Of a DNA stretch of 64,000 nt, positions 1 through 64,000 are shown piece after piece (positions within the stretch are counted from its first letter, which is position 1; the number at the start of each line of letters is the position of its first letter). The stretch spans positions 23,436,001-23,500,000 of the forward strand of contig OZ024765.1 in NCBI GenBank assembly GCA_964016885.1, written 5' to 3'. Source of the DNA: Eledone cirrhosa. Lineage: Eukaryota. Under the pieces are notes generated by a model. That model worked only from the letters and a program-made list of their open reading frames with translations, did not search any database and had not been told where the DNA came from. The translations under genes were made by a program, and so were the position numbers.

Positions 1-1
1 T

Positions 2-2069
2 AATGCTTCCAAGTGTGTTTTCGGCTCGACTTCACTAACATTTTTAGGCCATCTGATTGACGCCGATGGTATTCGACCTCTTCCTGAGAAGGTTAAGGCA
101 GTATCGGATTTGCCTCCACCAAGTTCACTGCGTCAATTGCGTCAATTCCTGGGCCTTGTAAATTTTTATAGGCGATTCGTACCTGGTTGTTCCAAATTGC
201 TGTTCTCGTTGACAGAGATTTTAAAAATCAGAGATTTTAAAAAAGGGTTGCCGGCGTAAGAATATGGACATTTCCTTAAATGAAACGCAGCTTGATGATT
301 TTAAAAAAGTGAAAAAGGCGTTAGCGAACGCGTCTTTGCTCGCCCACCCAGTACCCAACGCCGAGCTATCGCTCTGTGTTGATGCTTCGGACAGCGCCGT
401 GGGCGCAGTCTTACAGCAGAAGGGTGATGGGGTACAGCAACCACTCGAGTTCTTTTCGAGGAAGTTAAAGCCTGCAGAAACTCGCTATAGCACCTTTGGA
501 AGGGAGCTATTAGCAATTTATTTATCAGTGAAACATTTTGCTCATGTACTTGAAGGTAGAACATTCACCATTTTCACTGATCATAAACCCTTGACGTTTG
601 CTCTTCGAACTAAGGCAGACAAATACTCGCCCAGAGAAACGAGACATCTGGACTTCATCTCACAGTTCACGAACGACATTCAACATATTCCGGGTTCTTT
701 GAATACAGCGGCCGATGCACTGTCTCGCCTGCCGATCGCATCGATTTCGTCTTCCGAGGAGATAGATTTACATCGAATGGCAGCTGCCCAACCCACTCTC
801 GAATCGTTGGATGTTACATCGCCAGAGTTTGTACATTGCAAACTGAAATACATTCCGATCTCAACTGCTGACGGACAGATACTGTGTGATGTTTCGTTGG
901 ACTCACCACGACCTCTAGTCCCAGTGGAACATCGACGAACTGCGTTTCTCGCTTTACATGGCATTTCTCACCCAGGAGTATCAGCCTCAGTAAAACTCAT
1001 AACAGCCAGATTTTTCTGGCCTGGTATGAGACGTGACATTGCTGCTTGGTGTCGTTCCTGTGTCGCTTGCCAACAAGCGAAAGTTCATAGACATGTTAAG
1101 GCTCCTCTCGGAACCTTCACCTGCCCCGATGCAAGATTTCATCACATTCACGTGGACATCGTCGGCCCGTGGCCGGTTAGTCGTGGTTTTTCGTATCTTT
1201 TGACGATTGTTGACCGTTTTTCGCGTTGGCCTGAAGCCGTCCCTATAACAGATATCACCGCCGAAACCACAGCCCGTACCCTCGTATCTTCGTGGATCGC
1301 TCGTTTCGGTGTACCAACCACCATAACAACAGATCGTGGTCGTCAATTCGAGTCTAACCTCTTCCGAGAGCTAACCCAAATCCTGGGGGCTACTCGAATA
1401 AGAACCACGGCTTACCACCCAGCCTCAAACGGAATGGTGGAAAGATTCCACAGGCAGCTCAAAGCCTCCTTAAGGGCTTCCATGGACTGTTCACGTTGGA
1501 GCGAGTACCTACCCATTGTATTGTTGGGTATTCGGTCGACGGTAAAGGTGGACCTTGGGTTCTCCTCTGCCGAATTAGTTTATGGTACGCCTCTGGCATT
1601 ACCGGGGCAAATGCTGGCCCCTTTTGACCTGACTTCGCAGGACCCCGCTTCCTACGTGTCCCGGCTTCACTCTTATTTCAAGGATCTACCACCGATGGGC
1701 ACTAGGAAGCAGACTGTAAAAACTGCCGTCCCAAGGGATATTGCCTTGTGGACCCATGTGTTCGTTAGAGACGACGCCGTGAGACCCCCTCTTCAACGGC
1801 CGTACTCTGGACCCTATCGTGTGCTTGCTCGCACAGACAAACATTTCACACTGGACATTCGGGGTTCCAGGGAAACGGTTTCCGTTGATCGTCTCAAACG
1901 AGCAAACCTGGACAATGACACAATGACACTTGAAACTCAAATGCCCCCCTCTTTTTCTTTGCCACACAGGCCTATTTCTTCCCCTCCCCCACCATCAACA
2001 CACAGAACTACGACCCGTTCTGGGCGAAGGGTGCATTGGCCCCGTAAGCTATGCAGTAATATAAACTGA
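2..2069 (+). pseudogene. pol: Gypsy pol (RT-RNaseH-IN), frameshifted at about 213-244
   Basis: A 16-bp tandem duplication (cagagattttaaaaat 213-228 / cagagattttaaaaaa 229-244) moves the RT frame away from the RNaseH-IN frame. Confidence 0.88.
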
Positions 2070-2554
2070 ATTGTATTTTTTTTTTTTTTTTTTTTTTCGT
2101 TTTGTTTTGTTTTGTTATTTTTTTCCTTCCAATTGTTTTTGTTGTACACTGCATTTTGTTACCTTTGGATTCTTGACTGCCTACGGCAGTGTCAATATAT
2201 TATATTTTGCGTAACATTACGACTGTTGTCAATTCTGACACAGTCCCTTTTTTTTTAGTGCATTTTTATAACTATGCTACATATGGCATTTTCATTGCCT
2301 AGCAAAACATTTTTTTTCTTGTTTATCGCATCCGGGGCCCCTTTATTGCGAAGAGTGTTATCTTTTCATGCATTTTGCATCTTTTACTGTACGTTTTTTT
2401 TTTTTTTTTTTCTGCGTTAATGCTTGCAGACATGAACCTATTTATTATTATTTTTTTTTAATTTTGAATTTGTTGATACATCCTTCTACATTTTGTAAAC
2501 TACCTTCGCTTCATTGTTAACGATTTTGCGACAAAAAATCTGCTCCGAGGTGAA

Positions 2555-2808
2555 TGTAGTGGCTGAGATGGTCGCTTGGTAGCTAGCAGTTGCCTCCCCT
2601 TAACAACCCTTCAGGGAAGGGAGGCAAAAATACACCCGGACACAGCCACAGGTTCACTCACTCTTTCTGGACCACGGACATGAACAGACGTGGAAAGATC
2701 CGCTCCTCAAAATATTGACGTTGTAGGAAATTTACTAAATTATTGCATTAAATAAAATGATTGTTAGACTTGGTTGTGCATTTATTTATTCGACAAAGAG
2801 AAACATCA
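2555..2808 (+). repeat. Putative 3' LTR of the Gypsy element
   Basis: Begins TGTAG after a weak purine tract, contains AATAAA at 2751-2756 and ends CA. The 5' LTR is outside the window, so boundaries are unverified. Confidence 0.4.
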
Positions 2809-2907
2809 CTTTTCTTTACACTCATAACATTTATTTCGATGTTTGACATTAAAATGTTGACTGAGGGTGACAACTGTTTCTTGTTTGAGGTTGTTCCAGT
2901 GGTTGAA

Positions 2908-3740
2908 ATATAGACGGAGGTATTTTAAATAATAAAGACAGTCATGATAACAATATATTTTATATCACATGTAACAGTGGAATCTGGTTAATTACTGGAT
3001 CGTTGTAGGGGTCACGTAATTATATTATTTACATACATTAATATAGACATTAAGTAAATCTTTGTCAACTTACCTCCTTCAGATATAATCAATGTGTTGT
3101 GTTGTTAGTTGTTACTAAACAACCAAAGAAATAATCTCTTTGTTATCAAATTAGATGTTTCAAAGATGTTATCAGCTTTATTTCACGACATTAACGTTGG
3201 TGTATCTTCTTCATCTTTAGTCATAAATTGATATCTTGTCAGAATGAAGTAGTGAGGCTGACTTTATGTCTTTAGCTACAGATTTGATATGAAATATATA
3301 TATATTAGGTTGATATGTGGTCTAAAATATATATATTGTCTATAAATGGCTGATAGCAGATGTTCTGGTGAAATAGTAGTTTTACTACTACAGATTGTAA
3401 TGGAACTCTTAGTAGACACAATTGTAAAGTAAGAATAGATATGACAGTGTAAGACTGATGTCGGGGAATTAAAATTGTATATATATATATAATTGTTACA
3501 CAAGATATAATTAGATTAGATTAATTAAAGTTATAATGAAGACAACAGGTACCCGGTGTCGTTGGGAATGTTTCAACTCTCGTACCGGTGTCGTACGTTA
3601 AAAGTCCATGATATAATTTAATACCTTCAGACACAGTTACAATAGTATTTAATTTATTGTAAATCAGAAAATATCAATTATATATCAATAAGAAAACCTC
3701 TATGTAGTCTCCCTAACTGCTAGAAATAGCAGTGATATTA
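2908..3740. repeat. Conserved ZNF-unit upstream block, copy 1
   Basis: Near-identical to about 22680-23480 and 62820-63650 (starts aaatagacggaggtattttaaataataaagacagtcatgataac). Confidence 0.9.
3074..3275 (-). other. Putative non-coding 5' UTR exon of a third ZNF gene whose coding exon lies left of the window
   Basis: Minus strand acceptor tcaaatctgtag|CTAAAG and donor GAAGGAG|gtaagt, conserved in all three copies. Confidence 0.55.
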
Positions 3741-3847
3741 TCCAATACAACTGCTATCTCTCTCTCTATATATATATTTATATATATACACACACATATG
3801 GACGTATGTATGCAAATGTGTATACAACTCTTATGTGTATGTGTATG

Positions 3848-4480
3848 TATAAACAACTATTTTATGGAGAGTTAGTTAAAGGAAAACAACCTCCACATAA
3901 ACCCAAAAAGAGGTATAAGGATTCGTTGAAAGCCCCTTTGAAAGACGCTAACATCTCTGCTGATACTTGGGAAAATGTTGCTGGTGATCGTAATAAATGG
4001 GGAAAGACTATATGAGGGGAAAGTTGCCTTTGAGGCATCTCGACTCGCATACAAGAAAGTAAAGAGGGATGTGAGGAAGGGCATTGCTGTTGCACTTCCA
4101 GACGGAGAGGGTCCCCCTATGGTGCTGACATGCAACGTCTGTGCGAGACTCTGCCTAAGCAAAGCTGGACTCGAAAGTCATCTTCGCAGTCATAAAGTGA
4201 GACCAGTGGTTGACTACCAGGCTACTGTTGGAGATGCTACTCATCATGCCTGCCAAACATGTTTTAGAGAATGTAAATCAACAGGAGGGCTCAAGCGACA
4301 TGCAAAAGTACACGAACTCCAACCACAGCCGACTATTCCCAGTGAATGTTTTGGTTGCCGACTCTGTGCAAGACATTTTCATTGGCTGGGCTAAAAAGCC
4401 ACATTCGATCGCAGCGCTGTTAATTGCTATCGCGTGTGTGTGTGTAGATATGTTTGTGTGTATATATATATATACGTGTG
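3848..4480 (+). mobile_element. 5'-truncated RTE LINE (C-terminal C2H2 family)
   Basis: KQLFYGELVKGK..KKRYKDSLK, then CNVCARLCLSKAGLESHLRSH and CQTCFRECKSTGGLKRHAKVH. Highly similar to 38859-39430 (-). The family 3' terminus motif occurs at about 5893-5937. Confidence 0.9.
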
Positions 4481-4894
4481 TTTAATGGTAGCTATGGTGC
4501 TTCCATAGGCGGTATGCCAAAATTAGCACTCAATGTTCTTACAGAGCTAGTGTGAATAGTATAAAAAAACGAAAAATCAGTGATGTATCTAGACTCTGTT
4601 TATAGCGTGTTTCAATTGATTCACCGACAGGTAGCTCGAGACATGATCATTGTATGGATCTGGCTGATTCTACGGCTGCAGGTTCTTCGGACACATGGAC
4701 ATCTTTCGGAGAATATTTTCTCACTGGGGTGTAATCATCAAAAAACATCTTCCACTCTTGTGTTGCCATTGTCTGTTGTTTTTCTACGTCATCATAAATT
4801 CTGGTCAATATTTACTGCTACACAGGTCAGCAGCCATTCTCCGTCTGACACACTTCACTGGAGCCATGCTGTGTTTGGTATCTCACACGTCTGT

Positions 4895-5665
4895 TCACAC
4901 TCGCGAGCATGTACACACACATATACACACACACGCAGGCACATACACCTGCATGCATACACACATGTACGCACAGATGTGAAGGCACACACATCCCCGT
5001 ACACATATATACGCACACACACACTCTCCCTCTCTTACACATACCCAAGCACACCCACACCCAAAACTATACCACCACAGGTCTACTGGCCCCTGCCTCC
5101 ATGGCCCTCACATACACGCACAAGCGCAGACACACACGTACACGCATACAAGGACACATATCAGCGTTCGGGCACATCTGCACATATATACACAAGCACT
5201 CACAGACACATACATGGACACACATACGCACATACATGCATATTCTTATGGCTAGGCAACAAAGACAGACACACTTCTAAAGATATAAGTACAGATACAC
5301 ACACAGAGATACAGACCTGTACACATATCTACACACAGGTACATGTACCCGCATATAAACATATAAACAAACCCCAGCCTATGCGGGTGTACGTACGCAC
5401 ACACACACACACACTGACATATAGATACATCATGTATATATGTGTGTGTGTACACACACACACACACACACACACACATAAACATATACATATGTGTATA
5501 CATACACACATACACATAAATACTTATAGACACATATGTCTATATGTGTACACATACGCACACACCCACAACCACACGCTCATACGCACACACATATACC
5601 TACGCATATCCCTATATGCATATATATATACACACACAAACGTATATACACACATACATATATAT
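4895..5665. repeat. Degenerate (CA)n/(TACA)n low-complexity tract
   Basis: Direct inspection; it produces spurious His/Thr/Tyr-rich ORFs. Confidence 0.9.
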
Positions 5666-5691
5666 ATTATTATTGTTGTTGTTGTCATTAT

Positions 5692-5880
5692 GGTGGATTG
5701 GCAGTATCGGTAGAGGGTCGGACGCCATGCTTTGACGCATAGAGTTACGGCCCTTGCTATTCTGAGTTCAAATCCCGCCGAGGTTAACTTTGCCTTTCAT
5801 CCTTACGGGGTTGATAAAATAAAGTACCAGTAATGCACTGGAAAAATTGCTGGCCTTGTGCCAAAAGTAGAAACAATTAT
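5692..5880 (+). mobile_element. tRNA-derived SINE family A (resembles octopus OK/OR-type SINEs)
   Basis: A-box-like tggcagtatcggt, B-box gagttcaaatccc, body gaggttaactttgcctttcatcc and an (ATT)n tail; at least 7 copies in the window. Confidence 0.85.
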
Positions 5881-6859
5881 TATTGTTGTGTTTTTCTCGT
5901 GCAATGGCCATACTCGATAACGAGGGGGCAGCCATCATATATGGGTATGTATGAGTGTGTATGTGTGTTTACACGTATGTATGGTGTGTATATATGTACA
6001 TAGGGTTTTGGTATATGTACGTTTGGTGAACATATGTGTATTTACCTGTAGGTATGTGTGAGTGTGCGTTCTATACGCATTTATGCGTGTATATTTATAT
6101 ATGTATATATAATTATATGTATATACACACATATTTATATGTGTATTTGGTGTATATGTCCATACGTGTGCGGGTATATGTGTCGCCCCGGTTTACGTCT
6201 GTGTGTGCGTCTTCATGTGTACGTGCATGTATATGCATACATGGTGTGTGTTTTCGCATATGCTCGTGTATAAATGTGCGTATGTATATATTTAATTATT
6301 ATTACTTTTATGATTTTAAGAACCTCTGTCATTTTCGTTCAACTAATTTATTTACATTATTCTGAACTCCGAAGCCGAGAATCATTCAGTTTCCTAAATA
6401 GTATATTAGTCTACGACTCCATTTATACCATAAACGTGGTTTTGTCTTTACGTATAATTGTTGTCACCGCTCCACATAACGACGTATTATCTTCGCTTTG
6501 TTCCATTCATTGCCAGGGAACGTCTTCACGAACCAAAGTATCGTCTTCCTGTTTTCCCTCAGTAGCAACGTTTTTCGAAGTATTAACTTCTGCGTTCACA
6601 GATTGATTTTTTTTTAGTTTCAGAAGATCCCGTTAAGGGGGAAAGCAGCGATTCATTGTGTATGTAGGGTGGGGATTGGAGAGATAGGTCAGCGGGGTTA
6701 CTTCGCTGGTAAGGGGTGGAGTGTTAAGATGTGGAGAGGAGGAAAATTGGAGCATACTTCAAACCACTAAATGTTGTTTCATCCCGTGCACATTAGAATG
6801 CAGGTCTCCTGCAGTACTGTATAACGCCAGAGATTTCAATCCTGTGTCATCACCTTTGA

Positions 6860-7500
6860 GAGGTACAATGGTGTCAGGTCAGTTTTTACCTCCTCATCCC
6901 AAGCTTTCCTAGGTTTTCCTCATCCATCAATTTAAAGCGGTCAACCTTTTATACAGCATCTCTACCTTCATACACATCACATGTCCATACCACAGCAATC
7001 TCCTCTCCTGCATACTCTATCTTATCCCTCTCATGCCCAGGTTCTCTATCTGTTTATTTACACTTGTTCTTCATGTATATTAATATTACACATCCATCGG
7101 AGAATTCAAGCTTCATTTCTATCCAATCTTCGGAGGTCCACTGCACACACCGCCCACATCTCACTGCAATGCAGCATTGCTGTTCATATGCAGACCTCAA
7201 TTTGGTAAAACAACCCTTTGTAGCTAGCAGCAGTAGTAGCACCCTAAACCTTTGCCATCTTGTTCTTACTCTGGTTACTGTACTTTCAGAACACCTACCT
7301 CCACTGCTAATTTGGTCCCCCAGGTAACAGAAACTGTCAACTGCTTCTACAGAACCCTTTAAATATTTGATAGAGCTTATCTCCTAAAGTGATTGCGTCT
7401 CACTGCTCCAGTGCAGTGACCCCTTGTTAAAATCTACGTTCTTAACTACCTTACCTTGTATCCCACTAAATCTCTGGTGTACCCATAGTCTCTTTAGTGT
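6860..7500 (-). mobile_element. Degenerate RTE LINE 3' fragment
   Basis: Minus strand homologous to the RTE C-terminus (RRLxWYGHVM region); matches 13737-14350. Confidence 0.7.
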
Positions 7501-7504
7501 AAAT

Positions 7505-7682
7505 AATTGTTTCTACTTTTGGCACAATGCCAGCAATTATCTCAGTGTACCACTGGTACTTGATTTTATCGACCCCGTAAGGCAAAGTTAACCTCGGCGG
7601 GATTTGAACTCAGACCATAAAGGGCCGTAACTCTTTGCTGCAAAGCATGGCGTCCGACCCTCTACCGATACTCCCAATCCGC
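7505..7682 (-). mobile_element. SINE family A
   Basis: Reverse complement of 5692-5880. Confidence 0.85.
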
Positions 7683-8039
7683 TGCCTTTAGTGTATATAA
7701 TGTTTCATATACATAACATCTATATGTAACCATTGGTTTCCAAGTCCACTTATGGCCACCACTGTTTATTGGGGGGAGGCCCTTACAAACAGATCCTTTA
7801 TTAGGCATGCTGACAAATATATTAAAAGTTCTTTCCTCCAACAATCTTCACCCCAAACATAGGAGAGTTTCATTTTTTCAAAAAGGGAGGTAAATCCTTT
7901 GTAGTGAAATTGTCAGGCTTAATTATATATGTAAGACACACATATAAGTGGTTGATAGCTTTTACAATCTGGTGACTTAATTAGCAGTGGAGGGGGCTGC
8001 TCTTAAAGATGAATAGCTAGAATAAGGATCAGATGGAAA

Positions 8040-8570
8040 AAGTTTAGAGAGCTACTGCAACAGTTGACCACAAAAGGTTTCTCTCTCTGTACAAAAGGAC
8101 AACTTTATGACACATGTGGGTGATGTGCAATGATGCATGGTAACGAAACAAGGGCTGTGACTGCAGGGGATATGTAAACTGGAGAGAAATCCAACAACCA
8201 TGCTTTGTAGGAAATGTGTAAGTGTGAGAGAAAGGCAGAGCTTGGACAAGTTCAAGAAGAAGCTGGGTTTAAGAGTGATCTGAAGTGGTGTGTAAGAGAA
8301 AAGACTGTTTGTACAGACATGTGATGAACATGGATAATGACCACTGGGTGATGAAGTGCCAGGAAATCCCAAGTAGAAGGAAGCCATAGTAGAGGTAGAC
8401 CAAGAAAGACCTGGACAGAGGCTGTGTGAACTGACTTCAAATAACTGACTCACAGAGAAGATGACAAAGGAACATGACAAGTTGAAAGATGCCATGTTGA
8501 GAAGGACCTGTCCAACCAAGCAAGCATGGAAAAACCGACATAAAAACGGTGATGATGTTGATGAAGATGA
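8040..8570 (+). mobile_element. Degenerate RTE LINE 3' end with (GAT)n tail
   Basis: agaggtagaccaagaaagacctgg (RGRPRKTW) ... caagcatggaaaaa..gatgatg. Confidence 0.75.
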
Positions 8571-8883
8571 CGTACATATACACACATACATAATAAATAA
8601 ATCAAATACAGATATGCACATACTTATATACAAACACAGATACAAACATATACATGGACACAAATTTCTACACACATACATTCACATGTATATAATGTAT
8701 GTCAATTCTGAACAATACAGTTTTGTCAGCACAAGTCTTGGTTACAACTTCTACAAATAAAATAAAAGGAGAAGAATTTCTGAGTAAAACAGTTTTATTC
8801 AAAATATTAACATTGGTGGCACTATTTTAGGTGAGTGACATTGTTTTTATCTTGTCTGATTGTGTTGCATTAAGTAATCTTTA

Positions 8884-9074
8884 TGCTAGAAAGCATGGCG
8901 TCCAACCCTCGGTAGAACGTTGGACGCCATGCTTTCTAGCATAGTTACGTCCCTTTACAATCTGAGTTCAAATCCTGCCGAGATTAACTTTGCCTTTCAT
9001 CCTTACGGGGTCGATAAAATAAAGTACCTGTAATGTACTGGGTAATTGCTGGCCTTGTGCCTAAAGTAGAAACA
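8884..9074 (+). mobile_element. SINE family A with 5' fold-back and 15-bp TSD
   Basis: TSD attaagtaatcttta at 8869-8883 and 9075-9089; inverted copy of the SINE head at 8883-8906. Confidence 0.85.
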
Positions 9075-9099
9075 ATTAAGTAATCTTTACAAGGGAATT

Positions 9100-9700
9100 A
9101 TTTACCACAGACATCAGTGATATGGTTCCTCTCCTGTATATGTTAGTGTCTTGTGAAGCCACAACATTTAGAGAAGGATTTATCACAGACACCACAGTGA
9201 TATAGTTCCTCTCCTGTATATCTTAGTGTCTAGTGAAGCCACAACATTTAGAGAAGGATCTATCACAGACATCACAGTGATATGGTTCCTCTCCTGTATA
9301 TGTTAGTGTCTAGTGAAACCAAAATTAGAAAATGATTTACATGGGCGGAGGTGGTGAGAGAAGTCCTCTGAAGCTCACGGCGGAGATGACGAAGGACCGT
9401 GAGAAGTGGAGAGATGCTGTGCTGAATAGGACCCATTCCACCCTTGCAAGCAGGGAAAAGCGGACGTAAAATGATGATGATGATGATGATATGGTTTCCC
9501 GCATCTATGCATATATTTAGTTAAAATGCTCCATTAAAAGAAATATTTTCCAAACATATCAAAGTGATATGGCTTCCCACCTGTATATGTTTGTGTGAAG
9601 TTAATGTAGCATTGAAAGAGAATGATTTACCATAGATATTACACTGATATATATTTATATTCTCATTAATTCACAATTGTGTGAGGATTTATCACTGATG
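9100..9700 (-). pseudogene. Degenerate C2H2 finger repeats downstream of the ZNF-1 stop (3' UTR), interrupted by an RTE 3' end (about 9340-9490)
   Basis: Roughly 84-bp repeats cacagtgatatggttcctctcctgtat..gatttatcacaga homologous to the TGEKPYHC linker. Confidence 0.75.
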
Positions 9701-11131
9701 TCAATGCGTTATGATTTCTCCTCTGCAGTTGTGAGCAGTTAGGCTACTTTTCCCAGAGAATGATATACCACAGATATCACAGTGATATGGCTTGTCTCCT
9801 GTATGTGTACGTTTGTGGCTAGTTAAGTTACTATTTTGATAGAATGATTTACCACAGATGTCACAGTGGTATGGCTTGTCTCCTGTATGTATACGTTTGT
9901 GGGTAGTTAAGTGACTACTTACAGAGAATGATTTACCACAGATATCACAGTGGTATGGCTTGTCTCCTGTATGTATACGTTTGTGAGTAGTTAAGGTACC
10001 ACTTACAGAGAATGATTTACCACAGATACCACAGTGATATGGCTTGTCTCCTGTATGGGTATGTTTGTGTCTAGTTAAGGTACTACTATCAGAGAATGAT
10101 TTACCACAGATATCACAATGATATGGCTTATCTCCTGTATGTATACGTTTGTGGCTAGTTAAGGTACCACTTACAGAGAATGATTTACCACAGATATCAC
10201 AGTGGTATGGCTTATCTCCTGTATGTATATGTTTGTGTCTAGTTAAGGTACTACTATCAGAGAATGATTTACCACAGATATCACAGTGGTATGGCTTATC
10301 TCCTGTATGGGTACGTTTGTGGCTAGTTAAGGCATTACTTTGAGAGAATGTTTTACCACAGATATCACAGTGATATGGCTTCTCGCCTGTATGTATAGGT
10401 TTGTGAGAAGTTAATTGACCTTTCTGCAAGAATGATTTACCACAGATGTCACAGTGATATGGCTTATCTCCTGTATGTATATGTTTGTGAGAAGTTAAGC
10501 TTCCTTTCAGAGAGAACGATTTACCACAGATATCACAGTGATATGGTTTCTCACCTGTATGTGTTTGTTTGTGTTTAGTTAAATTATCTCTTTCATAGAA
10601 TGATTTACCACAGATATCACAGTGATATGGCTTGTCTCCTGTATGGGTACGATTGTGGCTAGTTAAGGCATTACTTTCAGAGTATGATTTACCACAGTCA
10701 TATGGCTTGTCTCCTGTATGTATACGTTTGTGGCTAGTTAAGGTCCTATTTATAGAGAATGATTTGCCACAAATATTACAGTGATATGGTTTCTCTCCTG
10801 TATGTATACAATTGTGCTTAGTTAAGGCACTACATTGTGAGAATGATATCCCACAGAACTCACAATGATATGGCTCATCTCCTGTATGTATACGTATGTG
10901 TCTAGTTAAGTTACTATTTTGAGAGAATGATTTACCACAGATATCACAATATGGCTTATCTCCTGTATGTATAACTTTGTGAGTAGTTAAGGTACTACGT
11001 TTATTGAATGATTTACCACAGACATTGCAGTGATATGGCTTCTCTTCTCCGACCTTTGTCATCTCACCAGGAATACTAAACATTTTCGATTGTGTTTCGC
11101 ATTTAACCTTTTCACTCAATTTATTTTCCAT
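9701..11131 (-). CDS. Tandem C2H2 zinc-finger protein (16 finger repeats, 14 canonical), no KRAB or other effector domain seen
   Basis: 476-aa ORF with [10 protein letters not shown]...H repeats and TG(D/E)KPYH linkers. Splice acceptor ttcttatttcag ends at 11480, so the coding exon starts at about 11479. Candidate minus-strand AATAAA at 8794-8799. Confidence 0.93.
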
Positions 11132-11869
11132 AATAAATTTTTCTTCAACAGAATATACAAATGTTTTTCTTGTAATATTTTTTATATTATATTCCTAAAA
11201 AATATATCTTCTATATTTCCCTCAACTGTGATTTCAGTTAATATCTGAAGATAATACAAACTTCTTTTTCATCCAAGTTTAGTTAAAATACAAAATCATC
11301 TCATCGTGAAGAATATAAACTCAGTTTTGAGGAAATATTTCACAGTAATTTCACGACAGATTTATATAAACAGTGTTATATGAGTTCTATTTAAAAAGTT
11401 TTAGTCTTCAAATGATGATAAATAGAGGTGATGTATCCGAGATTGAAAATAATAATTTATCCCAATGTCATCTAGTATTCTGAAATAAGAAAGAAACAGT
11501 ATGAGATAATAGAGAATACTTAAAAAGCAGAGATAGATTTAACAGTGGACATTTTATATTTCTATATTGATAAACTGTAGATATAAACTTTCCTGTCCAG
11601 AGTAATTCTCTCCAATGTAAGCACTGGTATTCAAGCATGCTCTGTAAATTATATCCTTCTATCTCTAGAGAGGTCTGCTCTATGGCAGTTTAGTGAAAAA
11701 TTCATTCTGATAGGACTTTCTAACATAGCTATTATCTCCTCTCCTGGTGACATGTCTTCCATCTTTTTATTAGTAGGAGTCAATTGTTCCTCTATATCTT
11801 TTTCTTACTTCTTTTCTATCCTTCACTGGGAGAAATCGGCCGTGTTTAGACCAGGAGTTACGAGTCTAT

Positions 11870-12345
11870 CATCATCATCATCACCGTTTTACGTCCGTTC
11901 TTCCACGCTAGCTTGGGTTAGACGGGTTGTCCTGTTGTGTGCAGTTTCTGGTCGGCTGACCATCCCTTGCTCATACAGGAACTGATCTGGCTTGATTTCT
12001 ACAGCTGGATGCCCTTCCTAACACCAACCTCATTTACAGTGAGTGCCGGGTGCTTTTTCGTGGCGCCTACACGTCCACTTTACAGTGTGGGCTGGGTGGT
12101 TTTTTTTTGCCGTGGCACCTCTACGACCACCTTGCGGTGGGGGTGTGGGGGCATATTGTTTATATGCTTCAGCATGTACCCATGGGAGGTCGGGTACTCT
12201 GTATTACTGCGTGACGCCGGAAGTCACGGTCGTGTGTCATTGTCTTTGAGAGGTGTAATTGGGTAAGGTCGGCTTTTATCACCTCATCCCAGGTCATCTT
12301 GGGTCTCCCCACTCCGCGGTTTCCATCAACTTCTAGTGCTCTGCC
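11870..12345 (-). mobile_element. RTE LINE 3' end (lineage with long 3' UTR and (GAT)n tail)
   Basis: RALEVDGNRGVGRPKMTWDEVIKADL, then a 3' UTR with ggaagggcatccagctgtag and (GAT)n; related to 17095-17432 and 47455-48910. Confidence 0.8.
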
Positions 12346-12839
12346 TATATGAATCCATACAATATCTGATTTCACTTGAAGTTTTATTCAGATCTCAATT
12401 GTGTTCAAACGAGAGAGGTGATGGGCTCCATCAGGTTAAAAAATATGCCCGAGAAATACTGTATGTCACTTAGATTACCCCTACGACTCCAGCAGTGTTT
12501 CATTTGTTTAGGACTATGTCTGGATTAGCCAGCCAAGTATCAGTAGAAGGGAAAACAGGGCCCTGATCCCCTCAGAAAAATGGCCTTGCTCAGTGTGCTA
12601 GAAAAGTGTAGGTAGAAATTCCATTCTCTGTCCAAAATACAAACAATGGGTACACAAGAGATGTAGTGGGATCTCAGGTAGGTTAGCTAAGAATATAGGT
12701 TTTACATGTGGCAATTGCACAGGAGCAGTAAGCAGCAAACATTCACAGGAAGCAACGATTGACTTTCGTCAAATTGGACCGAGGAAACAATGTTTCCATT
12801 GGTCTTTCCAATTGCTAATACTATCTATCAGTCACAACT

Positions 12840-12970
12840 CCAGGTAGAAGGAGCTATGTGAAATAAAATGTCTTGCTCAAGGACATAACGCTTCACCCAG
12901 TCGGTGAATCGAACTCACAACCCCACGATTGCGAATCCAATTCTCTAACCACTCAGCCACACGCCTTCAC
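12840..12970 (-). mobile_element. SINE family B 5' part (tRNA head)
   Basis: Minus strand tggctgagtggttaga..gagttcgattc..gtccttgagcaagacattttatttcac. Confidence 0.7.
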
Positions 12971-13254
12971 AGGAAACAAGCTCTAACAAACTGTTGGAGG
13001 GTCACATAGAAGAGGTAGACAGCTTTTTACCTGGGTGATGATAGCATCAGTGGAGGTGGGTGTTCTGAAAGTAGAGCAGCCTGAGTGAACATGGAATGGA
13101 ATAGGTCAGGATGCTACTACCATGGCAACTTACTAAAGGCTTTTTCCTCAAAACAAAGGGCAGGTTGAATAATGTGTGTATACGAACAGTTTAACACACA
13201 CACATATATATATATTTATATAATTGCGTGTTTGTGTATATATATATATATATT

Positions 13255-13710
13255 AAAACAATGTCACTGGACTGAGATCTTTGGCGTTACGCAGTAATAC
13301 AGAAGACCCGCCTTGCCTATGTACAAAGCGAATCCTACAGTCAGTAGGCACCTCTTAACCAAATATACACCCCCGTCCCACTATCCCTACTCCACCCCTC
13401 ATCAACACCACTCTTTCTCTGTAAAGTTATGTTGGTACCACAACATTCAGTCTTAAATAAATGAGGTTGTGTAGGTATCACGACAAAAAAACACACAGTC
13501 CAAGTTGTAATGTGGCCGTGTAGGTAACACGGTAAAAAGCTCCCAGTCCACACTGTAAACGTGGTTGGTCTTAGGAAGGGCATCCAGCCGTAAAAAACCT
13601 GCAAGACAGTCCTATAAGCAAGACAGCCAAACTTGCCTCAAGTGGGACAATTCTCATCTAAACCCATGCTAGCGTGGAAGATAGACGTTAAACGATGATG
13701 ATGATGATAT
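13255..13710 (+). mobile_element. RTE LINE 3' UTR fragment with (GAT)n tail
   Basis: Homologous to 20645-21040 and to the reverse complement of 47455-47900. Confidence 0.75.
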
Positions 13711-13716
13711 ATATAT

Positions 13717-16700
13717 TCATCATCATCATCATCGTTTTACGTCCACTTTTCCCTGCTTGCAAGGGTGGGACGGGTCTTATTCAGCACAGCATCTCTCCAC
13801 TCATCACGGTCCCTCGTCATCTCCACAGTAAGCTTCAATGATCTGAAGTCTGTTCTCACCACCTCCGCCCATGTTTTTCGTGGTCTACCTCTACCACGTC
13901 TTCCTTCAACTGGCATTTCCTGGCACTTCCTCACCCATCGGTCATCCTCCATGCGTATCACATGTCCATACCACCTCAGTCTCCTGTCCCGTACACTACA
14001 TTCTATCCCTCTCAGACACAGTTTCTCTCTCAACACATTTATGCTGGGCCGTTCACGCACATTTACACTGCACATCCAACGGAGGATGCTTGCCTCATTT
14101 CTCTCCAGCCGTCGCATATCCGCTGCAGTTGCTGCCCATGTCTCACTACAATGCAGCATCGCGCTCCTCACACAGGCATCATACAACCGGCCTTTCGTAT
14201 GCAGGGAGAAACCCTTCTTCGTCAACGAGGAAGCAGCTCTCTAAACTTCCTCCAACCCGTCCTTATTCTAGATACTATGGCCTCGGAACACCCTCCTCCC
14301 ATGCTAATCTGATCTCCTAGATACTGGAAGGTATTCACCATTTCTATAGAACCCTCCTGCATTTGAAAAATGTGTCTATCAATACGACTTCTACTGTGTA
14401 ATTTCCCTGTACATCTACTGCATACATATTTCTCCCTACCTGCTATCCCGCTATATCTCTTGTGTATCTGCATTATGTGCATTTTATAGAATTTATGCCA
14501 ATTCCTTTTCTGCATATCGAACATGGCCATTTCCCTGACGGAATCAGAGTTTTGTCCTCTTTTCTACTCATCAACACTTTTGTCTTAGCTAAGTTCACTC
14601 TCAGTCCTCTTGTTTCCAACTGCTGTTTCCATAGCCAGAATTTATTCTCTAGCTCCTCTACTGATTCTGCTATAAGAACCAGATCATCAGCATAGAGAAG
14701 TTCCCATGGACAGCCAGTCTTAAACTCCTCTGTTATGGCTTGGAGGACTATAATGAACAAGAGCGGGCTGAAGGACCGAACCTTGATGTACTCCTACTTG
14801 TATCTGGAATTCCTCACTAAACTCCATTCCTACCCTGACTTTACTGAGAGTACCTCTATACAAAGTTTGCACTGTCCTCACAAGCCATCATCTCAACATC
14901 TAGCTTCCTTAGGGACCACCAGATGACAGATCGGGGTACCCTATCAAAGGCCTTTTCTAGGTTAATAAAGGCTAAGTATAGAACCTCTCTTGCAATTGTC
15001 TCACCAAGAAGAAGGCATCTGTTGTACTCTTCCCAGGCACAAAACCAAACTGCATCTCATCTAGTTTGACCCTTTCTCTAATTAGTTGTGCTAAAATCCT
15101 TTCTGCCACTTTCATAACCTGATCTATCAGTTTTATACCCCTATAATTGCTCCTCTCCAGAGCATCTCCTTTACCTTTGTAGCAATTTATCAGAATACTG
15201 CTGCACCAGTCTTTGGGTATGACACCACCATATATAGCCTGATTGATGATGCGTGCAACCAGTTTAGTGCCTACGTCCCCTGATGCCTTCAGCATCTCAG
15301 CAACTATTCCCGATCGTCCAGCAGCCTTACCATTTTTCATTTCCCTAATCGCCTCTTGGACCCTATATTCGTCAATCTCAATAGCTGGTCCCTCTGTCGG
15401 ATCTACCAAGGGTAATTTCTCTCACTCCCATTCGTTCTCCACATTCATCAGTCTCTCATAATGACATTTCCAGGCCACCTTTTTCTGATCATTCGTGACA
15501 CTAAGTACACCGGCATCATCCCGGTCACATTTATCTCCAACATCCTGATTTGCATTGACACACTGCCTTGCAATGTGGAACACCGCACGCCTCTGATCTT
15601 CCCATTGCAGAACATTGGCAAACCTCCTACTCTCCGCCTCCCTGCGTGCTAACTACACCTGACGTCTAGCTTCTCTCTTAGCGGATGTATATTCTTCCCT
15701 ACTCCCACCCTTTTTCCAAGCCTTCCATGCTAGTCTTTTGTCTCTAATGGCCTTATCTACTGTGCTGTTCCACCACCAGGTCACTCTCTGTCTGGTTGGA
15801 GCTCTGCTCCAGCCAGACGCTTCATCAGTAGCCTGCAGCAAGTTGTCACGTAAGAAATTCCAGTTATTATCTGTCATATATCTCTAAATCGTCTTCTTTT
15901 TCGTCATATTCATCTTGAAGGGCTTTCCTAAATTTGTATTTTAGTGAAAGGTCTTTTAGCTTCCAGACCTTTCTTCTCCACACCTTCCTGTATGTCTCAT
16001 TCCATCTCTTGCTTACTGAGATATCACTAACGACTAACCTATACTGTGGGGTACATTCTTCCCCAGGGTATGCCTTGGTATTAGACACTATCTGCCTGTC
16101 CCGCTGCCTAACTAGTAGGAAGTCAATCTGGCTTATGTGCTCACCATATTTGTAGGTTATTTGGTGATTGGCAGATTTCTGGAAGTTTGTGTTGCAAATA
16201 GTCAATGTACCTGCATCACAAAATTCAAGAAGTCTCACTCCTTCTTCATTTCTTGAGCCGTAACCCTGCCCACCATGTACCCCAGTGTAACCATCCTGGA
16301 GCTATCCAACATGTCCATTGAAGTCTCCTGCTAGCATAACGATGTCTCCGTCCTCTGTCATTGCGGTTGTTTGTAAAAGTTGGTCGTAAAAGCAGTTTTT
16401 CTCATCTTTGCCTAGGCCTGCTTGGGGAGCATAGGCCGAGATGATTGTCAGTAGTCTCCTGCCTACAACTAATCTAAGCTTAATTATTTGATTACTAACT
16501 CGAACTACCTCTATTGTCTTATTGATCCATTACTCGGCCAGGAAAATGTCTACTCCCCCTAACCCACCATCCTTACCTACCCAGAAAAGCTTATAGCTAA
16601 GACGTTTGCCTACGACTAGTCTCGCAGAGGCACCTCTCCATCTCACCTCTTGCACGCAGCACACATCCACCTGCCTTCTCTCCAGTATCTCCGCTATTTC

Positions 16701-16920
16701 AGCAGATCTACCTCTGAGAGTGCCAACATTAAGTGTTGCAACTCTGAGATGCGACGTCTTCATATTTTGTTGTTGTTCCTATTTGTTGCTGTGCTGGTAA
16801 GCGTTTTGGCATTGATACACTGGTTTGATGCTCTTCCTAACACCAGCGCCACCAGCACTAGAGAGGATGTCTTACTAGACTCAAGGGCCCTCTCTACCCC
16901 TCCATTTTGCAGCATGGTCA
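13717..16920 (-). mobile_element. Near full-length degenerate RTE-clade LINE (APE-RT-PHD-like finger) with (GAT)n tail
   Basis: APE (RVATLNVGTL..VCCVQEVRWRG; SAYAPQ; GDFN), RT (NYRGIKL, QFGFVPGKSTTDA, LLYADDL), KWPCSICRKG..IKC..YVCSRC and [17 protein letters not shown]; many stops and frameshifts. Confidence 0.93.
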
Positions 16921-17094
16921 TACAAAAAAAAAATATATATATAAATATTTATACATATATATAAATATCAATGATGGCTGCTCCCTCGTTATTGAGTATG
17001 GCCATTGCACGAGTAGAAGAAAAAAAAACATAATAATAATAATAACAATAATAATAATGACAACAACAACAATAATAATATACACATATCATCA

Positions 17095-17432
17095 TCATGC
17101 AGTGGGAGGGTGTTGGGGCATATTGCCTATATGCTTCAGCTTCAGCTTGTACCTGTGGGGGGTCGGGCCCTCTGTATTACTGCGTGACGCCAGAGGTCAC
17201 GGTCGTGTGTCGCCTTTGAGAGGTGTAATTGGGTAAGGTCGGCTTTTATCACCTCATACCAGGTCTTCTTGGGTCTCCCCACTCCACGGTTTCCATAGAC
17301 TTCTAGTGCTCTGCACCTTTTTATGCAGCTGTCATCCTTCATACGCATCACATGTCCATACCAACGCAACCTCCTCTCCTGCACACAGCATTTGATTCCT
17401 CTTATGCTCAGTCTCTCTCTCAATTCATTCAT
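17095..17432 (-). mobile_element. RTE LINE C-terminal fragment
   Basis: [23 protein letters not shown]. Confidence 0.8.
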
Positions 17433-17435
17433 GCT

Positions 17436-17766
<331 letters not shown>

Positions 17767-17910
17767 TGACCAAAGAATAATATGGTTCGTTGATTACTCA
17801 ATGAATACAATTTTACAATAGATTAGAAGCACTCAACTGTGAGTTTCCCTGGAGTTTTTAATATTATTTAAAATATTAACAAATGAAAAATATTCTCATA
17901 ATCAAAATAT

Positions 17911-17979
17911 ATACTTTATTATATATATTTCAGAGGCACTGTGTTGTTTTTTTCAGTACGTCCTCATCAGACAAAATAT
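17911..17979 (-). ncRNA. Minimal type-I hammerhead ribozyme in a roughly 360-bp TA-flanked element (17767-18125)
   Basis: Minus: AUAUUUUGU-CUGAUGA-GGACGUACUG/loop/CAGUGCCUCU-GAAA-UAUAUA-UA^AUAAAGUAU. Stem I is 9 bp, stem II is 10 bp with one mismatch, stem III is palindromic. Confidence 0.8.
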
Positions 17980-18145
17980 ATGATTTGATATATGACATAC
18001 CGCTACGGTCTTGATCACACAATTCAAGTATTGTACCTTGGAGTAAACAAACCAACCTGCGTACTTTGTCAAGTGCTCCAATCTGCATACTGAGGTGTCG
18101 GTAAATAACCAACATATACTCAAAATATATATATATAAATATATA

Positions 18146-19445
18146 CTAGCTGGCCCGTCCCTCTGGTGCCGGGCTAGGTGTACCGGCATTTTATCTTTTC
18201 ATAAATCCCCCTACACTCCAGTGCAAAGATACCGCATGCCCTCTCAAGTCAGCGAGGGGGTGGGGTTTAACGTGCTCTGATGTTGGGTTTGAACAGTTTT
18301 TAGGATTCCCCAGTTCAGCAGCCAGTACATTAAAGAAAATTGATAGTTACAACAATAAAGGCTGAACAGAGACCACATTTTTTAACAAACAATAATTTGT
18401 ACAACCATAATGGAAATTCCAAGTAACATAAAATATTTAAATTACATTGTTGGAGCCTCAGAGTATACAATATTTTCTGTTTGGCCCTTCAAAGCAAAGT
18501 TGAAGAGATTGTTTGGCGAGCTCACCCTAGAGCATCCTACATACAATTGACCATGGGAGAATCACTGATTTTGTAGGTTGTCTCGCAGAGAAGCTCTGTA
18601 GACATTGACCTCTGGACACTCCTGTCAGGAGCAGGTAAGCTGTAGTGACTTAGAGGCCGACCACCAATCTCCAGGACTCTGTTTTCAAGACAAATGAGCG
18701 CCTCATTGAAAACGACATTGTATGTTATGTTTGGATTGTGTCTGCGTGTGCGGTGGAGGATGTCCTCACCAAGACTTTCGCGGTGGTTGTTCCACAGTGC
18801 GAGAGGGTCGGCGATATCGCAGTTGTGCAGCATAATAGCAAAAGGTGTTCGCAGCTGAGAAGGGACTTTAGCTATTTAGCAGGGTGAGGTGTCAATGGCT
18901 GTCATCATGTAACATACCACGCATCTGGCAAGCCTAACAGTAAGTGGAACATTGATGGCCATTGATGGTTCTCAGATCTTGGAAAGACTGTGGTCCTCTA
19001 ACCTCGAACAGTAACAATGACGATAAGCCGTCTGTGCTTTCGTGAAATAAATAGGTTTTTGTTTTTGTGTATGCAAACATATCTGTACACGAATATATAT
19101 ATTAAAATAACAGATTAAAGAATCGCTGCTTTCACCCTTAAAGGGATCTTCTGAAACTAAAAAAATCAGTCTGTGAACGCAGAAGTAAATATTTTGAAAA
19201 ACGTTATCTAATGCAGACAGCCAGACATACAGACTAAGAAAAAGAGGGGAATGTTGTGCGACGTCCGTCATAAGTAAAAGTGTTGACATTTGAAATTTTA
19301 AAGAAATGAATATTTAAATAATGTCGTTAATCTTTTAACAAAATTCAGCAGACAAAAATACCCTCACTTTTTAACTTGGAAAAAGTGACATCTATGGAGC
19401 AAATTTGGTGTTGTTTGGTGCAGTCGTTTGGTAGAAAGTTTGTTA
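18146..19445 (-). mobile_element. Internally deleted Helitron
   Basis: Minus strand RepHel remnants (DPLALWNNHRESLGEDIL..NEALICLE; FSHGQLYVGCSRV..NIVYSEA). 3' hairpin gcccg..cgggc followed by CTAG|T at 18146. 5' boundary approximate. Confidence 0.88.
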
Positions 19446-19469
19446 CTTACATATGGCTGTCAGCTTTAT

Positions 19470-19810
19470 AGTATCATCATCATCATCGTTTAACGTCCAT
19501 GTTTCATGCTTGCATGGGTTTGGATGGGAGTTTTCCCACTTGAGGCAAGAGTGGTTGTCATTGCTCGCATAGGACTGTCTGGCGGGTTTTCTACAGCTGG
19601 ATGCCCTTCCTAACACCAACCACATTTACAGTGTGGGGTTGGGAGGTTTTTACCGTGTTGCCTACATGGCCACATTACAGCGTGGACTGTGTGTTTCTTG
19701 TCGTGACACCTACACGACCTCATTTGTTTCGGCCTGGATGTTGTGGTACCAACATAACTTTACATTGAAAGGGGCCGTGTGGATGGGGTGGGGGTGGTGG
19801 GACGGGTGTG
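19470..19810 (-). mobile_element. RTE 3' UTR fragment with (GAT)n tail
   Basis: Homologous to 47455-47790. Confidence 0.75.
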
Positions 19811-19846
<36 letters not shown>

Positions 19847-19849
<3 letters not shown>

Positions 19850-20457
19850 TGGCTGCTAACTCGTTTTCGAGTACGGCCACTACTTTATATCCATATAGGA
19901 GAACCCCTACCGATGCGCTGAACGAGTGTGACTTTTTAGTCCAGCCAGCGACTTGAAAGCTCTGGTACAAACACTACACTTGTGACAAATATTGACACAT
20001 AGTGCTGGGCCCATGGTACCCTGTGACGACAAGTGCAGAGAGATCTCCAGATATAAAGCAATGCCTGTGCCGTGAAGCTTTTATAGTGAGCAAAGGCACT
20101 GCACAAAGCCAGTCCCACTCTCTTAACCAAGATGATATTTACCAAAAAGAAGAACAAGTCAACATCATAGGATACCATCAGAGTTGCAGGTGTTATATCA
20201 GAGTTTTCCTTCTCCTAGAATTCTGCCTTGACAAAGGCTAAAGGGTCATCTCTCCCGGTGATTTTGGATGGCCATTGACTCTTAAGAGCTCCTTTGCCCT
20301 TTGACAGGTCTTGTTTTTAGTCCTGCAGGATGTCCAAAGTCACCCTGCTCACCAAGAAACCTTGGTGGGGTTGCCAGTTTAGTCGCCAACGACCCGACCA
20401 TGGGTCAGGTTGTACTGGGATACATGTTACCAGTAGCACCAACTGGTGACCTGACAT
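19847..20457 (-). mobile_element. Roughly 610-bp non-coding RTE-derived (bipartite) non-autonomous element, copy 1
   Basis: Three copies (19847, 49400, 51394), all flanked by TA tracts. Contains ctaggagaaggaaaactctg (RTE 5'-UTR-like) and ends gtggccgtactcgaaaacgagttggcagccacc(AT)n, resembling the ZnF-RTE 3' end. Confidence 0.75.
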
Positions 20458-20644
20458 AATATATATCTATATATACAACACATATATACAATCAAATGGT
20501 GTTTACAGCATTTGATAGTTTACGATTGTTTCATCCAGATATAATCAATGGAGGTATAGGTTATAGATATGAAAGGCCTTGATACATAAATTGCCATGGT
20601 TATTAATTATAGCAAAATATTAGAGCAAGAAAATCAATTAAAAT

Positions 20645-21040
20645 AGAATTACAGAAGACTCACCTTGCCTAAGTATAAAGCGAAACCTAGTCATTGGCAC
20701 CTCCTAACCAAATATACACCCCTACTCCACCCCCCATCAACACCACCCTTTCTCTGTAAAGTTATGTTGGTACCACAACATCCAGTCCTAAATAAATGAG
20801 GTTGTGCAGGTGTCACAACAAAAAAACACACTGTAATGTGGCCGTGTAGGTAACACGGTAAAAACCTCTCAGACCACACTGTAAATGTGGTTGGTGTTAG
20901 GAAGGGTTTCCAGCCGCAGAAAACTTGCCATATAGACCTATACAAACGAGACACGGTCACCCGACCAATCTTGCCTCAAGTGGGACAATTCCTGTCTAAA
21001 CCCATGCTAGCGTGGAAGATATACATTAAATGATGATGAT
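20645..21040 (+). mobile_element. RTE 3' UTR fragment
   Basis: Homologous to 13295-13710. Confidence 0.7.
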
Positions 21041-21221
21041 ATATATATATACATACATATAAATATCTATGATGGCTGCCCCCTCGTTATCGAGTATGGC
21101 CATTGCACGAGAAGAAGAAAAAAAACATAATAATAGTAATAACAAGAAATATATATAATCTAAGTAGAATGGTATAATGAAAGCATATAATGTAGGTACA
21201 GCAGTATTCACATAAATTACT

Positions 21222-22232
21222 ACAAAGGTAAAGGGGATGCTCTGGAGAGGAGCAATTATGGGGGCATGAAGCTGATGGATCAGGTTATGAAAGTGGCAGA
21301 GAGAATATTAGCGCAACTGATTAGAGAAAGGTTCAATTTAGATGAGATGCAGTTAGGTTTTGTGCCTGGGAAAAGTACAACAGATGCCCTCTTCTTGGTG
21401 AGACAATTACGAGAGGTTCTTAGAGAAGAATAAGCCACTATACTTAGCTTTTGTTGATCTAGAGAAGGCCTTTGACAGGGTACCCCGATCTATCATCTGG
21501 TGGTCCCTAAGGAAACTAGGTGTAGAGGAATGGCTTGTGAGAGTAGTGCAAGCCATGTACAGAGGAGCTGTCAGTAAAGTGAGAGTAGGAAGGGAGTTTA
21601 ATGAGGATTTCAATGTAGAGGTAGGTGTTCATCATGGTTCAGTTCACAACCCACTGCTATTCATCATAGTTCTCCAGGCCATAACCAATGGGTTTAAGAC
21701 TGGCTGTTCACGGGAAACAGTCTATGTGAATTACCTGGTCCTTATAGCTGACTCCATAAAAGAACTAGAGAATAAGTGACCCTACTGCATATGTAGGAAA
21801 GGAGTAGGCATAAACTGTACACAATGATAGCTTCCGCTATCTAGGTGGAGAGAAATGGAGCAACCATGCTTCGTTGGATGTGCAACGTAAATGTGAGAGG
21901 AAATCAGAGCTTGGATAAATTGAGGAAGAAATTGGACTTCAGAGGAAACCGAAGTGGTGTGCAAGAGAGAAGACTGCTTTGGTAGGGATATGTGATATCC
22001 ATGGATGATGATCGTTGGTTAAAGAAGTGTCAGGGAATACCAGAGGAGGGAAACCATAGTAGAGGTAGACCAAGGAAGACCAGGGTAGATGTGGTGAGAG
22101 CTGATCTCAAATTGCTGAGACTCACAGAGGAGATAACGAAGGAACAAGCGAGTGGGGAGATGTTGTGCTTAAAAGGATCCATCCAACCCATGCCAGGATT
22201 GAAAAACGGACGTAAAACTATGATGATGATGT
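21222..22232 (+). mobile_element. 5'-truncated, internally deleted RTE LINE
   Basis: YKGKGDALERSNY..FVDLEKAFDRVPR..VGVHHGS..RGRPRKT with a (GAT)n tail. Confidence 0.85.
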
Positions 22233-22254
22233 AGATGAAGTAAATTAAATCAAA

Positions 22255-23485
22255 ACAGATTTAGACTAAAACGAACAAAACTTCCCTGAAACAACAACAA
22301 GGTAGAGTTAAATATAAACTATATTTTATAATGTAAGGTAGTGAACCACATAATTAAATAGACGGAGGTATTTTAAATAATAAAGATATCTTTAATTTAC
22401 TTAAAGCAATAACAAGGTACAGCTAAATATAAACTATATTTTATAATGTAAGGTAGTGAACCACATAATTAAATAGACGGAGGTATTATAAATAATTGTT
22501 TCTACCTTTGGCACAAGGCCAGCAATTACTACCAGTGCATTACTGGTACTTTATTTTATCGACCCCGTAGGGATGAAAGGCAAAGTTAACCTCGGCGGGA
22601 TTTGAACTCAGAATGGAAAGGGACGTAACTCCTTGCGTCAAAGCATGACGTCCCACCCTCTACCGATAGTGCCAATCCATTTTAAATAATAAACAGTCAT
22701 GATAACAATATATTTTATATCACATGTAACAGTGGAATCTGGTTAATTACTGGATCGTTGTAGGGTTCAGATAATTATATTATTTACACACATTAATATA
22801 GACATTAAATAAATCTTTGTCAACTTACCTCCTTCACATATAATCAATGTGTTGTGTTGTTAGTTTTTACTAAACAACCAAAGAAATAATCTCTTTGTTA
22901 TCAAATTAGAAGTGTCAATGTTATCAGCTTTATTTCATGACATTAACGTTGGTGTATCTTCTTCATCTTTAGTCATAAATTGATATCTTGTCAGTATGAA
23001 GTAGTGAGGCTGACTTTATGTCTTTAGCTACAGATTTGATAGGAAATATATATATAATAGGTTGATATGTGGTCTAAAATATATATACTGTCTATAAATG
23101 ACTGATAGCAGATGTTCTGGTGAAATAGTAGTTTTACTACTACAGATTGTAATGGAACTCTTAGTAGACACAATTATAAAGTAAGAATAGATATGACAGT
23201 GTAAGACTGATGTCGGGGAATAATGAAGACAGCAGGTACTCGTTATCGTTGGGAATGTTTCAACTCTCGTACCGGTGTCATACATTAAAAGTCCCTGATT
23301 TAATTAAATACATTCAGACAGTTCCAATCGTATTTAATTGTTACACAAGATATAATTAGATTAAATATTATTATAATGAAGACAGCAGGTACGCGGTGTC
23401 GTTGGGAATGTTTCAACTCTCTTACCAGTGTCATACGTTAAAAGTCCCTGATATAATTTAATACCCCCAGACACAGTTCCAATGT
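22255..23485. repeat. Conserved ZNF-unit upstream block, copy 2 (SINE A inserted at about 22497-22678, minus)
   Basis: Homologous to 62608-63650, including an internal tandem duplication of about 120 bp. Confidence 0.9.
22829..23027 (-). other. Putative non-coding 5' UTR exon of ZNF-1
   Basis: Acceptor ttcctatcaaatctgtag and donor GAAGGAG|gtaagt. Confidence 0.55.
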
Positions 23486-23725
23486 TTAGTTATACATTCA
23501 ACAGCAAATCTTTTGTACAGACTTCGGAATAAACTGGAAGACCGTCAGAATATCATTCTCCCTCTTGAATATATATATATATATATATATATACATTTAG
23601 GTTTGTTGGTTCACCACTGGATAGAACTGGTCATTCCGTATAGTCAACCTTGATGTAATATTAGGGAGAGCACTCGACGTAATCCTATATTTCAGGTTAT
23701 TGTTATCATGACTGTCTTTATTATT

Positions 23726-24137
23726 TGGCAGTATCGGTAGAGAGTTGGACGCCATGTTTTCCAGCAGAGTTACGTCCCTTTACGGTCTGAGTTCAAATCC
23801 CGTCGAGGTTAACTTTGCCTTACATCCTTACGAGGTCGATAAAATAATGTACCAGTAATGCACTGTGTAATTGCTGGCCTTGTGCCTAAAGTAGAAACAA
23901 TTATTTAAAATACCTCGGGCGATGGATTGGCAGTATTTGTAGAGGGTCAGACGCCATGCTTTGAAGCATAGAGTTACTTCCCTTTATGATCTGAGTTGAA
24001 ATCCCGCCAAGGTTAACTTTGCCTTTCATCCTTACGCGGTTGATAAAATAAAGTACCAGTCACGCACTGGGGTCGATTTAATCGACTTTCCCCTCCCCCC
24101 AAATTGCAGGCCTTGTGCCTATATAAGAAACCATTAT
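23726..24137 (+). mobile_element. Two adjacent SINE family A copies (23726-23900 and 23918-24137)
   Basis: Same head and body as 5692-5880; the second copy has an extra ggggtcgatttaatcgac segment. Confidence 0.85.
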
Positions 24138-24140
24138 AAC

Positions 24141-25015
24141 AAATTTAGAAGGGCCCTAGATAAACATAAACTTAATATTAAGAGAGTAGAAAGACCAGGT
24201 ACCTCCATAAAAACACTTATTAGCAAGACATACCCTTTTCAAAGACCTCCCTGTATAGATAAGAAATGTATAACCTGTAAACTAAGCCCCCATATTAACT
24301 GTAAAGCTAGAAATGTAGTATATAGCATAAGATGTACTGAAGGACAATGTAGAGATAAGAATATAGTGTACATAGGTGAGACAGCTCGTAGTATAGGGGA
24401 ACGGATAAATGAACACTGGTGAGAGCTTCAAGATAGTAAAGAATCATCAATACTCCACCAACATGCTAAAATAGAACATGAGAGCAAATTAGAGAACATA
24501 GAAATAAAAATAAAATCTACACACAGAAAAGACGCAATGTTTAGACAAACCACAGAGGCAATAAACATAAATGAACTCCAACCAAAATTAAATAGAAAAT
24601 ATGAATGGAACAGCAACATCACAACTTACAATTAAGGACAAAATGAAAACACACACACACATAGAACAAACAACCAACCAGTAACATGTAAATAAACAAA
24701 TATAAACACACAGACACCCGGATGTAACACATGCGCAAACTACGCACACAAGACACACAAAAACAAAATGGGTAGGACAGAAAAAAGGAGACGCACAAAA
24801 CAAAGTAAAGAATCCCCAGTCACTGAAGAGGTCACAGAATTTATGACGAAAGAACTTTGACAATATATGAACAACCGTCCGGTTATGGAACCAACCAACC
24901 AACCGGAAATTTATAAATTCTTAAATTTATAAATTTAATTTATAATAAATTGGAGTGAAAGCAAATGGTGCGTGTGTTTCTTATTGGCAACCTGACCCTC
25001 CCAAAGCATAACATT
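24141..25015 (+). mobile_element. Penelope-like element 3' end: C-terminal GIY-YIG endonuclease remnant (24141-24635) plus pseudo-LTR
   Basis: Manual translation: PCIDKKCITC..NCKARNVVYSIRC...VYIGETARSIGERINEH(W*)..SILHQH..EH..RQTTEAINI..PKLNRKYEW. Not in the ORF track (no ATG, one TGA). Confidence 0.9.
24819..24861 (+). ncRNA. Degenerate hammerhead ribozyme in the PLE pseudo-LTR
   Basis: GUCA-CUGAAGA-GGUCA cagaauuua UGAC-GAAA-GAAC-UU^UGAC. Confidence 0.6.
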
Positions 25016-25319
25016 GTAACTTTAATTAATCTAATTATATCTTGTGTAACAATTATATATATATATACACAAGTTTATTTCCCCGACATCAGTCTTACAC
25101 TGTCATATCTATTCTTACTTTACAATTGTGTCTACTAAGAGTTCCATTACAATCTGTAGTAGTAAGACTACTATATCACCAGAACATCTGTTATCAGTCA
25201 TATATGTATATACATGTATATATATATATACATATATATATGTATATACATATATATATGTATATACATATATATATGTATATACATATATATATGTATA
25301 TACATATATATATGTATAT

Positions 25320-25670
25320 AAAAGCTAAACAGAAATAACAACACAATCGGTACAGTATATGGAAGGGATATATTAGGTTAACACTTGATATAGCAGGAAG
25401 AGGGTCTAAACGTTTTGGATGCTGGTCCTTCATCAGAAGAAAGAATGAGAAATAAAATAGATTGAGGGGACGGGCGGGATGGAATTGGAAAAAATGTGTT
25501 TACATAAAAATATCTACGTAATGTAATGTAAGACAGCCAAAAGGGCAGATAATGGGAAAATACCTTGAAAGGAAGTTGACCCTGAAATGGGATTACAAAT
25601 GGAATAAAACAAGTTTTGAGTAAATCGGAGCAGGTTTTCCCGAGATATGGGGTTTCTGGGGTACCTTAAT
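25320..25670 (-). mobile_element. PLE/retrozyme-like element with mutated hammerhead (25405-25440, GAAA to AAAA)
   Basis: Homologous to 33095-33320; flanked by microsatellites. Confidence 0.65.
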
Positions 25671-26098
25671 AAATAGAGAGAGAGAGAGTGGTTGTGACAG
25701 AATAGATTGAAAGAGAGACATAGAGAGACAAAGAGAGAGGGAGAGAGAGAGCTGGTGGTGTTGTGCATATATATATATATATGTGAGTGTGTGTATATAT
25801 ATGTATATGTTTGTGTGTCCATGACCAGTATATATAGATCACAGACACCCACATATATATATACACACATACATATATATATATATATACACACACACAT
25901 TTATATATATACACAGACACGTATATATATATATATATATATATGTATACGTGTATTCACGTTTCAGTTTCACATGTATTCACGTGTATTCACGTTTCCA
26001 GTTTCACATTATATACATGTCTGTATGAAATTATTTTGAGGTAAACTTTACCCAACGGGTCACAGGTGGTCTACATACATACATATATATATATATAT

Positions 26099-26099
<1 letters not shown>

Positions 26100-26130
<31 letters not shown>

Positions 26131-26452
26131 TTTACATCCGCTTCTCCCTGCTTGCAGGAGTGGGATGGGAACTGATTCTGTCTTGATTTCTACAGCTGGA
26201 TGCCCTTCCTAACACCAACCTCATTTACAGTGAGTGCTGGGTGCTTTTTTTCCGTGGCACCTCCACGACCTCTTTGCAGTGGAATGATATGGACCCCAGT
26301 CCCTATCATCTCATGTCTACAGCTGAGTAAACTGGAGCAATGTGAAATAAAGTGTCTTGCTCAAGGAAACAACACGTGACCCGGTCTGAAAATTGAACTC
26401 ACAACCTTTCGATTACAAGGCCAATGCTCTAACCACTAAGCCATGTGCCTCC
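26100..26452 (-). mobile_element. SINE family B (tRNA head plus RTE-type 3' end, (GAT)n tail)
   Basis: ggaggcacatggcttagtggttagagc..gagttcaatt..ccttgagcaagacac..ggaagggcatccagc..(gat)n. Further copies at 30740-31078, 31880-32364 and 33333-33650 (-), 54186-54490 and 56531-56845 (+). Confidence 0.85.
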
Positions 26453-26579
26453 ATATATATATATATTTATATCAAGCAAGAATTTGTTGATGATTCCTGT
26501 CTTCCACAGAATCTCTGTATTGGACAAGACAGTGTCTTCTTCATATGTTGGACTACCTCAACACCAACAATCCTCTCAC

Positions 26580-26755
26580 AGTACATATCCATCAAAGCTG
26601 GAGGTGAACCAATTATCAAAGTACTTCAACATCTTTTTAACTGTTTTATCACTACAGGAAAAAGCCCAGACATGTTCAAGAAAGCATTAATAGTTGTACT
26701 CTACAAAAAAGGTAGCAGACTTGATTGTGGGAACTATTGTCCTATCAGCCTATTA
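26580..26755 (+). mobile_element. LINE RT N-terminal fragment (duplicated at about 31215-31392)
   Basis: IKAGGEPIIKVLQHLFN..ALIVVLYKKGSRLDCGNYCPISLL. Confidence 0.7.
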
Positions 26756-26938
26756 ACCCTTTAATTTTCAAACCGGCCAAAATTCTCTACCTCTTTCTGT
26801 TGAAACTGGCTGTAACTGGCCACTCAAACTGATGTTATGGTATTGTTGTGAAAATAAATACTTTCAAAATCTCATAGATTCGATATTATATAAGATAAAG
26901 CCTTTACTGTGACAATACAATAGTATATATAGAGTAAT

Positions 26939-29093
26939 TTCTTTATTTGCCACCAGGGCACAAAAGGTAGGGACAGATACAAGGGGGGAAGTTTACATAT
27001 AATTAACGAGTACAAAAATATAACAATGAAATAACAACAACAAACGAAGTCCTCAATACAGAGGGCGCATTAACATGGGTCGCACACACCCCGGAAAAAA
27101 TGTGCAACCCTTCTCCTCAGGAGCACAAAGAGTAGGTGCTTCCCTCGTCTCCTCTTTTTCCTCTTCTTTCACCTACAGGCTGATATAGAGAGAAGACCCA
27201 TTCACTCTGGCCATTCTCCCTACTTTCACCCACCTTTCATAAAACTTGCTGGGGTAGAGCACCTCTCTCCATTCTGATCCTTCTTTTAAAATGGTATTTG
27301 AAAAAGGGGACCAGTTGTTGGCCGGAGAGAAAGGTGTCTGACCTCAGCCCTTTCAGCCTCGTCCACCATACAACTTCTTTAGCCATGGCTATCACACAGA
27401 GAAAAACCGCCTCTCCTCTGTTTTTGAAAGGGGGAGGCACTTTGATCATGACAATGGACTCGGTGGTCAACCGGATTGGTCCCACCCTCGACAGTAGTCG
27501 TTCCACATAGCCCCACAGGTCAGCAATGCCTGGGCAGTGTACGAATGCGTGCGCAACGGTTTCGTCGTCAGGCATGCATCTCGGACAGATCTTATTCAAA
27601 GGATCCCTACCCAGGCTCCCATGCCTGTGGAGCTTGTCTCGAACGGGTAGAGCCCCTCGGTAGCACTGCCAGGCCAGGGACTTTTGGAAGTTGTCCATAT
27701 GTTCAGGGCTAAACGTCCTACCGAACAGACTGGCCAGTTCATTTTGCTCCATGCCTAGAGTTTCTCCGAGAGCATCGTCGCACCTGCTGCGTAACAACCC
27801 TCAATAGAATGACGAGGTGGAGTCTCCACTGATTGCCGGGTCCGCTTTCCAGAGGGCCGTGAGCGCCTGGGCACATTCAATGTGCCAGTCGCCCACTTTT
27901 CTCGGTCTTTGCTTGACCCAGGATTGCAGCTCGGTGAGCGAGACGAGTCTGGGAAAGGCTCGCCTCACAAACGGGGCCCACACCGGTTGACCGGTGAGGA
28001 ATACCTGGAGGTGCCGTAGCCTTAATGCGTGTTTACACATCTGTAGCCACGGCATCCCCAGCCCTCCTTTCGAAGGGTGTTGTCAGCAGATGTATCTCCT
28101 CACCAAAGGGGTCCGCTTGTTCCAAAGAAATTGGAACAGCGCGCACTCCATTTTGGCGACTCTTTTCACTGGGCAAGGCACGACGGTCAAGCGGTAGTAG
28201 ATGACGGATGCTATATAAGCGTTTGCCACCTCCGCTCGACCTGTCAGGGATAGTTTGCACTGGGCCCACTTCTGGGCGAGTGCAAACACCCTGGCCGTTA
28301 CCTCGTTCCAGTTTTTCTCCACCTGGAGGTCTGGTCCGAACCAGACCCCAAGCAGCTTCACCGGGCCCTCCGTCCAGCGTCCGACGACGTCGTTGGAGGG
28401 CATCGATTTGCCTCTCCATGTTCCGAGTTGCAAACCGACGGACTTGTCCCGGTTCAGCTTGGCTCCTGTAAACCTTTCATATTCCTCCAGTAAGGTGCCG
28501 ATCTCACCGATTTGCGAGGTTCTCGACACCATTACTGTCACGTCATCGGCGTAGGCCGACGCCGCTTTCTGCAATCCCGGTTCCAAAGGGATGCCCTGCA
28601 ACCGCCCCAACTTCTGCAGTAGTGGCTCAAGAGCCAGCACATAGAGAAGGGAGGAGAGAGGGCATCCCTGTCGGATGGATCGCAAGATTTGGAACGGCTC
28701 CGAGAGGTGGCCGTTCACCTTGACCCTTGAGCAGACGTTGCTGCTGTGCATCGCAGCAATCCAACCCCTGAAAACGGGTCCGAAGCCTGCCGCCGCGAGC
28801 ACCGTATCCAGGTAACGATGGTCAACCCTATCGAAAGCTTTAGATTGATCCAAGTTGATCAGGGCCCCACCAAAGCCGGGTTCATTCCCTACCCTCTCTA
28901 TGATGTATCGCATAAGGTGGAGATTGTCGTGAATGGACCTGGACGGGATTGCGCTTCTCTCACCAGATTTCCGACGACACACGCCAACCTCTTCGCTAAC
29001 ACCTTGGCCAAAATCTTTAACTCTCTATTTAGCAGAGTTATGGGCCTGAAGTTACTTATGTCATCCCCCTTGTTCTCGTCCTTCCTCACCAGC
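26939..29093 (-). mobile_element. 5'-truncated Tx1/L1-clade LINE with 16-bp TSD
   Basis: RT (NFRPITLLN, LDQSKAFDRV, RQGCPLS, AYADDV) and C-terminal CCHC (CPRC..DETVAHAFVHC). TSD gtatatatagagtaat at 26923-26938 and 29094-29109. Confidence 0.93.
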
Positions 29094-29505
29094 GTATATA
29101 TAGAGTAATGTAAATGTTATGTGAGATTTTATGTGAGGTAAAGCCTTTACTGTGAAAATACAATAGTATATATAGAGTAATGTAAATGTTATGTGAGGTA
29201 AAGCCTTTACTGTGACAATACAATAGTATATATAGAGTAATGTAAATGTTATGTGAGATTTTATGTGAGGTAAAGCCTTTACTGTGAAAATACAATAGTA
29301 TATATAGAGTAATGTAAATGTTATGTGAGGTAAAGCCTTTACTGTGACAATACAATAGTATATATAGAGTAATGTAAATGCTATGTGAGATATTATGTGA
29401 GGTAAAGCCTTTACTGTGACAATACAATAGTATATATAGAGTAATGTAAATGCCATGTGAGAGATTATGTGAGGTAAACCTTTACTGTGACAATACAATA
29501 GTAGA
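29094..29505. repeat. Tandem minisatellite of about 59/71-bp units (aaagcctttactgtgacaatacaatagtatatatagagtaatgtaaatgttatgtgagg)
   Basis: About 6 units; it continues at 26895-26938, 30404-30440 and 31470-31610. Confidence 0.9.
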
Positions 29506-30403
29506 TCTATTTATTAATTTCAACAATGTCAATATTCCGTGTGTCATAATTCTCGATTATCATTGGTTCATAGGTTTCAAACAACTCCGCCCACCTCAAC
29601 GACGCCAAACTTAAATTAATATGTATAATGCCAATGAGAGAGTGAGAGGCGAGAGAGAGGCAAAGTGAACGCTGTGTTGGATACACTATGTATATGTGTC
29701 AGTGTAGAGACGTGTGTGTGTGTGTGATGTGTGTGGAAATAAGAGGGGAAGGAAAGCAATAACTATTAACATGTGCGTGTGTATGTACGTGCGCGTATGT
29801 TTATGTGTGTGCGTGCGTGGAGCGTTCCACAGAAAGTAAAAACTATCAACATGTGTGAGTGTGTGAGTAAGTTTGCGTGCGTGTGCGCTTTTCCATGCGT
29901 GTATGTGTGTGTATGTGCGGCATCCCACAATTGCCACGCAGTTTATCTGTCTGTGTGCCTGTCTGTCAGTCTAACATACACAGAGTTGTGAAGGGAGTAA
30001 ATAGGGACCTTTTTTACATTGACGGACATCTTTTTTATTAATTATCTATATCTATATCTACATATAATATAAAAGATTGGAACTTCCATCATCCTTTTGA
30101 GAAACGTGGAACAACCACATCTATGCAATGATACACGCTTTCCAGTCAGGCAGAAGATGAACCATCTCCTAGAGGTCACTATTCTAGGTGGGAGCACCTA
30201 GAATTGTTCATATACTATGCACAAACGGTACAACGAAGAATCTGGTATATCTGGAAGATTATTTTTACTGTTTTCTGTATCACACAGACAACACGGACTC
30301 GCCTCACACTGTAACCAGACAAACATCCAATACAGTCATTTTCTCTTTTACCTGTCTTCTCTAATCATCTATTTACCTGGGCGAAGCTGAGTACGTCAGC
30401 TAG
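29506..30403 (+). mobile_element. Non-autonomous Helitron inserted at A|T in the minisatellite
   Basis: Starts TC(tattt) after caatagtaga, ends cctgggcgaagctgagtacgtcagCTAG, and the interrupted repeat resumes (tatagagt) with no TSD. Confidence 0.8.
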
Positions 30404-32389
30404 TATAGAGTGCTGTAAATGTTATTTGAGGTGTAGCTTCTTCTTATTCTCTCTCTCTCTCTCTAGAAAGCCAGATCCTTTCTCAACCATGGAACCATGT
30501 ATTACTTGATGACCTGTTTAGGGGTCACAAACTGTCAAATTTCTCTGACACTATACTTTCGCTCATCATCAAGGTAAAGTCTCCCTTTATTTATATCCCT
30601 GCTTTGTGTGGTTGGTGTTAGAAAGGGCCTCCAGCTGCACAAATACCCAACAGTCCTCACCGGAGTAAAGCGCAATGGGGCCAACTATGGCCAGACTTCA
30701 CCCAGACTCTGCCTCCTTCACTGTGTTTATCACCAGAACTATCATCATCATCATCATTTTGCGTCCGCTTCTCCCTGCTTGCAAGGGTGGGACGGGAACT
30801 GATTCTGGCTTGATTTCTACACCTGGATGCCCTTCCTAACACCAACCTCATTTACAGTGAGTGTTGGGTGCTTTTTTGCCGTGGCACCTCCATGACCACT
30901 TTACAGTGGAATGATAGGGACCCCAGTCCTATCATCTCATTTCTACAGCTGAGTAAACTGGAGCAATGTGAAATAAAGTGTCTTGCTCAAGGAAACAACA
31001 CATCACCCGGTCTGAGAATTGAATTCACAACCTTTCGATTACAGGGCCAATGCTCTAACCACTAAGCCATGTGCCTCCATATATATATTTATATCAAGCA
31101 AGAATTTGTTGGTGATTCCTCTCTCTTCCACAGAATCTCTGTATTGGACAAGACTCAGTACAGTGTCTCCTTCATATGTTGGACTACCTCAACACCAACG
31201 ATCCTCTCACAGGTCAGTACATATCCATCAAAGCTGGAGGTGAACCAATAATCAAAGTACTTCAACATCTTTTTAACTGTTTTATCACTACAGGAAAAAA
31301 GCACAGACATGTTCAAGAAAGCATTGATAGTTGTACTCTACAAAAAGGTAGCAGACTTGATTGTGGGAACTATTGTCCTATCAGCCTATTAACCCGTTAA
31401 TGTTCAAACCGGCCAGATTTCTCTACCTCTTAAATACTTTCAAAATTTCATAGATTCGATATTATGTAAGATAAAGCCTTTACTGTGAAAATACAATAGT
31501 ATATATAGAGTAGTGTAAATGTTATGTGAGATATTATGTGAGGTAAAGCCTTTACTGTGAAAATACAATAGTATATATAGAGTAATGTAAATGCTATGTG
31601 AGGTAAAGCTTCTCTTCCTCTCTCTAGAAAGCCAGATCCTTTCTCAACCATGGAACCATGGAACCATGTATTACTTGATGTCCTGTTTTGGGGTCACAAA
31701 CTGTCAGATTTTTCTGACCCTATACTTTCCCTAATCATCATTATTTATATCCCTGTTTTGTGTGGTTGGTCTTAGGAAGGGCCTCCAGCTATAAAATACC
31801 CAACAGTTCTCACCGGAGCAAAGCGCAATGGGGGCCAACTATGGCCAGACTTGACCAGACTGCCTCCTTCACCAGAACTATCATCATCATCATCATTTCA
31901 CGTCTGCTTTTCCCTGCTTGAAAGGGTAGGACGGGAACTGATTCTGGCTTGATTTCTACAGCTGGATGCCCTTCCAAACACCAACCTCATTTACAGTGTG
32001 TGCTGGGTGCTTTTTTGCTGTGGCACCTCCATGACCACTTTAGAATGAGTGCTCGGTGCTTTTTTTCCGTGGCACCTCCACGACCACTTTACAGTGAGTG
32101 CTGGGTGCTTTTTTTCCGTGGCACCTCCACGCCCACTTTACAGTGAGTGCTAAGGGCTTTTTTGCCGTGGCACATCCACGACTCCTTTGCAGTGGAATAA
32201 TAGGGACCCCAGTCCTATCATCTCGTTTCTTCAGTTGAGTAAACTGGTGCAATGTGAAATAAAATGCCTTGCTCAAAAAAGCAACACATCACCTGGTCTG
32301 AGAATTGAAATCACAACCTTTCGATGGCAAGGCCAATGCTCTAACCACTAAGCCATGTGCTTCCATGTATATATGTATATATATATACA

Positions 32390-32715
32390 TAAAAGATAAA
32401 AAAAGGATGGTATGTTCACAGAGACTCTATGAAGAACCGTAGACTAGAGAACTCAACAACGCTGCCCAATAAAATCTGGCAGCTTAAGGACACAAACCAG
32501 GAATAAGGGATTAGCTGGTCGAAATTTAATTACCGCTCACCTCCACGTCTATAACATAGCCATTTGTTCCTCTATATATGCCTGTGTCTACCGTTCCTTC
32601 ATAAACCAGTTCCTAGATCATGATCACAACACCGTCATCCTGAAATACAACATCCACCAGATGCTGAAGGATGCACACGTCATGTAAAAAGCTGGTCAAA
32701 TCCAGGTAAATAGTA
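32390..32715 (+). mobile_element. Penelope-like remnant between microsatellites
   Basis: Translates STTLPNKIWQLKDTNQE*GISWS, resembling the C-terminal part of PLE GIY-YIG domains. Confidence 0.5.
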
Positions 32716-32805
32716 TGTGTGTGTGTATATATATGTGTGTCTGTGTGTATATATATGTGTGTGTGTGTATGTTTGTGTCTGTGTGTATATATATGTGTGT
32801 TTAAA

Positions 32806-32858
<53 letters not shown>

Positions 32859-33094
32859 TATATATAGTTAGAGAGGTGTGTATATGATAAATAATGTATA
32901 TAATCTACGCCTAATCATGATTACAACTGCTACTTTGCAGCTTACAACTGTAGCTGGCAGCTGTGATGTTGACAAGAATGTAGTACTCAATATAGGGTGC
33001 ATGATAGAGAGTAGCATTGAGGAAGGGAAAATACATAATGAAAAACACACCAATATATATATAGTATATATACATACATACTATATATATATAT

Positions 33095-33320
33095 AAAAGG
33101 TAAACAGAAATAACAACACAATCGGTACAGTATATGGAAGGGATATATTAGGTTAACGATTGATATAGCAGGAAGAGGGTCTTAACGTTTCGAACGCTAG
33201 TCCTTCATCAGAAAAAAGAATGAGAAATAAAATAGATTGAAGGGACGGGTGGGATGGAATTGAAAAAAATGTCTTTAGATAAAAATAACAGGTCCATTCA
33301 TGTTGAAATCTCTTGAAAAA
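33095..33320 (-). mobile_element. PLE pseudo-LTR/retrozyme-like element in a TA tract
   Basis: Second copy of 25320-25510; carries an intact hammerhead core. Confidence 0.7.
33180..33215 (-). ncRNA. Minimal hammerhead ribozyme
   Basis: Minus: UUUU-CUGAUGA-A-GGAC uagc GUUC-GAAA-CG-UU^AAGA; palindromic AACGUU stem III. Confidence 0.65.
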
Positions 33321-33799
33321 CTATATATATATCATCATCATCATTTCATTTTACATCCGCTTTTCCCTGCTTGCAAGGGTGGGATGGTAACTGATTCTGG
33401 CTTTATTTCTACAGCTGGATGCCCTTCCTAACACCAACTTCATTTACAGTGAGTGCTGGGTGCTTTTTTGCCGTGGCACCTCCACGACCACTTTGCAGTG
33501 GAATGATAGGGACCCCAGTCCCTATCATCTCATTTCTACAGCTGAGTAAACTGGAGCAACGTGAAATAAAGTGTCTTGCTCAAGGAAACAACACATCACC
33601 TGGTCTGAGAATTGATCTCACAACCTTTCAATTGCAAGGCCAATGCTCTATCAGATAAAATACAAAGTTTGTTTTATAAATAGTGACATACCCAGGAATG
33701 ATACCTTAACGGTTCAAGTTTCTCCTGGATAGTGAAAGGAAAGAGAGAAAAAGGGAAGAGGGGAAAAAACAAATATTTCAAATTATTTTGATGAATATG

Positions 33800-34069
33800 C
33801 AGATGATAATTTACCACAAATATTACAGTGATACGGCTTTTCTCCAGTATATATATATATGTTTCTATGTAGTTAATGTAGCAATGAAAGAGAATAATTC
33901 CTCCCCAATGTCACAGTGGTATGTCTTCTCACTCATATAAATGTCTTTGTGTTTAATTAATTCACCATTTTGAGATAATGAGATATGACTTTGTTATGGC
34001 TTCTCACCTGTATGGGTATATTTGTGTCTAGTTAAACTACTTGAAATGGAGAAAGATTTACTGCAGATA
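33800..34069 (-). pseudogene. Degenerate finger repeats downstream of the ZNF-2 stop
   Basis: Finger-like sequence continues out of frame after a 2-bp loss that creates the TGA stop. Confidence 0.7.
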
Positions 34070-35431
34070 TCAGTGATATGGTTTCTTACATCTATGTATA
34101 CGCCTGTGTTTAGATAAATGACTACTTTCAAAGAATGATTTACCACAGATATCGCAATGGTATGGCTTGTCTCCTGTATGTATACGTAAGTGTTTAGTTA
34201 AGGTACCACTTTGAGAGAATGATTTACCACAGATATCACAGTGAAAGTGCTTCTCTCCTGTATGTATACGTTTGTGTCTAGTTAAGCTACTATTATCAGA
34301 GAATGATTTACCACAGATATCACAATGATATGGCTTGTCTCCTGTATGGGTACGTGTGTGGGTAGTTAAGTGACTACTTACAGAGAATGATTTACCACAG
34401 ATATCACAGTGATATGGTTTGTCTCCTGTATGTGTACGTTTGTGACTAGTTAAGGCACTACTATCAGAGAATGATTTATCACAGATATCACAATGATATG
34501 GCTTGTCTCCTGTATGTATACGCTTGTGGGTAGTTAAGTGGCTACTTACAGAGAATGATTGACCACAGATATCACAGTGGTATGGCTTGTCTCCTGTATG
34601 GGTACGTTTGTGCGTAGTTAAGGCACTACCATCAGAGAATGATTTACCACAGATATCACAGTGATATGGCTTGTCTCCTGTATGGGTACGTTTGTGTCTA
34701 GTTAAGTGACTACTTACAGAGAATGATTTACCACAGATATCACAGTGGTATGGCTTCTCTCCTGTATGTATAAGTTTGTGTCTAGTTAAGTGACTACTTC
34801 GAGAGAATGATTTACCACAGATATCACAGTGATATGGCTGGTCTCCTGTATGTATACGTTTGTGAGTAGTTAAGGCACTACTTACAGAGAATGATTTACC
34901 ACAGATATCACAGTGGTATGGCTTGTCTCCTGTATGTATACGTTTGTGAGTAGTTAAGGCACTACTTTGAGAGAATGATTTACCACAGATATCACAGTGA
35001 TATGGCTTGTCTCCTGTATGGGTACGTTTGTGACTAGTTAAGGCACTACTATCAGAGAATGATTTACCACAGATATCACAGTGATATGGCTTCTCTCCTG
35101 TATGTATACGTTTGTGGCTAGTTAAGGACCTACTTACAGAGAATGATTTATCACAGATATCACAGTGATATGGCCTCTCTCCTGTGTGTATACGTTTGTG
35201 TCTAGTTAAGTTACTACCATCAGAGAATGATTTACCACAGATATCACAATATGGCTTGTCTCCTGTATGTATAACTTTGTGAGTAGTTAAGGTACTATGT
35301 TTATTGAATGATTTACCACAGATATCAGAGTGATATGTCTTCTCTTCTCTAACCTTTGTCATTTCACCAGGAATACTAAACACTTTAGATTGTGTTTCAC
35401 ATTTAATCTTCTCAGTCAACATATTTTCCAT
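34070..35431 (-). CDS. Tandem C2H2 zinc-finger protein (15 finger repeats, 14 canonical), paralog of 9701-11131
   Basis: 453-aa ORF. N-terminus [27 protein letters not shown] matches ZNF-1. Acceptor ttttcatttcag ends at 35749. Upstream homology with ZNF-1 extends to about 36025 / 11757. Confidence 0.93.
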
Positions 35432-36092
35432 GATTTACTTGTAATATTTCTTATATCATATTCCTAAAAATATTTCTTCCTCTATATTTCCCGCAACTGT
35501 GGTTTCAGTTAATATATGAAGATAATACAAACTTATATTTCATCCAAGTTTAGTTAAAATACAAAATAATCTCAGTGAAGAAAATAAACTCAGTTCTGAG
35601 GAAATATTTCACAGTAATTGAACTATATATTTATATAAACAGTGTTATATAAGTTCTGTTTAAAATGTTTTAGTCTTCAAATGATGATAAATATAGGTGG
35701 TGTATCCAAGATTGAAAATAATAATTTATCCCAATGTCATCTGGTATTCTGAAATGAAAAGGAAACAGTATGAGATAATACAGAATACTTTAGAAGCAGA
35801 GATAGATTTAACAGTGGAAATTTTATATTTCTATATTGGTAAACTGTAGATACAAACTTTCCTGTCCAGAGTAATTCTCTCCAATGTAAGCAGTGGTATT
35901 CAAGCATGCTCTGTAAATTATATCCTTCTATCTCTTGGGAGGTCTGCTCTATGACAGTTTAGTGAAAAATTCTTTCTGATAGCACTTTCTAACGTAGCTA
36001 ACATCTCCTCTCCTGGTGACATGTCACACCGGTTTAACATATACATATATAAATATATAAACACACACACATATATACATATATATATATAT

Positions 36093-38343
36093 GCAACTTT
36101 TACAAACAACCGCATGACAGAGGACAGAGACATCGTTATGCTAGCAGGCGACTTCAATGGTCGTGTTGGCCAGCTCCAGGATGGTTACATTGGGGTACAT
36201 GGTGGGCATGGTTACGGCTCAAGAAATGATGAAGGAGAGAGACTTCTTGAATTTTATGATGCAAGTACACTGACTATTTGCAACACTAACTTCCAGAAAC
36301 CTGCCAACCACCTAATAACCTACAAATCAGGCGAGCACATAAGCCATATTGACTTCTTACTAGTTAGGCAGCGGGACAGGCAGATGGTGTCAAATACCAA
36401 GGCATACCCTGGGGAAGAATGTACCCCCACAGCATAGGTTAGTCGTTAGTGATATCTCAGTAAGCAAGAGATGGAATGAGATATACAGGAAGGTGTGTAA
36501 AAGAAAGGTCTGGAAGCTAAAAGACCTTTCACTAAAATACAAATTTAGGAAAGCCCTTCAAGATGTGTATGACGAAAAAGAAGACGATTTAGAGACGTAT
36601 GACATAGATAATAACTGGAATTTCTTACGTGACAACTTACTGCAGGCTACTGATGAAACTTGTGGCTGGAGCAGAGCTCCAACCAGACAGAGAGTGACCT
36701 GGTGGTGGAACAGCACAGTAGATAAGGCCATTTAGAGACAAAAGACTAGCATGGAAGACTTGGAAAAAGGGTGGGAGTAGAGAAGGATATACATCCGCTA
36801 AGAGAGAAGCTAGACGTCAGGTGTACTGAGAGTAGGAGGTTTGCCAATGTTCTGCAACGGGAAGATCAGAGGCGTACGGTGTTCCACATTGCAAGGCAGT
36901 GTGTCAATGCAAATCAGGATGTTGTTGGAGATAAATGTGTCCGGAATGATGCTGGTGTACTTAGTGTCACGAATGATCAGAAAAAGGAGGCCTGGAAATG
37001 TCATTATGAGAGACTGATGAATGTGGAGAACGAATGGGAGAGAGAGAAATTACCCTCAGTAGATCCAACAGAGGGACCAGCTATTGAAATTGACGAATTA
37101 TAGGGGTATAAAACTGATAGATCAGGTTATGAAAGTGGCAGAAAGGATATTAGCACAACTAATTAGAGAAAGGGTCAAACTAGATGAGATGCTCTCTTCT
37201 TGGTGAGACAATTACAAGACAGGATCTTAGAGAAGAATCAGCCACTATACTTAGCCTTTGTTGACCTAGAGAAGGCCTTTGATAGAGTACCCGGATCTGT
37301 CATCTGGTGGTCCCTAAGGAAACTAGGTGTTGAGGAATGGCTTGTGAGGATAGTGCAAACGTTGTACAGAGGCGTTGTCAGTAAAGTGAGGGTAGGAATG
37401 GAGTTTAGTGAGGAATTCCAGATACAAGTAAGAGTACATCAAGGTTCCGTTCTCAGCCTGCTCTTGTTCATTATAGTCCTCCATGCCATAACAGAGGAGA
37501 TTAAGACTGGCTGTCAATGGGAAATTCTCTATGCTGAAGATCTCGTTCTTATAGCAGAATCAGTAGTTCGATATGCAGAAAAGGAACTGGCAAAAATTCT
37601 ATAAAATGCACACAATGCAGATCCTGGGTACACAAGAGATATAGTTGGATAGCAGGCAAACTAACAGGTGGGGGAGAAATATGTATGCAGTAGATGTACA
37701 GGGAAATTAGACAGTAGAAGTCGCAGTGAAATACACATTTTTCAAATGCAGGCGGGTGCTATAGAAGTGGTGGATAGCTTCCGGTACCTAGGAGATCAGA
37801 TTAGCATGGGAGGAGGGTGTTCCGAGGCCATAGTATCTAGAATAAGGATGGGTTGGAAGAAGTTTAGGGAGCTGCTTCCTCTGCTGACAAAGAAGGGTTT
37901 CTCCCTGCATACGGAAGGCCGGTTATATGATGCCTGTCTGAGGAGCGCGATGCTGCATTGTAGTGAGACATGGGCAGCAACTGCAGAGGATATGCGAAGC
38001 AAGCATGCTCCGTTGGATGTGCAATGTCAATGTGTGTGAATGACCCAGCATGGATGTGTTGAGAGTGAAACTGTGTCTGAGAGGGATAGGCTGTAGTGTA
38101 CGGGAGAGGAGACTGAGGTGGTATGGACATGTGATGCGCATGGAGGATGACCGATGGGTGAAGAAGTGCCAGGAAATGCCAGTTGAAGGAAGACGTGGTA
38201 GAGGTAGACCACGAAAAACATGGGCGGAGGTGGTGAGACCAGACCTCAGATCGACGAAGGACTGTGACAAGTGGAGAGATGCTGAATAAGACCCGTCCCA
38301 CCCTTGCAAGCAGGGAAAAGTGGATGTAAAATGATGATGATGA
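36093..38343 (+). mobile_element. Degenerate RTE LINE (same family as 13717-16920)
   Basis: GDFNG..NTNFQK..; FVDLEKAFDRV; SICRKG..IKCTQCRSWVHKR..YVCSRC; RRLRWYGHV; (GAT)n tail. Confidence 0.92.
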
Positions 38344-38502
38344 GATATACATACAAATATATATATATACATAGATATATATATATATATATACATAGAT
38401 ATATATATATATATACATAGATATATATATATATATATACATATATATATACATATATACATATATATATACATATATACATACATATATATATATATAT
38501 AT

Positions 38503-38533
<31 letters not shown>

Positions 38534-38552
38534 CACATACATATATATATAC

Positions 38553-41500
38553 ATGATGGCTCCTCTCGTTATCGAGTATGGCCACTGCACGAGGAGAAAA
38601 AATATATATGTATTAATAAATAAATAAAAAATAAAATAAAAATAAAAAAATATATATATATATATACACACATACATATACATATATACACACATATATA
38701 TATACATACACACAACAACAACAACAACACAGCAGCAACAACAACAGCAGCAGCAACAAGAACAGCAGCAGCAACAACAACAATATACATATATATATAT
38801 ATATATACACACACACACGCACACACATAAACATATCTATACACAGACACAATAGCAACTAACAGCGCTGCGATTGAATGTGGCTTTTTAGCCCAGCCAA
38901 TGATCTAAAATGTCTTGCACAGAGTCGGCAACCAAAACATTCACTGGGAATAGTCGGCTGTGGTTGGATTTCATGTACTTTTGCATGTCGCTTGAGCCCT
39001 CCTGTTGATTTACATTCTCTACCACATGTTTGGCAGGCATGATGAGTAGCATCTCCAACAGCAGCCTGGTAGTCAACCACTGGTCTCACTTTATGACTGC
39101 GAAGATGACTTTCGAGTCCAGCTTTGCTTAGGCAGAGTCTCGCACAGACGCTGCATGTCAGCACCATAGGGGGACCCTCTCCGTCTGGAAGTGCAACAGC
39201 AATGCCCTTCCTCACATCCCTCTTTACTTTCTCGTGCGCGATTCGAGATGCCTCAAAGGCAACTTTTCCCTCATATAGTCTTTCCCCATTTATTACGATC
39301 AGCAGCAATATTTTCCCATGTATCAGCAGAGATGTTAGCGTCTTTCAAGGAATCCTTATACCTCTTTTTTGGTTTATGTGGCGGTCGTTTTCCTTTAACC
39401 AACTCTCCATAAAAGAGTTGTTTTGGTATTCTAGAATCCTTCATCCTGGCAAGGTGACCACTCCAACGGAGTCGTTGCTTAAGCACAAGAGCTTCTATAC
39501 TGTCACACATAGAGCTTTCCAAAATCTCGACATCACTGATGTGGTCCCTCCAGTGAACGCCATGGATCCGTCTGAGACACATCTGATGGAAACGCTCCAA
39601 TTGCTTAAGGTGGTGTCGATATGTGACCCAGGTCTCGCAGGCATAAAGAAGACAAGAGAGTACACATGCCCTGTACACCTTTACCTTTGTCCTCCTGCAT
39701 ATGTCTCGCCGACCCCAGAATCGCCTTTCTAGCTTTCCGAAAGCATCTCTTGCTTTCCTAATCCTAAGTGAGATTTCACTGTCAAGGTTGCCGTATCGAT
39801 TGACAGTGCTTCCCAGGTAGACAAACTGATCAACCACTCCAAGTCGTTTACCATACACATAGATATTTGGTTCAGTGTACTGCTAACCAGGGGCAGGTTG
39901 GTACATGACGACGGTTTTCTTGAGACTGACAGTCAATCCTAGGGCAGTGCAAGCGTCAGAAAATGCATTCAAAATGTGCTGCATATCACTCTCTGTGTGC
40001 GCTACAAGATGGCAATCATCTACATACAAGAGGTCTCTTATGATTGATGTAAATACTTTTGTCTTTGCAGCAAAGCACCTGATGTTAAATATGCTGCCTG
40101 AGGTTCGATATCGGATGTAAACACCATGCTCACAATTCCTGAATGCAATACAGAAAACCATTGCAAAGTATATGGCAAACAGGGTTGGTGCTGGAATATC
40201 CCTCTGTTTCACTCCATTTTTTACTGAGATAGGCTCCGACATGTTACCTCCGACATTAACCCAGGCCTTCGTGTCGTCATGGAAAGACCTAACTAAAGCA
40301 AGGAACTTATCAGGGCAACCAAGTTTCTGGAGAACCTTCCATAATGCATCTCTGTTGACAGTATCGAAAGCTTTTGTCAGATCGACAAAAACCTGATACA
40401 GATCCAAACCTTGTTCCATGCACTTCTCCTGGAGCTGTCTAGCTGAGAAGATCATATCAGTAGTGCCGCGTCCAGCACGAAAACCAGATTGACTTTCAGG
40501 AAGAACACAATCTGCAATGTGTGTCAGCAGACGGTCCAGAAGCACCCTACATAAAACTTTCCCTACGACATAAAGCAATGTTCCCACAATCATTCCTGTT
40601 ACCCTATGCCTTGTACAAGACCACCATTACTGCATCTCTCCAATCCTCAGGTACGGATTCATTAGCCCATATCCTGCCAAACAAAGAGTGAAGATGTTGC
40701 AGGAGTCTCTCACCACCATATTGTAGGAGCTCAGCATGTATGCCATCCATACCTGGAGACCTTCCACTGTTCAGCTTCGAGATAGCCACTGCAACCTCCA
40801 CAAGCGTCGGAGGTTCTGCGAGAGCTACTTTCACAGGACTTTCTGGAATGAGATTGAGGAAATCTTCACTGACGACAGACGGCTGATTCAAAAGATCATC
40901 AAAGTGCTCTCGCCACCTTCATAGAATTCCTTGTGAGTCACAAAGAAGTTCTTTGCCATCGTTGCTGCGAAGCGGTGTCACCAGAGAAGACGGTCCATAA
41001 ACCCCATGCAAGAGACTGTACAACAGCTTTGTGTTATTGGAATCTGACGCAGTTTGTATCTCACCAGCCTTCTCACTCCACCACTGATCCTTCATCTGAG
41101 AAAGACTCCGCCTAACACGTGATTTTACATCCCTGAGCTCCTCATGCAACGTATTCCTCTCCTGTGGTTTTGCCGTCAAGTAGCGTGACAGAGCACGCCT
41201 CTTATCAGCCAACAAGTCTTCTATAAGTACATCATTCTCATTAAACCAGTCCTGATGTTTTCTCTGCACCAATCCCAGAACACGCCTGCCTACATCATAA
41301 ACCGACTTTTTAAGGGTCGGCCAATCCTCACCAAGATCTGCAGCCTGCATCTCTTCTTCCAATGTCCTCTTCACATTTTTATCCTTAAGACGAGCAGCAT
41401 TCAATCTTTTGGGCAGGGCAACACCAGGAGCCCGGATTTTACGTTTAGTGATTAGTTTCACTTTTGCGCGTACCAGGCGGTGGTCCGTCCAGTACTCAGC

Positions 41501-42380
41501 TCCACGAAGAGCACGAACACACTGCACATCCTGTCTGTCACGCATACTGACTAGGATGTAGTTCAAAAGATGCCATTCCTTAGATACAGGATGCATCCAT
41601 GTGGTCTTGAATTTGTTCTTTTGTTGGAACATGGTGTTGGTAACACACAGATCCAGCTCCTCACACATCTGCAGCAGGAGCATACCATTGTTGTTACACT
41701 TTCCCACCCCATGCCTTCCGATTACATTCCATGTGTTAAAATCCCTACCCACTCTAGCATTAAAGACACCAAGCACGATGACTTTGTCTGCCTGAGGGAT
41801 ATTTCTTAAAACACCTTTCAAGGCATGGTAAAAGGACACTTTTTCTTCATCGACAGAATTCCTAGTTGGAGTATACACACTCACCAGGGTCGCATATCTT
41901 CCTTTGTCCAGCGGAATTCTCATGGACATAAGACGCTCACTAATCCCTACTAGGAATTCTTCTAATTTATTCACAAGAACAGTCTTAACAGCAAATCCTA
42001 CCCCAGCCTCTCTTCTGGTTCCTTCATCTCTTCCTTTCCAGAAGAATGTATATTCTCCACAAAATTCTGTAAGATGACCATCTCCAGCTAACCTCGTCTC
42101 AGATAAAGCCACGATGTCAAGATGGTAACGTCGAAGCTCCTTTGCAACAAGAGCGGTCCTTCGTTCAGGACGCTCCAAGGAATCCCTGTCAAGCAGCGTC
42201 CGTACGTTCCAGCAGCCAAGACTAAATGCCTTGGTTGGCTCTATTACAATGGCACGATGAAGAGCGGGCCCAGGCTGTGATAACCTGGGGCCCCTGCCCT
42301 TATTGCCAATTATCTTTTTTGTTCCAGAACCTAAATTGCCAATTATCTCTTTTATATTGTTCTGGAACATCATTGAATTG
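38553..42380 (-). mobile_element. Near full-length RTE LINE with three C-terminal C2H2-like fingers, microsatellite-rich 3' UTR and (AT)n tail
   Basis: APE (LGCWNVRTLLD..ERRTALVA..ALSETR), RT (ESQSGFR..FVDLTKAFDTV..LLYVDD), RLRWSGHL..PKQLFYGEL, three fingers, 3' end gtggccatactcgataacgagaggagccatc; frameshifted. Confidence 0.93.
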
Positions 42381-42404
42381 GAAAAAGAAAAAAAAAAAAA
42401 AAGA

Positions 42405-45400
42405 GTAATAATAATAGTAACAATAATAATAATAATGATTTCATTTATTGGCCACTAGGGCCGACATATAGGGGACAATACAAAAGACTGGGACAGTGGG
42501 GTTTTACAGAAAAATCGAGTAAACAATATGAATAACAATAACAAAGTAACAATAACATTACAACAAGAAAGAATTCCCAAATAGGGGGGGATGACCACCT
42601 AGGGTTCGCTCAGGTACCCCACCAGTCCTGAACGACCCGACGCTTCGAGAGCACCCTGGAAGGGCACCCCTCTACTCTTCAAATTTACCTACCTACAGTC
42701 ACATGACCAGAGTAGGCCCACTAACACGGGCCATTCTCGCCACATTCACCCACCTTTCAGCAAATGTACTGGGGGGCAGCACTTCTCTCTCCACCCTCAC
42801 CTTCCTTTCCAAGTGAAACTTGAAAAAGTTCATGAGGGATTGGCCGAAGAGAAAAGTGTCTGTCTTCAGTCCTTTCCACCTCGTCCACCATATAACCTCT
42901 TTCGCTACTGCCACCAGAAAGAGGAAAATTGCCTGCCCTTCCTGACCAAAAGAAGGCGGCGGGTCGATCTTCACTATGGACTCGGCCGATAGCCGGATCC
43001 GTTCTATACGCGACAACAGCTGTTCAACATAACTCCACAAGTCAGCAATGCACGGACACAGGACGAGTGCGTGCAGAACGGTTTCGTCGCTCTGCGCGCA
43101 TCTCGGGCAGGTCTGTCTGACAGCACTTCTGTGCCTGTAGAGTTTATCTCGAACCGGCAGTGCCCCCCGGTAGCACTGCCAAGCGAGGGATTTTGGGAAA
43201 TTATCCATCGTCCCCGGCTCGAAAGTCCTCCGGTACAGACTGGTTAGTTTGACTTCGTTGACTCCCAGAGCCTCTCCGAGTGCGTCGGCGCACTTGCCCA
43301 CCACTAATCCTCTATAGAACTCGAGAGTAGAAGTGCCACTGACTGCATTGCCCGCCTGGTAGAGGGCAGTGAGTGCCTGGCAACATTCCAGATGCCAGTC
43401 ACCCACTCTCGGTCTCTTCTTGACCCAGGACTGCAACTCAGTCAAAGAAACGAGCTGCGGAAAGGCCCATCTGACAAACGGCGACCACACCTGTTCACCG
43501 TTTTGGCAGAATATCTGGAGATGCCACAGCCTCAGCGCGTGCCTGCGCATCATTAGCCACGGCATGCCCAGCCCTCCACGTAGAGGGTGCTGGCAGCAGA
43601 TGGACCGCCTCACCAGCGGAACTTGACCCCTCCACAAGAATTTGAAGAGGAGCCACTCCAAGATGGCGAGGCGCGAACGGGGGCAAGGGACGACAGTCAG
43701 ACGGTAGTAGATGACGGACGTGATGTATGCGTTCGCCACCTCCACCCGACCTTTCAGTGATAGCTTCATCCCAGCCCATTTCTGGGTGAGATTGAGTACC
43801 CTGCCCGTCACCTCGTCCCAATTCTTATCCACCTGGAGGTCTGGCCCGAACCAAACCCCTAGCAACTTTACCGGTCCGTCTGTCCAGCGCCTAACGATGC
43901 TGTTGGACGGCATGAACTTGCCTGTCCAGGCGCCGAGTTGCAAGCCCACTGACTTTTCCGAGTTAAGTTTTGCTCCCGTTAACCTTTCATATTCTCCAAT
44001 AAGTTGCCGACCACCTCGATTTCTGATGTGTCCGACACCATCACGGTGATGTCGTCCGCATAAGCCGACACAGCCTTTCCGCATCCCGGTTCGAGCGGGA
44101 TGCCCTGCAACAGCTCCAGCTTCCGCAGTAAAGGCTCTAGAGTCAATACGTACAGAAGGGAGGAGAGAGGGCACCCTTGATGGACGGATCGGGAGACCTG
44201 AAATGGTTCCGAGAGGTGGCTATTAATTTTGACCATCGAGCAGGTGCCGCTGTGCATTGCAGCGATCCAGCTTCTGAAGACGGGGCCGAAGCCAGCTGCC
44301 TTGAGGACAGCCTCCAGGTACTGATGGTCGACTCTATCGAATGCTTTCGATTGATCTAAATTGATCAGAGCCCCACCGAAGCCAGGTTTACACCCTACCC
44401 TCTCTATGATGTATCGCATTAGGTGGAAATGTCGTGTATGGATTGCGCAAGTTTGCGCCTCCCCAACCAAATCCCCGACGACAAGCGCCAACCTCTTCGC
44501 TAACACCCTGGCCAAAATCTTAAACTCTGTGTTGAGCTAATGTGTCCCTCTTGTTCTCGTCTTTCCTTATCAGTGTCACTACGCCCCGGGCTCACAGAAC
44601 TAGGAATACTCCCGTTTTGCTGCCAGTTGCAGTCGAGGGCTTCGAGGAGATTGGAGAACAAGTCTGGCATATTTACATAAAGCTCGTAGGACAGACCATC
44701 CAAACCGGGTGACTTGCGCCTCATGCAGCCGACAAGGGCATCCTGAATCTCAGCTGAAGTAATTGGCTTTCGCAGCGCCCAGCGTCAGCCGTCGAGAGTT
44801 GCGGCAAGCCATCGAGGTAGGGACTGAAGTCTGCCACCATCTCTGACCCGCCACTTCCCCCGAACAACCGAGCAAAATGTTGGGCCTCACACATCCTCTT
44901 GGAATCGCTCAGCTCATGCCCGTCTCAGCCCATCAAAGACCGAATCGTGGTTTTATTACCACGCTGCGCCTCTGCCACGCGGGCCCACCGAACAGCTTTG
45001 GTTCCCTCGTTTCTCAGAGCACGCGCCTTAGCTCTGACAATGCAACCTTCGTGTTTCGCATTGAAGAAATGGTCTAATGCCATTCTCGCCGCTAGCACAT
45101 CAGTTGCAATGCCACTACCAATAGCCTCGTCTAACTTATCTACCAACTCCCCCTCCTTTCTATTTTCCTCTAATGCTACTTCTTTGCTAAACTCTATCGA
45201 CGTTACTCTAATCTCTTTTGAGAGCCCCCCACCATCTATTGTTGACGACTCCCCCTGTCAACTTTTTCTTAACTAAATTGTTGACCTGGTCCCTGTAAGC
45301 CTTACGCGCCGGAAATGACATGTTTAGCTTCCACTAACCAGGTCCTAACCTACGCGTCTTATCTAGGTCGACCATACAGATCACAAACTTGTGATCTGAA

Positions 45401-47290
45401 TAGTCGACCGTTTCAAAACGTGGACAGCTTACACTATTTCTGTCTATTTTCCTAATGAATATCCTGCCTATATACGATCTAGATGACCCTATGCGGTTAG
45501 CCCAGGTCCACACTGGCGCATTAGGGAAATCTAGTCAGTACCTGTCAGACAGTTGGAACTGGCTGATCAGGTTCTTGAGGCTTTTGCACCCCCTGCTCTT
45601 ATCGGATACTCCCACGCAGTCCCAGCGTGCGTCTAAGATGCCGTTCCAGTCCCCCGCTAACAGTAAAGGGTGAGACGTACCCAGAAAGGCTTCCAGGCAT
45701 CTAAAGAAGTCCAGCCATCCTGCCCCAGTAGGACCATAGACGGCCACCAGTCTAAAGGCACCACCTTCATTATTGTTCACATCCAGGACCACCAACTTCC
45801 TGTCCGGGTCCCGGAAGATCAACCTTACCTCGAGATCCAGGCCTTTCCTAAACAGCACTGCCACCCCACCTCCCATTCCCGGCCAGCTAACAGATGCAAA
45901 GATCTGATAGTCGTCGAAAATGGGGGCTAGTGCGCGTGTGTCGGAAATCCTGGTCTCGCTGACTGCAATTACATCCATTTCTATAGACCTGAGGTCGTTG
46001 AGCAGGTGACCCTGCTTCCAGGACGATCCCAGGCCTCGAACATTTAAACATCCTACTCTTAATACGGCCATGTTGGCAGGTTAAACAGAGAGAGAGGAAG
46101 GTTTACTTACCTTCCGGGCTCTTGTGAAGGTCGGGTTGTTCGACCTCCAGAGTTAGTGGGGTTTCTTTTGGGAACCCCTTTAAAAGTCTTGAAGTGGGTT
46201 TTACGTTCGGGGTTCCCACATCCCGAGGAAAGCTGTCTCGTATTTCTTGGAATATGTCGAGCGACATTCGCACCAGAACCAAATCTTCTGGCACGCAAAA
46301 TGTGCTCGATTTAAAAATTTCCCCCTCTTTTTGTATATTTTCACTTCGTGCTACTAGGGCCTTCAGTTCCTTGTTGGCCCTCCTGACGAGCACAAAGTTT
46401 TGTATGTTTTGTTGGTGTGATTTTATTTGTTTGCGTGGCTGTGGTGGTGATGGTTTTGGTGGTGTTGCTTCGGTTGTATCTGTGTTTGTTGTGAATGCGG
46501 TGTCTGTGGTTTCAGATGTTTGTGTGTATATTTGTTCTTGCGTCTGTTTAGGTTGTTTGCGTTTGGGGGATTCTGGTGATGGTGGTGTTGATGTTGGTGT
46601 TATTGGAGAGATGTTTGCGTGGGTGGTGTCTGTGTTTTTTTTTTGTGGGTGCTTTTGTGCTTTGTTGAGTTTTTCTTTTTTGTGTTTCCTTTTTTGTATT
46701 TTGGGGGATTTGGGATTTCCCTCATTTTCACTACTGGTAGATGAGGGGTCTGTGTCTGTAAGTGTGTCTGTATGTATGTTTATGGTTTTATTGGTGTTTG
46801 TATTTTGGGGGGGAGGGGGAATTTGTAAGCTTTCCTCGTTTCCCCCCTGGGTGTTCAATGTTGGTGGAGGTCTTTCTATTGGTGTTGTTGTTGGTGGTTT
46901 TGCCAGTGCTGGTGTTGGTAAAATTCATAGAAATTTGGGACTTGACTCCTTCTTCCTCACTTTCTGTTGCTTCACCATTTTGTTTGTTTACACTCGTGTC
47001 CCCTTTATTTACGTGTCCCAACGAATTTTTTTAGCCGTTGCCTCGCACCAAGCGGAGGTATATGGTCTTTAAAGCGATGAAATACCAATGATGGTTGGAA
47101 GATCACTGATGAAGGACTAACTTTTTTCATATATATATACAGTATTTTCCGTAGTGTTGTAATATGAATATTACACACGGTAGATGGACAGCACACGTAG
47201 AGTTTGCTCGACGGTTCCAGTTGTAGTTTCAAAAGTAATCCAGAGAAAATAGAAGGATTTAAATGGATACAGTTCAGTTAAAAGGAATTT
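42405..47290 (-). mobile_element. Near full-length degenerate Tx1/L1-clade LINE (ORF1 about 46103-47230; ORF2 46071-42699)
   Basis: APE MAVLRVGCLNVRGL..VSETR..GDWN, RT KSPGLDG/LDQSKAFDRV/AYADDI, CCHC CPRCAQSDETVLHALVLC, AATAAA and an (ATT)n tail. 5' end approximate. Confidence 0.92.
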
Positions 47291-47315
47291 ATTGACACGT
47301 GTTTCAATAAGTTAC

Positions 47316-47408
<93 letters not shown>

Positions 47409-47454
47409 CATATATATATATACATATATATATATACATATATATATATACATC

Positions 47455-48912
47455 ATCATCAACGTTTAACGTCCGTGTTCCACGCTTGCATGGGTTTGGA
47501 CGGGGGTAGTCCCACTTGAGGCAAGAGTGATTGTCTTGCTCGCATATGACTGTCTGGCAGGTTTTCTACAGTTGGATGCCCTTCCTAACACCAACCACAT
47601 TTACAGTGTGGGTCTGGGAGGTTTTTACCGTGTTGCCTACACGGCCACATTACAGCGTGGACTGTGTGTTTTTTTGTCGTGACACCTACACGATCTCATT
47701 TGTTTCGGCCTGGATGGCGCGGCACCAACATGACTTTACATAGAACGGGGTGGTGTGGATGGGGTGGGGTGGTGGTGGTGGGACGGGGTGTATTTTGTTA
47801 GAGATGCCTACTGGCTGGAGTAGGTTTTACTATATATTTAGGTAAGGCGGGTCTTCTCTGTTACTGAGTACCGCCAAAGGTCTCGGTCCAGTGACATTGT
47901 CTTGGAGAGGTGTAAGTGTGTGATGTCGGAGTTTATCAGCTCGTCCCAGGTTTTTCTAGGTCTGCCTATTCCGTGACTACCGTCTATCTTTATTGCCCTG
48001 CACTTTGTTATACAGCTATCGACTTTCATGCGCATCACGTGTCCATACCAACGTAGCCTTCTCTCGAGTAAACAACATCTGATCCCTCTTATCTCTAATT
48101 TTTTCCTTAGTTCGTTTATGCTTTGCCGTTCACGTATATTACTGTTACACACCGAGCACGACCATTTCCCAGAAGGGACCGCCGCCTTGTTTTCTTTCCT
48201 ACAAACTAGAACTTTGGTCTTAGCCAGGTTAATTTTAAGTCCTTTTGACTCTAGGCCGTGCTTCCATGTTTGGAATTTCTTCTCTAGCTCGGCCATTGAT
48301 TCCGCTATGAGTGTCAGGTCGTCTGCGTATAGGAGTTCCCATGGGCAGCCTGTCTTGAACTCCTCTGTTATAGCCTGAAGGGCAATAATAAATAGTAGGG
48401 GGCTGAGAACAGAGCCCTGATGGACGCCAACTTTTACGCTAAACTCTTCACTATATTCGTTGTTAATTCTAACCTTGCTGACTGTTTCTTTATACATGGC
48501 TTGTATAGCCCTCACAAGCCATTCGTCAACGCCTAGTTTTCTAAGAGACCACCAGATAATGGAGCGGGGGACTCTGTCGAAGGCTTTCTCCAAGTCGACA
48601 AAAGCTAAGTAGAGGGGTTTACCTTTAGCTAGGTACTTCTCCTGTAGTTGTCGTACTATGAAAAGAGCGTCTGTGGTACTTTTGCCTGACACAAACCCAA
48701 ACTGCATTTCATCTAGATCAATTCGTTCTCTGATTAGTTGCGCTATTACTTTTTCCGTGACCTTCATGACCTGGTCGATTAATTTAATACCTCTATAGTT
48801 ACTCCTATCTAGGGCGTCTCCTTTACCCTTATAACAGTTAACGATGATGCTGCTATGCCAGTCCTTCGGAACAACCCCATTCTGTACGACTTGGTTAACT
48901 ATGCGGGTGACC
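47455..48912 (-). mobile_element. RTE LINE (long 3' UTR lineage), 5'-truncated with an in-frame internal deletion
   Basis: ORF 47838-48767 with FVDLEKAFDRV, VHQGSVLSP and LYADDL; 3' UTR ends gacgttaaacgtt(gat)n. Confidence 0.9.
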
Positions 48913-49139
48913 TATGCGGGTGACATATATATATATATACATATATATATATACATATATATACATATATATATATATATATACATATATACATATATAT
49001 ATACATATATACATGTGAAGATAGACATAGAATATTCGAAAATGTTCTGTATGTTTATAATAAACATTTTGAAGACCTAATCGCTATAGAATAGAATACG
49101 TCACGTATTACAATTAGATTCTCGATAAAAGCAAGGGAA

Positions 49140-49182
49140 GTAACCTACGCGTTTCATTCTTATTAGAAATCTTCAGGATTAC
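49140..49182 (-). ncRNA. Minimal type-I hammerhead ribozyme in a roughly 235-bp TA-flanked element (about 49015-49250)
   Basis: Minus: GUAAUC-CUGAAGA-UUUCU aaua AGAAU-GAAA-CGCG-UA^GGUUAC; palindromic ACGCGU stem III, GUA cleavage triplet. Confidence 0.8.
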
Positions 49183-49276
49183 ATATCCAGTGCTTTTATC
49201 GAGAATGACACAGCTAGAGACTTATATTTCAGAGCATTTAATCCAATTACATATATATATATACATATATATATAC

Positions 49277-49307
<31 letters not shown>

Positions 49308-49334
49308 CATATATATACATATATATATATATAC

Positions 49335-49365
<31 letters not shown>

Positions 49366-49399
49366 CATATATATACATATATATATATATATATACATA

Positions 49400-49972
49400 T
49401 GGTGGCTGCCAACTCGTTTTCGAGTACGGCCACTACTTTATATCCATGTAGGAGAACCCCTACCGATGCGCTGAACGAGTGTGACTTTTTAGTCCAGCCA
49501 GCGACTTGAAAACTCTGGTACAAACACTACACTTGTGACAATTATTGACACCTAGTGCTGGGCCCATGGTACCATGTGACGACAAGTGCAGAGAGATCTC
49601 CAGATATAAAGCAATGCCTGTGCCGTGAAGCTTTTATAGTGAGCAAAGGCACTGCACAAAGCCAGTCCCACTCTCTTAACCAAGATGATATTTACCAAAA
49701 AGAAGAACAAGTCAACATCATTGGATACCATCAGGGTTGCAGGTGTTATATCAGAGTTTTCCTTCTCCTAGAATTCTGCCTTGACAAAGGCTAGGGGGTC
49801 ATCTCTCCCGGTGATTTTGGATGGCCATTGACTTTTAAGAGCTCCTTTGCCCTTTGACAGGTTTTGTTTTTAGTCCTACAGGATGTCCAAAGTCACCCTC
49901 CTCACCAAGAAATCTTGGTGGGGTTGCCAGTTTAGTCGCCAACGACCCGACCATGAGACAGGTTGTACTGGC
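49400..49972 (-). mobile_element. Roughly 610-bp RTE-derived element, copy 2 (slightly 5'-truncated)
   Basis: Highly similar to 19847-20457. Confidence 0.8.
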
Positions 49973-50309
49973 ATACATACATACATCCATACAAACATGC
50001 ATACATACGTGCATACATACATACATGCATCCATTCTTACATACATACATGCATACATGCATACATTCATGCATATGTACATGCATCCATACATACATGC
50101 ATACATACATGCATGCACACATTCATGCATATGTACATGCATCCATACATACATGCATACATACATGCATATGTACATGCATCCGTACATACATGCATCC
50201 ATGCATACATACACCTATGCATGCATACATACATACATGCATATGTACATACATGCATGCATACATATATACATGTATGCATACATAGATACATATATAC
50301 ATACATATA

Positions 50310-50362
<53 letters not shown>

Positions 50363-51393
50363 CATACAATTATATATATATATACACATATATACATACA
50401 CACATATATATACATATATATAATATATATACATATGTATGTATACACTTCTACATACATACAATTATATATATACATATATACAATATATATATACATA
50501 CATATATATATATATAATATATATATATATACACAATATATATATATATAATATATATATATACAATATATATATACATACATATATATATATAATATAT
50601 ATATATATATACATACATATATATATATATAATATATATATATATAATATATATATACATACATATATATAATATATATAATATATATATATATAATACA
50701 TATATATATACATACATATATATATAATATATATACATAATATATACAATATATAATATACATATACATACATATATAATATATATATACATACATATAT
50801 ATATAACACATATATACATACATACATATACAATATATATATACATACATATATAATATATATATACATATAATATATATATACATATAATATATATATA
50901 CATACATATATACACAATATACACATACATACATATATATAATATATATATACATACATATATATACAATATATACATACATACATACATATATAATATA
51001 CATATACATACATACATATATAATATATATATACATACATATATATATAATACACACATACATACATATACATATAATATACATATACATACATATATAC
51101 ATAACATACACATACATACATATACATATAATATACATATACATACATATATACATAATATATATATAGATACATATATACACAATATACATATACATAC
51201 ATATATATATAACATACACATACATACATATATATATAACATATATATACATACATATATACACAATATATATATACATACATATATACACAATATATAT
51301 ATACATACATATACACATAACATATATATACATATATATATAATATATATATACATATATATACAATACATATATACATATATATATAATATA

Positions 51394-52011
51394 TGGTGGC
51401 TGCCAACTCGTTTTCGAGTACGGCCACTACTTTATATCCATGTAGGAGAACTCCTACCAATGCGCTGAACGAGTGTGACTTTTTAGTCCAGCCAGCGACT
51501 TGAAAACTCTGGTACAAACACTACACTTGTGACAATTATTGACACATAGTGCTGGGCCCATGGTACCATGTGAGGACAAGTGCAGAGAGATCTCCAGATA
51601 TAAAGCAATGCCTGTGCCGTGAAGCTTTTATAGTGAGCAAAGGCACTGCACAAAGCCAGTCCCACTCTCTTAACCAAGATGATATTTACCAAAAAGAAGA
51701 ACAAGTCAACATCATTGGATACCATCAGGGTTGCAGGTGTTATATCAGAGTTTTCCTTCTCCTAGAATTCTGCCTTGACAAAGGCTAAGGGGTCATCTCT
51801 CCCGGTGATTTTGGATGGCCATTGACTCTTAAGAGCTCCTTAGCCCTTTGACAGGTTTTGTTTTTAGTCCTGCAGGATGTCCAAAATCACCCTCCTCACC
51901 CTCCTCACCAAGAAACCTTGGTGGGGTTGCCAGTTTAGTCGCCAACGACCCGACCATGAGACAGGTTGTACTGGGATACATGTTACCAGTAGCACCAAGT
52001 GGTGACCTGAC
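51394..52011 (-). mobile_element. Roughly 610-bp RTE-derived element, copy 3
   Basis: Highly similar to copies 1 and 2; has a 9-bp duplication ctcctcacc. Confidence 0.8.
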
Positions 52012-52071
52012 ACATATATATATATATATATACATATATATATACATATATACATATATATATATATACAC

Positions 52072-52104
<33 letters not shown>

Positions 52105-52161
52105 CACATATATATATATATACACATATATATATATATACACATATATATATATATACAC

Positions 52162-52196
<35 letters not shown>

Positions 52197-52301
52197 CATA
52201 TATATACATATATATATACATATATATATATACATATATATATACATATATATATATACATATATATATATACATATATATATATACATATATATATATA
52301 C

Positions 52302-52332
<31 letters not shown>

Positions 52333-52343
52333 CATATATATAC

Positions 52344-52374
<31 letters not shown>

Positions 52375-52385
52375 CATATATATAC

Positions 52386-52416
<31 letters not shown>

Positions 52417-52463
52417 CATATATATACATATATATATATATACATATATATACATATATATAC

Positions 52464-52528
<65 letters not shown>

Positions 52529-52571
52529 CATATATATATATACATATATATATATACATATATATATATAC

Positions 52572-52602
<31 letters not shown>

Positions 52603-52647
52603 CATATACATATATACATATATATATATATACATATATATATATAC

Positions 52648-52776
<129 letters not shown>

Positions 52777-52777
52777 C

Positions 52778-52810
<33 letters not shown>

Positions 52811-52823
52811 CATATATATATAC

Positions 52824-52854
<31 letters not shown>

Positions 52855-52869
52855 CATATATATATATAC

Positions 52870-52933
<64 letters not shown>

Positions 52934-52937
52934 ATAC

Positions 52938-53028
<91 letters not shown>

Positions 53029-53040
53029 CATATATATACA

Positions 53041-53076
<36 letters not shown>

Positions 53077-53088
53077 CATATATATACA

Positions 53089-53244
<156 letters not shown>

Positions 53245-53245
53245 C

Positions 53246-53362
<117 letters not shown>

Positions 53363-53363
53363 C

Positions 53364-53692
<329 letters not shown>

Positions 53693-53693
53693 C

Positions 53694-53724
<31 letters not shown>

Positions 53725-53741
53725 CATATATATATATACAC

Positions 53742-53792
<51 letters not shown>

Positions 53793-53839
53793 CACATATA
53801 TATATACATATACATATATATATATACATATATATATAT

Positions 53840-53904
<65 letters not shown>

Positions 53905-54114
53905 CACATATATATATATATATATATACACATATATATATATATATATACATATACACATATATATACACACATATATATATATATATACACATATATA
54001 TATATATATACATATACACATATATATATACATACATATATATATATACATACATATATATATATACATACATACATATATATACATACATACATATATA
54101 TACATACATACATA

Positions 54115-54146
<32 letters not shown>

Positions 54147-54153
54147 CATACAT

Positions 54154-54185
<32 letters not shown>

Positions 54186-54490
54186 GGAGGTACATGGCTT
54201 GCAATCGAAAGGTTGTGAGTTCAATTCTCAGACCGGGTGATGTGTTGTTTCCTTGAGCAAGACACTTTATTTCACATTGCTCCAGTTTACTCAGCTGTAG
54301 AAATGAGATGATAGGGACTGGGGTCCCTATCATTCCACTGCAAAGTGGTCGTGTAGGTACCACGGCAAAAACCACCCAGCACTCACTGTAAATGAGGTTG
54401 GTGTTAGGAAGGGCATCCAGCTGTAGAAATCAAGCCAGCATCAGTTCCCGTCCCACCCTTGCAAGCAGGGAAAAGTGGACGTAAAATGAT
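54186..54490 (+). mobile_element. SINE family B
   Basis: Apparently identical to 56531-56845, including the same head deletion. Confidence 0.85.
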
Positions 54491-54790
54491 ATTTATATAT
54501 ATACATATATATATATATACATATACATATATATACATACATATATATACATATATATATATACATATATACATATATATATATACATATATATATACAT
54601 ATATATATATACATATATATATATACATATATATATATACATATATATATATACATATATATATATACATATATATATATACATATATATATATACATAT
54701 ATATATATACATATACATATATATATATATACATATATATATACATATATATATACATATATATACACATATATATACACATATATATAC

Positions 54791-54835
<45 letters not shown>

Positions 54836-54908
54836 TATATACATATATATATACATATATATATACATATATATATACATATATATATATATACATATAT
54901 ATATATAC

Positions 54909-54963
<55 letters not shown>

Positions 54964-55156
54964 CATATATATATACATATATATATACATATATATATAC
55001 ATATATATATACATATATATATACATATATATATACATATATATATACATATATATATATATAAATATATATATATACATATATATATACATATATATAT
55101 ACATATATATATACATATATATATACATATATATATATATAAATATATATATATAC

Positions 55157-55353
<197 letters not shown>

Positions 55354-55366
55354 CATATATATATAC

Positions 55367-55513
<147 letters not shown>

Positions 55514-55526
55514 CATATATATATAC

Positions 55527-55785
<259 letters not shown>

Positions 55786-55824
55786 CATATATATACATAT
55801 ATATATATATACATATATATATAC

Positions 55825-55917
<93 letters not shown>

Positions 55918-55942
55918 CATATATATATACATATATATATAC

Positions 55943-56127
<185 letters not shown>

Positions 56128-56160
56128 CATATATATATATATACATATATATATATACAC

Positions 56161-56193
<33 letters not shown>

Positions 56194-56245
56194 CACATAT
56201 ATATATATATACATATATATATATACATATATATATATACACATA

Positions 56246-56277
<32 letters not shown>

Positions 56278-56498
56278 CACATATATATATATATATATAT
56301 ACACATATATATATATATACATATACACATATATATACACACATATATATATATATATATACACATATATATATATATATACATATACACATATATATAT
56401 ACATACATATATATATATACATACATATATATATATACATACATACATATATATACATACATACATACATATACATACATACATACATATACATACAT

Positions 56499-56530
<32 letters not shown>

Positions 56531-56842
56531 GGAGGTACATGGCTTGCAATCGAAAGGTTGTGAGTTCAATTCTCAGACCGGGTGATGTGTTGTTTCCTTG
56601 AGCAAGACACTTTATTTCACATTGCTCCAGTTTACTCAGCTGTAGAAATGAGATGATAGGGACTGGGGTCCCTATCATTCCACTGCAAAGTGGTCGTGTA
56701 GGTACCACGGCAAAAACCACCCAGCACTCACTGTAAATGAGGTTGGTGTTAGGAAGGGCATCCAGCTGTAGAAATCAAGCCAGCATCAGTTCCCGTCCCA
56801 CCCTTGCAAGCAGGGAAAAGTGGACGTAAAATGATGATGATG

Positions 56843-56845
<3 letters not shown>
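56531..56845 (+). mobile_element. SINE family B (duplicate)
   Basis: See 54186-54490. Confidence 0.85.
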
Positions 56846-56873
<28 letters not shown>

Positions 56874-56896
56874 CATATACATATATATACATATAC

Positions 56897-56977
<81 letters not shown>

Positions 56978-57020
56978 CATATATATATAAACATATATAT
57001 ATATACATATATATATATAC

Positions 57021-57087
<67 letters not shown>

Positions 57088-57380
57088 CATATACATATAT
57101 ATATATACATATATACATATACATATACATATATATATATACATATATACATATACATATATACATATACATATATATACATATATACATATACATATAT
57201 ACATATACATATATATACATATACATATATATATACATATATATATACATATATATACACATATATATACATATATATATACATATATATATACATATAT
57301 ATACATATATATATACATATATATATACATATATATATACATATATATATACATATATATATATATACATATATATATAC

Positions 57381-57427
<47 letters not shown>

Positions 57428-57594
57428 TATATACATATATATATACATATATATATACATATATATATACATATATATATACATATATATATACATATAT
57501 ATACATATATATATACATATATATATACATATATATACATATATATATACATATATATACATATATATATACATATATATACACATATATATAC

Positions 57595-57627
<33 letters not shown>

Positions 57628-57643
57628 CATATATATACACATA

Positions 57644-57677
<34 letters not shown>

Positions 57678-57730
57678 CATATACATATATATATATATAC
57701 ATATACATATATATATATATACATATACAT

Positions 57731-57764
<34 letters not shown>

Positions 57765-57907
57765 ATACATATATATATTTATATATATACATATATATAT
57801 ATTTCCTCAGTGAAATAACAACCCAACAAGGAACTGGGCATATCAGAGTATTGACAAAATTATACACCTCAATAACATATGTACTTGTCTATACCACACT
57901 AATTCGG

Positions 57908-57962
57908 ACTGCCTGAAGAGGTCACAGCCAAAGATGGCTGTCACTGAAATATATATAGCAGT
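57908..57962 (+). ncRNA. Type-I hammerhead ribozyme in a TA-flanked element (about 57803-58111)
   Basis: ACUGC-CUGAAGA-GGUCACAGCCA aaga UGGCUGUCACU-GAAA-UAUAUA-UA^GCAGU; perfect 5-bp stem I, 11-bp stem II with one mismatch. Confidence 0.85.
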
Positions 57963-58399
57963 AATAAAAGAAGCTAAATTTTAAACATTTGACTTTTTAT
58001 TTAACTTTATTTTACATTACTCCGGAGTAACCAAACCAACCTGCGCACTTCGTCGAGTGCTCCAGCCTGCATACTGAGGTGTTGGTATACAACCAACATG
58101 TACTCAAAATCTATATATATATATATATACATATATACATATGTATCGCTAGTTTCCATAACACATTTATTTTTTTTTACCCTCATTTTCTCTACCATGC
58201 TGCCTCACTATTTGTCTATTTTGCCATCAGATGCTACAGGCCATGACTTGGCTACCTACCTCACAATTTTCCTCCCTCCCACCACCATAGCCTATTCGAC
58301 CAATCAAACCTCATGATCCCCCCCCCCCCCCCACTACCAACCCCAACAAACCCTGCCATTTCTACTACTGTTCTTCTAGCCCTGAATTTTCCTACCGTT

Positions 58400-59490
58400 A
58401 TGAATGGATGAGGTGAGAATAAATGGAGCAACTCTGAATTAATAGATGAAAATGAATATGAATCCGCGAGCTACCAACCACCCATGTGAAGCTCCAATTC
58501 AGAGACAGGAAGCACACACACACACCCCTGCAAAAATCGACCCTTCCCTACGAATGTTGACAAATGCCCAAAACTCCAAGTTGGTACCACCAATGTAAGC
58601 ACAATGAAAGGAAGAGCAGGAGAAATCGTAGAAATGCTAGAGCGAAAGGAAATTGATGTATGGTGTGTGCAAGTGACTAGATGGAGAGGAGAGTCTGCTA
58701 GAGTCCTTGTAGGAAAAAGTCGGTGCTACAAATTTTTCTGGGTGGGAAATGACGATGGGATGGGTGGTGTAGGTATACTACTAGCTGACAAGTGGGTAGA
58801 TAAAGTAATCTCAGTGTACAGGGTAAATGCAAGAATCATTAAACTCAGACTAGTCCTGAATTTACCACAATAATATCAGCTTACGCACCCCAATCGGGGT
58901 TGCCCGACAAACTTAAGGATAGGTTTTACGAGTCCCTAATGCACACTACTGCTCTAACAAACGACAACGACTTCCTAATCATCGCAGGAGATTTTAACGG
59001 ACACGTAAGTAAACACTGTGACGGCTTCAATAGAGTCCATGGGGTTGGCACAAGAAATGAAGAAGGATTCAGACTTCTGTGACGCCAATGACATGTCGAT
59101 ATGTAACACAAACTTCAAAAAACCCGACAACCACCTGATCACCTATAGATCAGGAGAGCATTCTAGTCAGATAGATTTTATCCTCATCAGAGGACGTGAC
59201 AGATGGACGGTCGTAAACACAAAAGCCTTCCCTAGTGAGGAATGTACCTCCCAACAAAGCTTAGTTGTCAGTGACCTCACGGTCAGAACTAGACGAACCT
59301 AGAAATAGAGGCCAACCTGGAAAGATCTGGAAGCTGAAAGACCCCTCAGCCAGTAACAGATTTAAAGATATTTTACTCAACGCCTACGACAGTAAAGAAG
59401 AACAGATAGAGACATTCAATGTAGAAGAGAACTGGGAGTTCCTAAAAAATAACTTACTAGAGGCGACGGATGAGATCTGTGGCTGGAGTA
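58400..59490 (+). mobile_element. RTE LINE 5' half (APE), degenerate and 3'-truncated
   Basis: VGTTNVSTMKGRAGEIVEMLER..VQVTRWRG..SAYAPQ..GDFNGHV..CNTNFKK. Confidence 0.88.
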
Positions 59491-59616
59491 ATACGCACAT
59501 CTACTGAGTTATACACACAACTACTGAGTTACACACACATCTACTGAGTTACACACACATCTACTGAGTTACACACACATCTACTGAGTTATACACACAT
59601 CTACTGAGTTATATAC
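59491..59616. repeat. 20-bp minisatellite (acacacacatctactgagtt), about 6 copies
   Basis: Exact 20-nt period. Confidence 0.92.
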
Positions 59617-60027
59617 ACATCTACTCATAAATATTTATAAATAGACACATTATACAAAATAATTATTATGTACAACCACATCTATAAATGATTGAGGAAG
59701 AGCTGGTGAAACACTATAGCAATATGTGTGTTGCACCCCTTTTGGTTTTTACCGGCTACATAGCCTATCCGTATTCTTATATTACGAGTGTATATATCAG
59801 ATGTTGAGGGGTAATATCTTGTCTATTATGTATAATGTATGTATGTATATATACAATATATATATACACATATATATATGCATATATACATGAATACATC
59901 TATATATATATATACACATATATTTATGTATACATAATTATATATATATAAAGTATATATATATATATATTTTAGGTATGAATATAGTCTCATTAATATA
60001 TATATATAATATAATATAATTATTTAT

Positions 60028-60176
60028 ACTTTTGGCACAAGGCCAGCAATTATCCCAGTGCATTACTGGTACTTTATTTTATCGACCCCGTAAGGATGAA
60101 AGGCAAAGTTAACCTCAGCGGGATTTGAACTCAGAATGGCAAGGGCCGTAACTCTATGCGTCAAAGCATGGCGTCC
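60028..60176 (-). mobile_element. SINE family A, head truncated
   Basis: Reverse complement of the 5692-5880 body. Confidence 0.85.
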
Positions 60177-60243
60177 TGTTATTATATTATATATAATATA
60201 ATAACAGGAAGCTGGACTTGTGTAAATCCTTGAAAGGTTTATT

Positions 60244-60301
60244 ATACTATGATCATTTCAATGACCGGGTTCCGTATGAATCCGGTGATATCATCAGGTA
60301 T
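60244..60301 (-). ncRNA. Type-I hammerhead ribozyme (left arm, intact core)
   Basis: Minus: AUAC-CUGAUGA-UAUCACCGGAUUC auacg GAACCCGGUCAUU-GAAA-UGAUCA-UA^GUAU; palindromic AUGAUCAU stem III. Confidence 0.8.
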
Positions 60302-61347
60302 TCGAAATAAAATAAATGAATGTAACAGATAAAATCCATGGGGCTGAAAATCATAGACCCGAGGACGACCGACCATCTAGCATCTTCCACTTTAGTTGGT
60401 CACCCTCGAGTGCTGGGCTATTCGGTCTACTTAAGGCTATCTGGTGAGGGGGCGAAAGCTTATAATGTGGTAACATCCCGGTCAAAGAGAAAAAAAAGAC
60501 AGAAAGAAAGAAGAAAAGTCAGCGTTAATGTCATGCTACAATCAGGCTAGGAATTGCCGCGAAAAATGTTATTCTAAAGAACCTATATCTTAACAGAGGT
60601 ATACATAGTGGGCATCTACATGGTATAATGTGTGAACAGAAAACTGGAATGTTAAATTTTTGTTTAGATTCATAGGATGAAATTAGAAAAATTAAATTAA
60701 AGATTAAAATTATAAAATTAAAAATTAAACAGTTTAAAAAAGCTGTTTGACTGCTAAACAAGGACTTAATCTTTACTCTATATACCACCCTGAAAACTTA
60801 TCGAGGATCTCTATAATACACTTAAAATTTTTTCATAAAAGACTCTCTGTAAATTCTTTAACTAAATCTCGCAACCCAAACCATACATTTTTTTTAAAAC
60901 TGTTTAATTTTTAATTTTCAAATTTTTTTAAATTTTTAAATTTTATAATTTAAATCTTTAATTTAATTTTTCTAATTTCATCCTATAAATCTAAACAAAA
61001 ATTTAACGTTCCAGTTTTCTGTTCACACATTATACCATGCAGATGCCCACTATATATACCTCTGTTATAATATAGGTTCTTTAGAATAACATTTTTCGCG
61101 GCAATTCCTAGCCTGATTGTAGCATGACATTTCTTCTTTCTTTCTGACTATTTTTTCTCTTTGACCGGGATGTTAGTAGCACATTATAAGCTTTCGCCCC
61201 CTCACCAGATAGCCTTAAGTAGACCGAATAGCCCAGCACTTGAGGGCGACCAACTAAAGTGGCAAATGTTAGATGGTCGGTCGTCCTCGGGTCTATGATT
61301 TTCAGCCCCATGGATTTTACCTGTTACATTCATTTATTATATTTCGA

Positions 61348-61405
61348 ATACTTGATGATATCACCGGATTCGTACGGAACCCGGTCATTGAAATGATCAT
61401 AGTAT
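61348..61405 (+). ncRNA. Hammerhead ribozyme (right arm, C3-to-U core change)
   Basis: AUAC-UUGAUGA-...-GAAA-UGAUCA-UA^GUAU. Confidence 0.65.
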
Positions 61406-61697
61406 AATAAAACTTTCAAGGATTTACACAAGTCCAGCCTCCTGTTATTTTATTATATTTAACTCCGTACCCGCACACAAACGAAGACGGTTGAGCTGCT
61501 TTATGTTGAGTACTCTCCATATTATTACATCAAGATTGACCATACGGAATGACCAGCTCTATCCAGTGGTGAACCTTCAAACCTAAATAAATATATATAT
61601 ATATATATATAACGAAATAGTCCAGAAATAGCCGTCGAAACGGCTTGAGCTCTGCCGTTGGGGTCATACATTTTCCTATATATATATATATAGGAAA

Positions 61698-62537
61698 CCG
61701 TTTATTTCCGTATCCCCACCACCACCATGTGTAAATAAATAAACTTTGAAATCACCACGTTGATGCAAAACTTGGTTTTTCACTTTGGGATAATACAGGT
61801 ATTTGCAACTTGAAAAATATGAATTCTACATTATACCCCAGCGTGGAATTAATCATCGCGATATTTCCATCACTACCGCTACTACAGCCCATGCCATTAA
61901 TTGGTTGAAATAACATGGGCTTAATCCTGTATGTTATTAAAAGGTTCCCGAGTAGCACAGTAAAATAAAGCCTTTACGAACGGAACTGTGCAATGAAAGT
62001 ATTTTTAATAAGTGTATCTCATCGTAAACGTATCTCTTAGAAATTCATAAATGGCTGTGTAAACCCTTATACTTTAAAACAAAATTACAAACCAATTATG
62101 TGGTCATTGAAGTTGCAAAAATAGCAGGCAAATCTTATACACTCTGCCACATCCTGTGTTCGTGGCAGCTGAGTATCAACCATCCATAAATCATTTTTAC
62201 CCGCTAAGAATCTCAATGGGGGAAAATTTTCTTCAATTTCTGCCAGTATTACAAAACAATGTTATCTTGTAGTTACCCGCGTTAAATTGTTTTTTTTAAA
62301 GAAATTCGGTAGTGTCGACCCCATGAACTTCATTTGTTTTCTAATTTGATAACTATGACTATGAAATAAAACGCGTGGTGATATGGAAACAAATCGATTA
62401 CGCTAAACGTAAATAAACATAAATAAGTTGCAAATTCGTGTATTATCCCAAAGTGAAAATCCAAGTTTTGCATCAACGTGGTGATTTCAAAGTTTATTTA
62501 TTTACACATGGTGGTGGTGGGGATACGGAAATAAACG
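61698..62537. mobile_element. 840-bp element with near-perfect inverted termini of about 77 bp (MITE/ITR element, family unknown)
   Basis: cgtttatttccgtatccccaccaccaccatgtg..gatgcaaaacttgg (61698-61775) versus its reverse complement at 62461-62537. Confidence 0.8.
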
Positions 62538-62607
62538 AAGGTTTGACGAATGACGTCACATTCTTCTACTTTCACATCTGACAGCCAATTCCGTTGTAGT
62601 GCCCAAA

Positions 62608-63650
62608 ATAGATTTAGACTAAAACGAACAAAACTTCCCTGAAACAACAAGGTACAGCTAAATATAAACTATATTTTATAATGTAAGGTAGTGAACCACA
62701 TAATTAAATAGACGGAGGTAATTTAGATAATAAATATATCATCAATTTACTTAAAGCAATAACACGGTACAGCTAAATATAAACTATATTTTATAATGTA
62801 AGGTAGTGAACAAGATAATTAAATAGACGGAGGTAATTTAAAAAATAAAGACAGTCATGATAACAATATATTTTATATAACATGTAACAGTGGAATCTGG
62901 TTAATTACTGTATCGTTGTAGGGTTCACATAATTATATTATTTACACACATTAATATAGACATTAAGTAAATCTTTGTCAACTTACCTCCTTCAGATATA
63001 ATCAATGTGTTGTGTTGTTAGTTGTTACTAAACAACCAAAGAAATAATCTCTTTGTTATCAAATTAGAAGTTTCAAAGATGTTATCAGCTTTATTTCACG
63101 ACATTAACCTTCTTCATCTTTAGTCATAAATTGATATCTTGTCAGAATGAAGTAGTGAGGCTGACTTTATGTCTATAGCTACAGATTTGATAGGAAATAT
63201 ATATATATTAGGTTGATATGTGGTTTAAAATATATATATTGTCTATAAATGACTGATAGCAGATGTTCTGGTGAAATAGTAGTTTTACTACTACAGATTG
63301 TAATGGAACTCTTAGTAGACACAATTGTAAAGTAAGAATGGATATGACAGTGTAAGACTGATGTCGAGGAAATAAACTTGTGTATATATATATATATATA
63401 ATTGTTACACAAGATATAATTAGATTAATTAAAGTTATAATGAAGACATCAGGTACTTGGTGTCGTTGGAAATGATTTAACTCCCTTACCGGTGTCATTA
63501 GTTAAAAGTCCCTGATATAATTTAATACATTCAGACAGTTCCAATCGTATTTAATCGATAGTAAATCAAAAGGTATCACTTAGTAAAATATCAATTATAT
63601 ATCTACGTAGTGTCTCTGACTTCTAGAAATAGCAGTGAAATTATCCATTA
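62608..63650. repeat. Conserved ZNF-unit upstream block, copy 3
   Basis: Homologous to 22255-23485 and 2908-3740. Confidence 0.9.
62987..63178 (-). other. Putative non-coding 5' UTR exon of ZNF-2
   Basis: Acceptor ttcctatcaaatctgtag and donor GAAGGAG|gtaagt. Confidence 0.55.
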
Positions 63651-64000
63651 CAGACTTTTCTTTATTTAAACCATTACGTTTAGTAGATGTTTGTGTTGAG
63701 AATGTGTGTATTTGTGTATTGTATCACGGAAGTCACCATTGTAGATGTTAAAAGCAATGTTGTGGAAAATAGCATCGTACGACTTTGTAATTGTTTATAT
63801 ATAATTTATTTACAGATTACAAAGGTTAGAAGAATGTCTCTTGAAATGATAGTTAATGTTATCAATAAAAAGGTTATAAAGATTTAAAGACGTACGGTCA
63901 ACTGGCTGAGGCGTTAGCCAGACCTGTAGTGATATCTGTTGCTACATATTGTCTATGCTTGAGGAACGAAAGCAAGAGATGTTTACCTTCACTGTGTCGA

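Follow-up and report, generated by a model that had tools for sequence, protein, structure and literature searches.

Architecture of the foldback

The window, the whole 64,000-nucleotide stretch of Eledone cirrhosa contig OZ024765.1 that was analysed, contains near its right end an inverted repeat made of a left arm at 60187-60741 on the minus strand, a spacer of 146 bp at 60742-60887 on the plus strand, and a right arm at 60888-61462 on the plus strand. [quoted passage not shown] The spacer is the single-copy 5′ part of the longer right copy and is repeated elsewhere in the genome. Local alignment of 60187-60740 with 61462-60915 gives an arm identity of 92.1% (516 of 560 columns), with 26 substitutions in 542 paired columns and 18 gap columns in gaps of 3, 12, 1, and 2 nt. 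The match resumes inward beyond a short duplication in the right arm, and reaches 60741/60888. A foldback with arms of about 545 bp and a spacer of about 150 bp had been given in the preliminary description and is confirmed by these values. Its limits of 60200-61449 are probably too narrow, the element most likely reaching 61590 on the right.

Among the nine inverted repeats with arms less than 4 kb apart in a dust-filtered self-comparison of the window, the foldback is the longest. No further copy of the arms lies in the window, a self-comparison giving the inverted match only for the foldback. Non-LTR retrozymes are recognised by hammerhead-bearing units of 150-450 bp in head-to-tail tandem, and such units were likewise absent from the self-comparison. 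Each arm has a GC-rich hairpin about 60 nt upstream of its hammerhead. The right copy, at 61238-61292 on the plus strand, has a folding energy of -28.6 kcal/mol and a z of -5.7 (0 of 200 shuffles), and the left copy, at 60357-60411 on the minus strand, has a z of -3.6.

A second inverted repeat is located just downstream at 61699-61811 and 62425-62537. It is MITE-like, with 113-bp arms that are 97% alike and about 610 bp between them.

Hammerhead motifs

A scan of 60000-61700 for YUGANGA yields exactly two cores, CUGAUGA at 60297 on the minus strand and UUGAUGA at 61352 on the plus strand. The former is the intact core (60297-60291) of a type I hammerhead at 60238-60311 (-), with predicted cleavage after 60248. 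The latter (61352-61358) belongs to a type I hammerhead at 61338-61411 (+), whose C3U core is predicted to be inactive and whose cleavage position would be after 61401. Both motifs contain a 4-bp helix I, AUAC/GUAU, with a bulged distal extension, a GAA, the cleavage triplet AUA, a helix II of 31 nt opening with U.U, and a palindromic helix III, AUGAUCAU. One outward-pointing hammerhead per arm is thus present, as had been reported earlier, but the arms do not end in them, the motifs being about 50 bp inside the arm ends.

No Rfam ribozyme reaches the gathering threshold in the window, and the 13 matches at E ≤ 10 in 60000-61800 include none. The motifs are therefore called hammerheads on the basis of a descriptor made for this analysis and of the published features of hammerheads in Penelope-like elements (PLEs). 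By this descriptor, the foldback has the sense-strand type I hammerhead near the pLTR 3′ end, with palindromic helix III, that is typical of PLEs. Dinucleotide shuffles of one arm matched the descriptor with a perfect core in 0 of 5000 cases, and with at most one core mismatch in 12 of 5000. A 20-nt hammerhead pattern was found at six metagenome loci, all of them chance matches of only 20-22 nt, and at no viral locus. Among the 40 variants listed out of 312 from public reads, none lies in 60233-60300, in line with a conserved ribozyme, and several lie just upstream at 60310-60326.

The predicted fold of the left hammerhead has an energy of -4.2 kcal/mol, compared to -15.1 kcal/mol for its own misfold and -133.6 kcal/mol for the duplex. 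Because the hammerhead folds are predicted to lie about 11-14 kcal/mol above the free fold, and because the right core is C3U, self-cleavage at these sites is predicted to be weak or absent.

Each arm also carries a hammerhead-like string of opposite polarity, at 60441(+) and 61208(-), with the core CUGGUGA. These strings comprise a G-C closed 4-nt loop, a GAA, a palindromic AGCU, a 3-bp helix I, and a 1-bp helix II, and they coincide with a local bump in read depth. They are probably not ribozymes, given the A6G core, the 1-bp helix II, and matches in 12 of 5000 shuffles to a descriptor that was itself drawn post hoc. None of the 40 listed variants out of 312 has A at the A6G position.

Ends of the element and probable target site

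The left flank contains a SINE copy at 60016-60176 (+), presumably an octopus SINE, the 3′ end of which is cut about 25 nt short. Six other SINE copies in the window extend beyond its cut point, and its last three nucleotides, TCC, are common to the element end. The cut SINE abuts a perfect 36-nt palindrome at 60174-60209, which is a 15-nt inverted duplication of the outer end of the left arm. Among 12 candidate end pairs no target-site duplication (TSD) was found, apart from an 8-10-nt repeat made by the palindrome on the left and short AT-rich matches. The fixed-length TSD of a MITE is thus not seen, in a test that is weakened by the remodelled left junction.

The SINE truncation, the 3-nt microhomology, and the perfect palindrome are features that would be left by a DNA-level event, in which insertion of a single Penelope-type end was followed by an inverted duplication (fold-back repair or template switch) that produced the left arm and also cut the SINE. 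This course of events is nevertheless unlikely. The left arm holds element sequence only, and stops just before the tail as in published PLE inverted copies. A DNA duplication would have no reason to respect the limits of arm and tail, and the extent of the left arm therefore counts against it.

On the right side, the element most likely runs on to a (TA)n microsatellite at 61591-61611, the likely insertion target, which would give a one-sided extension of 128 bp at 61463-61590 (+), as judged from paralogues in the window. The last 111 bp of this tail recur with 89% identity at 23682-23572, which is most likely a separate short copy of the tail end. The tail length of 128 bp is derived from three elements in one window, and published tails have 30-40 bp. 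A right extension that ends at (TA)n, like that of two other hammerhead elements in the window, and that has a motif in common with them at a similar distance, would support a Penelope-like insertion.

The region 23930-23560(-) was considered as a paralogous empty site, which would have given a 38-bp tail and a 64-bp target deletion. It was rejected on SINE subfamily: the SINE beside the foldback is 95.7% like the 5880(-) subfamily, and 87% like the 23904(-) copy, which has different diagnostic bases. Shuffled sequences fold as well as the 38-bp piece of the rejected reading.

The window also has very long AT-rich microsatellite blocks, the flanks of which are duplicated, at 51829-54429/54404-56774 and at 48925-49700/50917-51694. 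They possibly reflect tandem duplication or assembly redundancy.

Other hammerhead-bearing ends and a shared 10-nt motif

Three more hammerhead-bearing ends are present in the window, at 17970(-), 49176(-), and 57913(+). They have PLE-type type I motifs with perfect cores and a palindromic helix III (AUAUAUAU, ACGCGU). They are unrelated in sequence to the foldback, and all three end in (TA)n. At 17765-18135, two unrelated element ends lie head to head between two (TA)n runs. The hammerhead-bearing end points left, a 107-bp end that is 89% like 58024-58130 points right, and both contain the 10-nt motif described below.

The tail of the right arm has the motif GTYGAGTRCT at 61505-61514 (+) in common with two unrelated hammerhead elements of the window. 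In these three elements, 83, 95, and 104 nt separate it from the cleavage site upstream and 50-76 nt from the (TA)n downstream, and it is missing from the fourth hammerhead element, at 49176. A slightly wider pattern, drawn from the same sites, occurs five times in the window against 0.79 expected. All five sites are 47-76 nt before (TA)n; with a 50-85-nt window, 3.4% of positions would be so placed. In 300 shuffled trios, the 8 of 10 identical columns seen here were never attained, the trio having been chosen from four possible ones.

It is conceivable, though rather doubtful, that a single Penelope protein with (TA)n as its target mobilises many families in trans and recognises GTYGAGTRCT as its binding or start signal. 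The insertion would then record both start sites, 128 nt apart, and the 36-nt palindrome would be the top strand copying the first cDNA for 15 nt before switching to RNA. If so, the start sites are separated by three to four times the known tail length. In the literature searched, no paper on the octopus family of the foldback or on the shared motif was found, and the supplements of the bioRxiv preprint on retrozymes cited below may contain related consensus sequences. A genome-wide check is warranted only for the greater tail length and for the 10-nt motif.

Coding capacity

The foldback copy contains no ORF, and no RT or GIY-YIG frame linked to the family was found through the spacer and tail peptides. 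The spacer can be read as CLTAKQGLNL, as noted previously, but the suggested likeness to a PLE endonuclease end is not borne out, no relative having been found in protein, word, or Pfam searches. The 58-residue spacer frame gave one unrelated TPR protein (E 9e-4) among 1.84 billion representatives, no match in the word search, and no Pfam family. A 64-codon open frame through the tail gave no match in the protein search. Three short strings of the element were not found in the Craig 2021 supplement, in which the two Octopus rows listed, of four, are Naiad families.

A GIY-YIG remnant occurs at 24138-24640(+), matching PF01541 at E 3.6e-4, under the curated cut-off, and has no DNA in common with the foldback. 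It is a broken frame with an upstream cysteine cluster, and represents a Penelope-like remnant. After it, the sequence at 25012-25257 is inverted relative to part of a repeated promoter-like block.

Read-depth profile of the family

Public reads of four runs, out of 15 listed, from three studies (X1, X13, X5, and X4) were compared at 80% likeness over the left flank, left arm, and spacer (60030-60895), read depth being a proxy and not a copy number. The depth peaks in the hammerhead bin 60233-60261, at 752,257 in X1, and in the same run is about 5,800 on the inner arm (60552-60667) and about 3,800 on the spacer. The ratio of hammerhead to inner-arm depth is 130 in X1, 32 in X13, 18 in X5, and 3.7 in X4, which is the same direction in all four runs. 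This gradient agrees with a family of abundant short 3′ stubs and rare long copies, as for 5′-truncated retrocopies. The strong 5′ truncation across copies that is typical of PLEs is accordingly seen, with depth as a proxy, in four of four runs. X4, a small run of unrecorded kind, has a near-flat arm profile, a 20-fold lower spacer, and single deep contigs on the arm.

A short spacer between long inverted arms is also what a non-autonomous foldback DNA transposon of MITE or FB type would show, with TIRs of about 550 bp and a captured hammerhead, moving as a fixed unit. The inner-arm to spacer depth ratios of 1.5 in X1 and 1.6 in X5 would agree with this; they are 0.24 in X13 and 20 in X4. Such a transposon is improbable here, as its copies should be uniform along the arms and best conserved at the termini, and the arm depth is not flat, the hammerhead peak being 4- to 130-fold over the inner arm and the depth varying up to 130-fold along one arm. 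The lack of a TSD among the 12 end pairs and the unequal ends, with a one-sided extension to (TA)n, also stand against it. The X1 and X5 ratios near 2:1 may leave room for a minority subfamily with a fixed foldback.

The bin at the inner junction has a depth of 853 compared to 4268 in the next bin in X1, and of 134 compared to 325 in X13 (first mate +). A low value is expected if other copies lack the 60741/60742 junction, and may equally be a clipping effect, since the bin adjoins a skipped AT-rich stretch at 60688-60729.

Both arms share four states (60396, 60397, 60614, and 60644) that differ from 87-100% of the X1 depth, and the arms thus have one source. These non-majority states would equally follow from the DNA-level inverted duplication of a single Penelope-type end, in favour of which they count, or from gene conversion. 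Seven left-arm states where the right arm has the majority base are of mixed type and lack A-to-G polarity.

Probable origin of the foldback

The foldback is best explained, with a probability of roughly 0.78, as one old, 5′-truncated insertion of an endonuclease-dependent Penelope-like retroelement, in which the ribozyme-bearing 3′ end is present as two copies placed head to head, and which is now likely inert. An inverted, 5′-truncated copy adjacent at the 5′ end, as in PLEs, is present. The depth gradient, the absence of a TSD, and the PLE-type hammerhead likewise support the initial assignment of the foldback to a PLE with an inverted pseudo-LTR, and not to a MITE. By its layout, the element likely behaves like an EN+ PLE insertion, and its parent would be an ORF-bearing PLE or a non-coding derivative.

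In the proposed mechanism, a PLE protein would cut both strands of an AT-rich site at or near (TA)n. The first cDNA would start at the outer site, at the TA repeat, and copy the tail, the arm, and the spacer, about 850 nt in all. A second cDNA, made from the same kind of RNA, would start about 128 nt further in and run the other way for about 550 nt. A short AT-rich palindrome at 60741/60742 would be where the truncated 5′ ends of both cDNAs met head to head. Remodelling of the left junction, at that time or later, would have left the SINE without its last 25 nt or so and duplicated 15 nt of the arm end as a fold-back, so that no TSD would survive.

Possible host gene and predicted duplex RNA

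The window contains tandem C2H2 zinc-finger (ZNF) exons at 9701-11194(-) and 34070-35434(-). A candidate splice donor of the host zinc-finger gene, AG|GTAAGT, is located at 62981-62988 on the minus strand, and is conserved in three paralogous blocks that account for three of its four minus-strand matches in the window. The blocks, of about 850 bp, are found at 2910-3749, 22251-23483, and 62604-63652; each carries the same minus-strand donor, and they point to periodic gene duplication. The donor at 62988(-) would plausibly place the foldback in an intron of about 27 kb. The ZNF intron predicted in the preliminary description is strengthened by this conserved donor and weakened by the acceptor, which reads CAT before the second ZNF exon (34070-35434) and CAG in the first copy.

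The read-through RNA is predicted to form a duplex of about 550 bp, with a longest unbroken helix of about 70 bp and an energy of -870 to -895 kcal/mol, so that the long dsRNA that had been anticipated is borne out as a prediction. A conserved donor that would make the locus intronic and a predicted duplex of this size count in favour of a reading in which the host uses the foldback as an intronic ADAR or Dicer substrate, in alternation with cleavage of the zinc-finger pre-mRNA by the ribozyme. Such a function is highly improbable. The energies are lopsided, at about -4 kcal/mol for the hammerhead fold, -15 for the misfold, and -134 for the duplex, and each strand has only one sense hammerhead, which together speak against the proposed competition between dsRNA and ribozyme. 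In a transcript of the ZNF (minus) strand, the left hammerhead would be the only one in sense orientation, and its complement would be made before it. As the two motifs are on opposite strands, dimerisation in cis is impossible. On these energies, a motif that depends on a partner on the same strand would simply be sequestered, not switched, and cleavage is predicted to be off whether the second arm is present or absent. PLE-type motifs are reported to have no detectable cleavage as monomers (PMC4209133). In addition, the right core is decayed, the arms have drifted by 26 substitutions and indels with no A-to-G polarity, and the acceptor of this ZNF copy departs from that of its paralogue.

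Germline-fixed ADAR editing was rejected on the basis of the 26 arm differences, which lack A-to-G polarity. Editing of a long duplex is expected of ADAR in general. If the foldback is intronic, its duplex of about 550 bp would be a convenient, not a special, substrate for cephalopod ADAR. Incidental editing is likely if the intron is transcribed, and this would not be a switch.

Comparison with known systems

EN+ PLE insertions: An inverted 5′-truncated copy, a one-sided tail, and a TSD that is sometimes absent are the described layout of EN+ PLEs (PMC8557442; PMC3846280). Examples in Arkhipova et al. 2013 (PMC3846280) have inverted pLTRs and palindromes at the junctions and lack a TSD, and Neptune, Hydra, and Naiad PLEs are reported to target (TA)n (PMC8557442). 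The foldback shares the head-to-head inverted copy of the 3′ end, the 5′ truncation, the junction palindrome, and the optional TSD, and it probably also has the one-sided extension and the (TA)n-associated end. In contrast, its arms of about 550 bp exceed the 180-220 bp of the rotifer examples, its inferred tail of about 128 bp differs from the 30-40 bp published for PLEs, and no ORF is linked to it here.

PLE hammerheads: Paired min-HHRs on opposite strands, about 100-700 bp apart, were described by Cervera and De la Pena 2014, with undetectable monomer cleavage and low dimer cleavage of the PLE minimal hammerhead (PMC4209133). The long helix II, the 4-bp helix I, the small palindromic helix III, and the opposite-strand pairs of metazoan PLE type I hammerheads are all found in the foldback. 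However, its helix II opens with U.U in place of the conserved G10.1-C11.1 pair, and its cores are 1055 bp apart, beyond the reported spacing of PLE pairs (PMC4209133).

Retrozymes: Metazoan non-LTR retrozymes are also non-coding and abundant, and also have a type I hammerhead (PMC7229834; bioRxiv 10.64898/2026.07.22.740005). A helix II opened by U.U is known from axolotl retrozymes (Cervera and de la Pena 2020, PMC7229834), among which HHR_Amex2 has U.U at the helix II base and performs better in dimeric form. In retrozymes, units of 170-400 nt are repeated head to tail in tandem, whereas the foldback is an inverted pair only.

Poseidon PAc: In vitro, Poseidon PAc from Anolis cuts and extends both strands and uses two RT start sites that bound the tail (PMC11167929). 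AT-rich cleavage of two strands, together with two RT start sites downstream of the hammerhead, would explain the two different outer ends of the foldback. The PAc start sites are a few tens of nucleotides apart within the ORF start, whereas the foldback ends are about 128 nt apart, with no evident ORF start.

Octopus repeats: The repeat annotation of Octopus vulgaris lists 31 recently active Penelope-like families, and ribozymes are not mentioned in its main text. The foldback is most likely ordinary, with a layout known from many animals, and it is debris of a known class. Such ends are common here, with four different hammerhead-bearing ends in the 64-kb window. Its value is modest, as a natural record of a Penelope insertion, a process that is still incompletely understood. 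Concrete positions for the existing in vitro assay are provided by the two unequal ends and by the 10-nt motif.
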